Source of the DNA: Syntrophaceae bacterium
Lineage (GTDB): Bacteria; Desulfobacterota; Syntrophia; Syntrophales; PHBD01
Assembly: GCA_013177825.1 (NCBI GenBank)
Contig: JABLXX010000005.1
Coordinates: 359,734 to 423,733 of the forward strand
Direction of reading: 5' to 3'
DNA length: 64,000 nt
Positions 1 through 64,000 of the stretch are shown one piece after another (the stretch's first letter is position 1; the number at the start of each line of letters is the position of its first letter). Below the pieces are notes generated by a model. It made no database searches, was not told the DNA's origin, and saw nothing but the letters and a program-made list of their open reading frames with translations. The translations under genes and the position numbers were made by a program.

Positions 1-777
1 CCGGATCTCGATGATACAGCCTATGCACTTATGTTTTATGAGGGGATGGGGGAAAAAACACCTTCTTCTTTATTAGATTTCCTCTCAGAATACAAAAACA
101 CCGACGGATTGTTCAAGACATATATGATCGAACTCTGGTGGCCTGATACACCTCCTGAGAAAAGACCCTTGAACAGTATGATAGCTCTTCGAAGGATGTT
201 ACTTGAAATGGACGATTATTCGTATGCAGCAACAAAAACAGACGAAGAGCTACTTTTAAATAATTTCGAGAATGATATTAACGAAGCTGTAAATGCCAAT
301 GTACTATCACTTTTTACCATGTCCGGTCTTCAATTGCCTGAAGTTGAAGATTTTCTCAATAATATAATCAGTTCAGGAAAATACCTGAATGGGTCCAGTT
401 ATTACCCTTCTCCGATGGCGTTTTTATATTTCCTATCAAGGGCTCATAAAGTCGGCGCCTCAAGATTAAACAAATCTCTTCCGATAATAACAGATTATTT
501 GCTTTCACCAGAGAAATATCATCACGGGTTGTTAAGCAACCTGGAAATGGCCATGTCAATAACATCGATAATTCGCTTTGATTTAGAAAGCCGTCACGTG
601 GAAAACAGAATTTCTTTATTATTGGAACACGTACAATCTGACGGTGGTTGGAAAAATGAACGCATTGTCTGGCCGAATGTGAAAGATATACCCACACCTA
701 ATTATGGATCACGATCCGTCAGTACCGCTTTTTGCCTTGAAGCACTTCAACATTATTATGAAACGATAAAAACATAG
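1..777 (+). CDS. Class II terpene cyclase-like protein (squalene-hopene cyclase / prenyltransferase alpha-alpha toroid repeat family), 5'-truncated by the window edge
   Basis: Frame 1 is open from nt 1 and reads PDLDDTAYAL before the first Met at 31. This is a DxDDTA Asp-rich motif as in class II cyclases. A QW-like QSDGGW motif lies near the C-terminus. About 250 aa follow the motif, similar to squalene-hopene cyclases. The gene is AT-rich. Confidence 0.5.
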   Translation, partial: PDLDDTAYALMFYEGMGEKTPSSLLDFLSEYKNTDGLFKTYMIELWWPDTPPEKRPLNSMIALRRMLLEMDDYSYAATKTDEELLLNNFENDINEAVNANVLSLFTMSGLQLPEVEDFLNNIISSGKYLNGSSYYPSPMAFLYFLSRAHKVGASRLNKSLPIITDYLLSPEKYHHGLLSNLEMAMSITSIIRFDLESRHVENRISLLLEHVQSDGGWKNERIVWPNVKDIPTPNYGSRSVSTAFCLEALQHYYETIKT

Positions 778-836
778 AATGAAATGATCGGCGGCGGGTC
801 ACCGGATCATCCAATTCATAATAAAGAGAGAGAATA

Positions 837-1859
837 ATGGAAGAATTCCATTCACAAAGCGAAAGCATGAGAGCCGCCCTGAACAATGAAATGCGGACGA
901 TTCTAAAGGCAGATGGTGAAATGCCGGATTGTCTCCACGGCATGATCCATTATCATATGGGATGGCGCGCCCCTGACTTGGGCATTACAAACGTCAACAC
1001 CGGCAAGCGAATTCGCCCTATGCTCCTCATGCTGGTGTGCCAGGCTTCGGGTGGCGACTGGAAGCAGGCCGTCCCTGCCGCGGCGGCGGTGGAACTGCTC
1101 CACAACTTTACCCTGATCCACGATGACATAGAAGACACCAACCCCACGCGCCGCGGGCGCGATACACTTTGGAAAATCTGGGGCATTGCACAGGCCATCA
1201 ACACCGGGGATGCCATCTTCGCTCTCGCTCACATCGCCCTGATGCGGCTGGCTGAACGCGGTCTTCCGGCAGAGCGCGTTCTGCGCGCAATTCGCAGGTT
1301 CGATGAAACCGGCGTCAGCCTGGCAAAAGGCCAGCATGCCGACCTCTGTTTTGAACGTCAGGAGATGATAAGCGTAGATGACTACATGGAAATGATTACA
1401 ATGAAGACGGCAGTCCTCCCGTCACTATGTGCCGAACTCGGGGCAATCATTGCCGGGGCGGACGATGATACGGTTGACCTCTACCGGCAGTTTGGTTTGA
1501 ACTTCGGACTGGCCTATCAGATTATTGACGATATTCTTGGTATCTGGGGTGATGAATCCTTCACGGGAAAACCTGTATCAACGGACATTGTATCCGGCAA
1601 GAAAACCCTCCCCATTCTTTACGGGCTGGAGAAAAGCATCGAGCTTCGCGAACTATATAGAAAGAACGAAAAAGACGATGACTTTATTCGTAAGGTTGTG
1701 ATTCTACTCAATCAGACCGGCGCTCGCAAGTTTTCCACTGAAAAAGCAGCCGCCTATTCCCGAAGCGCCGTTTCCTGCCTCGAGGCCGCTCGTCCTGAAG
1801 GCCCCGCCCGTGCCGCCCTTAATCAACTTGCGGATACATTACTCAACCGTAACTATTGA
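837..1859 (+). CDS. trans-Polyprenyl diphosphate synthase (GGPP synthase-like, short-chain type)
   Basis: First Asp-rich motif is LIHDDIEDTNPTRRGR (DDxxD without insertion), with Phe at position -5. Second motif is QIIDDILGIWGDE followed by GK. The GKRIRP substrate-binding segment is present. The gene is conspicuously GC-rich (line 1021-1080 hand count 41/60 G+C) relative to its neighbours. Confidence 0.85.
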   Translation: MEEFHSQSESMRAALNNEMRTILKADGEMPDCLHGMIHYHMGWRAPDLGITNVNTGKRIRPMLLMLVCQASGGDWKQAVPAAAAVELLHNFTLIHDDIEDTNPTRRGRDTLWKIWGIAQAINTGDAIFALAHIALMRLAERGLPAERVLRAIRRFDETGVSLAKGQHADLCFERQEMISVDDYMEMITMKTAVLPSLCAELGAIIAGADDDTVDLYRQFGLNFGLAYQIIDDILGIWGDESFTGKPVSTDIVSGKKTLPILYGLEKSIELRELYRKNEKDDDFIRKVVILLNQTGARKFSTEKAAAYSRSAVSCLEAARPEGPARAALNQLADTLLNRNY

Positions 1860-1869
1860 TCAGGCGCAA

Positions 1870-3549
1870 TCATAGAATTTTGTCGATTATTTTCTTCAGT
1901 TTCCACGTCTTTGAATTATAAATTTCACTTAAGGTCTTCTCATAGCTGTCAATATGCTTCTGTTTCAACTGATTATCACTTTCTAAGTATTGTATGTGTT
2001 GACCTTTTAGCCTGTTATCTTCTTCAACGCTTTCGATGTGCTCCTGTTTTAATCGATTATCGTTCTCGATGTTTCCAATGTGTTTCTGTTTTAATAAATT
2101 GTCTTTCTCAAGGTTTCGAATATGCTCCTGCTTCAACTGAATTTCACTTTCCAGATGTTGTATATGCTGCTGTTTCAGCCTGTTATCATTTTCCAAGTTT
2201 TCGATATGCTCTTGCTTAAGCATAATATCGTTTTCGATCTGCAACATATCCGACTTGCTTGCCGATAATTCAGACTGGATTTCCACCAATACAAGTTCTT
2301 TTTTCTTCAGGTCCTTGTACATGCTAACAAGATTATCAAGGTAATATAGTTCTACATCCTTATCTTTATCGTCGGCATTGATCACGTCACAATATATCGA
2401 ATACACAGTCTGTTCATATTCTTTAATAGTCGTTAGATCGCCAACAAGCGTTGTGCACAAATTATTATAATAAGCTCTGTCGGTGATGATTGTTTCAAGT
2501 TTGTTCGCTAAATCATCGATATTGCCGATTTCGAAGAATACTCCACCTCCCGAGAGCCTTTCCTTGAATGCACCGAACTGCGGAACCAATACGGGCACCT
2601 TCAACTGGAAAGCTTCAGAAAGGGCAAAAGAGTATGTCTCGAGAAATATGGATGGGAAAACCGCCAGATCAATATTCCGGGAAAAAAGATCTTTTCGTTC
2701 GTATGGCCCGTAAAAAGAAACGGGCAATCCTGCGGCCATCTCTTTCAACATCACTTCATAACGTTTATCATAAGCAATCCCCATTATGATAACCTCGAAG
2801 CCACGCATTCCCTTGCTGTAAAGCTTTTTCACCGCCTCGATGAGCAGATGAACACCTTTGTTATATCTGACAACCCCCCAGTATCCGACAACGAATGTGT
2901 CTTTAACCTCCCTCTTTTCATTCATGCACTTAATTTCACCAACACCATTTGGTACAACAATTACATGACCTATATTATAAAGTTCTATCAATTTTTCTTT
3001 AACAAACGATGTCGGTACAATAATTTTCGAAATAATTCTTAATTCCTGCTCCATTATTTTTTTTCTTAATACGGAATCGCACTCGAAAGAATCTTTCTGT
3101 AAGCATTCACCGCAATCGAAATCATGGCAGAAGCCATATTGATCCCTCAGATTGTCGAATCTCGGGCACTTTACATAGAAGTCCTGCAGCGTCGCCACCG
3201 AAGGGCAATTATATTGGCGACATATGGCGGCGATATTACCGGTCAGATTATGCCAGTGATGGATATGGGCAATGTCCGGTTTCATCTCCTCAAGCAGCTT
3301 CCGGACAAACACCTCTACAAGCGGATTATAAGGCTCGGCTATTTTTTTCGGATCATATTTTTCGACGTGAATCCGATATATCTCTATTCCATCAATAATC
3401 TCAAATTCGGGAAGCCTATTTAATGTGGGCATAATGATTATAACTCGATGTCCCGAAGCAATCTGAGCCTTGGATAATTCATGAACATAGATCTCCGTAC
3501 CTCCGACTGATTCCGGCAAAAATCCATGTATGAAATGAAATATAATCAT
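1870..3549 (-). CDS. GT4-family (GT-B, retaining) glycosyltransferase fused to a C-terminal coiled-coil repeat domain
   Basis: N-terminus is MIIFHFIHGFLPESVGGTEIYVHELS, typical of GT4. An EX7E motif (ETYSFALSE) is present. The C-terminal ~130 aa are 14-residue LKQxHIxxLExDNx repeats. The stop lies 10 nt from the convergent prenyl synthase stop. Confidence 0.7.
   Translation of the reverse strand: MIIFHFIHGFLPESVGGTEIYVHELSKAQIASGHRVIIIMPTLNRLPEFEIIDGIEIYRIHVEKYDPKKIAEPYNPLVEVFVRKLLEEMKPDIAHIHHWHNLTGNIAAICRQYNCPSVATLQDFYVKCPRFDNLRDQYGFCHDFDCGECLQKDSFECDSVLRKKIMEQELRIISKIIVPTSFVKEKLIELYNIGHVIVVPNGVGEIKCMNEKREVKDTFVVGYWGVVRYNKGVHLLIEAVKKLYSKGMRGFEVIIMGIAYDKRYEVMLKEMAAGLPVSFYGPYERKDLFSRNIDLAVFPSIFLETYSFALSEAFQLKVPVLVPQFGAFKERLSGGGVFFEIGNIDDLANKLETIITDRAYYNNLCTTLVGDLTTIKEYEQTVYSIYCDVINADDKDKDVELYYLDNLVSMYKDLKKKELVLVEIQSELSASKSDMLQIENDIMLKQEHIENLENDNRLKQQHIQHLESEIQLKQEHIRNLEKDNLLKQKHIGNIENDNRLKQEHIESVEEDNRLKGQHIQYLESDNQLKQKHIDSYEKTLSEIYNSKTWKLKKIIDKIL
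1951..2244 (-). repeat. Imperfect 42-bp tandem repeat, 7 copies, in-frame inside the GT4 gene
   Basis: Read directly. Units start at 1951, 1993, 2035, 2077, 2119, 2161 and 2203. Each resembles (a/g/t)atatgctcctgtttcaa-ctgattatc-N-ttc and encodes one 14-aa double heptad. Confidence 0.85.
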
Positions 3550-4640
3550 TTTCCGAGACGTTCCTCTAATTGCCGATAAAATTCTACCTTCAGAGATTGC
3601 CGTTTCTCTGAAAAAGGAAGCGGCGGTTCATAAAAAAGAACGAAATCTTTTATTCTTTGCTTTTCTAATCTAGCCAACTTTGAATAGTACGGCCACAATC
3701 CCTTCAAGATTAATTTGTACGCCTTTATTCTAACCAGCCTGAGACTTACAGAAAAGGCATGGTATGGATCGAACCCTTTTTCAGGGTCACCCTGAAGGAC
3801 CTTTTTGAGAATCTCCTTTTCCTCGGGGGTTCCACAATGATGAATGAATGATATAAAGTAGTTGTGCCTTCCATCCTCAATATTTTCAATGATATCGGAT
3901 GCATCCGCCAGCATTTCGATGCCGACGCCGAACAGGCGGAAATTTTCCTTCATCGACGCTATATTAAACGGTGAACTTACCCTTAATGATTCCATAATCA
4001 CCGTTATCATCTGGTCATGATACCCGCCTTCGGCATTGATCAGTCCATTTTCAATCTCTGAAGGGGGAAGGATATCACCCTTTATAAATTCATACTTAAT
4101 TACCTCTGCTCCCATTTTAAACAAGTGATCGAATATTGCCCTCTGCATCTCTCCGATGTCTTTTTCACTGAAGATTCGTATGCCCCACTTCTTTTTCCGC
4201 CTGTATTCCCTGTAACAATCCTCCAGCACCTTTGCAGTCATCCACATCTGCGTGGCAAGAGTAAGGCGAGGATGCTTTAAGGGTATATCAAACGGAACAC
4301 TCCATACGAACTGGCCATCCGAAATGTCATCGGCAATTTCCACCAAGGCGCCATAACAGTAAGTTATTTCGCCCAGGAGTATTCTTTCGTGGAGCGGTAT
4401 TTGCAGCTTCTCATAAATATACTGCTTTAAAATATGGAAATATCGCCACCCTGTCGACAGTTGGTTTCCCTTTGACATTGACGTCTTGAAAACAACATTC
4501 GCTTTATTATAAATATCTTCCTCGATAGCAAGATATTCACTGATTGCCTGCTCAAGCTCTATCAGAAGAGACTCAACGGTTTTCTCGATTTCATTCGTTA
4601 CAATTACCATTCGATTATTCGAGCCCTCTTTTTCATGCAA
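3546..4640 (-). CDS. Hypothetical protein with isoprenoid-synthase-like Asp-rich motifs (divergent prenyl/terpene synthase fold candidate)
   Basis: Contains VEIADDISDG (a canonical DDxxD) about 130 aa upstream of a degenerate acidic motif, LADASDIIENIEDGRHN. The sequence looks predominantly helical. Its stop overlaps the GT4 start by 4 nt (ATGA), suggesting translational coupling. The functional call is weak. Confidence 0.35.
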   Translation of the reverse strand: MHEKEGSNNRMVIVTNEIEKTVESLLIELEQAISEYLAIEEDIYNKANVVFKTSMSKGNQLSTGWRYFHILKQYIYEKLQIPLHERILLGEITYCYGALVEIADDISDGQFVWSVPFDIPLKHPRLTLATQMWMTAKVLEDCYREYRRKKKWGIRIFSEKDIGEMQRAIFDHLFKMGAEVIKYEFIKGDILPPSEIENGLINAEGGYHDQMITVIMESLRVSSPFNIASMKENFRLFGVGIEMLADASDIIENIEDGRHNYFISFIHHCGTPEEKEILKKVLQGDPEKGFDPYHAFSVSLRLVRIKAYKLILKGLWPYYSKLARLEKQRIKDFVLFYEPPLPFSEKRQSLKVEFYRQLEERLGK

Positions 4641-5119
4641 TGAAGCATCAACTGGGGAAAAGTCAAATCATGCATTGCTCACATGCGGGTCGTAAAAAGT
4701 CCTGCCAATCAGGAAAAGATTCGGCTTTCACTTTACAAGGAAAAGCCCCCCACATGCATTGACAACGATTATCTTTTTGCCGATGATATCGAAAGGCCCG
4801 CCAAAAGGCAACAAGCGATTATAGAACCAATGAGAATCGGCACGTGACCCGACCATCTTTTTCAATTCATACATCGTCTCATCGTTATAAAAAGAAATCC
4901 ACTTGACCTGCCATCATCTTCCTGATAGACAATATCACCTTAAAATATATAAGTTTTTTTGGCACAGACCCCCGATCTACGCAACATTGGGAAAATTGAA
5001 GTTGGATGAAAACACACTTTGCGATGAAAAGATCATCATCAAGTGTGGTCCCCTTTCCTAGTCCTATTATTCATAACGAGATCTGTATAATAAATCGAGA
5101 ATAGAGGATCTTTCTATCA

Positions 5120-5482
5120 ATGAAAACAACCCTTATGATTTTAACGGTGGCATTCTGTAACGTTCTCAGCCAACTGGTTTTGAAAAAAGGCGTAATCTCT
5201 CTTGGCATCGACCGTGTTGATTTGTCTTATTTACCAAGGGTCTTCACATCACCGTATGTTCTTGCCGCCCTGACGATCCAGGTTTTCAGTTATATTGTCT
5301 GGCTCTTTGTCCTCGCAAAGGCAAACCTCGGATACGCTGCAGGGCTTTCTGGGGCCTTGTTTTACATCATACTGGCAATGCTGGGATGGATGTTATTCAA
5401 CGAACGGCTGACCCCTCTGCAATGGATCGGCCTGGCATTGATCTCGTCCGGCGTGTTCTGTCTCGTTACCAGGACAATCTGA
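5120..5482 (+). CDS. Small 4-TM EamA/SMR-like membrane protein (ArnE/ArnF-like flippase subunit for polyprenyl-phosphate sugars)
   Basis: 120 aa with four hydrophobic segments. The N-terminus MKTTLMILTVAFCNVLSQLVLKKG resembles ArnE/EamA-type small transporters. It lies immediately upstream of the GT2 genes. Confidence 0.5.
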   Translation: MKTTLMILTVAFCNVLSQLVLKKGVISLGIDRVDLSYLPRVFTSPYVLAALTIQVFSYIVWLFVLAKANLGYAAGLSGALFYIILAMLGWMLFNERLTPLQWIGLALISSGVFCLVTRTI

Positions 5483-5496
5483 TCTGATAACCGGTC

Positions 5497-6573
5497 ATGA
5501 CAAAAAAAATCGCCGTTATCATCAGCCCCAATTATCTCGATCATGCCGTAAAATATCTGCCCGATTGCATCGAAAGCCTCCGGAGGCAAGACTGGAGAGG
5601 AGAAAAAAAGATCTTTATCACAGACAACCAGACCACCGATAAAAGCTATGAATTTCTGAAAGAAACAGCTCCGGAGGTCGAGGTTGTCCGAAACGAAGAA
5701 AATGACGGATTTGCGAAGGGGAACAACGATGCAATGCGGTTGGCTCTACAAGAGTCCTTCGATTACATTATTTTGTTCAACATGGATTCCGTCATTGCGC
5801 CCGATTGCATCACTCAACTGGTGGAAACAGCGGAAAGAAGCTCCCTGATAGGCGCAGTGCAAGCCAGAATCATGTTTTGGCCTGAAAAAGACAAGGTAAA
5901 CAGCTTGGGCAATGTGTCTCATTTCTTAGGATTCGGCTATTGCGACGGATATGGAGAAGGTCTGCGCGACGTGTCTTTACAAGCCATGAAGAAAATCTGT
6001 TATCCATCGGGTGCAGCGGTCTTGTATAAAAAAGAGGTGTTGGAAAAGGTCGGTCTCTTTGACGAAGAGTTCTGGATGTACAACGAAGATCAGGATCTGG
6101 GCTGGAGGATATGGCTCGCAGGGTGGCAATGCGTTCTTGCGGAACGTGCGATTGTGTATCACAAGTATGAATATTCACGGAACACCGGCAAATATTATTG
6201 GCTGGACAGGAACCGCATCCTGGCAATGCTCAAGAATTACCACATGGTCACTCTCCTGTTTATTTCATTTGCCTTTTTTGTCATGGAGTTTGGTCTCCTG
6301 CTCTTTGCTTTCCAGAACGGCTGGCTCAAGGGAAAAATGAACGTTTATAAATATTTCCTGAAAAAAAGAACCTGGCAATACATCGCAGCCGAAAGGGAAA
6401 AAACACAAGCGTTACGAAAAGTTCACGATCGGGATATCATTACGATGTTCAGCGGACGTATATGGTATCCGGAGATTGGAGGCTTGCAACTCCGGCTGGC
6501 TAACCAATTTTTTTCTCTTTACTGGTTCGCAGTCAAAAGAATCGTGGCGCTGAAACCGGCATCTATTGACTGA
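5497..6573 (+). CDS. GT2-family glycosyltransferase (rhamnosyltransferase-like) with C-terminal membrane segment
   Basis: Begins IAVIISPNY, followed by FITDNQTTDKS, FAKGNNDA and YNEDQDLGWR motifs typical of GT-A/GT2. A hydrophobic stretch (MVTLLFISFAFFVMEFGLLLFAF) is present. Confidence 0.7.
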   Translation: MTKKIAVIISPNYLDHAVKYLPDCIESLRRQDWRGEKKIFITDNQTTDKSYEFLKETAPEVEVVRNEENDGFAKGNNDAMRLALQESFDYIILFNMDSVIAPDCITQLVETAERSSLIGAVQARIMFWPEKDKVNSLGNVSHFLGFGYCDGYGEGLRDVSLQAMKKICYPSGAAVLYKKEVLEKVGLFDEEFWMYNEDQDLGWRIWLAGWQCVLAERAIVYHKYEYSRNTGKYYWLDRNRILAMLKNYHMVTLLFISFAFFVMEFGLLLFAFQNGWLKGKMNVYKYFLKKRTWQYIAAEREKTQALRKVHDRDIITMFSGRIWYPEIGGLQLRLANQFFSLYWFAVKRIVALKPASID

Positions 6574-6665
6574 CCCATTGCCGTCCCTTTTCGGCCCGTC
6601 CCGCAAATCTGTTCCTAAGGAGATGTACAATCTGGAGAATTTATTTATAAAAAGGAAATAATTCC

Positions 6666-7376
6666 ATGAATGCCAGAGCATGCATCATCGTTCCGGCTTT
6701 CAATGAAGAAAAGCAGATTGCCGCGGTCATTGAAAGCATAAGACTACACAGCCGTGCCGGTATCATCGTCATCGACGACGGTTCCAGGGACCGGACGGTG
6801 GAAGTGGTTAAAGAAACAGGGACACTCGTGATACGGCACCCTTTCAATATAGGGTATGGCGTCGCGGTTCAGACCGGATATAAATATGCTTTTGAAAAAG
6901 GCTATGATTTTCTCCTTCAAATGGATGCCGATGGCCAGCACCTTCCACAATATATACCCGATCTTTTTGCCATGGTTGAGAGTAAAAAGTGCGACATAGC
7001 CATCGGCAGCCGTTTTCTGGGAAGTAGCTACTTCCCGGTGGGCTTGCTGAAACTGATGGGAATCAGGCTGTTCAGGATCATCATTAAAGTTACAACCGGC
7101 CAAACCATAACGGACCCGACTTCCGGATATCGCTGCATGAACCGCAAAGTTCTTGAGAAATTTACCGAAGACAGTTTTCCTGTAGACTACCCCGATGCGA
7201 ACATCATGATCTTTCTCCACCGGATGGGCTTCAGAATCGCGGAACTGCCCGTGACAATGGCTCCGAACCCGGAGGGAAGATACATGCATCAGGGATTGTT
7301 GAAGATATCTTACTATGTTTTCAAAATGTTTTTATCCATTCTCGTGATTCTTTTGAGAAAAAAAGAAAACCAATAG
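6666..7376 (+). CDS. GT2 polyprenol-phosphate glycosyltransferase (DPM1/GtrB/ArnC-like)
   Basis: Contains IIVPAFNEEKQI, VIDDGSRDRT and a QMDADGQH DxD motif. A C-terminal TM anchor (ISYYVFKMFLSILVILL) is present. At 236 aa, the size and architecture match GtrB/ArnC-type enzymes. Confidence 0.75.
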   Translation: MNARACIIVPAFNEEKQIAAVIESIRLHSRAGIIVIDDGSRDRTVEVVKETGTLVIRHPFNIGYGVAVQTGYKYAFEKGYDFLLQMDADGQHLPQYIPDLFAMVESKKCDIAIGSRFLGSSYFPVGLLKLMGIRLFRIIIKVTTGQTITDPTSGYRCMNRKVLEKFTEDSFPVDYPDANIMIFLHRMGFRIAELPVTMAPNPEGRYMHQGLLKISYYVFKMFLSILVILLRKKENQ

Positions 7377-7389
7377 AAGGAGACGGATC

Positions 7390-7755
7390 ATGACAACCCA
7401 TCAAGAGATCTTCGCTGTTATCATGAGTGTGACGATCTTTGTGGTCATCATAACCCTGGTGAGGAACCGCAAACTAAAAGAAGAATTCTCATGGTTGTGG
7501 CTGCTGATTGGAGTCGCCGTTATCATTCCCGTCTTCTGGTACGATTTTCTCGTTAAATTGACGTCTTGGATAGGAGCTGTAGAGGCAACAACGACGCTGT
7601 TTATCTTCAGCATCCTGTTTCTTTTTTTTATTGCGCTCCATTCCGCAATAAAGGTGTCTCAGATGAGCATTCAATTGAAGAATCTTGCCCAGCAAATAAG
7701 CCTGCTCGAAGCCGAGAAAGATCGTATATCAAAGCACATTGAAGAGCACACATGA
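7390..7755 (+). CDS. DUF2304-like small membrane protein (commonly paired with GtrB-type GT2)
   Basis: 121 aa with three TM segments. The RNRKLKEEFSWLWLLIG signature is followed by a C-terminal coiled-coil tail. The gene starts 14 nt after the GT2 gene. Confidence 0.5.
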   Translation: MTTHQEIFAVIMSVTIFVVIITLVRNRKLKEEFSWLWLLIGVAVIIPVFWYDFLVKLTSWIGAVEATTTLFIFSILFLFFIALHSAIKVSQMSIQLKNLAQQISLLEAEKDRISKHIEEHT

Positions 7756-7952
7756 ATCGCCTCGACCTGCTTTTTTTAATACCTGGATCTCATGATATAT
7801 AAAATCACAATCAATATTATCAGGGATTGAAATTATAAATATGCACATTCAATAACGGGTGAGAGCTGACGGCCCCTCATATATATAAAGTTGGAAACAT
7901 AGATGGCTTTTATAAAGGACGGTGATCTTCCATCAAACAGGACCAAATTCAC

Positions 7953-16558: not shown

Positions 16559-17917
16559 TTAATCTACAAATTTTGTAGCTTTCTTTATCGCAGCTGCGTC
16601 TATGCCGTATTTCCGGATCCGGTGCCAAAGGCTCCTTTGGTTTATTCCCAGAATCTCTGCCGCCCGAACCTGAACCCCTCCCGCCCTGGTAATCGCTTCG
16701 ATGATCATCCCTTTTTCAATCTCACTGAGCCGGTCGTCAAGTGTATTTCCTTCTGTTACGGAAAATTCCTGCTTGAGTTGAATTCTGCTGCTCTCGCCTC
16801 TCACCTCGGGAGGCAGGTGCATCATTTCGATATCATTCTCTGCGATCACGGCCGCTCTTTCTATCACATTGCGTAACTCCCGCACGTTTCCCGGCCATGA
16901 ATAACCAAGTAGAACGTTCATCGCCTCCGGTGTAATCTTCTTTGCTTTTTCCTTTGCGTTCAGAAAATGATCCACCAGTGCTGGAATGTCTTCCTTGCGT
17001 TCACGTAATGCGGGGAGCCATATTGAAAATACGTTTACCCTATAAAAAAGATCTTCGCGGAAGGTTCCTTCCTTCACCATTTCACGCAGATCTTTGTTTG
17101 TAGCGGCTATAAAACGAACATCCACTTCGATCTGTTTCGTACCACCGACTCTCTCGAACACCCTCTCCTGCAGGACTCTCAGCAATTTTGCCTGCGTTGC
17201 CAGGGGCATGTCTCCTATTTCATCGAGGAAGATTGTTCCCCCATCAGCCAGTTCAAATTTACCTTTCTTTTGCGCGATTGCTCCCGTAAAAGATCCTTTC
17301 TCATGGCCGAATAGCTCACTTTCAAGAAGTCCTTCCGGAATTGCAACGCAATTTATAGTAATAAATGGTTTTTTGCTACGCGTGCTGTGTTCGAAGATTG
17401 CAGTTGCTACAAGCTCCTTTCCCGTTCCGCTCTCCCCGGAAATCATGACTGTTGATTCCGTCGGCGCCACTTTCACGATCTGGCCGAAGATCTCGCGTAT
17501 ACTCCTGCTCTGGCCGATGATTCCCGGAAATAGCTCTCTTGCTTCAACTTTTGATAGGATGTTTGTAACTTGAGACAGGACGTCTGAATATCGTTGAACT
17601 TCATCCCTCTGTTTTTTTTTCGGCACCAACTCGTTTTCAGAAGGTGGCGGCAGCAGATTGAGGCTTTCCGTCTTCTGGACGAATTCCTCGACCGGTTTCA
17701 GAATCGTCCACAAGATTAAAAATGCTACAACAAAAGTAACGGCCCCCAATGAAGCCGCCCAGATTAGTATCTGTGTAAAATCAACCGAACTCAGTTTCTG
17801 CTCATACGTGATGAGCCTGTATGTCACCAATATGCTTATGATCGGAATACCGCTGAATATCAAAGGAATGATGACATATAAGCTTACATTTATCCTTTTC
17901 CTCTGCTTGATCTGCAT
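16559..17917 (-). CDS. Sigma54-dependent transcriptional activator (bEBP) with N-terminal two-TM membrane anchor instead of a receiver domain
   Basis: The AAA+ core has GESGTGKE (Walker A), GSFTGA (GAFTGA variant) and IFLDEIGDM (Walker B). A C-terminal Fis-type HTH (AAEILGINQRSLWHRIRKYGI) is present. The N-terminal 75 aa form two hydrophobic helices. No phospho-acceptor receiver motif was seen. Confidence 0.85.
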   Translation of the reverse strand: MQIKQRKRINVSLYVIIPLIFSGIPIISILVTYRLITYEQKLSSVDFTQILIWAASLGAVTFVVAFLILWTILKPVEEFVQKTESLNLLPPPSENELVPKKKQRDEVQRYSDVLSQVTNILSKVEARELFPGIIGQSRSIREIFGQIVKVAPTESTVMISGESGTGKELVATAIFEHSTRSKKPFITINCVAIPEGLLESELFGHEKGSFTGAIAQKKGKFELADGGTIFLDEIGDMPLATQAKLLRVLQERVFERVGGTKQIEVDVRFIAATNKDLREMVKEGTFREDLFYRVNVFSIWLPALRERKEDIPALVDHFLNAKEKAKKITPEAMNVLLGYSWPGNVRELRNVIERAAVIAENDIEMMHLPPEVRGESSRIQLKQEFSVTEGNTLDDRLSEIEKGMIIEAITRAGGVQVRAAEILGINQRSLWHRIRKYGIDAAAIKKATKFVD

Positions 17918-17941
17918 GATGCGCGCACATTTTCTGTATCT

Positions 17942-19162
17942 CTATTTGGCAAGCTTCGTCATATCCCACATGGGCAGGAATACTGCGAGTGCAAAAAATC
18001 CAACGACCACGGCAAGTCCAACAACCAGGATCGGTCCTATCAGGTCCGAGAGGCGTTTGACCTGATATTCCACCTCTTCGTCGTAATGCTTGGATATGAC
18101 CCTCATCATTTCTTCAATATTCCCGGATTCTTCGCCAATTGCCACCATGTCTACTACCATGGGAGGAAAATATTTCGCCCTTCTCAGCGGCTGGGCAAGC
18201 CCCAAACCCTGCTGCATCATTTCCTGCACCCTTGCAAACTCCCTTGCAATGGCCGAATTGCCGATTGTTCCGATCAGAACCTTCATGGTCGTCAGGATCT
18301 GTACGCCACTTGATTGAAGGATGGAAAAGATGCTGGCAAACCGGGACATGGACGCCTTCTGGAAAAGAGACCCTAACAGCGGCAGTTTCAATAGAAACCT
18401 GTCTCTTGCCAAAGCACCTCGTTCTGTCTTGAAGTAATAGCGTAGACCGAAGATGATCAGGAAGACGGCTGCAATAATGATATGCCAATAGTTGTTCAGG
18501 AACTGATACAGCGTCATGGCTGCTTTCGTCGGCCATGGCAGTTCAATGCCTGCCCTCAAAAAAATCCCTACGAATCTTGGAATCACGAATGTCAGAAGAA
18601 CAACAAAGGCGATGCTCAAGGCTACCAGAACGATAATTGGATATTGCAGTGCTGCCTTCACGTCCGATCTGATCTTGTGTTCATGTTCCAGGATATAGCT
18701 CAAACGCTCCAAGACATCCGGAACCGTCCCGCTGACCTCTCCCGCATGGATCATGCTGCGGTACAGGGGGATGAAAACCTTCGGATGCTTTTCCATTGCG
18801 TCTGTCAGGGTGGCTCCCCCCTTGATGTCCATGTCCATCTGGCCGATGGCTTTCTTCAGGATCGCACTCTGAGTTTGCGCCTCCAGAACCTGAAGCAGCC
18901 TGAGAATCGGAACCCCGGCAAGAAGGAGAGTCCGGAACTGCTTGGTGAAGAGAATCAATTCCGGGGGACTGACAGAACCAAAGGTAGCGTTCAATTTGGC
19001 CATGAAGCCTTTTTGTGTGCCGGCATCCGCAGAGGTGACCTTGGCGGGGATAAAACCCCTGGCCGCAAGGATGTTATTCACCATTTCCGGTGTGTCCGCC
19101 TCGATGGTTCCGGAAACGGTCACTCCGTTTTCATTGATCGCCTGGTAGGCGAAGGTGGGCAT
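17942..19162 (-). CDS. Type IV pilus / T2SS inner-membrane platform protein (PilC/GspF/MshG family)
   Basis: 406 aa with duplicated GspF-type domains. Three TM segments are present, and conserved EESGNIEEM and LLQVLEAQ-like segments were seen. Confidence 0.9.
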   Translation of the reverse strand: MPTFAYQAINENGVTVSGTIEADTPEMVNNILAARGFIPAKVTSADAGTQKGFMAKLNATFGSVSPPELILFTKQFRTLLLAGVPILRLLQVLEAQTQSAILKKAIGQMDMDIKGGATLTDAMEKHPKVFIPLYRSMIHAGEVSGTVPDVLERLSYILEHEHKIRSDVKAALQYPIIVLVALSIAFVVLLTFVIPRFVGIFLRAGIELPWPTKAAMTLYQFLNNYWHIIIAAVFLIIFGLRYYFKTERGALARDRFLLKLPLLGSLFQKASMSRFASIFSILQSSGVQILTTMKVLIGTIGNSAIAREFARVQEMMQQGLGLAQPLRRAKYFPPMVVDMVAIGEESGNIEEMMRVISKHYDEEVEYQVKRLSDLIGPILVVGLAVVVGFFALAVFLPMWDMTKLAK

Positions 19163-19181
19163 GAGAAACCTCCCTTGGTAT

Positions 19182-20897
19182 TTATACCATGACGGATGAT
19201 GCCGCCTCTTCCAGTGTTGTGATCCCTGCCAGAACCTTGGCTGCTGCGTCTTCCTTCAATGTCCGGAGTTTACCCGCCGCTACTGCAGCTCGAGTGATGT
19301 CCTGGCTCGATTCCTTTCTCAGGATCATCTCTTGGATCATCTCGTCATTAACCAGGACCTCGAAGACACCAGTTCGTCCCCTGTATCCCGTGTTCAGGCA
19401 CTGATAGCAACCCTTCCCCCTCGTAAAATTGGCATCTCGGGCATTCTCCAATCCCCACGCCTCGAGGGCCTTGCGGGGCGGCTGATAGGATTCCTTGCAA
19501 TAGGGGCATACCGTCCGAACAAGCCGCTGGGCAAACGAAACGAGAAGGATCGAGGATACGAGAAACGGTTCGATACCCATATCGATAAATCGTGTAATCG
19601 CCCCGGCTGCATCGTTCGTGTGAACCGTACTGAAGAGGCGGTGTCCTGTCAGGGCTGCCTGAACTGCGATGGAGGCGGTCTCGGAGTCGCGGATTTCACC
19701 GACCATGATGACATCCGGGTCTTGCCTGAGAATGGAGCGGAGACCGCTCGCGAAGGTCATGCCGGCTTTGCGGTTTAGCTGAACCTGGCGGATGTTGTTC
19801 ACCCGGTATTCGACTGGATCTTCCAGTGTGATGATATGAATGTCGGGTCGATTGATTTCGTTCAGAATTGAATACAGGCTGGTGCTCTTGCCGCTTCCGG
19901 TGGGTCCCGTGCTGAGGATCATTCCGTATGGTTTCTGGCTCATGGCCTCGATCTTCAGGCGGTCATCCTCGCTCATGCCCAGGCGATTCAGGGTATAGAT
20001 TCCCGTTCTCATATCGAGGAGACGGAGCACCACGTTCTCGCCGTAGATGGTCGGCATGGAGGAGACGCGGACGTTGATCTCCCGGTTTTCCATCTTGAGT
20101 GTAAAACGTCCATCCTGAGGCATTCTTGTGACTGTGATGTCCATGCCTGCGAGGATCTTGAGCCTGGCAGTGATCGGAAGTCCCAGGGACTTTGGTGGCG
20201 AAGGCACCTCGTATAGCTTGCCGTCGATGCGAAACCTGAGCGAGATATTGTGCTGCTGGGGGCTGACGTGGATATCGCTGGCGCCTTCCCGAATGGCCTG
20301 GGAGAAGATCGAATTCACCAGCCGGATAACCGGGGCTTCCACAGCCATGTCCTGCAGGGTGGACACCTGGATATCCTGCTGGGCGGCTTCCTTTTCCTGC
20401 TCCAACTCTTCCGTTTCGATCGTGTCGAGAACCGTGCTCAAACCGGTTTGCGCGCCGTACATGGTGTTAAATAGCTGATTGAACTCCCGCTCCGTGCAGA
20501 TGACCGGCTCTACTTCGGAGTCCGCTGTGATCTCGATGGCATCCAGCACATTGATGTCCAGCGGATCGGTCAGCGCAACCGTCAGAAGGCGCCCCCGTTT
20601 CCTGATCGGGACGACCTGGTTCTTCTGTGCGAAGTCTGAAGGGATCAGGATGGCCAGGTCGATATCAATGGGGTACTGTTCCGGACGGTACTGCTCTATC
20701 TTTAGCTGACTGCTAAGCAAATCGATCACCTGGCTCTCTTGCACAATCCCCTGTCGTGTCAGATATTGCCCCAGTCTGACACCGGACTTCTTGTGCGAAG
20801 ACAGCGCCTGTGAGAGTTGATCCTCTGTGATAAGCCCGTTTTCCACCAGCAATTCACCCAATTTTTTTTTCACTCTCATGTCCGTCCCCTTTTCCAT
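19182..20897 (-). CDS. Type IV pilus assembly ATPase (GspE/PilB family, MshE-like with N-terminal MshEN domain)
   Basis: Contains Walker A GPTGSGKST, the Asp box, and a tetracysteine CPYC...CYQC. The N-terminus carries two 24-residue RLGxxLxxxGLIxxxQLxxAL-type motifs. An alternative start is the Met at 20879. Confidence 0.9.
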   Translation of the reverse strand: MEKGTDMRVKKKLGELLVENGLITEDQLSQALSSHKKSGVRLGQYLTRQGIVQESQVIDLLSSQLKIEQYRPEQYPIDIDLAILIPSDFAQKNQVVPIRKRGRLLTVALTDPLDINVLDAIEITADSEVEPVICTEREFNQLFNTMYGAQTGLSTVLDTIETEELEQEKEAAQQDIQVSTLQDMAVEAPVIRLVNSIFSQAIREGASDIHVSPQQHNISLRFRIDGKLYEVPSPPKSLGLPITARLKILAGMDITVTRMPQDGRFTLKMENREINVRVSSMPTIYGENVVLRLLDMRTGIYTLNRLGMSEDDRLKIEAMSQKPYGMILSTGPTGSGKSTSLYSILNEINRPDIHIITLEDPVEYRVNNIRQVQLNRKAGMTFASGLRSILRQDPDVIMVGEIRDSETASIAVQAALTGHRLFSTVHTNDAAGAITRFIDMGIEPFLVSSILLVSFAQRLVRTVCPYCKESYQPPRKALEAWGLENARDANFTRGKGCYQCLNTGYRGRTGVFEVLVNDEMIQEMILRKESSQDITRAAVAAGKLRTLKEDAAAKVLAGITTLEEAASSVMV

Positions 20898-22460
20898 TTA
20901 TAGCTGAGAGAAAAATACCGTGTCGGACTCCCACTTTCCGTTCAATACTTTAACTCCCGATCGGATCGAAGGTGGGAGTTTCCGGATATAGATGATCGCC
21001 GATGCCTCATCGATGAAATGCTCTCCCGATACAACCGAAAACACGGTTCCTTCACGACTGTTCCAATAGGCAAGCATCTTCAAGTCTGTGATCTGTTTCT
21101 GCCGGTCACGCAGAATCCTGTAGGCTTCATCCAACGTATGCCCGCTTGCGATCTGGACCCAGACACCTTTGTTGGCAGTTGGATTCGCGGCCTGAACGGC
21201 GGGGAATTGAAGGACCTTTCCCGCCGGCACCCGGTTCAAATTCTCAATGTCCGGGTTCGCTTTCTGAAATGCCTGGTAGATTCCCAGGTTCCACTGGCCA
21301 TAGACGTCACTCAGGATCCACCAGACCGTTCCTCCTTGACTGATGGCAATGCGACCGAGCGTTACCGGTATTTTGGCAGCCTCCACGAGCTTTTCTGCAG
21401 GAGGCTGCCTGGAAGCTTCCGAAGCCACTGCTTTAACGGGCGGATTGACAGCCACGACCGCCTGCGCAGGTTGAGAAACCTCCGGGATCCGTGCAATGGA
21501 TTGCTTCTTCGCGTCAACGCCGAAGGTTCTCACGAGGTCCGGTGCCTGGATCAGCAGACCGCCGACAATCAGCAGCATCAGAACGGCAAAAGCCACCTTC
21601 AGCGTCTTGCCCCGGAACCGGTCATACATTGCAAGTCGCTTTGCACAGGCCCAGACAAGGGACGAGTCCGCTTTTGCACGATTCTGAATGATGAGAGCCA
21701 GAAGGACTTCATGGCATAGCGTAATGATCTTCCGAGGAAACCCGCCCGTGGCAAAATGTACGGCCCACAGAGCCGGTCGGGTAAAGAGCTTCGGGATCCC
21801 ATCTTGACCGCTGGCCCGGGCAATCCTGAATGTAACCATGGCCTGGGTCTGCCGGAACCGGAGGGGCTGGAGGCGATACAGGAGGTTGATCCGATCCGTG
21901 AAATTGGGATGATTCTTCAGGATCTCTTCGAATTCGCTCTGGGCGAAAATGACAATCTGCAGGAGCTTGAACTCGTTTGTCTCGTAATTTAGAAACTCCC
22001 GGAGAATCTCGATGGAGGTGGACGACAGCTTCTGTCCCTCATCGATGATCAGGACAGTGATCTTCCCTCCGTCCACTCCCTGCTGATACAGGTAATTCTT
22101 GATGTTCTCCCGGAGTTGCCACTCCGTAACCGGTCGTTCCGGGATCCCGAGTCCGAATGATTCGGATATCGTGGTCAGACATTCGATGGCGCTTCCGAAA
22201 TCGGGGTCCAGTATGAGGTGAGTGGCAATCCTGCCCCTGTCTTCATCTGACGACCCCAGGCGCTGGATCATGCGTCGGCACAGGGTGGTCTTGCCCGTCC
22301 CGACGTCACCAATGACAACATTCAGGCCGCGGCGCAGGCGGATGGAGAGTTCCAGTCGCTGGAGGCACCCCAAGTGCTGGTCGGACTCGAAAAAAAAATC
22401 CGGCTCCGGCGAGTTGGAAAAGGGCTCTCTCTTAAGATGTAGGATCCTGAAGTAGTCCAT
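20898..22460 (-). CDS. ExeA/GspA/MshM-like AAA+ ATPase with C-terminal LysM-like and SPOR-like peptidoglycan-binding segments
   Basis: The N-terminus MDYFRILHLKREPFSNSPEPDFFFES and Walker A GDVGTGKTTLCR are typical of ExeA/MshM. A central TM segment is present. The C-terminus contains a FimV-type LysM-like stretch (GGTVWWILSDVYG...NPDIENLNRVPAGKVLQFP) and a SPOR-like tail. Confidence 0.7.
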   Translation of the reverse strand: MDYFRILHLKREPFSNSPEPDFFFESDQHLGCLQRLELSIRLRRGLNVVIGDVGTGKTTLCRRMIQRLGSSDEDRGRIATHLILDPDFGSAIECLTTISESFGLGIPERPVTEWQLRENIKNYLYQQGVDGGKITVLIIDEGQKLSSTSIEILREFLNYETNEFKLLQIVIFAQSEFEEILKNHPNFTDRINLLYRLQPLRFRQTQAMVTFRIARASGQDGIPKLFTRPALWAVHFATGGFPRKIITLCHEVLLALIIQNRAKADSSLVWACAKRLAMYDRFRGKTLKVAFAVLMLLIVGGLLIQAPDLVRTFGVDAKKQSIARIPEVSQPAQAVVAVNPPVKAVASEASRQPPAEKLVEAAKIPVTLGRIAISQGGTVWWILSDVYGQWNLGIYQAFQKANPDIENLNRVPAGKVLQFPAVQAANPTANKGVWVQIASGHTLDEAYRILRDRQKQITDLKMLAYWNSREGTVFSVVSGEHFIDEASAIIYIRKLPPSIRSGVKVLNGKWESDTVFFSQL

Positions 22461-22530
22461 AGCGCACTACCGCCCGTACATCCGTGTACGAGCGGCCCGT
22501 GGTTGATATCCCGATGGATGAGACTTCTGC

Positions 22531-24237
22531 CTACTTGACCGGTTTTGTATCTTTTGTTTCCACCTTCCATGAATCAACGCTGGAGGTCTTCTGGTACTGT
22601 GGCAGAATCTTCGGGGTCACGAAGACAAGCAGCTCTTCCATGGCATCGCTCTTGTTGTCGCTCTTGACGAGCCACCCCAAGACAGGAACGTCCTTCACCC
22701 ATGGAAGCCCGGTATCCCGATTGTCAACTCTCTGTTTGCTCAAGCCGGAAATGACGATGGTTTCTTCATTACGGACAATCAGGTTTGTTTCCGTCTGCTT
22801 TTTGATAATGAACGGGTAGCCCGATCTCGTGGTCCGAGTGAGATCCACTTCATTTTTCTTGACGTTGATTGACATCTTCAGGTGAACATCATCAATCACA
22901 TGGGGCGTAATTTCGAGCCGCAGGACCGCATCTTCCCAGTTAACCGTCGTGGTGGAAGTTGATCCTGTGGTGCTGGTCGTTTCGTAGGGAACCCGCTCTC
23001 CGCTTTCCGTATAGGCCTTCTGGTTGTCCAAGGTCGTGATTGACGGGCTCGAAAGGATGTTGACCTTGCCGTCGGTCTGGAGAGCATTGAGCTGAAGTTC
23101 CAGGATATTCCCGCCGATGGTTCCATACATCAGCCCGAGAGCGCCAAAGCCTCCGGCTGCATTTGAAAGGGCCGTACCGGGAAAATTCAATCCTATGCCC
23201 TGTCCGGACAGCCCGTAGCTTCCGATATCTCCGCCAGTTCCCCCCGATCCGAGAGGATTATACCCGCCGGCTATGGGGTTTGTCGGCAACGTGCCCACCG
23301 TATTGGTTCCGCCGGGAGTGACCCAATAGCTCTCTTTGCCGAATGTATTCTGATAGCCGCCGCCCCATTGAACACCGAGACGCCGGGCAACATCCTTCGT
23401 CGCCTCTACAATATGTGCCTTGATCAGAATCTGCGGGGTAGGCTTGTCGAGCCTTTTGATGATGGGGATCATCTTTGTCAGGTCGTCTCGAATGGCCTGG
23501 ATGATCAGGGAATTCGTATGCTTGTCCAATTTTACGGAACCGCGGAACGTCTTGCCGTCCTTTTCCTTCGTCAGGAAGGTTTCAAGATTTTCCCTCAAAC
23601 TGTTTGCGTCGGCATAATCGACCGGCACAACCACGTTCAGGAGAGGTTCGACCCGTCGGACATCGCTCTCCTGGGTCTTTCGCTTGAGGTCCTGCTCCTT
23701 GTCCGCTTCGGTCATGACCCGGATGACGTCCCCTTCCCAGACGTAGCTCAATCCGTGCGTATTGAGGATGCTCTCGAACGCCCGGTCCCAGGGAGTGTTG
23801 TGGAAATCGACGGTGATGTCCCCCTTGATGTCGTTTTTCACCAGGATGTTCCGGTTCGCCGCCTTGGCAAGTGACCGGATTACCGCTTTGACCTCCGCCT
23901 GGCGCATCTTCAGGTTGACTTTCATCTTGGGGAGATGGCGCCCTGCCGTCGCACGCACCTTTTCATCAGCCAGGCGAGCCTCTTCCTTGGCCACGAGTTC
24001 ATCGAGATCGAACTCACGAACCCTCGGCGTCGGCGAATTCCCCGTTGATTTCTCCGATAGGGTCTGCCACTTTTCAAAGAAGGGGTCCTGCTTGACGTTC
24101 AGAGGCTTTGAGCAGCCCGTCAGGGCGAAAACAAAAAGCAGGATGAAGGCGAACCCGAATAAGGAGCTTCTCATCCCGGGAGCCAGGCTCCTCGGAGCTT
24201 TTTCCGCGATCCGATCATTCCTGTATGAGAACATCAA
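22531..24237 (-). CDS. Type IV pilus secretin (PilQ/MshL family), lipoprotein
   Basis: A lipobox (FALTGC) is present. Secretin N-domains are followed by a C-terminal secretin core ending VPVLGWLVKSDNKSDAMEELLVFVTPKIL. AAGGAG lies 9 nt upstream of the ATG at 24234. Confidence 0.85.
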   Translation of the reverse strand: MMFSYRNDRIAEKAPRSLAPGMRSSLFGFAFILLFVFALTGCSKPLNVKQDPFFEKWQTLSEKSTGNSPTPRVREFDLDELVAKEEARLADEKVRATAGRHLPKMKVNLKMRQAEVKAVIRSLAKAANRNILVKNDIKGDITVDFHNTPWDRAFESILNTHGLSYVWEGDVIRVMTEADKEQDLKRKTQESDVRRVEPLLNVVVPVDYADANSLRENLETFLTKEKDGKTFRGSVKLDKHTNSLIIQAIRDDLTKMIPIIKRLDKPTPQILIKAHIVEATKDVARRLGVQWGGGYQNTFGKESYWVTPGGTNTVGTLPTNPIAGGYNPLGSGGTGGDIGSYGLSGQGIGLNFPGTALSNAAGGFGALGLMYGTIGGNILELQLNALQTDGKVNILSSPSITTLDNQKAYTESGERVPYETTSTTGSTSTTTVNWEDAVLRLEITPHVIDDVHLKMSINVKKNEVDLTRTTRSGYPFIIKKQTETNLIVRNEETIVISGLSKQRVDNRDTGLPWVKDVPVLGWLVKSDNKSDAMEELLVFVTPKILPQYQKTSSVDSWKVETKDTKPVK

Positions 24238-24730
24238 ACTTCACTCCTTCCAGTTTTTTTTCGATAACCACTTTAGACTTGTCGATAGCCCTCAACACAT
24301 ACCCCTCTTCCACCAGCGGTTCACCCGCAAAATATTCAACCCCGTTGATGATGGCCACCTTCCTCCTGCCCGAGTCCAGGTATCCGGTATAGGCAAAGGT
24401 GATCGTTTTGCCGGCCTCGGCAGCCTTGGCCTTCACGAAGCTTTCCTGAAGTGAGGCGTATTCAACATAACCGGCACGCTCAAAGAAAGGATCCCTTCCC
24501 CATGGCGTCTCAGCCCGAATGGCGGCGTAAACCTCAAATTCCCCGGCCGCATCCGCGCTCAAACCCGTATTCACATCGGACACGAATTTCTTGACGTCCA
24601 CGGCGGGGGCTGCCATCTCGGCAGGGCCTTTCGTAGCCAGCCTGGGTTTGAGAAATTCATAGGCGCCATAGAGAATGGCTAAAACCATGAGGGCCAGGAT
24701 AACGATCTGTCTTGTGTTCAGTTTTGGCAT
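24215..24730 (-). CDS. GspB/PilP/MshK-like secretin-associated protein (single N-terminal TM)
   Basis: 171 aa with an N-terminal TM and a DPF motif. The C-terminal segment RRKVAIINGVEYFAGEPLVEEGYVLRAIDKSKVVIE resembles the T2SS-B/PilP beta-domain. It overlaps the secretin start by 23 nt. Confidence 0.4.
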   Translation of the reverse strand: MPKLNTRQIVILALMVLAILYGAYEFLKPRLATKGPAEMAAPAVDVKKFVSDVNTGLSADAAGEFEVYAAIRAETPWGRDPFFERAGYVEYASLQESFVKAKAAEAGKTITFAYTGYLDSGRRKVAIINGVEYFAGEPLVEEGYVLRAIDKSKVVIEKKLEGVKFDVLIQE

Positions 24731-24767
24731 CGTCCGCCCGCTCGCTTCCTTAAGATTATGAGGGTTC

Positions 24768-25310
24768 TCAGCTTAATGCAACCATGAGGCTCATTTTCAG
24801 TTCAAGCCCGGTCTGGGATGGCCTAACCTCAATCGCATCGAATCGCTCGACGTAGGACAGTCCTCCGAGGGCCGTGATAAAATTACGGAACTGGGGCATC
24901 CCGCCACGCACAATGACAACCACCGGTGCAATTTTCGCGTCCCCGGGTATGGACCCGAGTTCCGGATTGACGGACATGACCTCCAGTTGAGAAGCCCGGG
25001 CCAGCCCCTTGACGGTTACGGCAGCCTGATCGACCTGCTCTTTTGACAACCTGGTACGAGCCGGCATCGGCAGGGTTGTAGGTATCTTTTTGTCGGACAT
25101 CTTCTTCTGAAGCACCTGGTACAGCGGTCCCAGCTGTTCCTGTTCTTCGATCTTCAACACCAGGTCTTTCTCCTTGCCATCGAGTGAGGTCAGGAAATAC
25201 CCCATCGGCAGGAGGACGATGATGATAATGAGGGCAACCACACCAAGGCAACCAACCATATACCTGAAGCTGCTCTTGGGCATCCGAAAGGTTTTTTTCT
25301 CTTCTTCCAT
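24768..25310 (-). CDS. PilO/MshJ-like pilus biogenesis protein
   Basis: 180 aa with an N-terminal TM, then a coiled coil, then a ferredoxin-like C-terminus. It sits between the PilM-N fusion and the PilP-like gene. Confidence 0.5.
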   Translation of the reverse strand: MEEEKKTFRMPKSSFRYMVGCLGVVALIIIIVLLPMGYFLTSLDGKEKDLVLKIEEQEQLGPLYQVLQKKMSDKKIPTTLPMPARTRLSKEQVDQAAVTVKGLARASQLEVMSVNPELGSIPGDAKIAPVVVIVRGGMPQFRNFITALGGLSYVERFDAIEVRPSQTGLELKMSLMVALS

Positions 25311-25314
25311 GCCT

Positions 25315-27231
25315 TCACCCGATCTGCATGCTGATGATGAAATGGAGGACCCGCCCTTTCCGGAAAGGCTCCAGATCCTGTTTCTTGACGGTTACGCTCT
25401 TGAAAAGTGGAGAGTTTTCAAGGGCCACGCGATAGCGGAACAACTGGGATTCAAACGTCGCGGCATCACCGAAGATCAATCCCTCAAGCAGCATTTCTTT
25501 TGCCGCGGTTCCTGCTGCAGCCGGCGCACCAGCCTGTGGAGGTGGTGGGGTGGCCGGAGCCGCCCCCTGAGCTTGTGGCGTGGAGGCAGTTTTGGCGGCG
25601 ACAGGATAATCCAATCCTGATTTAACGGAAAGGAGTCTGATATCCGGTGGAGTCAAGGCCGTGAGTTCCCCGATGATGGCCATGCCGAGGTATCGCACCG
25701 AATAATCATGGAGGACGTCGCGGCGTTGCTTCATGGAAGCGAGAAGATCCGAAACCATCGACTGCGTCACCTGTGGGGAAAACTGGGCAAGTTTTGCCTC
25801 AAGCTTGCCTATGGCATCCTTCTTCTGGCTCATCTGCAGGAACTGATAGCCGAAGATGAGAGCGCATACGGCAAGGCCGGCTATGAAACCACCGAAGATG
25901 AAACGGTTGATCTTTTGTATCTGTTCCGCTTCTTCTTTTTGCTGATAGGTAAAAATGACGTTGGGCGTATGAGCGTTGTCGGAAAGTGCGACGCCGAGGG
26001 CCGGCATGAAGGCGATTCGTTCGGAAGGAGTGAGGTTCAGATTCGACGGTATGTCGGCGAATTTCGGATCCAGGGGATCGAAAATATCCCGCTCGATGGC
26101 CAACTGCTCGCCGACATAGTCCAGCATCGGCCGATAGACATTCATGACGCTGGATACAAAGATTTGCTCGACCCTGTCATTGCTGACATTCGTCATGAAA
26201 TACTCAAAAGTCCGTTCCACCTGGCGGGCCAGTCTCTCCAGCGCCGGTTCGAGCATCTTGAATACATCCTGCTCGGTCAATCCCGAGCGTTCCCGTTCTT
26301 CTTTCGTCGGCGACTCGGGGCTCAATCCGAATACAATCTGGCGGGCTTCTTCGAAGGTCATGACCCGGCGGCCCGAAGGTGCATCCGGATCCGGGCGGCG
26401 CTCGTCATTGTATGTCTCCATGAGCGCCTCAACCATGCTCCGGACACCTGTCTTGATGCCCCGGGACATGACGAGGTTTCCCTTGGAATAAACGTCGATA
26501 CGGGAGAATTCGTTGCCGATGAAAAGGCTGGCTACCGTTTCTTTGGCAGCGGCCATCCATCCTGTCCGGAAGATATTCTGCACGGCAAACGGCGTAATGA
26601 CCATTCCGTCGAGAGGAATCCCCGCCTGGGCAAACTGCCGCCGCGTTTCGTCCACCACTTTCTTCGGCGCTGTATAGGCCATCACGGACAGTTTTGGTAT
26701 GCCCTGATCGATAACCTCTCCCTGGACCTCGAAATCAAAAATGTTCTCTTTCTCGTCGAAGGAGTATTCCTTGCGCATTCCCCAGTAGACGGCGTTTGCG
26801 ATCTGCTTTTTGGCGACTTTGGGGATTCGGATGTGGCGGACTTCAACCTCGGCGGCGGACATGATCATCCATAGCCCGCAGTTATCCTTGGCAGAGCAAC
26901 CAAACTTCGCTAGTTCATCCCGCAGGAAAGTGATCAATTCCGGGGTGCCTTTCGTCACACCGACAGGGTAAGGCAACTTCCGGGCATCGAGGAGCTTCCA
27001 TTTTCCGTCGGTGGTTCTTACTGTCTTGACGAGCCTGATAAATTCATGGCCGGCGTCAATGCCGACGTTCATGGTGCGGGATCCCGACTTTTTGGGGGAG
27101 AAGGCCACGACGTTCTTCTTCGGCACCTGAACTTTTGGGGGAGCCGGGGATGGCGATGGCGCCTCGTCTTTCTTGTCCCTGATAACGTCGAGGAGTTTTT
27201 CCGTGGAGGTGATATCGTTGTTCCGGGCCAA
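25315..27231 (-). CDS. PilM-PilN fusion (MshI-like): actin-like ATPase domain + TM + periplasmic PilN-like domain
   Basis: MNVGIDAGHEFIRLVK starts a PilM/FtsA-like fold. A TM segment (FIFGGFIAGLAVCALIFGYQFL) lies around residue 440. A Pro/Ala-rich linker and a C-terminal PilN-like domain follow. Confidence 0.7.
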   Translation of the reverse strand: MARNNDITSTEKLLDVIRDKKDEAPSPSPAPPKVQVPKKNVVAFSPKKSGSRTMNVGIDAGHEFIRLVKTVRTTDGKWKLLDARKLPYPVGVTKGTPELITFLRDELAKFGCSAKDNCGLWMIMSAAEVEVRHIRIPKVAKKQIANAVYWGMRKEYSFDEKENIFDFEVQGEVIDQGIPKLSVMAYTAPKKVVDETRRQFAQAGIPLDGMVITPFAVQNIFRTGWMAAAKETVASLFIGNEFSRIDVYSKGNLVMSRGIKTGVRSMVEALMETYNDERRPDPDAPSGRRVMTFEEARQIVFGLSPESPTKEERERSGLTEQDVFKMLEPALERLARQVERTFEYFMTNVSNDRVEQIFVSSVMNVYRPMLDYVGEQLAIERDIFDPLDPKFADIPSNLNLTPSERIAFMPALGVALSDNAHTPNVIFTYQQKEEAEQIQKINRFIFGGFIAGLAVCALIFGYQFLQMSQKKDAIGKLEAKLAQFSPQVTQSMVSDLLASMKQRRDVLHDYSVRYLGMAIIGELTALTPPDIRLLSVKSGLDYPVAAKTASTPQAQGAAPATPPPPQAGAPAAAGTAAKEMLLEGLIFGDAATFESQLFRYRVALENSPLFKSVTVKKQDLEPFRKGRVLHFIISMQIG

Positions 27232-27297
27232 GGGATGCCCTCCTGAATCCGGGCGCCATACCGCCCTTATTTTGGATGGTTTATCGAAGGCTCCCTG

Positions 27298-27534
27298 TCA
27301 GGAAAGGGGGCCAAATCGTGCAATCCTGTCTTTACGGTACCCCTCGAGGAACTTTCTGGCATCACGCAGATACTCCCGGGGATAATGCCTCAAGACGCGA
27401 ACTCCGTACTGAATCTCCGGAGGTGGAGGAATGATCCCCTTTCGGATGTAATCTCCGACCGTTTTGGCTGATACACCCAGGGCTTCCGCCGCATCCACCA
27501 CCGTGTTAAAGGCTTGGCCATTGATTATGACCAT
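27298..27534 (-). CDS. Small helix-turn-helix DNA-binding protein (excisionase/MerR-like HTH_17 type)
   Basis: 78 aa. AAEALGVSAKTVGDYIRKGIIPPP is a typical HTH_17 segment. It lies directly upstream of, and co-oriented with, the pilM-N operon. Confidence 0.5.
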   Translation of the reverse strand: MVIINGQAFNTVVDAAEALGVSAKTVGDYIRKGIIPPPPEIQYGVRVLRHYPREYLRDARKFLEGYRKDRIARFGPLS

Positions 27535-27913
27535 ATAGAAGTGCCGATCCCCCCGATAAATAACTATCCCACGGTTCGTATCTACCGGACCTTCCGAACC
27601 GTGTCAATGCGAATCTCACAAAAAGGTTTGTAATGATCGGGAATATCGCAAAAGATGACTATTGTCTGCTTAAGTAGAGGTTTTTATAGGTTCTGTCAAG
27701 TATTATTCTTTTGACAGATTCCCCATAGGCGAAACAAAGTTTTTGTTAGCCGATTGAGCCGCGCTGAACATTACCTGAATGATTCAAATTGGTTCGGATG
27801 TTTGAGCAGGAATTTCCAAGGAACCGCTTTTCCTTTACAGCGGGAAAAAGTATAAGGATCTCGAAGAACCGGAAAAAGATTTCAAAACGAACCGAAAGGA
27901 GAGGCCGCCCTCG

Positions 27914-28630
27914 ATGGAACAAATCCTGTCCGAATGGCTGTCGGCCTCCCTGCACGGCTCCTTCCTGGTGCCGCTCCTCGCCGCTTACTTAGGCGGAGTC
28001 TTGGTCAGCTTCACTCCCTGCGTCTATCCCGTCATCCCGATCACGGTAGCTTACATTGGAAACCAGGGAGCCGGATCGCGACGCCGGGCCCTGCTCCTGT
28101 CCATTGTCTATGTCACGGGCATGTCCTTGACATACAGCGGGTTTGGCGCTATGGCGGCCCTGTCGGGCAGTCTGTTCGGCAGGATGCAGTCCAATCCGTG
28201 GGTTTCCTTTGCCGTCGGCAATCTCTGTCTGCTGATGGGGCTGTCCATGCTGGATGTATTCTCCCTGTCCTTCCCGGTGCCCCAATGGGTCGGAAATCTG
28301 CAGACCGGCGGACGGATCCGGGGCATGGCCGGCGGCCTCCTAATGGGCGTGACGGCCGGTTTCATAGTCGGCCCCTGCACGGCGCCGATTCTGGCCGTCC
28401 TGCTCGGTTACGTCGCAGCGCAGCAGAATGTCCCCTTCGGCATGGCCCTGCTTTTTGTTTTTTCCTTCGGCATGGGCACGCTGCTGATTCTGTTGGGGAC
28501 GTTCTCGGCCCTGCTGGCGGGCCTGCCGAAGTCGGGCCTGTGGATGGAACGGATCCGCAGACTCCTCGGCTGGATCCTCGTCGGGAGCGGGGAGTATTTC
28601 CTGATTCAGGCCGGCATGTTCTGGGGGTGA
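27914..28630 (+). CDS. ccdA: Cytochrome c biogenesis / thiol-disulfide transporter CcdA (DsbD transmembrane domain family)
   Basis: Contains the FTPCVYPVIPI motif and a second conserved GPCTAPIL motif, with 6 TM segments. AAAGGAGAGG Shine-Dalgarno lies upstream. Confidence 0.85.
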   Translation: MEQILSEWLSASLHGSFLVPLLAAYLGGVLVSFTPCVYPVIPITVAYIGNQGAGSRRRALLLSIVYVTGMSLTYSGFGAMAALSGSLFGRMQSNPWVSFAVGNLCLLMGLSMLDVFSLSFPVPQWVGNLQTGGRIRGMAGGLLMGVTAGFIVGPCTAPILAVLLGYVAAQQNVPFGMALLFVFSFGMGTLLILLGTFSALLAGLPKSGLWMERIRRLLGWILVGSGEYFLIQAGMFWG

Positions 28631-28640
28631 CAAGAATCGT

Positions 28641-29168
28641 ATGAGAGCGCTTCATAAATATAAAAAAAAGTTGCAGAACCCTTTTCTTCTGTTCCTGATG
28701 GCGGGCATTTTCCTCCTTGCCTCCTGCGACGCCCCGCCTCCGCCGGTCCGGACCGGCCCAGGGCCCGCGGAGGGACAAGCCCCGGATTTCACGCTCCAGG
28801 ATGTCAACGGACAGAAATTCAGTCTCCGCGACCAGCAGGGGAAAACGACCCTGATCGTCTTTTCCACGACCTGGTGCTCCAGTTGCCGGTCTGAAATCCC
28901 TTACTATAAAGAGCTTTACGCCCGATTCCAGCCTAAGGGACTGGTCATGGTCAACATCGACATTCTCGAGTCGAAGAGCAAGGTGTCCCGCTTCGTCTCC
29001 CAGTACCAGCTCCCCTACAGGACTCTGCTGGATGAAACAGGACAGGTGGCGGAGTCGTTCGGCGTCCGGGGCGTTCCTTCCCTCGCCGTCATCAGGCCGG
29101 ACGGGGGACTCGCCTGCATGCCCTGCAGGAACCCCGAGGAGACCCTGGCCTCCCTGGTGGGGAAATGA
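28641..29168 (+). CDS. Thioredoxin-fold thiol:disulfide oxidoreductase (TlpA/ResA-like lipoprotein)
   Basis: A lipobox (LLASC) is present. The WCSSC active site sits in an AhpC/TSA-like context (LIVFSTTWCSSCRSEIP). Confidence 0.8.
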   Translation: MRALHKYKKKLQNPFLLFLMAGIFLLASCDAPPPPVRTGPGPAEGQAPDFTLQDVNGQKFSLRDQQGKTTLIVFSTTWCSSCRSEIPYYKELYARFQPKGLVMVNIDILESKSKVSRFVSQYQLPYRTLLDETGQVAESFGVRGVPSLAVIRPDGGLACMPCRNPEETLASLVGK

Positions 29169-29182
29169 GAGGAGGACTGCCA

Positions 29183-30145
29183 ATGACGAAACCCACCATC
29201 CTGTTCATGGGCACCCCCGAATTCGCCACCCCTTCCCTGAAGGCGCTGATCCGGGCCGGATACCCCGTCGTCGGAGTCGTGACGCAACCCGACCGACCCA
29301 AGGGGAGGGGCAAACACCTCGCCCCGCCGGCGGCAAAAGTGAAGGCGGAAGAACTCGGCATCGAAGTCTTCCAGCCCGAGCGGGTCCGGGACGGATCCTT
29401 CCTCGACACGCTCCGCCGCCTCCGCCCGGACCTGGTGGCCGTGGCGGCCTTCGGCCAGATCCTGCCCAAGGCCGTCCTGGAAGCCCCCCCTCTGGGCTGC
29501 CTTAACGTTCACCCCTCGCTGCTCCCGAAATATCGCGGCGCGGCGCCGATCAACTGGACCCTCATCCGGGGCGAGCGTGTCACCGGCGTCACCATCATGT
29601 TCATGGACGAGGGGATGGACACCGGCGACATCCTCCTCCAGGAAGAGACCCCCATCGGAGCGGAGGAGAATGCCGGGGAGCTCCACGACCGCCTGGCCGT
29701 CAGCGGTGCCGGCCTGCTCGTCCGGACGATTGATGGCCTACTGGCCGGAACGGTCCGCCGACGCCCCCAGGAATCGAACCTCGCAACGCTCGCACCGCGT
29801 CTGACCAAAGAACACGGCCTGATTCGCTGGGAGCAGCCAGCTGCGGAGATCGTCAACCTGGTCCGCGGCCTAGCCCCCGCACCCTGCGCCTATACGTGGC
29901 TGGACGGGAAGCAGGTGAAGGTTTTCTCCGCCTCCGCGCAAGAACAGCCCGCCACCGAACCGCCCGGGAAAATTCGAGCCCTCGTGGACGCCGGGCTCGC
30001 GGTTTCCGCCGGTGACGGTGTCGTCCTCCTCAAGGACATCCAGATGGAGAGCAAGAAACGCATGCCCGTCCGGGAGTTCTTCCGGGGGTACCGCCCCCGA
30101 AGCAGCTTCCTGACGGACTCCCCAACGGCACGGACCGCAGAATGA
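29183..30145 (+). CDS. fmt: Methionyl-tRNA formyltransferase
   Basis: Contains ILFMGTPEFA, VVTQPDRPKGRG and HPSLLPKYRGAAPI motifs. The start at 29183 has AGGAGG upstream. Confidence 0.9.
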   Translation: MTKPTILFMGTPEFATPSLKALIRAGYPVVGVVTQPDRPKGRGKHLAPPAAKVKAEELGIEVFQPERVRDGSFLDTLRRLRPDLVAVAAFGQILPKAVLEAPPLGCLNVHPSLLPKYRGAAPINWTLIRGERVTGVTIMFMDEGMDTGDILLQEETPIGAEENAGELHDRLAVSGAGLLVRTIDGLLAGTVRRRPQESNLATLAPRLTKEHGLIRWEQPAAEIVNLVRGLAPAPCAYTWLDGKQVKVFSASAQEQPATEPPGKIRALVDAGLAVSAGDGVVLLKDIQMESKKRMPVREFFRGYRPRSSFLTDSPTARTAE

Positions 30146-31491
30146 ATGCCTCCCCGCGCCGGGCTGCCGTCGAGATTCTCAACCGCGTTGACACCACCGG
30201 CGCCTTCGCGGAGCCGCTCCTCGACGAGGTCCTCTCCGGCCGCTTATTCACCGAACCGGCCGACCGTGCTCTCCTGACTCAGATCGTCTATGGGACTCTG
30301 CGGATGCGGGGCTACCTGGACTGGGTGATCCGGTCGCTCTGCGAGAAGCGGTCACCCGCCGTCTCCACAACGGCCAGAAACATCCTGCGAACAGCCCTTT
30401 ATCAGATCCACTTCACGGACCGGATTCCCGACTATGCGGCCGTGAACGAAGCCGTCGGCATCGCGAAAAAACTGGATCCCCGCACGGTACCCTTTGTCAA
30501 CGGCCTGCTCCGGAACGCCGTCCGCCGCAAAGACGAAGTCCCCCTGCCTTCGGGAACAAAAGACCCGGCACGCCGGGTCTCCATCGTCCATTCCCACCCG
30601 CTATGGCTCGTCAAGCAGTGGATCCGCAGCTACGGCCTCGAGGAAACCGTGGATCTCTGCAGAGCCGGCAACGAAATCCCGCCGCTCGCCGCCCGTGTGA
30701 ACGCGCTGAAAGCGAGCCGCAGGGAAGTACGCGAAGAGCTGGCCGCGGAAGGAATTGAAGCAGCGGATGCGCCATGGTCTCTCGACGGCATCATCCTTTC
30801 TCATACGGGCCGGTCAGCCCGTGAGCTTTCCTGCTGGAAGGCTGGACGGATCACGATTCAGGACGAGGCCTCCCAGTTGGTGGCCCGCCTGCTCTATGCG
30901 CGACCGGGCGACAGGATCCTCGACCTGTGCGCAGGTACAGGAGGAAAAGCAACCCACTTGGCTGAACGGACGGGTGACGGAGCGTCGATCGTAGCCATGG
31001 ATTCCAGCCCGGCAAAGCTCCGGGAACTGGAGAAGAACGCGGCCCGGCTGGGGATCCGCTCGATACGGACGCAGCCGGTGGACGCCACCGCTGAACTCGG
31101 GGAGCACTTCCACAATTCTTTCCAAAGCGTCCTGGTGGACGCGCCCTGCTCAGGCCTGGGCACGCTGCGCAGGAATCCCGAGATCAAGTGGCGTATCGGC
31201 GTATCGGATGTCCCCCCCCTGAGCGTCCTCCAGAGTAGGCTCATGGACCGGGGAGCCCGCTGTGTCTCGCCCGGCGGGACCCTGGTTTACAGCACCTGCA
31301 CGCTCCTCAAGCAGGAAAACGAAGACGTCGTCGCGGATTTCCTCCGCAGGCACGGGGATTTCCAACAGGTTCGGGAAATCCATGAAATCCCGAAGGAATT
31401 GCTGGACATGAATGGCTTTTTCCGCACACTCCCCCATCGCCACGGCACGGACGGCTTCTTCGCGGCGGTTCTCCGGAAAGCGACCCGTTGA
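30142..31491 (+). CDS. rsmB: 16S rRNA (cytosine967-C5)-methyltransferase RsmB
   Basis: An N-terminal NusB-like domain is present, together with DLCAGTGGK (SAM binding) and DAPCSGLGTLRRNPEIKW and YSTCT catalytic Cys motifs. ATGA overlap with fmt. Confidence 0.9.
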   Translation: MNASPRRAAVEILNRVDTTGAFAEPLLDEVLSGRLFTEPADRALLTQIVYGTLRMRGYLDWVIRSLCEKRSPAVSTTARNILRTALYQIHFTDRIPDYAAVNEAVGIAKKLDPRTVPFVNGLLRNAVRRKDEVPLPSGTKDPARRVSIVHSHPLWLVKQWIRSYGLEETVDLCRAGNEIPPLAARVNALKASRREVREELAAEGIEAADAPWSLDGIILSHTGRSARELSCWKAGRITIQDEASQLVARLLYARPGDRILDLCAGTGGKATHLAERTGDGASIVAMDSSPAKLRELEKNAARLGIRSIRTQPVDATAELGEHFHNSFQSVLVDAPCSGLGTLRRNPEIKWRIGVSDVPPLSVLQSRLMDRGARCVSPGGTLVYSTCTLLKQENEDVVADFLRRHGDFQQVREIHEIPKELLDMNGFFRTLPHRHGTDGFFAAVLRKATR

Positions 31492-31659
31492 GCACAACAA
31501 CCACCGCCCATAAGGCCTTCCCGGTGGCTGCAGCCGATCGATCAGAGCACCCAAGGCGGACCATCCCGTCCGGCGGCCAGCGGCGGCACCCCCTTGACAG
31601 ACAAGCCGAAAGTCCCGGGAAAAGGCCATACTGCAGAAGAAAACAATCCGAATTTCGCC

Positions 31660-31688
31660 TTGACAAGGGGTTGGTTTTTCACTAAAAG
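31660..31688 (+). promoter_or_regulatory. Sigma70-like promoter candidate for the tRNA pair
   Basis: TTGACA (31660-31665), a 17-nt spacer, then TAAAAG (31683-31688). The element lies about 23 nt upstream of tRNA-Gln. Confidence 0.35.
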
Positions 31689-31710
31689 GCTCTTTCCCCA
31701 GAAAACTTGC

Positions 31711-31784
31711 TGGGGGATCGTCTAGTGGTAGGACACAAGATTCTGGATCTTGCTACCGAGGTTCGAATCCTTGTCCCCCAGCCA
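31711..31784 (+). tRNA. tRNA-Gln (anticodon CUG), CCA encoded
   Basis: Folded by hand. The acceptor stem is TGGGGGA/TCCCCCA. The anticodon stem is CAAGA/TCTTG with loop TTCTGGA. The T-arm contains GGTTCGAATCC. Confidence 0.9.
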
Positions 31785-31787
31785 TAT

Positions 31788-31862
31788 GGTCCCATCGTCT
31801 AGTGGTTAGGACGCTGGCCTCTCACGCCGGAAGCCGGGGTTCAACTCCCCGTGGGACTACCA
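31788..31862 (+). tRNA. tRNA-Glu (anticodon CUC), CCA encoded
   Basis: Folded by hand. The acceptor stem is GGTCCCA/TGGGACT (G1-U72). The anticodon stem is CTGGC/GCCGG with loop CTCTCAC. The T-arm contains GGTTCAACTCC. Confidence 0.9.
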
Positions 31863-31872
31863 GTATAGAAAA

Positions 31873-31903
31873 GGGGTTACGGCACACGCCGTAACCCTTT
31901 TTT
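31873..31903 (+). terminator. Rho-independent terminator after the tRNA pair
   Basis: The stem is GGGGTTACGGC / GCCGTAACCC with an ACAC loop, followed by TTTTTT. Confidence 0.7.
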
Positions 31904-32024
31904 GGGGAGCATCAGCAAGATACCGATGTTTCGCTGGAGGTTTCGGGTCTACCCATAACTCTGAAAGCCGTTTTTTGCCGTCCGGAGATCAATCAGTGGA
32001 TTCAGGGGTATCTTCAGAAAAGGG

Positions 32025-33506
32025 TCAGGTTCTGTGCTGCAGGCAATATTCGCGGCGCAAAAACAACACACCATCTTTGCCATCATAAGCAAGGCACCAG
32101 TCGGGCTCAGCAGCAAGCAGAACACGGATTTTGGAGTCCGATCTCACCAGGATCATATCATGGGGATATTTCTCCAGAAAATCCCTCCAGTTATCCCGCG
32201 CAAAAATGAAGTTGAAATATTCAGTGGATACGGAATCTCGGTATACCGTTTCATAACGCCCGTCCATGCTGACCCTGTTATCGGGATACAATGTCCAGAT
32301 CAGGTACTCACCCCACTCAAACCAGGGCAGAATATTCCCTTTCAGGTTGTTCTTCTGAATCATTTCAACGGCCCCCACAGGGTAGTAGACTCGATAGATT
32401 CGGAGCTCCAGCGGGGACCCGACGATGAATTTGAATAATGAAGATCCAACAGTCCAGGACGTGATAACAATGATCAGCATCAGACCGATCATCCGAAAGC
32501 GTGAATAGCGCTTGATGATTTTCGGGTCACTTTTTAAAGCTTCCCAGAATTCCTTCATGATAACGGGGGAAAAAGCTGCAAACGCCAGTGCGAAGAAAAC
32601 CGTGTTGCGAATACTCAGCAAACCCATGATCAAAGTTGCTGAAAGAACTATTATCGTTGTCAAATCGCGCTTCGGATACCAGAAAACGAGGGGTACGGAC
32701 AGAAGAAAAACGATCGTGTATTGTACACCGTAACTCCTGTATTCATCAGAGAAAACAGTTGCGAAGACATTCTGCCACTCGCCGATTTCCGGACGCGGCA
32801 TCAGAACGGCACCAGCCATGTACCTCCAGTATTCGCAACCATACGGGTTGACAAGGGTTATCAGAGCAGCGGCGAGAAGAATCGCTGCATATGGATAATA
32901 TTTTCGACCGGAAACGGCTTCGCCCACGGTGTAAATGCCGATCATACTCAGACCAACCACAAACCCGCCATGAAGGTTACACCAGAGCAGTTCAACGGGT
33001 ACCAGCCACCATAAATATTTCCAATGCTTGCCTGCCCTGGCCTGATCAAGAAGATACAAGGTTAAAACAAAGAATAAATAGGTAAATACTTGCGCCCGAA
33101 CGGGCGAATAGCCGGCTTTGATCAAATTGCCGGCCACTATCAGGGCCAGAAACACGAAAAATGGAGTCGCTTTCCTCCTGACAGCGGTTACACAGACAAG
33201 ACCAACCGTCACCATCCCCAGCAGGTACTTCAAAAGCTGCAAACCCGCGGCGCCAAAATTCTTATAAATGGGGAAAAAGATAATGCCGGTCAGCCATTCA
33301 TGGTAAACCCAGAGGGGCTTTGTTGGAGTATATGAAAAGACATCCTGGTAGGGGAAAGCACCCGTTTCCCAGAACAGACGGCCGAATGCGAGATATCCCC
33401 ACAGATCCCAATCGATGGTGTTGTTACAAAAAATGCCAAGAAAAAAGGCGGCAATCCCTGAGTAAACGAGCAGCGAACGTACGTTGTAATTCGCTTTCGC
33501 AATCAT
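32025..33506 (-). CDS. Polytopic membrane protein, possible GT-C-type glycosyltransferase (function uncertain)
   Basis: 493 aa with at least 11 hydrophobic segments and a C-terminal soluble domain. The first loop reads DWDLWGYLAFGRLFWETGAFPYQDVFSYTP. GC content is lower than the flanks (line 32581-32640 hand count 28/60). Confidence 0.4.
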   Translation of the reverse strand: MIAKANYNVRSLLVYSGIAAFFLGIFCNNTIDWDLWGYLAFGRLFWETGAFPYQDVFSYTPTKPLWVYHEWLTGIIFFPIYKNFGAAGLQLLKYLLGMVTVGLVCVTAVRRKATPFFVFLALIVAGNLIKAGYSPVRAQVFTYLFFVLTLYLLDQARAGKHWKYLWWLVPVELLWCNLHGGFVVGLSMIGIYTVGEAVSGRKYYPYAAILLAAALITLVNPYGCEYWRYMAGAVLMPRPEIGEWQNVFATVFSDEYRSYGVQYTIVFLLSVPLVFWYPKRDLTTIIVLSATLIMGLLSIRNTVFFALAFAAFSPVIMKEFWEALKSDPKIIKRYSRFRMIGLMLIIVITSWTVGSSLFKFIVGSPLELRIYRVYYPVGAVEMIQKNNLKGNILPWFEWGEYLIWTLYPDNRVSMDGRYETVYRDSVSTEYFNFIFARDNWRDFLEKYPHDMILVRSDSKIRVLLAAEPDWCLAYDGKDGVLFLRREYCLQHRT

Positions 33507-33664
33507 GACTTTATTGAATTCGAAGACATGCTTTCAGAAAGATTCATATTGATATCGATCTTGTCATTCTCTCCGTCTTACGGGGAAACCGGATGCACAG
33601 CACACGCAAAAGGGGTCGGATTGATTTTTGCGGTCCAGAAGTAAATATGACTCCTTTTCTTTTC

Positions 33665-35728
33665 TTACTCCCACTCGAACACAACGGGCTCCCGAAGGAT
33701 CGCCTCCCGGCCCTTTGCCGCCAGCGCCGCCGTTTCCGGGTGGCTCTCGCGGAGCGACATGATCTGCCGGAGGTTGTCCGCCGTACGGAGGACCAGCATG
33801 GCCAGGTCCCCGTCGTTGATCCCGCTCCGGCGGACAATGTCGTCCCATGGAAAGCCGCGTGCCCAGTCGTACACCACGAGGGCCGGCCAGAGACGGAGCG
33901 GCTGGACGGGAAATCCGGCGGCCTTCATCCGGTCCAGCAGAGGCTTGAGGACCGCTGCGACCTTACCCACGGCATCCCGGAATTTTCGCGGGATCTTCTT
34001 CGACTCGAACTTCACATCCTGGTCGCCGTCGTAGACGAAAGGCGCGATGGCGGCGGCGAAGAGCTGCTCGTCTTCCGCCGGAAACGCACCCCGCCGGAGT
34101 CCCTCGGCGATCAGGAGCGGATGGTCAAGCCGCAGCTTCGAGGCCCAAAGGCCGTTCTCCGTCAGCCGGTCGTCTTCTCCGACGAATCCCTCCGCCTTCA
34201 GAAAATCAAGGTGCCGGAGAAAGCCCTCCCAGAGTCCCCGTCCCGGTTTTTTCCCTCTGGCGGCGGCCTGGTAGGCGGCGAAGGACCGCTCGAAGATGAC
34301 CCGCACATCCTCCGGCGTCTGGGACAGAAGCAGGTTCAGGACCATGGAGAAGTCGTTGCGGATCCGGCTTTCGATGGGCTCGGGCTCCCGGAAGAGGAGC
34401 CGCCGTATGTGGGAGACGTCCAGGAAGCGCCCCGGGACGAGGGCCAGGAAGCCGATCTTGTCCTGCCCCCGGCGACCCGCTCGGCCGGTCATCTGGTGGA
34501 AGGCCGTTCCCGTCAGGGGATTGAAGGAGTGGCCGTCGAAAATGTCCGAGTTGAACAGGACAATGGTCCGGGCCGGGAAGTTCACGCCTGCGGCAACCGT
34601 AGAGGTGGCGAAGATGGCCTCCAGGTGGCCCTGCTTCATCATCCGTTCGACCAGGAATTTCCAGGCCGGCAGCTGACCGCCGTGGTGGGCCGCCACGCGC
34701 CAGCGCTGGAGGTCGTGAAGCTGGCGGTGCTGCTCCAGATAGGGGAATCGGGCAAACTGGTCCTGCAGATCGTCCCGGAAGGCCTCGCCGGCATGAACGC
34801 CCGGGCCGCTCCGGCAGGTCTTGAGGGCCCCGTCGCACTCGGACCGGGACTTGAGAAAGAAAATCGCCGGCAGGAGCTTGTACTCCCGGAGCACCCGGAG
34901 GATGTCGCCGAAATGGGGCGGACGGCCGCGGCTCGCCGGAGTGCTTCCGCCACCGACAAACTCGGCCACTTTCCCGTAGAGGCGCCGCTGGTCGAGAAAC
35001 GGCATGACCCGGCCGGAGGGATGCAAAAAAAGGGGGTGGAGGGGAACGGGACGTCCCGTCTCCCGGACGACCCGACAGGGCTTTTCCCGCAGGGAAGCCA
35101 GCCAGGAGGCGATCTCCTCGGCATTGCCGATCGTGGCGGAAAGGAGCAGGAGGTTGATCCGCGTCGGCAGGTAGATCATGATCTCTTCCCAGACGACACC
35201 CCGGTCCGGGTCCCCCAGGTAGTGGGCCTCGTCGAGAATCACCAGGTCGCAGGGCAAATCCTTTCCCTGGTGCATCGCGTCATAAAGCTGATTCCGAAGG
35301 ATCTCCGTCGTTCCGACGATGATCGGCGCATCTGCGTTTTCTTTCGTGTCTCCCGTCAGGATCCCGACATGATCGGCCCCGAAGCGCTGGCCGAACTCCA
35401 CCCACTTGGCATTCGTCAGGGCCTTGAGGGGGGAGGCGTACCAGGCCCGGCCCCCGCGGCGAAAGACGTCCTCGATGGCCTCCTCGGCAATCCAGGTCTT
35501 GCCGGATCCTGTGGGCGCCGTGACGAGGCAGTCGGACTGCCGTACCGCCTCCAGCGCCTCCAGCTGGAAGGGATCGGGAACGAAGGGGGCTTCCGGGGGC
35601 CGGCCGATGCGGGAAAAAACGCTCCGGAGAAGCGGGTCCGCTTCGGGCTTCATGCGAAGGGGCGTTCGTTGGGAACCGCCGGGGCGGGTCCCCCTGCGCC
35701 TCCTGGATCGGGAAAGGGAAGACTGCAT
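33665..35728 (-). CDS. Ski2/HelY-like DEAD/DEAH-box (superfamily 2) helicase
   Basis: Motif I is APTGSGKT, motif II is ILDEAHYLGD and motif III is SAT. QMTGRAGRRG is present. The C-terminal DSHCT-like segment is DGDLAMLVLRTADNLRQ. The start was set at the Met with GGAGG upstream (codon 75 of the tracked ORF, which begins at a GTG at 35950). The start is uncertain by a few nt. Confidence 0.8.
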   Translation of the reverse strand: MQSSLSRSRRRRGTRPGGSQRTPLRMKPEADPLLRSVFSRIGRPPEAPFVPDPFQLEALEAVRQSDCLVTAPTGSGKTWIAEEAIEDVFRRGGRAWYASPLKALTNAKWVEFGQRFGADHVGILTGDTKENADAPIIVGTTEILRNQLYDAMHQGKDLPCDLVILDEAHYLGDPDRGVVWEEIMIYLPTRINLLLLSATIGNAEEIASWLASLREKPCRVVRETGRPVPLHPLFLHPSGRVMPFLDQRRLYGKVAEFVGGGSTPASRGRPPHFGDILRVLREYKLLPAIFFLKSRSECDGALKTCRSGPGVHAGEAFRDDLQDQFARFPYLEQHRQLHDLQRWRVAAHHGGQLPAWKFLVERMMKQGHLEAIFATSTVAAGVNFPARTIVLFNSDIFDGHSFNPLTGTAFHQMTGRAGRRGQDKIGFLALVPGRFLDVSHIRRLLFREPEPIESRIRNDFSMVLNLLLSQTPEDVRVIFERSFAAYQAAARGKKPGRGLWEGFLRHLDFLKAEGFVGEDDRLTENGLWASKLRLDHPLLIAEGLRRGAFPAEDEQLFAAAIAPFVYDGDQDVKFESKKIPRKFRDAVGKVAAVLKPLLDRMKAAGFPVQPLRLWPALVVYDWARGFPWDDIVRRSGINDGDLAMLVLRTADNLRQIMSLRESHPETAALAAKGREAILREPVVFEWE

Positions 35729-35939
35729 ATTCCTCCAGTGTTTATCCGTTGATGGTCCTAGCACAGAAGGGACATGCCGTAAAGGAATGGCGGCAACCTT
35801 TGGTTGACAGGAAATCCGATTCCGCCTAAGTGTTGCTGCTCCGGGGCGATTCCGTCGAACACCCCGGAGCAAACAAACCCGGGATCCCCGTGGAGCCGGA
35901 AGGTCTCCGCAAGGGTCCGGAAAGAAGCATTGGATATCC

Positions 35940-37193
35940 ATGAAACGCACTGCAATCTACTGGGGCTGGTACGTGGTCTTCGGGGCCTTCGTCCTGATGG
36001 GCCTCAACCACGGCACAACCTATTGTTTCACCATCTTCGTCAAACCCGTCACGACCGACCTTTCCTGGTCCCGTTCGGCCATCTCCCTCGCTCCGTCCAT
36101 CACGATGATCGTTTACGGAATCGGCGGGATCTTCTCCGGCAGGCTCCTGGACCGGGTCGCCCCCCGCTGGGTCATGACCTTCGGAGCCGTGACCCTGTCA
36201 GCGGCCCTCTTTCTGACGGGATTCGTCCGGGAGCCCTGGCATCTGTACCTTACATACGGACTCCTCGGCGGGATCGGCACCTCCTGCCTGGGGGCGGTCG
36301 TGGGCAGCTCCACCGTCGGCAAATGGTTCCAGCGGAAGCGGGGCATCGCCATCGGCATCGCCTCCATCGGTATCGGCATCGGCAGCATGCTCCTCGCCCC
36401 GCTGGTCGGTTATGCCGTCAAGCACTGGGGATGGCCCTGGGGATTCTGGATCCTCGGCGGCCTCGTCCTCGTGCTCGGCGTCGTCACGGCGCAGACCCTG
36501 ATGGGAAAGACGAGGCCGGAAGACTACGGCATGCATCCCGACGGGGAGGCACCCCCTTCGCATCCGGAACGGACACCCCCGCCTTCAACGGCGCCCGGCG
36601 TTCCGATGACTCAGGTTCTCCGCGACCCGCAGTACTGGGTTCTCAGCCTGTGCTTCACCTTCGCCCTTGTGGCCCAGATCTCGGCCTTTGTACACCAGAC
36701 GGCCTTCGCCATGGAACTCAATATCGACCTGATGCAGGCGGCCCTCCTGCCGGGATACATCGGGTTGGCCAGCATCGGGGGACGCTTTTTCTTCGGGTGG
36801 CTTTCGGATCGGCTCCGGGACGCAAAATATGCCGCATGCCTCGGCTTTCTCTTTATGGCCTCCGGCGTGGCCGTTCTTCTCATGGCCGCCACGATGAACC
36901 ACATGATCCTGTACGCCCTGCTCTTCGGCTTCGGCTACGGGTGCATCGCTCCCCTGATGCCGTATCTCCTGGCGGATCGCTTTGGCAGCCTCGTACTCGG
37001 GGCCTCCTACGGCCTGTTGACATTTTTTGTCGCCGGCATCGGCGGCAGCGTGGGGGCAATCATCAGCGGCATGATTTACGACCGCCTCGGGTCCTACACG
37101 GCGGCCTGGTGGATGGACCTGATCCTCCTTCTGGCGGCGGCGCTCCTGGTGGCTTCCCTGAAACCATCCCGTCTGAGAACCGAAAAACCTTGA
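35940..37193 (+). CDS. MFS transporter (oxalate/formate antiporter-like family)
   Basis: 417 aa with 12 TM segments. The N-terminus is MKRTAIYWGWYVVFGAFVLMGLNHGTTYCFTIF and the GRLLDR motif lies in loop 2-3. Confidence 0.8.
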   Translation: MKRTAIYWGWYVVFGAFVLMGLNHGTTYCFTIFVKPVTTDLSWSRSAISLAPSITMIVYGIGGIFSGRLLDRVAPRWVMTFGAVTLSAALFLTGFVREPWHLYLTYGLLGGIGTSCLGAVVGSSTVGKWFQRKRGIAIGIASIGIGIGSMLLAPLVGYAVKHWGWPWGFWILGGLVLVLGVVTAQTLMGKTRPEDYGMHPDGEAPPSHPERTPPPSTAPGVPMTQVLRDPQYWVLSLCFTFALVAQISAFVHQTAFAMELNIDLMQAALLPGYIGLASIGGRFFFGWLSDRLRDAKYAACLGFLFMASGVAVLLMAATMNHMILYALLFGFGYGCIAPLMPYLLADRFGSLVLGASYGLLTFFVAGIGGSVGAIISGMIYDRLGSYTAAWWMDLILLLAAALLVASLKPSRLRTEKP

Positions 37194-37302
37194 CCCGCGG
37201 GAATCCCTGCATATATTTGCCGGGAAAGATTCTGGCACGGTTTCCCGGACTTCCGGGCGAAGACGCCCGGAACCGCTGATTTTCCCGAAAAGGCCCTGAC
37301 GC

Positions 37303-39576
37303 ATGAAGGAAGAAGGGGTTCCTCTCTCGACACTCAAGGAAGGCGATGCAGCGTACGTCCATGCTCTCACCGGCGGGAACGCCTTCGTGTCGCGTCTTGC
37401 CTCCATGGGGATCGCACAGTCAACGCGGCTGAAAGTCTTCCGCCGCGGCGGAGGAGGACCGATCATCGTCCAGGTCGGGGACGGCCGGGTCGCCCTGGGA
37501 ACGGGAGAGGCGGACAAAATCCTGGTCCATGTCATTCCGGGGCCTCCCGAAGAGCCTCCCCCGGAAAAGGAGGACAGCCGACGGCTTCTCGTCGCCCTGG
37601 CGGGCCAGCCCAACATCGGCAAATCCACCATCTTCAACATCCTCACCGGGCTGTCCCAGCACGTGGGAAACTGGCCGGGGAAAACGGTGGAAAAGAAAGA
37701 GGGAATCCACCGCTCCGGGGAAGTGGAGATGCGGATCGTGGACCTCCCCGGAACGTACAGCCTCACGGCCTGCTCCGAGGAGGAAAAGGTCGCCCGGGAT
37801 TTCATCATCCACGAGAGCCCCGACGTGATCGTTCTCCTGGTCAATGCAGCGGCGCTCGAGCGGAGCCTTTACCTGCTGACGGAGCTCCTGCTTCTTGGCC
37901 CCCCCGTCGTCATCGCCCTGAACATGCTGGATGTGGCGGAGGACCAGGGGATCTCCATCGATACCAAGGCCCTCCAGGACTCCCTGGGTATCCCCGTGGT
38001 CCCCATGGTGGCCGTGAAGAACCGCGGCGTCCGGGAGCTGGTAACCAAGGTGATCGCCCTGCAGAAAGGGGAGGTCCCCTACCACCCCAGCATCCCTGGC
38101 GTCTCCAGGGACCATCGCGCCATCTACCGGGAGATCGCTGATCTGGTGAGCAAGCACTTTCCCGAGTCACTCCCCGCAAACACCTGCGGGTACAATGCCC
38201 AGTGGGTGGCCATCAAGCTGATGGAGGGGGACCCGGAGATCACCCGCCTTGTGGAGGCAGAGATCCCCACCGACATCCGGAGCCGGATCCAGACGCTCCT
38301 GATCCAGCATGAAGACGCCCTCCATGCCGTCGTCGGGGGACGCTATGACTGGATCGAAGAGGTCACCAGGGCGGCCATCTCCCGGTTCCGCATGGGCGAG
38401 GTCGTCCTGACGGACCGCATCGACCACATCCTGACCCGGCCGGTCTTCGGCATTCCGATTCTGCTGGGAGCCTTCGGGCTGATTTTCGGCGCCACCTACC
38501 TGATCGGGTTTCCTCTTCAAAAACTTCTGGAGGAATTGTTCTCCTCCGCGGCACAATCGCTGGGGACCTGGATGGGCGGCGCCCACCCCTGGCTGAAGGG
38601 TATCCTGGTCGAGGGCGTTTTCGGCGGAGTGGGATCGGTCCTGACGTTTGTCCCGATCCTGTTGATTTTCTTCCTGTTCCTTGCCGTCCTGGAGGACGTG
38701 GGATACATGGCCCGGGCGGCCTTCGTCATGGACCGGTTCATGCACCTGATCGGCCTCCACGGGAAGAGCTTCATTCCCCTGTGCCTCGGCTTCGGCTGCA
38801 ATGTCCCCGCGGTCATGGGGGCCCGGATCATCGAATCCCGGAAGGAGAGGCTCCTGACCATGTTCCTCTCCCCCTTCGTCCCCTGCACGGCGCGTCTGGC
38901 GGTCCTGACCTTCGTCTCCGCCGCCGTCTTCGGAACCCGGGCCGCCCTGGTCGCCTGGTCCGTCCTCACGGCCAACATCCTCCTCCTGGGAATCGTGGGC
39001 ATGACGGCCAGCCGGTTTTTCCTCAAAGGGGAGCCGATGCCCTTCATCATGGAGCTGCCCCTCTACCACAAGCCGAACCTGCGGACGATCTTCGCCGTCG
39101 TGTGGTTCAGGATGGCCGCCTTCATCCGGAAGGCCGGGACGATCATCCTGGCCGTCTCCGTGGCGGTGTGGATTCTCTCCCACTGGCCGGGTGCAACCGT
39201 GGAGGAGAGCGCCCTCGCCTGGATCGGGCGGCTGCTGGAGCCCTTGGGCGGCCCCCTGGGACTCGACTGGAAGCTGATCGTCGCCCTCCTGACGAGCATC
39301 GTGGCCAAGGAGAACGCCATCGCCACCCTGGGCGTCCTCTACGGCGTCGGTGACGCGGGGCTGGTCAACGTCCTGCCGCAGGTTCTCGCCCCGGCCTCCG
39401 CCCTGGCCTTCCTGGTGGTCCTGATGCTCTTCGTTCCCTGCGCGGCTACCTTGGCGGTGCTGCGCCGGGAGATGGACAGTTGGCGGTGGTTCTCGGCATC
39501 GTTTGCCGCCATGCTGGTTCTTTCCATTGCCGCGGGGATCGCATCCTTTCACCTGGCCCGGATGCTCGGCCTCTAA
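37303..39576 (+). CDS. feoB: Ferrous iron transporter, FeoA-FeoB fusion
   Basis: The N-terminal ~80 aa form a FeoA SH3-like domain (LKEGDAAYV...GDGRVALG). A G-domain follows (GQPNIGKSTIFN, DLPGTYSL, LNMLD). The polytopic gate domains complete the protein. Confidence 0.9.
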   Translation: MKEEGVPLSTLKEGDAAYVHALTGGNAFVSRLASMGIAQSTRLKVFRRGGGGPIIVQVGDGRVALGTGEADKILVHVIPGPPEEPPPEKEDSRRLLVALAGQPNIGKSTIFNILTGLSQHVGNWPGKTVEKKEGIHRSGEVEMRIVDLPGTYSLTACSEEEKVARDFIIHESPDVIVLLVNAAALERSLYLLTELLLLGPPVVIALNMLDVAEDQGISIDTKALQDSLGIPVVPMVAVKNRGVRELVTKVIALQKGEVPYHPSIPGVSRDHRAIYREIADLVSKHFPESLPANTCGYNAQWVAIKLMEGDPEITRLVEAEIPTDIRSRIQTLLIQHEDALHAVVGGRYDWIEEVTRAAISRFRMGEVVLTDRIDHILTRPVFGIPILLGAFGLIFGATYLIGFPLQKLLEELFSSAAQSLGTWMGGAHPWLKGILVEGVFGGVGSVLTFVPILLIFFLFLAVLEDVGYMARAAFVMDRFMHLIGLHGKSFIPLCLGFGCNVPAVMGARIIESRKERLLTMFLSPFVPCTARLAVLTFVSAAVFGTRAALVAWSVLTANILLLGIVGMTASRFFLKGEPMPFIMELPLYHKPNLRTIFAVVWFRMAAFIRKAGTIILAVSVAVWILSHWPGATVEESALAWIGRLLEPLGGPLGLDWKLIVALLTSIVAKENAIATLGVLYGVGDAGLVNVLPQVLAPASALAFLVVLMLFVPCAATLAVLRREMDSWRWFSASFAAMLVLSIAAGIASFHLARMLGL

Positions 39577-39638
39577 TCCGGAAGACAGGCCGCGGCCGAT
39601 TCTCGTCATTGACAGACCCCGGGAAAAAGGCTAATCAC

Positions 39639-40133
39639 GTGCAGACCCATCCTGTTTCCCCTGAAGGCGGATTTCTGGTCGAGAAACTGATCAAGGCGAC
39701 GGCGGCGGGCCTCGGCCTGGGATATTTCCCGGTTGCGCCCGGAACGGCGGGGACCTTGCTGGGTATCCCCCTGTTCCTGGTCCTTTCTCCCCTGTCCCCA
39801 CCGATTTTCCTGGCGGTCCTTTTCGGATGCACCTGGGGGGCTTTCTGGATCACCGGACGGGCGGAAAAGATCTTTCAGGAGAAGGATTCCCCGAAGATCG
39901 TCCTCGACGAAATCGTCGGTTTCCTGTGGACCATGAGTTTCATTTCCCCCACGCCGGCCCACCTGGCAGCGGGGTTTTTGCTCTTCCGCCTCCTTGACAT
40001 TACGAAGCCCTTTCCCGCCGGTTACCTTCAGCGAAAGGCGCCCGGCGGATACGGAGTCGTACTGGACGACGTGGCGGCGGGCATCTATGGAAACATCCTC
40101 CTTCACCTGGCGATCGGTGTGTTCGGGCAGTAA
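39639..40133 (+). CDS. pgpA: Phosphatidylglycerophosphatase A
   Basis: Contains GLGYFPVAPGTAGTLLGIP, DEIVGF, FRLLDITKPFP and LDDVAAGIY motifs. The start was placed at the GTG at 39639, because the tracked ORF start overlaps feoB. Confidence 0.8.
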   Translation: MQTHPVSPEGGFLVEKLIKATAAGLGLGYFPVAPGTAGTLLGIPLFLVLSPLSPPIFLAVLFGCTWGAFWITGRAEKIFQEKDSPKIVLDEIVGFLWTMSFISPTPAHLAAGFLLFRLLDITKPFPAGYLQRKAPGGYGVVLDDVAAGIYGNILLHLAIGVFGQ

Positions 40134-40184
40134 CTCCCTGCACCCGCCATTGCCCCGACCCGGCGGTTCCGGATCATCAAGGTC

Positions 40185-41441
40185 ATGAAGATAGCCGTAC
40201 TTACCATTGGAAACGAGCTGACGGGCGGACGGATCCGGGACGCCAACGCCGCCCTGATCGCCCGGACCGCCAAGGCCCGGGGCTGGCAGGTCCCGGTCAT
40301 GATGAGCGTAGGAGACCGGGCGGACGCAATCGGCGGCGCCCTGAAGCACGTGCTTTCCCTGGCCGATGCCGTGATCGTCACCGGCGGGCTCGGCCCCACG
40401 GCCGACGACATCACGACGGCGGCCGTGGCGCAGGCCTTCGGTCTCGATCTGTACACCGATGAGGCGGTCCTGGCGCATGTCCGGGGCATCTTCGAGAGAT
40501 ACCGCCTGAGATGGACGGAGAACAACGCGAAGCAGGCCGTCTTCCCCGCCGGAGCGGAGGTGATCCCGAACCCGACCGGGACGGCCGCCGGATTCGCCGT
40601 CCGGACGGACGGGAAGATTGTCGCTGTGATTCCGGGCGTTCCCGCGGAGGTCCAGCGGATGCTCCCGGAGGGAGTCCTGCCTCTCCTCGCAAAAGCCTTT
40701 CCCGGCAGCGATCCATTTGTCAGGAGCAGGACCCTCAAGGCCTTCGGTCTCTCGGAAGCGGCCGTGGATCAGGCACTGGCCGACCTGGATTTTGCGGCTC
40801 GCGGGGTCGATGTCGGCTTCTACCCAAACTTTCCCGAGAACCACATCGCGCTGACCGTCCGGCACGAACGGAAGGAAGAAGCGGACAAACTCCTGGAAGC
40901 GGCGGTGCGGGACGTCGAAAGCCGGCTTGCCCGGCACATCTTCGCCCGGGACGACGAGACCCTCGAAGGAGTCGCAGGGGCTCTCCTGACGGAGCAGAAA
41001 AAGACCCTCGCCGTGGCGGAATCCTGCACGGGCGGGCTAATCGCCGACCGCCTCACCGATGTCCCCGGCAGTTCCGTCTATTTCGAGCGCGGCCTCGTAA
41101 CCTACAGCAACGCCGCCAAAAGGGATCTTCTGGGGGTGCCGGACGACATCCTCCTGCGGCACGGCGCGGTGAGCGAGGAGACCGCCCGCCTCATGGCAGA
41201 GGGGGTACGGCGGATTTCGGGAACGGACCTGGGGCTGGCCTCCACGGGCATCGCCGGCCCCACGGGAGGAACGGAGGATAAACCGGTGGGGACGGTCTTC
41301 ATCGCCTTGGCCGACGGCCGGGAGACCTTCTGCCGCCGCTTCGGTTTCCGGTGGAACCGTCGCCGGAACAAGGTCATGACGGCCCAGACGGCCCTGATCC
41401 TTCTGCTGCGCTACCTGAAAGGAGAACCGGACGATGCCTGA
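40185..41441 (+). CDS. cinA: CinA family protein (competence/damage-inducible; MoCF-binding + nicotinamide-nucleotide amidase domains)
   Basis: The N-terminus is MKIAVLTIGNELTGGRIRDAN. TGGLGPTADDIT is present. The C-terminal PncC-type domain contains AVAESCTGGL and GIAGPTGG. Confidence 0.85.
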   Translation: MKIAVLTIGNELTGGRIRDANAALIARTAKARGWQVPVMMSVGDRADAIGGALKHVLSLADAVIVTGGLGPTADDITTAAVAQAFGLDLYTDEAVLAHVRGIFERYRLRWTENNAKQAVFPAGAEVIPNPTGTAAGFAVRTDGKIVAVIPGVPAEVQRMLPEGVLPLLAKAFPGSDPFVRSRTLKAFGLSEAAVDQALADLDFAARGVDVGFYPNFPENHIALTVRHERKEEADKLLEAAVRDVESRLARHIFARDDETLEGVAGALLTEQKKTLAVAESCTGGLIADRLTDVPGSSVYFERGLVTYSNAAKRDLLGVPDDILLRHGAVSEETARLMAEGVRRISGTDLGLASTGIAGPTGGTEDKPVGTVFIALADGRETFCRRFGFRWNRRRNKVMTAQTALILLLRYLKGEPDDA

Positions 41442-42036
41442 GGAAAAGAACATCCGTGCGTTTCTGGCCATCGACCCGCCGGATGAGGTTCTCCGGCAGA
41501 TCGGCGCCCACCAGGAGCGCCTGAAGCGCAAGATCCAGGGGGTGATTTCCTGGGCGCGTCCCCGGGGAATGCACCTGACCCTGAAATTCTTCGGGGACAT
41601 TGCACCGGCTGACGTGGAGCGCATCTCCCGGGAGGTGGAGCCCCTCGCCCTGGGTACGTCTCCAATTCACATCGAGGTGCAGAAAATGGGCGTCTTCCCC
41701 GACTCGAACCGGCCACGGGTCCTCTGGGTGGGCATGGAGGGGGACATCCATCACCTCACGGTCCTGCAGAAATCCATCGAAGGTGCCCTGGATGCACAGG
41801 GATTCCCCCGGGAGGCCCGCCCGTTCCGGCCGCATCTCACCCTGGGACGGATCAAGACGCCCAGGGGACTCATCGGCCTGGCAAAGGCAATGGAGGAAGC
41901 GGCCGACTGGGCGGCGGGAGGGTTCATCGCCCGGGAGCTCTGCCTGTTCAAGAGCGACCTTTTGCCCCAGGGCGCCGTTTACACGAAGCTCGCATCCTAT
42001 CCCTTCGGAAAGGAGCGCCGGCGGGACGATTCCTGA
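41434..42036 (+). CDS. thpR: RNA 2',3'-cyclic phosphodiesterase (2H family, ThpR/LigT)
   Basis: Two HxTx motifs are present (HLTLKFFG and HLTLGRI) at the expected spacing. Confidence 0.85.
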
Positions 42037-42107
42037 TCCCCTGCCGGAAACGGATTGCAAAAAATCGCGGCACGTTGCCGAATCAAATTATTATCAGGGA
42101 GGAAACG

Positions 42108-43181
42108 ATGACATCGGACTTCAATCGGGAGAAAGCGGTGGACCTGGCCATCAGCCAGATCGAGCGTCAGTTCGGAAAGGGCGCAATCATGCGCCTCGGC
42201 GGCGGCGAGCCTCCGGCAGACGTGCCGGCCATCCCCACGGGATCCCTGAGCCTGGACATCGCGCTGGGCGTCGGCGGCGTCCCGAGGGGGCGGATCATCG
42301 AGATCTTCGGCCCCGAATCGGGCGGGAAGACCACCCTGGCTCTCCACATTGTCGCGGAGGCCCAGAAACAGAGCGGACTGGCCGCCTTCATCGACGCCGA
42401 GCATGCCCTGGACGTCACCTACGCCCGGAAGATCGGCGTGGACACCGACGACCTCCTCATCTCCCAGCCCGACTCGGGAGAGCAGGCCCTGGAGATCGCC
42501 GAGACCCTCGTCCGCAGCGGCGCCCTGGATGTCCTGGTGGTGGACTCGGTGGCGGCCCTCGTCCCGAAGGCGGAACTGGAAGGGGACATGGGGGACGCCC
42601 AGATGGGTCTCCAGGCCCGCCTGATGTCCCAGGCCCTGCGAAAACTAACGGGGAGCATCAGCAAGTCGAAGACCACGGTCATCTTCATCAACCAGCTCCG
42701 GATGAAGATCGGCGTCTTTTTCGGCAACCCCGAGACGACGACCGGAGGGAACGCCCTGAAGTTCTACGCCTCCCAGCGGCTCGACATCCGGAAGGTTACG
42801 TCCATCAAGGAAGGACAGGACGTCGTCGGCATGCGAACGAAAGTGAAGGTGGTCAAAAACAAGGTGGCCCCGCCGTTCCGGGAGACCGAGTTCGACATCC
42901 TCTTCGGCGTGGGCATCTCCAGGGAGGGCGACATCCTCGACCTGGCCGCGGAGAGCGGCATCGTCGAGAAGAGCGGTGCCTGGTATTCCTACAAGGGGGA
43001 GCGCCTGGGGCAGGGTCGTGACAACACCCGGAACATGCTGAAGGAAAATACCGCCATGCTCCATGAAATCGAAGACCTCGTGCGGGAGAAATTCGGAATC
43101 GGGATCGCTGCGAAGGCGCCCGATTCCGCCGCAAAAAGTGAGAAACACCCTGGAAAGCCGGAAAAAACGCCCCGGACATGA
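42108..43181 (+). CDS. recA: Recombinase RecA
   Basis: Contains [36 protein letters not shown] and [16 protein letters not shown]. The start at 42108 has GGGAGGAAACG upstream. Confidence 0.97.
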
Positions 43182-43669
43182 CCGAAGAAGAGCCGTCCTA
43201 CGCGAAGGCCCTGCAGAAGGCCTTCCGCGCCCTCGCCGCCCGCGACCGGAGCGAGCGGGAGATCCGGACTCGCCTGAAAACGGGGAAGTTCGACGACGGA
43301 ACCGTTGACAGCGTCGTCAAAAGGCTTTATGAACTCGGGTACCTGGACGATGCAGCCGTCGCCCGGCGCTGGGCCCGGAATCTGGCGGCGGAGCGTCTGA
43401 TGAGCAACCGCCGGATCGAGGCACGCCTTGCCGAAAGAGGGCTGGAGCGGGGCGCCGTCCGGGATGCCCTGGAGGAGGTCCGGCGGGAAATATCCGAAGC
43501 GGCAGCGGTCCGAAAGATCCTGCGCAAGGAGATAGGCCGGACGCCGCTTCCGGCCGGCACGAAGGAACGCCAGAAAATGGTCCGCCGCCTGATGGGGCTG
43601 GGGTTTCCCCCCGAGGCGGTCTTCGACAATATCAGAGAAATCGGGAACGAGGAGGAAGACATTCCATGA
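43178..43669 (+). CDS. recX: Recombination regulator RecX
   Basis: Lies immediately downstream of recA (ATGA overlap). Contains [16 protein letters not shown] and [13 protein letters not shown] helical repeats. Confidence 0.85.
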
Positions 43670-46296
43670 CGGCAGCCGAAATCCGGACGAAATTTCTAAA
43701 ATATTTCGAGGAGCACGGGCACACCATCGTACCCAGTTCATCCCTGATCCCCAAGGATGACCCGACGCTCCTGTTCACCAACTCGGGAATGGTCCAGTTC
43801 AAAAACTGCTTCCTGGGTCTGGAGGATCGGGGCTACACGCGGGCGACCAGCTCCCAGAAGTCCGTCCGGGCAGGGGGCAAGCACAACGACCTGGAAAACG
43901 TGGGCTATACGGCCCGCCACCATACGTTCTTCGAGATGCTCGGGAATTTCTCCTTCGGCGATTATTTCAAGAAGGAGTCCATCTTCTGGGGCTGGGACTT
44001 CCTGACCCGGGTCATGGGACTCCCGAAGGACAAGCTCTGGATCACCATCTACCAGGAGGACGACGAGGCCTTCGAGATCTGGAACAAGCAGATGGGCGTT
44101 CCGGCGGAGCGGATCGTCCGGATGGGGATGGAAAGCAATTTCTGGATGATGGGCGAAACCGGGCCCTGCGGGCCCTGTTCCGAGATCCTCTACGACCAGG
44201 GACCCTCCGTCGGCTGCGGCCGTCCCGAGTGCAGCGTGGAATGCGACTGCGACCGCCATCTGGAGATCTGGAACCACGTCTTCACCCAGTTTGACCGTGA
44301 CAAGGACGGCAACTACACCCCCCTGCCGAAACCGAACATCGACACCGGCATGGGCCTGGAGCGCCTCGCCGCGGTTGTCCAGGGACTGCAGAACAACTAC
44401 GACACGGACCTCTTCCAGCCGATCATCCAGTTCGTGGCGAACCTCTGCGGCAGGCCCTACGGCAGCAATCCCGACAGCGACGTCTCCCTGCGGGTCATCG
44501 CCGACCACAGCCGGGCCGTGACCTTTCTCATCGGCGACGGATGCCTCCCCAGCAACGAAGGCCGGGGCTACGTCCTCCGGCGCATCCTCCGCCGGGCCGC
44601 CCGTCACGGCAAGCTCCTTGGGCTGGACAAGCCCTTCCTGAACGAGATCGTCCCGGTCATCGTGAACCTCATGAAGGATCCCTACGACGACCTGGTCACG
44701 AAAGAGTCCTATATCCGGAAAGTCATCATCAACGAGGAGCAGCGTTTCATCGACACCCTCGACTCGGGCCTGAAGATCCTGGGCGACGAGGTGACGGCCC
44801 TCAAAAAAACCGGCGGGACCGTCGTTCCAGGGGCCGTGGTCTTCAAGCTCTACGACACGTTCGGCTTCCCCGTGGACCTCACGGCGGACATCGTCCGCAA
44901 GGACGGCCTGACCCTGGACACGGAGGGCTTCGAGCAGGCCATGGAGGCCCAGCGGGAGAAGGCCCGGGAATCCTGGAAGGGCAGTGGCGAGCAGGCCGTG
45001 GCGGACGTCTACAAGCGCCTCGCCGTCGACGGGATCACGACGAACTTCATCGGCTGGGAGGCGGTCACCGAGGCCGACTCTTACGTGACGGCCATTCTGA
45101 AGAAGGACGACAGGGTCGATGTCCTGGAGGAGGGGGAAAACGGCGAGATCTTCGTGGCCCAGACTCCCTTCTACGGCGAGAAGGGCGGACAGATCGGAGA
45201 CACGGGCGTCATTGAAGGCCCGGGCTTCCTCTTCGAGGTCTGGGACACCCAGACGCCCGTGGAGGACGTCCTCACTCACATCGGCAAGCTGAAGAAGGGC
45301 CGGATCCGGGTAGGCGACGAAGTCACGCTCAAGGTGGACCTGGAGACTAGGCGGGCCACGGAGGCCCACCACTCGGGGACTCACGTCCTGAACGCCGCCC
45401 TCCGGGCGGTCCTGGGCGACCACGTGAAGCAGTCGGGCTCGCTGGTGAATCCGGAGCGCCTCCGCTTCGACTTCACCCACTTCTCACGGATCGAAGAAGA
45501 CGAGATGCAGCGAATCGAGACGATCGCCAACGACATCATCCGCGGCAATTATCCCGTCGTGACGGCGGTCCTCCCCAAGGAGGAGGCCATGAAGACGGGG
45601 GCCGCGGCAGTCTTCGACGAGAAGTACGGCGACCAGGTGCGGGTCGTTCAGATGGGCGGCAGGAGCGCCGAACTCTGCGGCGGCACCCATGTCCTCCGGA
45701 CGGGCGACATCGGTCTCCTGAAGGTCGTCGGCGAGTCCTCCGTGGCTGCGGGCGTGCGGCGCATCGAGGCCATGGCGGGCCGGGAAGCGGTAAAATACGT
45801 CAAGGCCATCGAAGATGAACTCAAAAAGACGGCGGAACTCCTCAGGACCGGGCAGACCGAGGTGTCCGACCGGGTGGAGAAGCTCCTGAAGCACCAGCGC
45901 GACCTGGAAAAGGAGATCGAGGGCCTGAAGGGCAAGCTGGCGGCGAAGGACTCGGCGGACCTGATGGACCGGGCCCGGGAGATCAAGGGGGTCCGGGTCC
46001 TGGCGGCGCAGGTGGAGGCTCCGGATGTGAAGACCCTCCGCGATTTCGGGGACAAGGTCCGGGACAAGATGGGATCGGGGATCGTCCTCTTGGGCAGCCG
46101 CGTCGGGGACAAGGCGATGCTCCTATGCATGGTGACGAAGGACCTGGCCGGAAAGTACCACGCCGGAAACATCATCAAGGAACTGGCTCCCGTCGTGGGG
46201 GGCAGCGGCGGCGGGCGGCCCGACATGGCCCAGGCCGGCGGTCCGAAGCCGGAGAACATCGGGCAGGCTTTGGAAAAGATCGAAGAGTTGCTGTAA
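43666..46296 (+). CDS. alaS: Alanine--tRNA ligase
   Basis: Contains FTNSGMVQFK, HHTFFEMLGNFSFGDYFK, the editing-domain HSGTHVLN and CGGTHV, and a C-terminal DHHA1 domain. Confidence 0.97.
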   Translation: MTAAEIRTKFLKYFEEHGHTIVPSSSLIPKDDPTLLFTNSGMVQFKNCFLGLEDRGYTRATSSQKSVRAGGKHNDLENVGYTARHHTFFEMLGNFSFGDYFKKESIFWGWDFLTRVMGLPKDKLWITIYQEDDEAFEIWNKQMGVPAERIVRMGMESNFWMMGETGPCGPCSEILYDQGPSVGCGRPECSVECDCDRHLEIWNHVFTQFDRDKDGNYTPLPKPNIDTGMGLERLAAVVQGLQNNYDTDLFQPIIQFVANLCGRPYGSNPDSDVSLRVIADHSRAVTFLIGDGCLPSNEGRGYVLRRILRRAARHGKLLGLDKPFLNEIVPVIVNLMKDPYDDLVTKESYIRKVIINEEQRFIDTLDSGLKILGDEVTALKKTGGTVVPGAVVFKLYDTFGFPVDLTADIVRKDGLTLDTEGFEQAMEAQREKARESWKGSGEQAVADVYKRLAVDGITTNFIGWEAVTEADSYVTAILKKDDRVDVLEEGENGEIFVAQTPFYGEKGGQIGDTGVIEGPGFLFEVWDTQTPVEDVLTHIGKLKKGRIRVGDEVTLKVDLETRRATEAHHSGTHVLNAALRAVLGDHVKQSGSLVNPERLRFDFTHFSRIEEDEMQRIETIANDIIRGNYPVVTAVLPKEEAMKTGAAAVFDEKYGDQVRVVQMGGRSAELCGGTHVLRTGDIGLLKVVGESSVAAGVRRIEAMAGREAVKYVKAIEDELKKTAELLRTGQTEVSDRVEKLLKHQRDLEKEIEGLKGKLAAKDSADLMDRAREIKGVRVLAAQVEAPDVKTLRDFGDKVRDKMGSGIVLLGSRVGDKAMLLCMVTKDLAGKYHAGNIIKELAPVVGGSGGGRPDMAQAGGPKPENIGQALEKIEELL

Positions 46297-46443
46297 CGGG
46301 CTGTTGAAAAACACGGGTCTGCTTCGTTATCCCTCATCCTCGCCACTCGATACACGCCAAGGTACGACTCTTGGCTGGGGACTTCGGGAGCCTCGCATCC
46401 GGACCTTTTTCTAAACAGCTCTGACAACAGGGATATTGTGGAG

Positions 46444-46468
46444 GGGGGCAGATTTGAATCTGTCCCCC
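46444..46468. terminator. Hairpin between convergent alaS and SDR genes (terminator-like)
   Basis: GGGGGCAGAT-ttga-ATCTG(t)CCCCC forms a 10-bp stem with one bulge. On the plus strand it is followed by ttgctcatttt. The U-tract is weak. Confidence 0.35.
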
Positions 46469-46478
46469 TTGCTCATTT

Positions 46479-47237
46479 TCAGGCGAGATACCCGCCATCG
46501 CACACGATACACGCCCCCGTCGTGAAGGACGAGGCGTCCGAAACCAGATAAAGGACCGCCCCGGCCATCTCACTCGGCTGCGCGGCCCTGCCCAAGGGGA
46601 TCTGCTGCACCGCCATACGGTAGATTTCCTCGTTGTCGATGAGGGCACTGGAAAATTTGGTTTGCGTCAGCCCGGGGAGCAGTGCGTTCACGCGGATATT
46701 CTTCGCGGCCAGCTCTTTCGCGAAGGCTTTCGTCATGGAGATCAGCGCCGCTTTTGTAATGGAGTAAATTCCCTGGAACGCAGCCGGCCGGATGCCGTTC
46801 ACGGAGGAGACGTTGACGATGACTCCTCCCCCGGAGGCAACCATCAGCGGCACCGCCTTCTGGATCAGGAAAAAAGGCCCTTTGAGATTGATCTCATGGG
46901 TTTTGTCCCACGCCGACTCCTCGACGCCGGTCATTTCCCCGAAGTAGGGATTGGTGGCGGCATTGTTGACCAGGATATGAAGGCAGCCGTACTTTTCCCG
47001 GATTCCATCCATCATCGCCCCGATCTGGCGGATGTCACCCATGTGGCAGGCCATGGAATCCGCTTTGCCTCCGGCGGCCCTGATCTTATCTTCTACGATC
47101 CTGAGGGCGTCAATTTTTCTGCTCACGAGGACGCAATGAGCCCCGTGTTCCGCCAGGCAAAGGGCGACGGCTTCCCCGATTCCCCGGCTTGCTCCGGTGA
47201 TTAAGGCAATCTTTCCGTTCAGTGAAAACAAACTCAT
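46479..47237 (-). CDS. SDR-family oxidoreductase (FabG-like)
   Basis: Contains TGASRGIG, NNA and the YSITKAAL (YxxxK) catalytic motif. The start at 47237 has AGGAAGGAGGA upstream. The tracked ORF is N-terminally over-extended. Confidence 0.85.
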   Translation of the reverse strand: MSLFSLNGKIALITGASRGIGEAVALCLAEHGAHCVLVSRKIDALRIVEDKIRAAGGKADSMACHMGDIRQIGAMMDGIREKYGCLHILVNNAATNPYFGEMTGVEESAWDKTHEINLKGPFFLIQKAVPLMVASGGGVIVNVSSVNGIRPAAFQGIYSITKAALISMTKAFAKELAAKNIRVNALLPGLTQTKFSSALIDNEEIYRMAVQQIPLGRAAQPSEMAGAVLYLVSDASSFTTGACIVCDGGYLA

Positions 47238-47413
47238 GAAGTCCTCCTTCCTGTTTCTGCCCACCGGTTTCGACCATATACGGGCCGGTCCACGCGGCCG
47301 TTTCCGGGGAGACAGGTCTCCAGCCTTCAAAAAACAAGGGGATCGAGACTCCAACGTCCCCACCCCCTGATGCAAACCTGAATTTGCCGGCCCGATCCCG
47401 GCTGAAGGCCAGC

Positions 47414-47905
47414 CTATCTCGCTTTGGTCATCATGTCGAGCGCGAATGCCTTTGCGTCCGCCAGGTCCGCCGCGTCGGGATGGCTGTCGGCGCCCCTTGC
47501 CTCCTCTCCCCAGGCCTTGTGCTCCGGCTGCTTCAGCAGCATTTCGATGATCCGGGGGTCCACCTTCCCCCGGCAGCCGAAATGTCCCAGGACCGTGGCC
47601 TTCACCGCCAGCCCGAGGGCGTCCTCGAAGGCCTGCCGGGCCAGTTGGCCGCCCCGGAGCGAACCGTGGGTGGAAAAGAACGCCACCTTCTGCCCTGCCT
47701 TGAGATTGCGAATGATCGGCTGCGCCGCCTCAGGTACGCTGTGGGCATGGACAGGGAAACCGATGAACAGGATATCGAATCCCTCGGTACTCTGTGTGTC
47801 CTTGATGGACTTGATCGCTTTTTCCGCGTCGATGGCCTCGAAGATGGCCCGGGCCACTTTTTCAGTGTTGCCACTCATGGAGAAATACGTAACCAGTGCC
47901 TTCAT
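47414..47905 (-). CDS. Flavodoxin-family protein
   Basis: MKALVTYFSMSGNTEKVA is an FMN phosphate-binding loop. The protein is ~160 aa. GGAGG lies upstream of the Met at 47905. Confidence 0.75.
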   Translation of the reverse strand: MKALVTYFSMSGNTEKVARAIFEAIDAEKAIKSIKDTQSTEGFDILFIGFPVHAHSVPEAAQPIIRNLKAGQKVAFFSTHGSLRGGQLARQAFEDALGLAVKATVLGHFGCRGKVDPRIIEMLLKQPEHKAWGEEARGADSHPDAADLADAKAFALDMMTKAR

Positions 47906-48013
47906 CCCGACCTCCATACAAGTATTTTCCTTGTTAATACGGGATTTTCCGTCGGAATGCAAGCATCGCCTACCGACCCTCTCCGCTCGATCTTCCCGCC
48001 AACAAGTTCATAC

Positions 48014-48979
48014 TCAACGCGCCAAATAGAAAAGCCGGTCCCCTTCTTCGTCCTCTGCAACAAGCCCTTCGTCCACGAGTTCCACCAGATGCACGTAGGT
48101 CTCGTTGAGAGCCAGGAACTGATCGAAGTCCGGAAGGTCCGGACCGAACAGATCCGCCGAGACCGCCACCGCCTGCCGGCGTCCCTTCCGGACCGACGCC
48201 AGGACGAGGCTCTTCCTCTCTTCATGGTGGAGAAGGATCTCCGCCACCCGCTTCTGCAGATCGTTGAAGGGCTCTCCGTGGGCCGGCCAGATCCGCTGGA
48301 CCGGCAGGGTCGAGATCTCCCGGAGGGAGGCCAGAAAACTCCGGAGGACCCGAAAGTCCCGGTCGAACAGGTCGGGGCTCAGGTTGGGGGTAATGTCCGG
48401 CAGGACATGGTCCCCCGAAAGCAGGAGGCCCTCCTCCGGGAAAAAGAAAACCACATGTCCCCGGGTATGCCCCGGCGTCTGATACACGCGGAACGGCCGT
48501 CCGTATACTGCATGATTTTCCTGCAGGGCGGGGCAGGATTCGGGATCGAAAGGTACCTGGGAGTTGCGGAAATGTACTAGGAGCTTCGACATGATGGCGA
48601 GGGCCTTCTCCGGCAGGCCGTGGACGGCATAGAAATCCCGGAGAACGAGGGCGAGTCGCTCCTGGTTCGCGTTCTCCCGGATGTAGAGCCGGCTGGCCTC
48701 GGAAAAGAGGATTTCCGCCCCCGATTCACGGCGGATCCGCCCCGCCATGCCGAGGTGATCGGTATGATGGTGGCTGATGAAGATGCGTTCCACGTCCCGG
48801 ACCGAACAGCCAAGGTCGCTCAGGGAGCGCTCCAGTTTGGCGAAAGCCTCGGGCGAATTCATCCCCGTGTCGAACAGGGTCACCCGTCCCTCGTGAAGAA
48901 GTGCGTAGATGTGGACGTGCTGCAGCCGAAAGGGCATGGGGAGCGTGATGCGGTAGAAGCGGTCGGCGATTTCCTGCAT
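48014..48979 (-). CDS. MBL-fold metallo-hydrolase with C-terminal winged-helix-like tail
   Basis: Contains the HHHTDH motif (ISHHHTDHLG), TPGHTRGH and later His/Asp ligands. The start was chosen at MQEIADRFY. Confidence 0.8.
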   Translation of the reverse strand: MQEIADRFYRITLPMPFRLQHVHIYALLHEGRVTLFDTGMNSPEAFAKLERSLSDLGCSVRDVERIFISHHHTDHLGMAGRIRRESGAEILFSEASRLYIRENANQERLALVLRDFYAVHGLPEKALAIMSKLLVHFRNSQVPFDPESCPALQENHAVYGRPFRVYQTPGHTRGHVVFFFPEEGLLLSGDHVLPDITPNLSPDLFDRDFRVLRSFLASLREISTLPVQRIWPAHGEPFNDLQKRVAEILLHHEERKSLVLASVRKGRRQAVAVSADLFGPDLPDFDQFLALNETYVHLVELVDEGLVAEDEEGDRLFYLAR

Positions 48980-49331
48980 GATCGTAGCGGGCTCCTTGTG
49001 CGGGTCCGGTCCCGGACCCCGGAATTGTGGCTGGGTGCGATCTTTCCCCGGCCGGGGGAAAGGCACCGTCGTTTCTCGCCCATCGTCCGCTCCTTGTCAA
49101 GAACGCGATGCACCCCATGACGAGGATTCCCGTGTCCCGGGTGCCAAACGAAGGACGAGACGGAAACGGGCAGGTGCAAGTCGGCGGATGCGGAAGGAAA
49201 CCCCGCGCTTCTTTCCGCATCAAGGCCCTTCCCCATGCCCGGCGGCGTCTCCGCCGGAAAAGGAGACTTGATCTTTCCGGGAAATCCGATACATTACGCC
49301 ACGAAAAAAACACTCGGAGCGGAACGAAAAA

Positions 49332-49835
49332 ATGCCGGTTTATGAATTCTATTGCCGCAAGTGCAACACCGTCTTCAATTTTTACTCCAGGACGGCCAAC
49401 ACGGACAAGGTTCCCTTCTGTCCGCACTGCAAACGGGTTCGCCTGAAACGCCAGATGTCCGTTTTTGCAAAGGTTTCCGGAAAACGGGACGAGATTGCGG
49501 GAGCGGAGGCGGACATGCCTCCCATCGACGAGGACCGGATGGAAAAGGCCATGGCCATGCTGGCCGGCGAGGCGGACCGCATCAGCGAGGACGACCCCCG
49601 GCAGGCCGCCGCCCTGATGCGCAAGCTCACCGACGCCACAGGGCTCAACCTCGGGCCGGGCATGGAGGAAGCGCTGCGAAGGCTGGAGCGGGGCGAGGAT
49701 CCGGACCGGATCGAGGAGGAAATGGGCGCGCTCCTGGAGGCAGAGGAACCGTTTCTGCTGGATGGGAAAGGAACCGGCACGAAGGGTGGAAAGAAACCCC
49801 GGCCGCGGGTGGATGAGACCCTCTATGACCTGTAA
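49332..49835 (+). CDS. FmdB-family zinc-ribbon protein with long acidic C-terminal extension
   Basis: MPVYEFYCRKCNTVF...CPHCK forms a CxxC...CxxC ribbon. Confidence 0.7.
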   Translation: MPVYEFYCRKCNTVFNFYSRTANTDKVPFCPHCKRVRLKRQMSVFAKVSGKRDEIAGAEADMPPIDEDRMEKAMAMLAGEADRISEDDPRQAAALMRKLTDATGLNLGPGMEEALRRLERGEDPDRIEEEMGALLEAEEPFLLDGKGTGTKGGKKPRPRVDETLYDL

Positions 49836-49838
49836 CGA

Positions 49839-50450
49839 TCAGATCTTCAGCAGATCCTCCGGGGCGTCGGCAATCAGATCCGGCTCCGCTGCCACGAGGG
49901 TCTCCCGGCTGTGCCAGCCCCAGGTGACGGCGACCGCCTTCACCCCTGCCTGCTTGGCCTCGCGGATGTCTCCCGCCGTGTCCCCGATGTAATAGGTGCA
50001 GTCCTTGTCGATTTCATAGGACTCCATGGCATGGGTGATCTTGGCGGTCTTGCTGAGCATGAAGTCGGATCCCAGGATGGCCCGGAAACAGCCGTTGAAG
50101 CGGTTGCTCTCCAGGGTCTTCCGGATGGACCGGGAGCCGCTGGAGGAGATGATCAAAAGCGCGTTCCCCTCGCACAGCTTCTCCAGAACGGGCAACAGAA
50201 AGGGGAAGAGCCGCATCGAAGTGAAGTCGACCTCTGCCAGAACGCCCGGTGAGGCCTTCAGGAACTCCTCCAGATTCACCCCCCGGCGGACGATCTCCTC
50301 ATAGAAGTTCCCTTCGAACAGCTCCAGAAAGTCGGCCCTGTTTTTTACGATGGGCTGGCCGATGCGGTTCAGGCACTCCCGCACCGTCCACTCGTAGGTC
50401 TCCAGCGAATCGGCGATCACGCCGTCAAAGTCGAAGAGAAACAGCTTCAT
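49839..50450 (-). CDS. HAD-superfamily hydrolase (phosphoglycolate phosphatase-like)
   Basis: MKLFLFDFDGVIADS is motif I (DxDG). Motif III/IV is YYIGDTAGDI. Confidence 0.8.
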   Translation of the reverse strand: MKLFLFDFDGVIADSLETYEWTVRECLNRIGQPIVKNRADFLELFEGNFYEEIVRRGVNLEEFLKASPGVLAEVDFTSMRLFPFLLPVLEKLCEGNALLIISSSGSRSIRKTLESNRFNGCFRAILGSDFMLSKTAKITHAMESYEIDKDCTYYIGDTAGDIREAKQAGVKAVAVTWGWHSRETLVAAEPDLIADAPEDLLKI

Positions 50451-50645
50451 CGGTCGGCATACTCCATCCGGTGTTCTTGCGCCGGTCGTCGCTGAGGGAA
50501 GGAAGGGTCGGCCAGCGTCTCCGGCGGAGGTTTGTCTCTATAGCCGGAGTATCCGCCGAACGCAAGCAAAGGACGGGGGAATCATCCCTGTTCCACCCAT
50601 GGCGGCAAAACGCGGGATTCACGCCCGAACTTCCCGGCTTTCGCA

Positions 50646-51563
50646 TTATGGACGGGACGGCAGCAGGTCTTCCAGCGCCGACGGAAGGTCGGGGAACTGG
50701 AAGTGGAACCCCTCCTTCAGGAGCCGTCCCGGCATGACCTTCTGACCCTTCAGGATCACCCCGCCGAACTCGCCCAGGACGAGGCGCATCAGGAAGCCCG
50801 GCACCGGTGGAAGAAAGGCGGGGACGCGGAGGGCGTCCGCCAGGGCCCGCGTGAACTCTGTGTTCCGCACCGGGCCGGGTGCGGTGCAGTTGAAGGGGCC
50901 GTCGAGATCGGTCCGCTCCATCAGGTACAGAAAGATGCGGGCCAGGTCACCCTCGTGAATCCAGGAGAACCACTGCCTGCCGCTGCCCACGGGGCTTCCG
51001 GCATGGAGCCGGAAAAGGCGCTCCAAGGGCGCCAGGGCGCCGCCGCCCCGGCCCAGGACGATGCCGAAGCGACAGGTCATGACGCGTACCCCCGCCTCGC
51101 GGGCTCGCATTGCCTCGGCCTCCCAGTCCACGGCCAGGCGGGCCAGGAAGTCTTCGCCCAGTCCATCGCTTTCATGGAGGTCGCCCTCGTCGTGGAATCC
51201 ATAATACCCGACGGCAGAAGTGCTGAGCAGGTGGGTCTCCCTTCCGCTCCGGCCTCGAAGGGCTTCTACGAGGTTCCGGGTGGTGAGAATCCGGCTCTCC
51301 CGGAGGTCCCGCTTACGCCGCTCTGTCCAGCGGCTGAAAATTGAGGCTCCCGCCAGATTGATGAACACCTCATGGGTCACCGCCCGGTCTTGCCAGGGAC
51401 CGGGCCGGGTCGGGTCTCCCTCCAGGTATCGGGCTCCCGCCGGCAGTGCCGGCCGTCCCTCCCCCGGACGGGTGAGAATCGTGACCTCGTGTCCCCTCGC
51501 CGTGAAGGCCTTTGTCAGTTTCGTCCCGACGAAACCCGTGCCTCCCGTCATAAAGATCATCAT
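50646..51563 (-). CDS. TIGR01777/YfcH-like NAD-dependent epimerase family protein (with DUF1731-type C-terminus)
   Basis: Contains the TGGTGFVG Rossmann motif. At ~300 aa, the C-terminal segment is LLKEGFHFQFPDL. Confidence 0.8.
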   Translation of the reverse strand: MMIFMTGGTGFVGTKLTKAFTARGHEVTILTRPGEGRPALPAGARYLEGDPTRPGPWQDRAVTHEVFINLAGASIFSRWTERRKRDLRESRILTTRNLVEALRGRSGRETHLLSTSAVGYYGFHDEGDLHESDGLGEDFLARLAVDWEAEAMRAREAGVRVMTCRFGIVLGRGGGALAPLERLFRLHAGSPVGSGRQWFSWIHEGDLARIFLYLMERTDLDGPFNCTAPGPVRNTEFTRALADALRVPAFLPPVPGFLMRLVLGEFGGVILKGQKVMPGRLLKEGFHFQFPDLPSALEDLLPSRP

Positions 51564-51645
51564 GGTGGGTCCCTCCCCAGCCTGCCCTGTTCACATCCTC
51601 CTTCGGGAATGGACTCCGGTTCCGCCCTCGCCCTCCGGCACTGGC

Positions 51646-53253
51646 CTATGCGCTGCCTGCCGGAGACGGAGGTCGTTCATCCGCCACCTCCCCGGCCTCG
51701 TTCTCCTCTCCGTTCCTCACTGACCTCCCGTTTTCAACACTGGCGGCGTATTTAAGAGTACGGGTTGCGCGATCGACCGTGCTGACCTCGGGCAGGTCCT
51801 TTCCCGTCGCTGCACCAAACTCCTTGAACCTCCGAGCGCTCACGAGAACACGGCTCTCCAGGGAACCGACAGCCTCGTTGTAGGCACCTACCGCCCGTTC
51901 CAGCCCCGCGCGGAGGCCGTCAAAGTGGCCGGCCAATGTGAGCAGCCGGTCGTAGAGCGTCTTCCCCATGTCGCTGATGGCCTGGGCGTTCTCGGCGATC
52001 CGCTCCTGCCTCCACCCGTAGGCGACGGCTCGGAGGAGGGCGATCAGGGTGGTCGGTGTCGCCAGGATCACCCCTTTGTCGACCCCGAACTCGATCAGCG
52101 ACGGATCCTGCTCGAGAGCGGCGCTGAAGAACGTCTCCCCGGGAAGGAACAGGACGACAAACTCCGGTGACGGGGAGACATGGGCGGAATAGGTCTTGGC
52201 AGAGAGCTTGGTCAGATGAACGCGGATCTGCTGGGCATGGGCCTTCAGCCGCTCGACCCGGACTGCCTCGTCCTTCGCCTCCAGCGCATCCAGGTATGCC
52301 TGGAGAGGCGCCTTCGAATCGACGACGATGCTCCGGTTACTCGGAAGTCGGACGATCAGGTCGGGACGGGCCGAACCGTCCTCCGTCGCAAAGGTTTCCT
52401 GCTGGTTGAAATCGCAATGTTCCACCATGCCTGCCAGTTCGACGACCCGCTGGAGCTGGATCTCTCCCCAGCGGCCCCGGACGGCCGGCGCCCGGAGCGC
52501 CTTCACGAGGTTCGACGTCTCCGCCGTAAGCTGCGACTGGGCGGAGGCCATCGAACGGATCTGCTCCAGGAGGCCCGAGTAAGCGGAGGTCCGCTCCTTC
52601 TCGATTTCCTGGATCTTGACGTCCACTTTCTCCAGGGACTCCCGGATCGGGTTCACCAGGGCCTCAACGGCCTTACTCCGCGCCTCCAGATCACCCCGGG
52701 CCGCCTCCTGGTATTTTTCCAGGGATGCCTTCGCCAGTTCCAGAAACGACTGGTTGTTGCTCTTGAGCGCTTCCGCCGACAGGGCCTGGAAGGCATCTCC
52801 CAGCTTCCGGCGGGCCTCGTCCAGGAGGGCGATTTTCTCGGCCGCCCCTTTTCGCTCCTCCTCGGCGCGGGCCTCCACCTCGGCGATCCGCGCCTGCAAA
52901 GCGGCCATGTCCATCCGCAGGCGGTCCGACTCCACCTCCCTGGTCCGGAGGGCATCCTCCAGTTGAGGAATGCGGGCGTTTCTCTCCTCGGCGGCAGCCC
53001 GGGCGTTCGATTCGGCTTTTTGCTCATCCCTGATCCGAGCCAGGGATTCTCCCGACCGCTCGGCGGCTTCCTTCAGATCCCGGATCTGGAAATCTTTCGC
53101 CGCCAGGCGCTCCGTCAGGACGGCCTTCTCGCCATCCCAGACGGCCGCCGAATCCGCATCGGTGGAGGCCTTCTTCCCCAGGATCATCCGGGCGATCACC
53201 GCCCCGATCAGAACGCCGACGGCAAGGAAAACCGGATACATCCACACTTCCAT
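51646..53253 (-). CDS. rmuC: DNA recombination protein RmuC
   Basis: An N-terminal TM is followed by a long coiled coil. The RmuC nuclease-like core includes [21 protein letters not shown] and [10 protein letters not shown]. The start at 53253 has AAGGAGAAG upstream. Confidence 0.85.
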
Positions 53254-53336
53254 GGAATCTTCTCCTTTCCACTGTCCGGGACAAAGGCCTGATGTGCAGG
53301 GAAACGGACGGGAGCCCCCGTTCCGGCCCGGCTGCG

Positions 53337-54329
53337 TCAGGGTTGCACGGAATGGACCCGGATCTTCCCCGCCCCCCAGGCTGTCTCCCGACCCAGGTGG
53401 GTCCGCTCGCAAAAACGAAGATAGGGCAGGAACTCTCCGAGGGGACCTTCATAGGTCACTTCGCCGACAACCCTCCCGGAATGCGCGGATGAATCGGGCC
53501 GTCGGCCCGGACGTTCCTCCCCCCTCCGCCGGAGGCTCGACTTCATCACCCGCACGCCGGCTGCCCTGGAGATGAGCCCAGGTGCGTCGAGTGACAGTTG
53601 TCCTTTCCCGTAGGTCCTGTTGAGTGTGAGGATCCGGCCCAGGATGGACTGCACCAGGACGGGGAAGGACAGGACGTCCTCCCGGCTCGACCCGGCGATT
53701 CCGACGAGCGGCGAGACCAGGTGCACGGTGACGGCGGTAACCGGGGACGACAACGCCTTTTCCGCATCCGCCAGGAGTCCTGCCCGCAGGTCTTCGGCGA
53801 AATCGCCTTCCCGGAGACTACGCTCGCGGCCGTGCCAGATGATTTCGTCGCCTGCCACGACGGAAGCGACGACAAAACGCGAGCGGCCCTTCTCCATTCG
53901 GCGGCCGATTCCCAGCCGTCCCATCTCTTCGAAGGTCTGGATGAAATGGAGAATGTGTTCGTTGCTTCTACCGAAGAGGATCAATCCGAAATCGAAAGGG
54001 TCCTCGCGCCGGAACGAGGTCCCGGTTGTTTCCGGCGGTTCGATGACGAAGGGGGAAGGGATGGTCGTGGAGCGGATCTTTCCCTTGGGGAACGGGGGCA
54101 GCAGATGGTGATTCGCCGGAGGCGGGCTCGAGAACAGGAGAGGGTAAAGGCAGCGCCGGTCAAGGATGCAGCCGGCACAGTCCTTCTGTTTCATCGCACA
54201 GACGACATGCCGGAGAGCCAGGCCGAAGGTGTTTCGGAAGATCGATCCCTTGGATTCGGGAAGGACGGCATCGTCCAGGAGTGTTCCGTGGAACCGGTAG
54301 TATCCGCATAGCATCGGGAAGGTCTCCAT
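53337..54329 (-). CDS. Cas6-family RAMP-like protein (PF10040/DUF2276-type pattern), orphan
   Basis: The N-terminal pattern is [44 protein letters not shown]. This matches, from memory, the LPxYKGSTLRGAFGxAL..C..C..C..C.Y..F pattern of that Cas6 family. A C-terminal Gly-rich loop ([13 protein letters not shown]) is present. This has not been verified by search. Confidence 0.45.
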
Positions 54330-54433
54330 GTATCCCGCAGCCGCGGGCTCAGAGGTTTCAATCGGAAAAGAAAAGGCCGAGAAGCAGGCGCTGCACTACC
54401 ACTTATACCGCGTGAAAGCAATCGTTCCACCGC

Positions 54434-55513
54434 TTACAGGGATATGTCAGCCTTCGATAGACCAAGCGCCGCCAGCGATTTTTCGTACGGTGGCCGGGCA
54501 ATGCCGGCCTCGGTGACAATCGCGGTGATCAGGCGGGCAGGCGTGACGTCGAAAGCGGGGTTGTAGACGGCGATGCCCTCCGGGGCGATTCTTCTTCCGG
54601 CGAGGATGGTCACTTCCGAGGAATCCCGCTCCTCGATGGGGATGGCATCCCCTGTGGCCATGGTGAGGTCGATCGTCGAGAGAGGGGCGGCGATGTAAAA
54701 CGGAATCCCGTGGGCCTCCGCCAGGACGGCCACGCCGTAAGTACCGATCTTGTTCGCCGCATCGCCGTTGGCGGCAATACGGTCGGCCCCGGTGATAACC
54801 TTCCGGACCTTTCCCTGCTTCATGAGGAATGCCGCCATGTTGTCGGTGATCAGAACGGCGGGGATGCCTTCTTTCGTCAATTCCCATGCGGTGAGCCTCG
54901 CTCCCTGCAGGACGGGCCGCGTCTCGTCCACATACACGGTCAGTCTTTTCCCTTCCCCATAAGCTGCCCGGATCACCCCGAGGGCGGTCCCGTAACCGGC
55001 CGTCGCCAGCGCCCCGGCATTGCAGTGGGTAAGGACGCCGTCCCCGTCTTCCAGAAGGACCCGGCCATGGAGTCCCATAGCCCGGTTCGCTGCAATATCC
55101 GCATCGTGGATGTGGACGGCTTCCCGAAGCAGGACCTCCCTGAGGGCAGCCAGGCGCTCCGCCCAGGAAACGCCGGATTGATCGGCCAGAGCGGTGCGAA
55201 AACTTTTTTTCATCCGCTCGATGGCCCAAAACAGATTGACCGCCGTCGGCCGGGTTTTCGCAAAGGTTTTGCAGATTCCCTCAAAAGACGCCCGGAGTTC
55301 CTCCTCTGTGGCGGCGTCGGTGTTCCGCACACCCAGGGCGATGCCCAGGGCGGCGGCCACCCCGATGGCCGGCGCGCCCCGGACGGTGAGGTCCCGGATG
55401 GCCTCCGCAACATCCTCCCAGCGCTCGATGGCGAGGTACCGCTCCTCCAGGGGAAGCGCTTTCTGGTCGATCATCCCGACCGTTCCGTTCTGCCAGAAAA
55501 CCGTTCGGATCAT
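54434..55513 (-). CDS. mtnA: S-methyl-5-thioribose-1-phosphate isomerase (eIF-2B alpha/beta/delta family)
   Basis: The N-terminus is MIRTVFWQNGTVGMIDQKALP. Contains VRGAPAIGVAAA, HCNAGALAT and VGADRIAANGD-like motifs. Confidence 0.85.
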   Translation of the reverse strand: MIRTVFWQNGTVGMIDQKALPLEERYLAIERWEDVAEAIRDLTVRGAPAIGVAAALGIALGVRNTDAATEEELRASFEGICKTFAKTRPTAVNLFWAIERMKKSFRTALADQSGVSWAERLAALREVLLREAVHIHDADIAANRAMGLHGRVLLEDGDGVLTHCNAGALATAGYGTALGVIRAAYGEGKRLTVYVDETRPVLQGARLTAWELTKEGIPAVLITDNMAAFLMKQGKVRKVITGADRIAANGDAANKIGTYGVAVLAEAHGIPFYIAAPLSTIDLTMATGDAIPIEERDSSEVTILAGRRIAPEGIAVYNPAFDVTPARLITAIVTEAGIARPPYEKSLAALGLSKADISL

Positions 55514-55562
55514 TTCTTCCTCTTCCAGGGATGCAACCCCGTTTTTCCCGTGACGCTCCCTA

Positions 55563-56918
55563 TTACCGCCGGGATATCGCGTGTATCTGAAACGCATCCA
55601 TCATCACCCGATACTGGAGAATCGCCCGGTTCCGCTTCTGCACGGCGCCATTGTAGGCATTGGCAAGATGATGGTTTACCACCCTTTCCCAGTGATTCCG
55701 GGCATCTTCAGGCATATTCGGGAGATCGCTCATGTCGTATTGGGACGAGAAAACCTGCCGGAACAGATTCGGCAGATCCTCTTTCGCACGGGTCACGGCG
55801 GCCTGGGGGTCGATATCCTGCGGATTGCCGCCGATCTGTTCGAATACCCAGCGTTCGTAACGGTTCCGGTCCAGGGAGCCGTCAGGGGCCGAGATGAGCT
55901 GGTAGCTGTACCGAGGATTTGTCGTGGAATCGCTGAAGCGGACGGTTCCTTTCTCATCGAGATAACAGAACGTCTGCTTCCCTCCCGCAACGCCGCTCGC
56001 CGCGGTCCCTCCCGCCAGGGATACCGGGGTACCGGCGGCGGCGGCCAGCCGGGTCACCCGCTCGCCGGAGATGCAGAAGTTCAGATTCTGCCCGCCGCTG
56101 AACTGAAGGAACGCGACGCCGATGACCTCTCCCCGGAGATTCACCACGGGACTCCCGCTGGAGCCAGGCGAAATGGGCGCGGTGATCTGCAGGACCCGGC
56201 CCCGTTCCTCCGTCTCCCGGATGGCCGAAACGATTCCGTCCGAGACGGTCTGCTCGAGTCCGAAAGGACTTCCCACTACGATCACCCGCTCCCCGACTTC
56301 CGGGAGGGCCGCTGTCACAGCCAGGGGAAGGCTCTCGGCCCAGGGCATGGTCACCGACAGCAGCGCAAGATCGCCGGCGACATCCCGGGCCGTGATTCCC
56401 GCTACGGGATAGACTTTCCCGGCGGCGGTCTTGATCTGCGCGGAGTGGGCTGCTCGCAGTACGTGCAGGTTGGTGACGACCTGGCCGGAGGCGCCATGGA
56501 AAAAACCGCTTCCCCGGCCGAGGTTCTCCCGCCGCTCATTATATGTATAGATCGCCACGACGGACGGACCGATTTTCCGGTAGAGAGCCGAAACGTCCTG
56601 GAGCGCAGTTCCCGTTGGCGCCGGAGTTGGCGGTGCCGCGACGGGAACTCCCGCTTCGGGTCCCGGGACGACGGGAGCCGGGGGCGACAACTGATCCCGG
56701 CCTGCCCAATAGAGAATGCCAACGACCGCAAGAACGAAAACAGGGAGACCAACCAGAACGAAACGGTTGGAGAAGAGATTCCGGAGATCGGTCCACAACT
56801 CTCCGAGGCGGCGGCGGTAAACCAGCAGGAGGACTCCCAGGAGGACGGCCGGGAACAACAGGATATTGAAGAGTGTCTTCACGGTCCTTCCCCCGGCTGA
56901 GAGAACCGGTTCCCGCAC
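55563..56918 (-). CDS. Membrane-anchored trypsin-like (S1) serine protease with uncharacterised C-terminal domain
   Basis: An N-terminal TM is present. The catalytic His context is VVTNLHVL and the Ser context is SPGSSGSPVVN. No PDZ domain is evident. The C-terminal ~140 aa have no motif I recognise. Confidence 0.7.
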   Translation of the reverse strand: MREPVLSAGGRTVKTLFNILLFPAVLLGVLLLVYRRRLGELWTDLRNLFSNRFVLVGLPVFVLAVVGILYWAGRDQLSPPAPVVPGPEAGVPVAAPPTPAPTGTALQDVSALYRKIGPSVVAIYTYNERRENLGRGSGFFHGASGQVVTNLHVLRAAHSAQIKTAAGKVYPVAGITARDVAGDLALLSVTMPWAESLPLAVTAALPEVGERVIVVGSPFGLEQTVSDGIVSAIRETEERGRVLQITAPISPGSSGSPVVNLRGEVIGVAFLQFSGGQNLNFCISGERVTRLAAAAGTPVSLAGGTAASGVAGGKQTFCYLDEKGTVRFSDSTTNPRYSYQLISAPDGSLDRNRYERWVFEQIGGNPQDIDPQAAVTRAKEDLPNLFRQVFSSQYDMSDLPNMPEDARNHWERVVNHHLANAYNGAVQKRNRAILQYRVMMDAFQIHAISRR

Positions 56919-56946
56919 AGAGGAATCCGGTTCCGACCGATCCCGA

Positions 56947-58380
56947 TCATGTTCCCGGGAGCATCTTTTTCAGAAGGTCGTTGACGAGCTGCGGATTCGC
57001 CTTTCCCTGGGTCGCCTTCATGACCTGGCCGACGAAGAAACCGAACACCTTATCCTTCCCGGAGCGGAACTGTTCGAGCTGGGCCGGATTGGCCGCCATG
57101 ACGGCCTCGATGGTCGAGACCAGGGCTCCCTCGTCGGTGATCTGGACCAGCCCTTTCTCCTCGATGACGGCCCGGGGCGGCTTGCCGCTCCGGTACATCT
57201 CCTCGACGACCTCCTTGGCGATCTTTCCGCTGATGGTGCCGTCCTCGATGAGGACGATCATCTCCGCCAGGGACTCCGCGGAGATGGGACAATCCCGGAT
57301 GTCGCGCCGGTCCTCGTTGAGGAACCGCAGGATGTCGCCCATGACCCAGTTGCTCGCCGCCTTCGGTTTTTCACTGAGCCGGACGACCGCTTCGTAGTAG
57401 TCCGCCAGTGCCCGGCTGGCCGTGAGAACGCCGGCGTCATAGGCCGGAATGCCGTATTCCCGGAGGAAACGCTCCCGTTTTTCCAGGGGAAGCTCCGGGA
57501 GGGTCTTCCGGATCTCCTCGATCCAGACCTCGCCGACCTGGACCGGAACCAGGTCCGGATCCGGGAAGTACCGGTAGTCGTGGGCCTCCTCCTTGCCGCG
57601 CATGGAGTGGGTCACGCCCTGGGTGTCGTCCCACAGCCGCGTCTCCTGCACGACTTGGCCGCCGCCCTCGAGGACGTACTGCTGGCGCTTGATCTCGTAT
57701 TCCAGAGCACGCTGGACGTTCCGGAAGGAGTTCATGTTCTTCAGTTCCGCCCGGATGCCGAAGGCCTCCGTCCCGCGGGGACGCAGCGACACATTGGCAT
57801 CGCAGCGGAAGCTCCCCTGCTCCATGTTGCCGTCGCAGACCTCCAGGTAGACCAGGATCTCGTGGAGGCGCCGCAGATAGGCCGCGGCCTCTTCGGCGCT
57901 CCGCATATCCGGTTCGCTGACGATCTCGATCAGGGGCACGCCGGTCCGGTTCAGGTCCACGTAACTCGAGGGATTGTGCTCGTCATGAATGAGTTTCCCC
58001 GCGTCCTCTTCCATGTGAATGCGGGTGATGCCGATGCGCTTCTTCCCGCCGTTCAGTTCGATGTCCACGTAACCGAACTCCGACAGCGGATGGGCGTACT
58101 GGGAAATCTGGTATCCTTTCGGGAGGTCCGGATAGAAATAGTTCTTCCTGGCGAAGACGCATTCGGGATTGATGCGGCAGGAGGTGGCCAGGCTCATCTT
58201 CATGGCGAACTCGACCACTTTTTTATTGAGGACCGGCAGAACTCCCGGCATGCCCTGGCAGACCGGGCAGGTCTGGCTGTTGGGGCCCTCCCCGAACGTG
58301 GTGGAGCAGCCGCAGAAGATCTTCGAGTACGTCAGCATCTGGGCATGGACTTCCAGCCCGATGACGGGTTCGTATTCCAT
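56947..58380 (-). CDS. gatB: Asp/Glu-tRNA(Asn/Gln) amidotransferase subunit B
   Basis: Contains [30 protein letters not shown] and the C-terminal GatB/YqeY domain. Confidence 0.95.
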
Positions 58381-59834
58381 CAGAGATTCGGTCTCCTTTT
58401 CTGAAAATCGGCGCCCGCCTCGTAGGCCGAGGCGAACTGGAGGAGCTTTCCCTCCTGAAAATGGCCCGCCAGGAACTGGACCCCGACGGGAAGGCCCGCC
58501 GCCGTGTACCCGCAGGGGACGGAGATCCCGGGGATCCCCGCCAGGTTCGTCGAGATGGTGAAGATGTCCGACAGGTACATCTGGAGGGGATCATCGGTCT
58601 TCTCACCGACCCGGAAGGCCGGCGTGGGCGTCGTGGGGGTTAGGATCACATCGCAGGACCGGAACGCCTCGTCGAAATCCTGCCGGATGAGGGCCCGCAC
58701 CTGGGAGGCCTTCTTGTAGTAGGCGTCGTAATAGCCCGCTGACAGCGCATAGGTGCCGATCATGATGCGGCGCTTGACCTCCGCACCGAATCCCTGGGAG
58801 CGGGTCTTCTTGTACATCTCCAGGAGGTCTCGACCGTCCAGATTCCGATAGCCGTACTTGACGCCGTCATAGCGGGCCAGGTTGGAGGAGGCCTCTGCGG
58901 GAGCGACGATGTAATAAACCGCGAGGCAGTATTGCGTGTGGGGGAGGGACACCGGCACCGCCTCGGCGCCGAGTCCTTCCACCACCTTGACGGTCTGCCG
59001 GACCAGGGCCTCGACCTCCGGGTCGATTCCCTCGATGAAGTATTCCTTCGGGATGCCCACCTTCCAGCCCCGGATGTCCCGGCCGAGGAACTGCCGATAG
59101 TCGGGCACGTCCTCCGGGACCGACGTCGATTCGCGGGGATCGTAGCCGGCGATGGCGTTCAGCAGGATGGCGCAGTCCTCCACGTCCTTGGTGAAGGGAC
59201 CGATCTGGTCGAGGGACGAGGCGAAGGCCACCAGCCCGAACCGGGAAACACGGCCGTAGGTGGGCTTCAGCCCCACCACGCCGCAGAGGGCCGCCGGCTG
59301 CCGGATGGAACCGCCTGTGTCGGATCCCAGGGAGGCGATGCACATATCGGCGGCCACCGCCGCGGCCGAACCGCCGCTGGACCCGCCGGGAATGCGGTCG
59401 AGATCCCAGGGATTTTTCGTAACCCCGAACCAGGAGGTCTCCGTCGAGGACCCCATGGCGAATTCGTCCATGTTGGTCTTTCCCGTAAAAATCGCCCCCG
59501 CCTCCCGGAGCTTCTCCACGATCGTGGCGTCGTAGGGGGCGATGAAATTCTGGAGGATCCGGGACCCGCAGGTGGTCGGGATGCCCCGGGTACAGTAAAT
59601 GTCCTTCAAGGCAATGGGGATCCCGGTCAGGGGCCGGATATTGCCCTTCCGGATTTCCTCGTCCGCCCGGGCCGCCTCACGGAAGGCCTCCTCCTTGAGG
59701 AGGGTGATGTAGGCGTGGATGCTTTTCTCGACGGCGTCGATCTTCCGGAAGACGGAGGCGACGATGTCGGCGGAAGAGACCCCGCCCCGGATATGCTCCT
59801 GCAGTTCGTGGATCGTAAGCTCACAATATTCCAT
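58380..59834 (-). CDS. gatA: Glu-tRNA(Gln) amidotransferase subunit A
   Basis: The amidase signature [12 protein letters not shown] and [12 protein letters not shown] are present. The start is at [11 protein letters not shown] (59834). The tracked ORF is over-extended. Confidence 0.95.
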
Positions 59835-60015
59835 GGGTTCCTCTAGTATTGCGGATGTTCTTCCTGAGATGCTATTGCCAGTCTGCCGTAAAACAGCCCC
59901 TTCGAAAGCTCCAGCGGCATGGCGCGCGAATCCCGACAAGCAAGGCGTAACGGTGTGTACGCCGCCGGCAGGAGGGAGAAAGCCGATTGCAGCACAGGGA
60001 CTTTTTCCGGGACCT

Positions 60016-60303
60016 TCATTCGATAACCTTGGGAACGCGAAAGAATTCCCCCTTCGGGTCCGGTGCGTTGGACAGGGCCTCTCCGATGGGAAGAGAGGAG
60101 CGGATCATGTCCTCCCGGAAGGCGTTTTTCTGTGCGATGGCATGGGTCATCGGCTCCACGCCGGTCGTGTCCGCCTCGTTCAGTTTTTCCATATACAGCA
60201 GGATATCGTTGAGCTGGGAAGTGAATTTCTCCATCTCCTCCCCGCCGAACTCCAGCCTTGCCAGATGGGCCACATAGGCCACTTCATCTTTCGTGATCTT
60301 CAA
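60016..60303 (-). CDS. gatC: Asp/Glu-tRNA amidotransferase subunit C
   Basis: 95 aa. Begins MKITKDEVAYVAHLARLEF and ends ...FRVPKVIE. Confidence 0.9.
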   Translation of the reverse strand: MKITKDEVAYVAHLARLEFGGEEMEKFTSQLNDILLYMEKLNEADTTGVEPMTHAIAQKNAFREDMIRSSLPIGEALSNAPDPKGEFFRVPKVIE

Positions 60304-60324
60304 GACATATTCCTCCGGATCAGG

Positions 60325-61380
60325 TCAAAATACGGGCCAGAACGGGGCCAGACGCTCCATGACCCTGCTGAGAACGGAACTCCTCCACATGACGGCGTCG
60401 GTCTCCAGGCGGTCCAGTTCATCATCCGTCACATGCGTATCGTCGGTCAGCTCCTTGAGCACGGCCCGGACGGAACGGGCAAGGCCCCGCAAATCATATC
60501 CTCCCTCAAGCACCAGCACGATCTTCCCGCCGCACAGCTCATCGGCCAGGTTCATGAGCAGTCGGGTGAGGCAGGCGAAGCCGTCCGGCGTCACTCGCAT
60601 GTCCCCCAGGGGGTCTCCATCGTACGTATCGAACCCGGCCGACACCAGGATCAGCTCCGGCCGGAACATCCGGGCAACGGGCTGCAGAATCTGCCGGAAC
60701 ACTTTTACATAATGGGCATTTCCCGAGCCCGCGGCAAGCGGAATGTTGATGGTATAACCCTTCGCCTCTCCCTGGCCGATTTCGTCAACCGCCCCGGAAC
60801 CCGGGTACGCCGGAAACTGGTGGGTGGAAAAGTAGAGCACCCTCGGATCCCCGTAGAAAAGGTCCTGTGTCCCGTTTCCGTGATGAAGGTCCCAATCGAC
60901 GATCAGGATCCGCTTGAGGCCGCGGACCGCCAAAGCGTGCGCAGCGCCAAGGGCGATGTTGTTGAAGAGGCAGAAGCCGCCGGAGGCATGTCTCTCCGCA
61001 TGATGCCCCGGGGGCCGGACAAAGGCGAAGGCATTGTCCAGGGACCCGTCCAGAACGGCGTCGATGGCATTGAGAAGTCCGCCCACGGCCAGGAGGGCTG
61101 TGTCAAAGGAATCCGCACATGCTTCCGTGTCCGGGTCCAGGGGGGTACAGGGCTCACCTGCCGTTGATGCAATCTTGCGAAAATATGCTTCCGAGTGCAG
61201 CCTCAGGATTTCGTCCCGGGTGGCATGCCGGGGGGGGATGGGGAAGAGTTTACCGGCCATGTCGGGAGTATCGAGAATGGCATGGATGACCTCGAGGCGT
61301 CGGTAGTTCTCCGGATGAAACTCCCCTGCTCCATGACGCAAGTATCGATTATCTCTTACGACCCCTGTTTTTCTGGCCAT
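60325..61380 (-). CDS. Histone deacetylase-family (class II-like) deacetylase
   Basis: Contains [38 protein letters not shown] and EGGY. The start was chosen at MARKTGVV. Other in-frame starts exist at 61434 and 61512. Confidence 0.8.
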
Positions 61381-61568
61381 GGCTCCCTCGAATCGGCCCG
61401 AGGCGTCGCCGAAGGTCTCCGGCGACGTTTCCATCGGACCGCTCCGTACCACAAGGTCCCCCAAAATGCAAAGGAATTGGCTCCCGAAGGCCTCGGGAAA
61501 AAGGATTGACAAACCCCGGGAAGTGCACCTATATACCGCGAATCACGGATACGGGAGTATTGGTTGCC

Positions 61569-61883
61569 ATGTTCGGCATCGGCATGCAGGAACTCATCAT
61601 CATCGCCATTATCGCCCTCCTGGTCGTGGGGCCCAAAAAGCTTCCCGACTTGGCGAAATCCCTCGGGAAAGGATTCTCGGAATTCAAGAGAGCCGCCGAG
61701 GACGTGTCCGAGGGAGTGAAAAATTCCCTCCAGGCCGATGACCTGAAGAAGGAGGCGGAGGATCTGAAGGACTCCATCACAGAAGCCAAAAAGGAAGCCG
61801 ATGACAAGGAAAAATCAACGGATACCAACCCTGAGACAACCTCCGCCCCGCCCCAGAAACCCCTGGATTCGTCTCATTCCTGA
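61569..61883 (+). CDS. tatA: Twin-arginine translocase TatA/TatB-family protein
   Basis: [40 protein letters not shown] is the canonical TatA/B N-terminus. At 104 aa with an acidic tail, TatB-like identity is possible. Confidence 0.8.
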
Positions 61884-61913
61884 CGACTCCGCAAAGCCTA
61901 TCCGCCGCCGATC

Positions 61914-62696
61914 ATGAACGATTCCGCCGAAGAGAAGCTGCCTCTCACCAGTCATCTGCTGGAACTGCGGACGCGTCTGGTTCGAATCCTGATTGTTGTG
62001 GGGATCGGCTTCGTCGCTTGCTACATTTTCAAGGACTTCTTCTTCGCGATCATCACGAAGCCCCTGGCCGATGCGATGCCGAAGAACAGCCATATGATCT
62101 TTACGGGGCTGCCGGAGGCCTTTTTCATCCATATGAAAATCGCCTTTTTCGCGTCCCTCTTCCTGACCAGCCCCTTCACGTTATACCAGGTCTGGAAGTT
62201 TATCTCCCCGGGCCTGTACAAGAAGGAAAAGCGCTACGTGGCTCCGTTCGTCATCTCGTCGTCGATCCTGTTCATCGGCGGCGTTCTGTTCGGGTATTAC
62301 ATTGCTCTGCCGCCGGCCTTCTCATTCTTTCTCGAATTCTCGACGGACTTCCTGAAGCCCATGATCTCCTTCCGGGAGTACCTGGACCTGTCGCTCAAGT
62401 TCCTTCTGGCCTTCGGCCTGTCTTTTGAAATGCCCGTGTTCATCTTCTTCATGACGAAGATCGGGATCGTGAACTCGCGAATGCTCTCCCGCCAGCGGCG
62501 CTACGCCATTCTCGTCATATTCATCGCCGCCGCGGTGCTCACGCCCTCACCGGACGCCCTCAGCCAGATCCTGATGGCCATCCCGCTCCTTTTCCTTTAC
62601 GAGATCAGCATTTTCGTGTCGCGATTCGCCGAGAAGAATAGGAAAAAGGATGAGACGGAGGCGGAGGAAGAGGCGGAGTCCTCCGAGGCAGGATGA
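61914..62696 (+). CDS. tatC: Twin-arginine translocase subunit TatC
   Basis: Contains PLTSHLLELRTRL, six TM segments and the SPDALSQ motif. Confidence 0.9.
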   Translation: MNDSAEEKLPLTSHLLELRTRLVRILIVVGIGFVACYIFKDFFFAIITKPLADAMPKNSHMIFTGLPEAFFIHMKIAFFASLFLTSPFTLYQVWKFISPGLYKKEKRYVAPFVISSSILFIGGVLFGYYIALPPAFSFFLEFSTDFLKPMISFREYLDLSLKFLLAFGLSFEMPVFIFFMTKIGIVNSRMLSRQRRYAILVIFIAAAVLTPSPDALSQILMAIPLLFLYEISIFVSRFAEKNRKKDETEAEEEAESSEAG

Positions 62697-64000
62697 TGGC
62701 CGGACCATTCGGAAAAAGAAAGCGTCGTACGAGGAACATCTCGGGCATCGGGACCATTCTGATTGCAGGGATTCTCACTGTCATCGCCCTTCTGGTGATC
62801 GGCAGCACGGTCCTCTATTATGTTCTCCTGAAGGAACTGCCCAGCATCGCCACCCTGAAGGATTACCGCCCCAGTATCGCCACGCGGGTCTATTCCGACA
62901 ACAACGAGTTGGTGGACGAGTTCTTCCTGGAGGACCGGAAAGTCGTCCGCATCCAGGACCTGCCCCCGGTGGTTGTCCAGGCCTTTGTAGCCGCCGAGGA
63001 TGCACGTTTTTACCAGCACCGCGGCTTCGACCTCCAGAGCATCTCACGGGCATTCTTCAAGAACATCGAGGCGGGACGCGTCGTACAGGGGGGGAGCACA
63101 ATCACACAACAGGTGGCCAAGTCCCTGTTCCTGACCCCCGAACGAAGCTACATCCGAAAGATCAAGGAGGCCATCCTCGCCTTCAAGATCGACCGCTACC
63201 TGACGAAGGACGAGATCCTTCACCTCTACCTCAACCACATTTACCTGGGACACGGCACGTACGGCGTGGAGGCGGCGGCGGAGGCCTATTTCGGGAAGAG
63301 CGCCCGGAGCCTCACCCTGCCGGAAGCGGCCATGCTGGCGGGGCTCCCGAAGGCACCCAGCAATTATTCGCCCTACAGCAGCCTGGAACGGGCAAAACAG
63401 CGGCAGGCCTACACGCTGGACCGGATGGTGGAAAGCGGATACATCACCATGGAACAGAAGGAAGCCGCGCTGGCGGCGCCTCTGAATCTGCGCTCCGTGC
63501 GGCCCAAGGATAAAATCGCCCCGTATTTCGTGGAGAACATCCGGCGGTACGTCCAGGAAAAATACGGCAGCGACGTCCTCTACAAAGAGGGCCTCGAGAT
63601 CTACACGACGCTGAACATTCCCATGCAGACAGCAGCGCGGGATGCCGTGGAGCAAGGACTCCGGGAACTGGAGAAGCGTGAGAAATATACCGTTGGAACC
63701 GTCCAGGGTGCGCTGTACTGCATGGACGCCCGCACCGGGGCCATCAAGGCCATGGTGGGGGGAAGGGATTTCAAGAAAAGCGAGTTCAATCGGGCCACCC
63801 AATCCCGCCGGCAGCCGGGATCGTCATTCAAGCCGCTCATCTACACGGCTGCCTTCGACAAGGAGATGACCCCTTCCACCCGGATCGACGACTCGCCCGT
63901 TCAGTTTCCGGATCCTTCCAAGCCCGATGGATACTGGCGTCCCAGAAACTTCGACGGGAAATTCAACGGCCCGACGACGCTCCGAAATGCCCTGGTTCAT
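62693..64000 (+). CDS. mrcA: Penicillin-binding protein 1A (bifunctional transglycosylase/transpeptidase), 3'-truncated by the window edge
   Basis: I translated this frame myself. It is absent from the ORF track because no stop lies in the window. It reads MMAGPFGKRKRRTRN, then a TM, then the GT51 motifs EDARFYQHRGFD, GGSTITQQVAK and RKIKEA. Later, RQPGSSFKP is the SxxK transpeptidase motif. ATGA overlap with tatC. Confidence 0.85.
   Translation, partial: MMAGPFGKRKRRTRNISGIGTILIAGILTVIALLVIGSTVLYYVLLKELPSIATLKDYRPSIATRVYSDNNELVDEFFLEDRKVVRIQDLPPVVVQAFVAAEDARFYQHRGFDLQSISRAFFKNIEAGRVVQGGSTITQQVAKSLFLTPERSYIRKIKEAILAFKIDRYLTKDEILHLYLNHIYLGHGTYGVEAAAEAYFGKSARSLTLPEAAMLAGLPKAPSNYSPYSSLERAKQRQAYTLDRMVESGYITMEQKEAALAAPLNLRSVRPKDKIAPYFVENIRRYVQEKYGSDVLYKEGLEIYTTLNIPMQTAARDAVEQGLRELEKREKYTVGTVQGALYCMDARTGAIKAMVGGRDFKKSEFNRATQSRRQPGSSFKPLIYTAAFDKEMTPSTRIDDSPVQFPDPSKPDGYWRPRNFDGKFNGPTTLRNALVH

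Follow-up and report, generated by a model that had tools for sequence, protein, structure and literature searches.

The active sites and RNA contacts of Cas6 proteins are highly plastic, and the type I-A and III-B enzymes are loosely tied to effector complexes, several of which one Cas6 could supply (PMC3652601). The Cas6 of Sulfolobus solfataricus (4ILL, 4ILM, 3ZFV), which comes from a CRISPR-bearing genome and has been shown to cleave CRISPR repeats, is a stand-alone enzyme whose active site is built of several basic residues near the glycine-rich loop, with no catalytic histidine (PMC3652601). This C-terminal loop of Cas6 is defined as GhGxxxxxGhG including one or more Lys or Arg residues (PMC3936711). 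The Cas6-RT-Cas1 fusions (6DD5, 7KFT), found within type III loci, link RT and Cas1 to a Cas6 domain with the family motifs TPxRL, Y-x-N and the G-rich loop. The genes of the CRISPR-linked Cys-cluster Cas6 proteins (PF27225 + PF10040; COG5551/DUF2276) stand first in type III-A (csm) or III-B (cmr) operons (e.g., P0014 in locus L004 and P0012 in L008) and adjoin Cas_NE0113, cas10, csm2-5 or cmr1-3, and CRISPR arrays. In crRNA maturation, Cas6 cuts the CRISPR repeat 8 nt upstream of the spacer, which leaves an 8-nt 5′ handle. We know of no catalytic residue mapped by experiment in this Cys-cluster subfamily. One review is said to use the term ‘standalone Cas6’ for such type III enzymes. Members of Cas families are also found away from cas loci, as in the case of solo-Cas4, for which non-CRISPR roles are presumed (PMC5704561). 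Solo-Cas4 is a conceptual precedent for the gene described here, but it differs in its PD-(D/E)xK fold and its wide distribution in archaea.

Here we describe a Cas6-family gene located in a 64-kb stretch of DNA (hereafter the window) that has none of the neighbors listed above, and its orthologues, which together form a solo clade. No published description of this clade was found in the literature searched.

A Cas6-family gene between mtnA and rmuC

The initial annotation had proposed an orphan gene of the type III-associated Cys-cluster Cas6 family (PF10040) between mtnA and rmuC. The coding features of this region are:

51646..53253, minus strand: rmuC, 535 aa (PF02646, E = 2e-102; start fixed by orthologues)
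53337..54329, minus strand: solo Cas6-family ORF, 330 aa as given in the ORF list (PF10040, PADLOC Cas6)
53337..54314, minus strand: probable true cas6 CDS, 325 aa, beginning MLCG (start-codon conservation)
54434..55513, minus strand: mtnA, S-methyl-5-thioribose-1-phosphate isomerase (TIGR00512, E = 1.2e-133; orthologues of 359 aa)

An ORF of 330 amino acids, with the sequence quoted earlier, occupies exactly 53337..54329 of the minus strand. Its product matches Pfam PF10040 (CRISPR_Cas6) over residues 203–323 with 40.4 bits (E = 5e-10; cut-off, 25 bits), and the PADLOC Cas6 profile PDLC01477 aligns over the full length of the ORF (E = 5.5e-67), so the search with Cas6/RAMP profiles suggested in the initial annotation gave significant results. 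The NCBIfam scan of the protein returned no match. Precomputed domains of the homologues are PF27225 (AF_1859_N) and PF10040. The ORF position, both Cas6 profiles and the profiles of the flanking genes agree on a real Cas6-family gene at this place; its assignment to the type III-associated Cys-cluster group is likewise upheld by the profiles, the predicted fold and the III-A/III-B context of distant relatives. A protein from a Syntrophaceae MAG, NPU85366.1, is 100% identical to the window Cas6, which NCBI names pre-crRNA processing Cas6.

The coordinates of the ORF were correct, while its first codon needs revision. Four relatives lack the METF ATG at 54329, and the ATG at 54314, preceded at 8 nt by a GGAGA Shine-Dalgarno sequence, is the likely start. 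Residues are numbered below according to the 330-aa product. Similarly, the true start of rmuC is at 53253 and not at the listed TTG at 53412, and therefore rmuC and cas6 do not overlap. The mtnA gene, listed as 54434..55597, is the upstream neighbor of cas6 on the same strand. The composition of cas6 (62.8% GC, 74.8% GC3) equals that of the adjoining genes and matches the host.

Genomic context and evolution of the solo clade

No CRISPR array was detected in the 64-kb window by TRF, a direct-repeat scan or Rfam, the last of which reported two tRNAs only, and a Pfam scan of the large ORFs gave no other cas genes; the gene is thus an orphan within the 64 kb, as first proposed. For a more specific search we built a repeat covariance model from five repeats of CRISPR-linked relatives, whose family repeats end with GGGATTG[A/C]GAC (for example GUAGGAGACCUUGACCUGAUUACGAAGGGAUUGCGAC). 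True repeats score 1e-7 to 1e-8 with this model, the best match in the window reached only E = 2.1, and a scan of the solo loci revealed no repeat-like elements. One stretch resembling a repeat 3′ handle, CCGATTGAAAC at 54355-54365 (minus strand), was rejected: it is not conserved in five other loci (L009, L053, L054, L133 and L012), the repeat model gives it no score, and the window holds three chance copies of ATTGAAAC. A viral origin of the gene was also discarded, as IMG/VR gave one partial match, at a contig end.

The gene order gatCAB-protease-mtnA-cas6-rmuC-epimerase-HAD was found in every relative of 62–100% identity with readable neighbors. The part from mtnA to HAD is present in all eight independent contig sets in which the neighbors could be read, among them a 727-kb, a 637-kb and a 4.07-Mb contig (the latter being JBHKXH010000001.1 of GCA_053578375.1, 4,065,614 bp, with solo cas6 at 787,123-788,097), so that the mtnA-cas6-rmuC arrangement, the conservation of which had been put forward as a check, is kept down to 62% identity. 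Solo-bearing assemblies also include GCA_002841865.1, GCA_964578535.1 and GCA_964396205.1, as well as the JGI contigs Ga0228536_1000006 and Ga0208041_1000006. Around seven other solo loci (±10 kb) we noticed no array in direct-repeat and repeat-model scans, and no cas gene judging from precomputed Pfam calls or a small set of seeds.

In a neighbor-joining tree the solo sequences are monophyletic, with a stem of 0.196 compared with a median internal branch of 0.014; since this is a distance tree, a long-branch effect may account for the basal place of the clade. Mean identity between solo and CRISPR-linked proteins is 38%, compared with 53% among the CRISPR-linked ones. Among the 1.84 billion representatives of the library searched, all members of the solo clade fall into one 50%-identity cluster, the next match having 43% identity, and the clade is confined to one bacterial order. 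When genome contigs were searched with RmuC, HGW-Deltaproteobacteria-19 was the only close genome returned; no sister taxa came up and no empty mtnA-rmuC site was found. The reading frame is open in every solo orthologue, and dN/dS values of 0.10–0.35 at dS up to ~1.0, similar to those of the neighbors (0.10–0.28 for rmuC and 0.19–0.22 for mtnA), indicate that solo cas6 is under purifying selection. Monophyly outside cas loci, a fixed housekeeping context and purifying selection agree with what would be expected of a solo, or exapted, Cas protein by analogy with solo-Cas4.

The context of more distant relatives is different. A metagenome scan yielded 78 of them, all at most 43% identical to the window Cas6 and none with mtnA or rmuC near cas6. 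Cas-family genes lie near cas6 in 65 of the 78 (Cas_NE0113 in 48, Cas10 in 29, Csm or Cmr modules in 25); among the other 13, one has a CRISPR array, and in eleven the sequence extends for less than 1 kb past cas6. Two loci that were cas-free at first sight, L071 and L117, proved to be type III-B. P0158, among the next-closest diverged relatives, is located on a 2-kb contig with no informative neighbors.

These contexts bear on the possibility, which we consider appreciable yet less probable than exaptation, that the gene encodes a trans-acting pre-crRNA endoribonuclease serving cas6-less arrays and effector modules elsewhere in the genome. Such a role would be in line with the proposed ability of type I-A/III-B Cas6 to supply several effector complexes (PMC3652601). 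Its NCBI name and the review term mentioned above also fit, as does locus L015, in which unrelated genes part the cas6-NE0113 pair from cas10. Moreover, type III-A systems are common in Syntrophales among the matches listed in a Cas10 profile search, although in that search (best 120 of 2527 matches) none of those listed could be traced to solo-bearing contigs. On the other hand, type III loci of related Syntrophales have their own cas6 as the first gene, and neither the 64 kb here nor the flanks of the seven other solo loci gave a cas gene or array in the scans described above. CRISPR-cas loci show fast turnover, whereas the place of solo cas6 in a housekeeping string is fixed over dS of ~1. 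If the genome does hold a cas6-less CRISPR locus, the gene would be a remote cas6 of the ordinary kind whose sequence has drifted unusually.

Predicted fold and retained motifs

The following elements were located in the protein:

53745..54314, minus strand: N-terminal RRM domain (AlphaFold secondary structure)
54150..54200, minus strand: four-cysteine cluster C44-X6-C51-X2-C54-X5-C60 (column conservation, profile alignment)
54072..54125, minus strand: solo-clade insertion, residues 69–86, ending [FY]P[KR]GKIR (alignments)
53361..53723, minus strand: C-terminal RRM domain, corresponding to the PF10040 match (Pfam residues 203–323)
53472..53531, minus strand: degenerate Arg-rich loop standing in for W-x-D-W-x-R-Y-S-N-R-Q (alignments)
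53364..53399, minus strand: G-rich loop (alignments; loop definition from PMC3936711)

The AlphaFold model of the solo Cas6 (pLDDT 83.9, pTM 0.84) contains two tandem RRM (ferredoxin-like) domains and resembles solved Cas6 structures. In a Foldseek search against the PDB the top 33 matches were all Cas6 chains, the best being 4ILL (E = 2.4e-12), followed by 3ZFV, 6DD5, 7KFT and 4C8Y; the structural comparison thus yielded the Cas6 ferredoxin-like fold that the initial annotation had anticipated. The best match, Cas6 of S. solfataricus (TM 0.5–0.6), is only 12–14% identical to the window protein and does not have the Cys cluster. The closest solved structure by sequence profile is the Cas6 domain of Cas6-RT-Cas1, a strong fold match with a non-significant sequence match (E = 0.12–0.29), and the solo clade has lost two of its motifs, TPxRL and Y-S/T-N. 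The CRISPR-linked Cys-cluster proteins, 38–43% identical to the window Cas6, have the same domain architecture, length, four-Cys motif, K-G-S-x-F-R loop, PxVIEPP strand and G-rich scaffold.

Several of these elements are retained throughout the family. The solo clade keeps the LPxxKGSxFR loop of the N-terminal RRM domain (K27, G28, S29, R32), with K and R in 9/9 and G and S in 8/9 sequences; the corresponding values for CRISPR-linked relatives are 98% for K and 100% for both S and R. C44, C51, C54 and C60, which follow helix 1, are each 99–100% conserved across 97 family members. Their spacing is that of the endonuclease III [4Fe-4S] loop, and the profile aligns this stretch, where the AlphaFold model has its lowest confidence, to endonuclease III residues 203–227. 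The four-Cys loop is probably an Fe-S site. The glycine-rich loop that had been recognized near the end of the protein was found with its glycines present, and the solo clade keeps these and a histidine (His311).

Other elements set the solo clade apart. The insertion at residues 69–86, rich in Pro, His and Lys, is nearly invariant inside the clade and missing from CRISPR-linked relatives. The Arg-rich loop varies in sequence inside the clade, and pLDDT falls below 50 at residues 272–283. All CRISPR-linked relatives (100%) have K at the basic position of the G-rich loop, where the solo clade has R, A, G, D or E; the window Cas6 has one Arg in this loop, while three orthologues have no basic residue there.

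Loss of family-invariant residues

Column comparison of 88 CRISPR-linked and 9 solo sequences revealed 22 columns that are 88–100% conserved in the former and replaced in the latter. The replacement concerns all nine solo sequences in 18 columns, 8/9 at R222, R226 and S270, and 7/9 at D265. Affected are the TPLRxK, HxxxRxxxRR and WxDWxRYSNRQ motifs of the C-terminal RRM domain and PHP/YFIY of the N-terminal one. The lost residues are mostly basic or aromatic and lie mostly in the C-terminal domain, with replacements R209V, K211I, H223P, R227Q, R231G, W268R and W271E, as well as Y274P, S275G, Q278P, K314R and F318W. The lost-motif region has low model confidence and single positions may be misaligned; taken as a whole, the loss of motifs in the clade is robust. 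Judging from their position and chemistry, the lost residues would be those that bind the CRISPR repeat.

What the protein retains, namely the fold and the Cys cluster along with the K-G-S-x-F-R loop, the G-rich glycines and His311, favors a trans-acting pre-crRNA endoribonuclease. However, about 20 residues that are fixed in III-A- and III-B-linked relatives with differing repeats are replaced, and the basic residue of the G-rich loop varies even inside the clade. Given the plasticity of Cas6 active sites and RNA contacts (PMC3652601), the residue turnover could, as a point against exaptation, reflect a switch to another repeat type.

The disappearance of so many family-invariant residues, along with one variable loop of low model confidence, might also be expected if a type III locus had been lost and had left a decaying remnant, an open frame with no function. 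We regard this as highly improbable. No orthologue has a broken frame, conservation of the N-terminal domain is strong, a new conserved insertion has appeared, and both the Shine-Dalgarno sequence and a block upstream of the gene are conserved; the selection analysis, with dN/dS of 0.10–0.35 at dS up to ~1, largely refutes it.

Flanking elements and the adjacency to rmuC

Two elements were noted upstream of the gene:

54387..54421, minus strand: block TTGCTTTC ... GTGGTAGTGCAGCGCC, invariant in six solo loci
54334..54347, minus strand: GC hairpin of the 5′ leader (CCCGC-NNNN-GCGGG), with 6 nt between it and the GGAGA Shine-Dalgarno sequence downstream

The upstream block is promoter-like (TTGCTT, 17 nt, TGG-TAGTGC), although a consensus promoter scan found no sigma-70-type site in it. 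The stem of the leader hairpin is the same in six loci and its loop is GGCT, GATT or CGCC, with no compensatory change seen; 26 such hairpins are counted in the window by chance, and we treat it as a candidate cis-element only. Folding of both flanking intergenic regions gave z-scores of +1.45 and +0.24, no better than shuffles, so structured RNA was rejected there and no candidate non-CRISPR substrate of the solo Cas6 was found in these regions.

Downstream, rmuC follows cas6 after 83 nt, and the gap is 83–114 nt in every solo locus. Because the two genes are on the same strand with this short gap, and a terminator scan of the window revealed no intrinsic terminator between them, they are probably co-transcribed. 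This constant same-strand adjacency raises the idea of a Cas6-derived, structure-specific binder that hands hairpins to the RmuC nuclease in genome maintenance or defence. RmuC-type domains do occur in defence systems, and the window rmuC matches the PADLOC RTasRmuC profile (E = 2e-58). Yet this rmuC is of the usual full-length housekeeping type (PF02646, E = 2e-102), a single ancestral insertion suffices to explain the adjacency, and an independent Cas6-RmuC association was rejected, with no Cas6 within ±6 kb in any of 36 rmuC loci from other phyla (0/36). We therefore consider such a partnership unlikely. As for whether the adjacency is meaningful, which the initial annotation had left undecided, it is kept within the lineage and missing from the rmuC loci of other phyla.

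Proposed exaptation of a Cas6 protein

The reading we prefer, with a probability of about one half, is that the solo Cas6 is an exapted Cas6-derived RNA-binding or RNA-processing protein. According to this model, an ancestor of the Syntrophaceae/Syntrophales lineage would have fixed one cas6 copy, drawn from the Cys-cluster family that heads type III-A/III-B cas operons, between mtnA and rmuC, and the gene would have been inherited vertically since then. The two-RRM fold, the four-Cys loop, the K-G-S-x-F-R loop and the G-rich glycines would have been retained, while about 20 family-invariant residues and the G-rich-loop lysine were replaced and a conserved insertion was gained. The protein, probably expressed together with rmuC, would no longer recognize the family CRISPR repeat and would act on a cellular, non-CRISPR substrate. 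We infer that it still binds RNA and works without CRISPR. Between the domesticated and the trans-acting enzyme, both of which had been offered initially, the evidence leans to the former because of synteny down to 62% identity, purifying selection and the loss of about 20 family-invariant residues.

A narrower version of exaptation sees a probable Fe-S Cas6 domesticated in Syntrophales as a CRISPR-independent, structure-specific nucleic-acid binder that acts with RmuC or on its own leader hairpin, for genome maintenance or gene regulation. We consider it unlikely.

Cas proteins in non-defence roles are a recurring theme, and the known cases are mostly whole effector modules or Cas4. If the exaptation reading is true, the gene would represent a CRISPR RNA-processing enzyme exapted for housekeeping and passed on vertically, and a clean natural example of such an enzyme being re-tooled. 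It would join three traits, namely vertical inheritance in a housekeeping string, retention of the fold and of a probable Fe-S site, and remodelling of the surface that contacts RNA. One small protein and a closed 4.07-Mb genome make it a tractable test case for predictions on the evolution of RNA specificity in the RAMP fold, and the solo Cas6 could also show the role of the four-Cys cluster in this Cas6 subfamily.

Assignment of the Window Protein to the Cas6 Family

The 330-AA protein that the initial annotation had assigned to the Cas6 family (PF10040) is encoded on the minus strand with the sequence quoted there, and Pfam, the PADLOC Cas6 profile and fold comparison all agree with the assignment.

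53337..54329, minus strand: solo cas6, 330-AA open reading frame as listed
54150-54200, minus strand: four-cysteine motif C-X6-C-X2-C-X5-C, family-wide

The protein matched PF10040 CRISPR_Cas6 over residues 203-323 (40.4 bits, cut-off 25; Pfam) and the PADLOC profile PDLC01477 over its full length (E=5.5e-67), and had no NCBIfam match; PF27225 (AF_1859_N) and PF10040 are precomputed on all homologues. The AlphaFold2 model, for which an alignment of 21 sequences was the input, is composed of two beta-alpha-beta-beta-alpha-beta halves (pLDDT 83.9, pTM 0.84). Solved Cas6 chains rank first among its Foldseek matches in the PDB, a comparison that had been proposed earlier: the top 33 are all Cas6 chains, headed by S. 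solfataricus 4ILL (E=2.4e-12), then 3ZFV and the Cas6 domain of Cas6-RT-Cas1 (6DD5, 7KFT), with T. thermophilus 4C8Y and 4C9D and P. furiosus 3PKM further down. From the profile matches and this ranking we conclude that the window protein is a Cas6. DUF2276/PF10040/COG5551 has been known as a Cas6 family since 2011-2013 (PMC3150331, PMC3936711).

Translation was assigned to the conserved ATG at 54314 (MLCG..., 325 AA), with GGAGA upstream, because the METF ATG is absent from the relatives' loci L009, L053, L054 and L012. The gene is flanked by mtnA (TIGR00512, E=1e-133) and rmuC (PF02646, E=2e-102), the start of which at 53253 leaves a cas6-rmuC spacer of 83 nt.

CRISPR Arrays and Other Genes of the Window

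As first noticed, the 64 kb hold no array or other cas gene. Tandem Repeats Finder, a direct-repeat scan and Rfam detected no CRISPR array, and Pfam, with the whole window covered, found no other cas gene among the large ORFs, which encode glycosyltransferases, TPR proteins, a secretin/GspE/GspF/PilM cluster, fmt, rsmB, a DEAD/DSHCT helicase, feoAB, cinA, recA, alaS, an SDR, an MBL-fold protein, gatCAB, a histone-deacetylase-family protein and tatC. Five CRISPR repeats adjoining Cas6 relatives share the 3′ end GGGATTG[A/C]GAC and a 3-4-bp stem. A covariance model built from them, to which true repeats score E ~1e-8, detected no repeat in either the window (best E=2.1) or the orthologous solo loci (best E 3 or worse). 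Loci outside the window were viewed over at most ±10 kb around the cas6 match; in a Cas10 profile search, none of the best 120 of 2527 matches was traceable to solo-bearing genomes.

Other parts of the window differ in composition. GC is mostly 38-47% at 1-18 kb (53% at 8-10 kb), where glycosyltransferases, a PMT_2 mannosyltransferase and three TPR proteins are encoded, and ~54% at 18-28 kb, with a sigma-54 activator and GspF/GspE/AAA_22/secretin/PilM-like genes; the remainder has 59-65% over most of its length (50% at 32-34 kb). Horizontal acquisition of a surface-glycan or pilus island probably accounts for positions 1-28000. A possible integration hotspot lies at 31711-33506, in a local GC dip to 50%: it has a pair of neighboring tRNA genes (31711-31781 and 31788-31859) and, after them, a minus-strand ORF of 493 AA (32025-33506) for which Pfam gave no match. 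The MBL-fold gene of the conserved neighborhood (48014-49066, minus strand) has, in several orthologous loci, a weak precomputed match to the Anti-Pycsar Apyc1 family that probably reflects merely the common metallo-beta-lactamase fold.

Conservation of the Solo Gene and Its Locus

A protein 100% identical to solo Cas6 (NPU85366.1, labeled by NCBI as pre-crRNA-processing Cas6) lies on a 427-kb contig of a Syntrophaceae MAG. Further solo relatives, at 91, 88, 87, 76, 66 and 62% identity, are encoded in MAGs labeled Syntrophales, Syntrophaceae or Deltaproteobacteria and on metagenome contigs. When 1.84 billion representatives were searched exhaustively with HMMER, 3889 members of the family were returned at E<=1e-3, among which the solo clade is a single 50% cluster and the next match falls to 43% identity. 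Wherever neighbors are visible, the order gatC-gatA-gatB, S1 protease, mtnA, cas6, rmuC, epimerase/DUF1731, HAD hydrolase is kept, including on contigs of 727 kb, 637 kb and 4,065,614 bp (GCA_053578375.1); conservation of the mtnA-cas6-rmuC arrangement, which the initial annotation had left to be checked, thus holds across all of these loci.

Pairwise Nei-Gojobori comparison of the solo orthologues gave a dN/dS of 0.10-0.35 for cas6 at dS up to ~1.0 and, for the flanking genes, 0.10-0.28 (rmuC), 0.15-0.19 (epimerase), 0.19-0.22 (mtnA) and 0.06-0.08 (gatB). The GC (62.8%) and GC3 (74.8%) of cas6 are like those of its neighbors. Synteny, dN/dS and host-like GC together indicate that solo cas6 is functional, long resident in the lineage and inherited vertically; with such dN/dS at this dS and the gene order kept, a mere relic is highly improbable. 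We also rejected a recent stray, on the kept synteny, purifying selection and matching GC/GC3.

The cas6-rmuC adjacency is constant throughout the solo lineage, as would be expected if solo Cas6 had a specific partnership with RmuC. Such a partnership is nevertheless unlikely, since Cas6 stands beside rmuC in none of 36 rmuC loci of other phyla and one ancestral insertion accounts for the adjacency equally well.

Every gene from gatA through the HAD hydrolase is on the minus strand, and no intrinsic terminator was predicted on this strand between mtnA, cas6 and rmuC. The following elements lie upstream of cas6.

54387-54421, minus strand: upstream block TTGCTTTC ... GTGGTAGTGCAGCGCC in the mtnA-cas6 spacer, invariant in six solo loci
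54355-54362, minus strand: ATTGAAAC in the cas6 leader, equal to the canonical 8-nt crRNA 5′ handle
54334-54347, minus strand: GC hairpin just 5′ of the cas6 Shine-Dalgarno sequence, stem invariant, loop variable

Block and hairpin are both kept in these six loci, among which protein identity falls as low as 62%. The block has a promoter-like look, yet it gave no match in a consensus promoter scan. The hairpin shows no compensatory change in the six loci, 26 hairpins like it occur in the window by chance, and both intergenic regions flanking cas6 fold no better than shuffles. The block may be a promoter and the hairpin a leader element; we regard both as leads, not findings. As a repeat handle, ATTGAAAC was rejected: it is unscored by the repeat model and, being found in the window and HGW-Deltaproteobacteria-19 only, is not conserved in other solo loci. 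Its three copies in the window make a chance occurrence most likely.

CRISPR-Linked Relatives and Phylogeny

A scan of JGI metagenomes gave 80 loci, namely two further solo orthologues and 78 relatives at <=43% identity. Seed proteins from annotated loci revealed cas-family genes near 65 of these 78, with Cas_NE0113 in 48, Cas10 in 29, Csm2/4/5 modules in 15 and Cmr2/3 modules in 10; the Cas10, Csm and Cmr modules uphold the type III association of the family that had been stated at the outset. By the same search, neither mtnA nor rmuC lies beside any diverged relative (0/78). Among the 13 loci without a cas match, the sequence ends <1 kb past cas6 in 11, and another, L111, bears a CRISPR array directly upstream of the gene (925-1659). 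It comprises four regular repeats with a 69-nt period and two more at intervals of 248 and 244 nt, which suggests insertions or unusually long spacers.

In the 48 loci, the Cas_NE0113 (PF09623) gene is directly 3′ of cas6, often with overlapping stop and start (L004-L007, L015, L055-L131). As vapBC and other genes separate this pair from cas10 in L015, cas6-NE0113 acts like a mobile two-gene module. Genes with an AEP-TOTE domain (PF22548) adjoin the csm operon in L008 (9662-11232) and cas1-cas2 in L014 (3515-5128), and another occurs in L132, which bears Cmr and cas1/cas2; the L008 gene also encodes TPR repeats and a Mu_Gam/Gp157-TOTE domain and is preceded by MJ1673/MJ1674-like genes.

The nine solo proteins form a monophyletic group in a neighbor-joining tree (95 sequences), on a stem of 0.196 vs. 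a median internal branch of 0.014. Root-to-tip distance is 0.75 for solo proteins vs. 0.64, and mean identity is 38% between solo and CRISPR-linked proteins vs. 53% among the latter.

Residues Kept, Lost and Gained in the Solo Clade

Conservation was compared column by column in an alignment of 88 CRISPR-linked with nine solo sequences (numbering of the 325-AA form). The solo clade keeps the cysteines C39, C46, C49 and C55, the loop residues P19, K22, G23, S24, F26 and R27, the PxVIEPP strand, H306 and the glycines G308, G314 and G316. The cysteine spacing is exactly that of the [4Fe-4S] cluster loop of endonuclease III/MutY, and residues 203-227 of EndoIII (RQVCTWTRPKCGKCILRERC) are matched in an alignment with the Cas6 family profile; no description of an Fe-S cluster in Cas6 was found in the literature searched.

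Residues 88-100% conserved in CRISPR-linked proteins and replaced in all or nearly all nine solo proteins were scored as lost: G28, E62, H87, Y123, Y126, R204, K206, N209, H218, R222, R226, Y244, W263, D265, W266, Y269, S270, Q273, M277, K309 and F313. They are mostly basic or aromatic, and in the C-terminal RRM they map to the end of beta-1′, the start of alpha-1′, the beta-hairpin/loop before beta-3′ and the G-rich loop. In place of the lysine of this loop, 100% K in CRISPR-linked proteins, solo orthologues have R, A, G, D or E, and the WxDWxRYSNRQ motif has given way to a variable Arg-rich loop whose position the model does not resolve (pLDDT <50 at residues 272-283). A nearly invariant insertion ending in [FY]P[KR]GKIR was gained and is absent from other relatives. 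In S. solfataricus Cas6, the closest structural match (4ILL), catalysis is independent of a histidine and relies on a basic network of N-terminal lysines, Arg231 and Arg269 beside Ser268 of the G-rich loop (PMC3652601). By analogy to this network, much of the putative RNA-contact and catalytic surface has probably been rewritten in the solo clade.

The next-closest proteins, P0158, P0161 and P0162 (39-43% identity), are likewise missing both WxDWxRYSNRQ and the lysine of the G-rich loop. Syntrophales MAGs are the source of the P0161 cluster (HOK06644.1 and others; contigs of 65-78 kb), and P0158 is on a contig of only 2 kb with no cas genes visible. These proteins may be more ancient solo orthologues.

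A nuclease that processes crRNA in trans with shifted specificity is a serious rival, if a less probable one, because Cas6 of types I-A/III-B is loosely tied to effector complexes and could serve several, and because Cas6 active sites are plastic (PMC3652601). Against it stand the extensive motif loss at residues constant across III-A and III-B contexts with different repeats, a basic residue of the G-rich loop not conserved even inside the solo clade, long-term fixation within a housekeeping gene string, and type III loci of related Syntrophales that have their own cas6.

Exaptation of CRISPR components is already well documented, with solo-Cas4, HRAMP and, in Streptomyces, a Cas3-less type I-E derivative beside a STAND NTPase as examples (PMC5704561, PMC8730458). 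No account of a solo Cas6 clade passed on by vertical inheritance turned up in full-text literature searches (solo, orphan, stand-alone Cas6). The signature that a change in function classically leaves is a long stem along which old invariants are lost and new ones gained, with purifying selection thereafter. As the solo clade combines all of these, it bears this signature, and we put the probability that solo Cas6 has been exapted at roughly 0.5.
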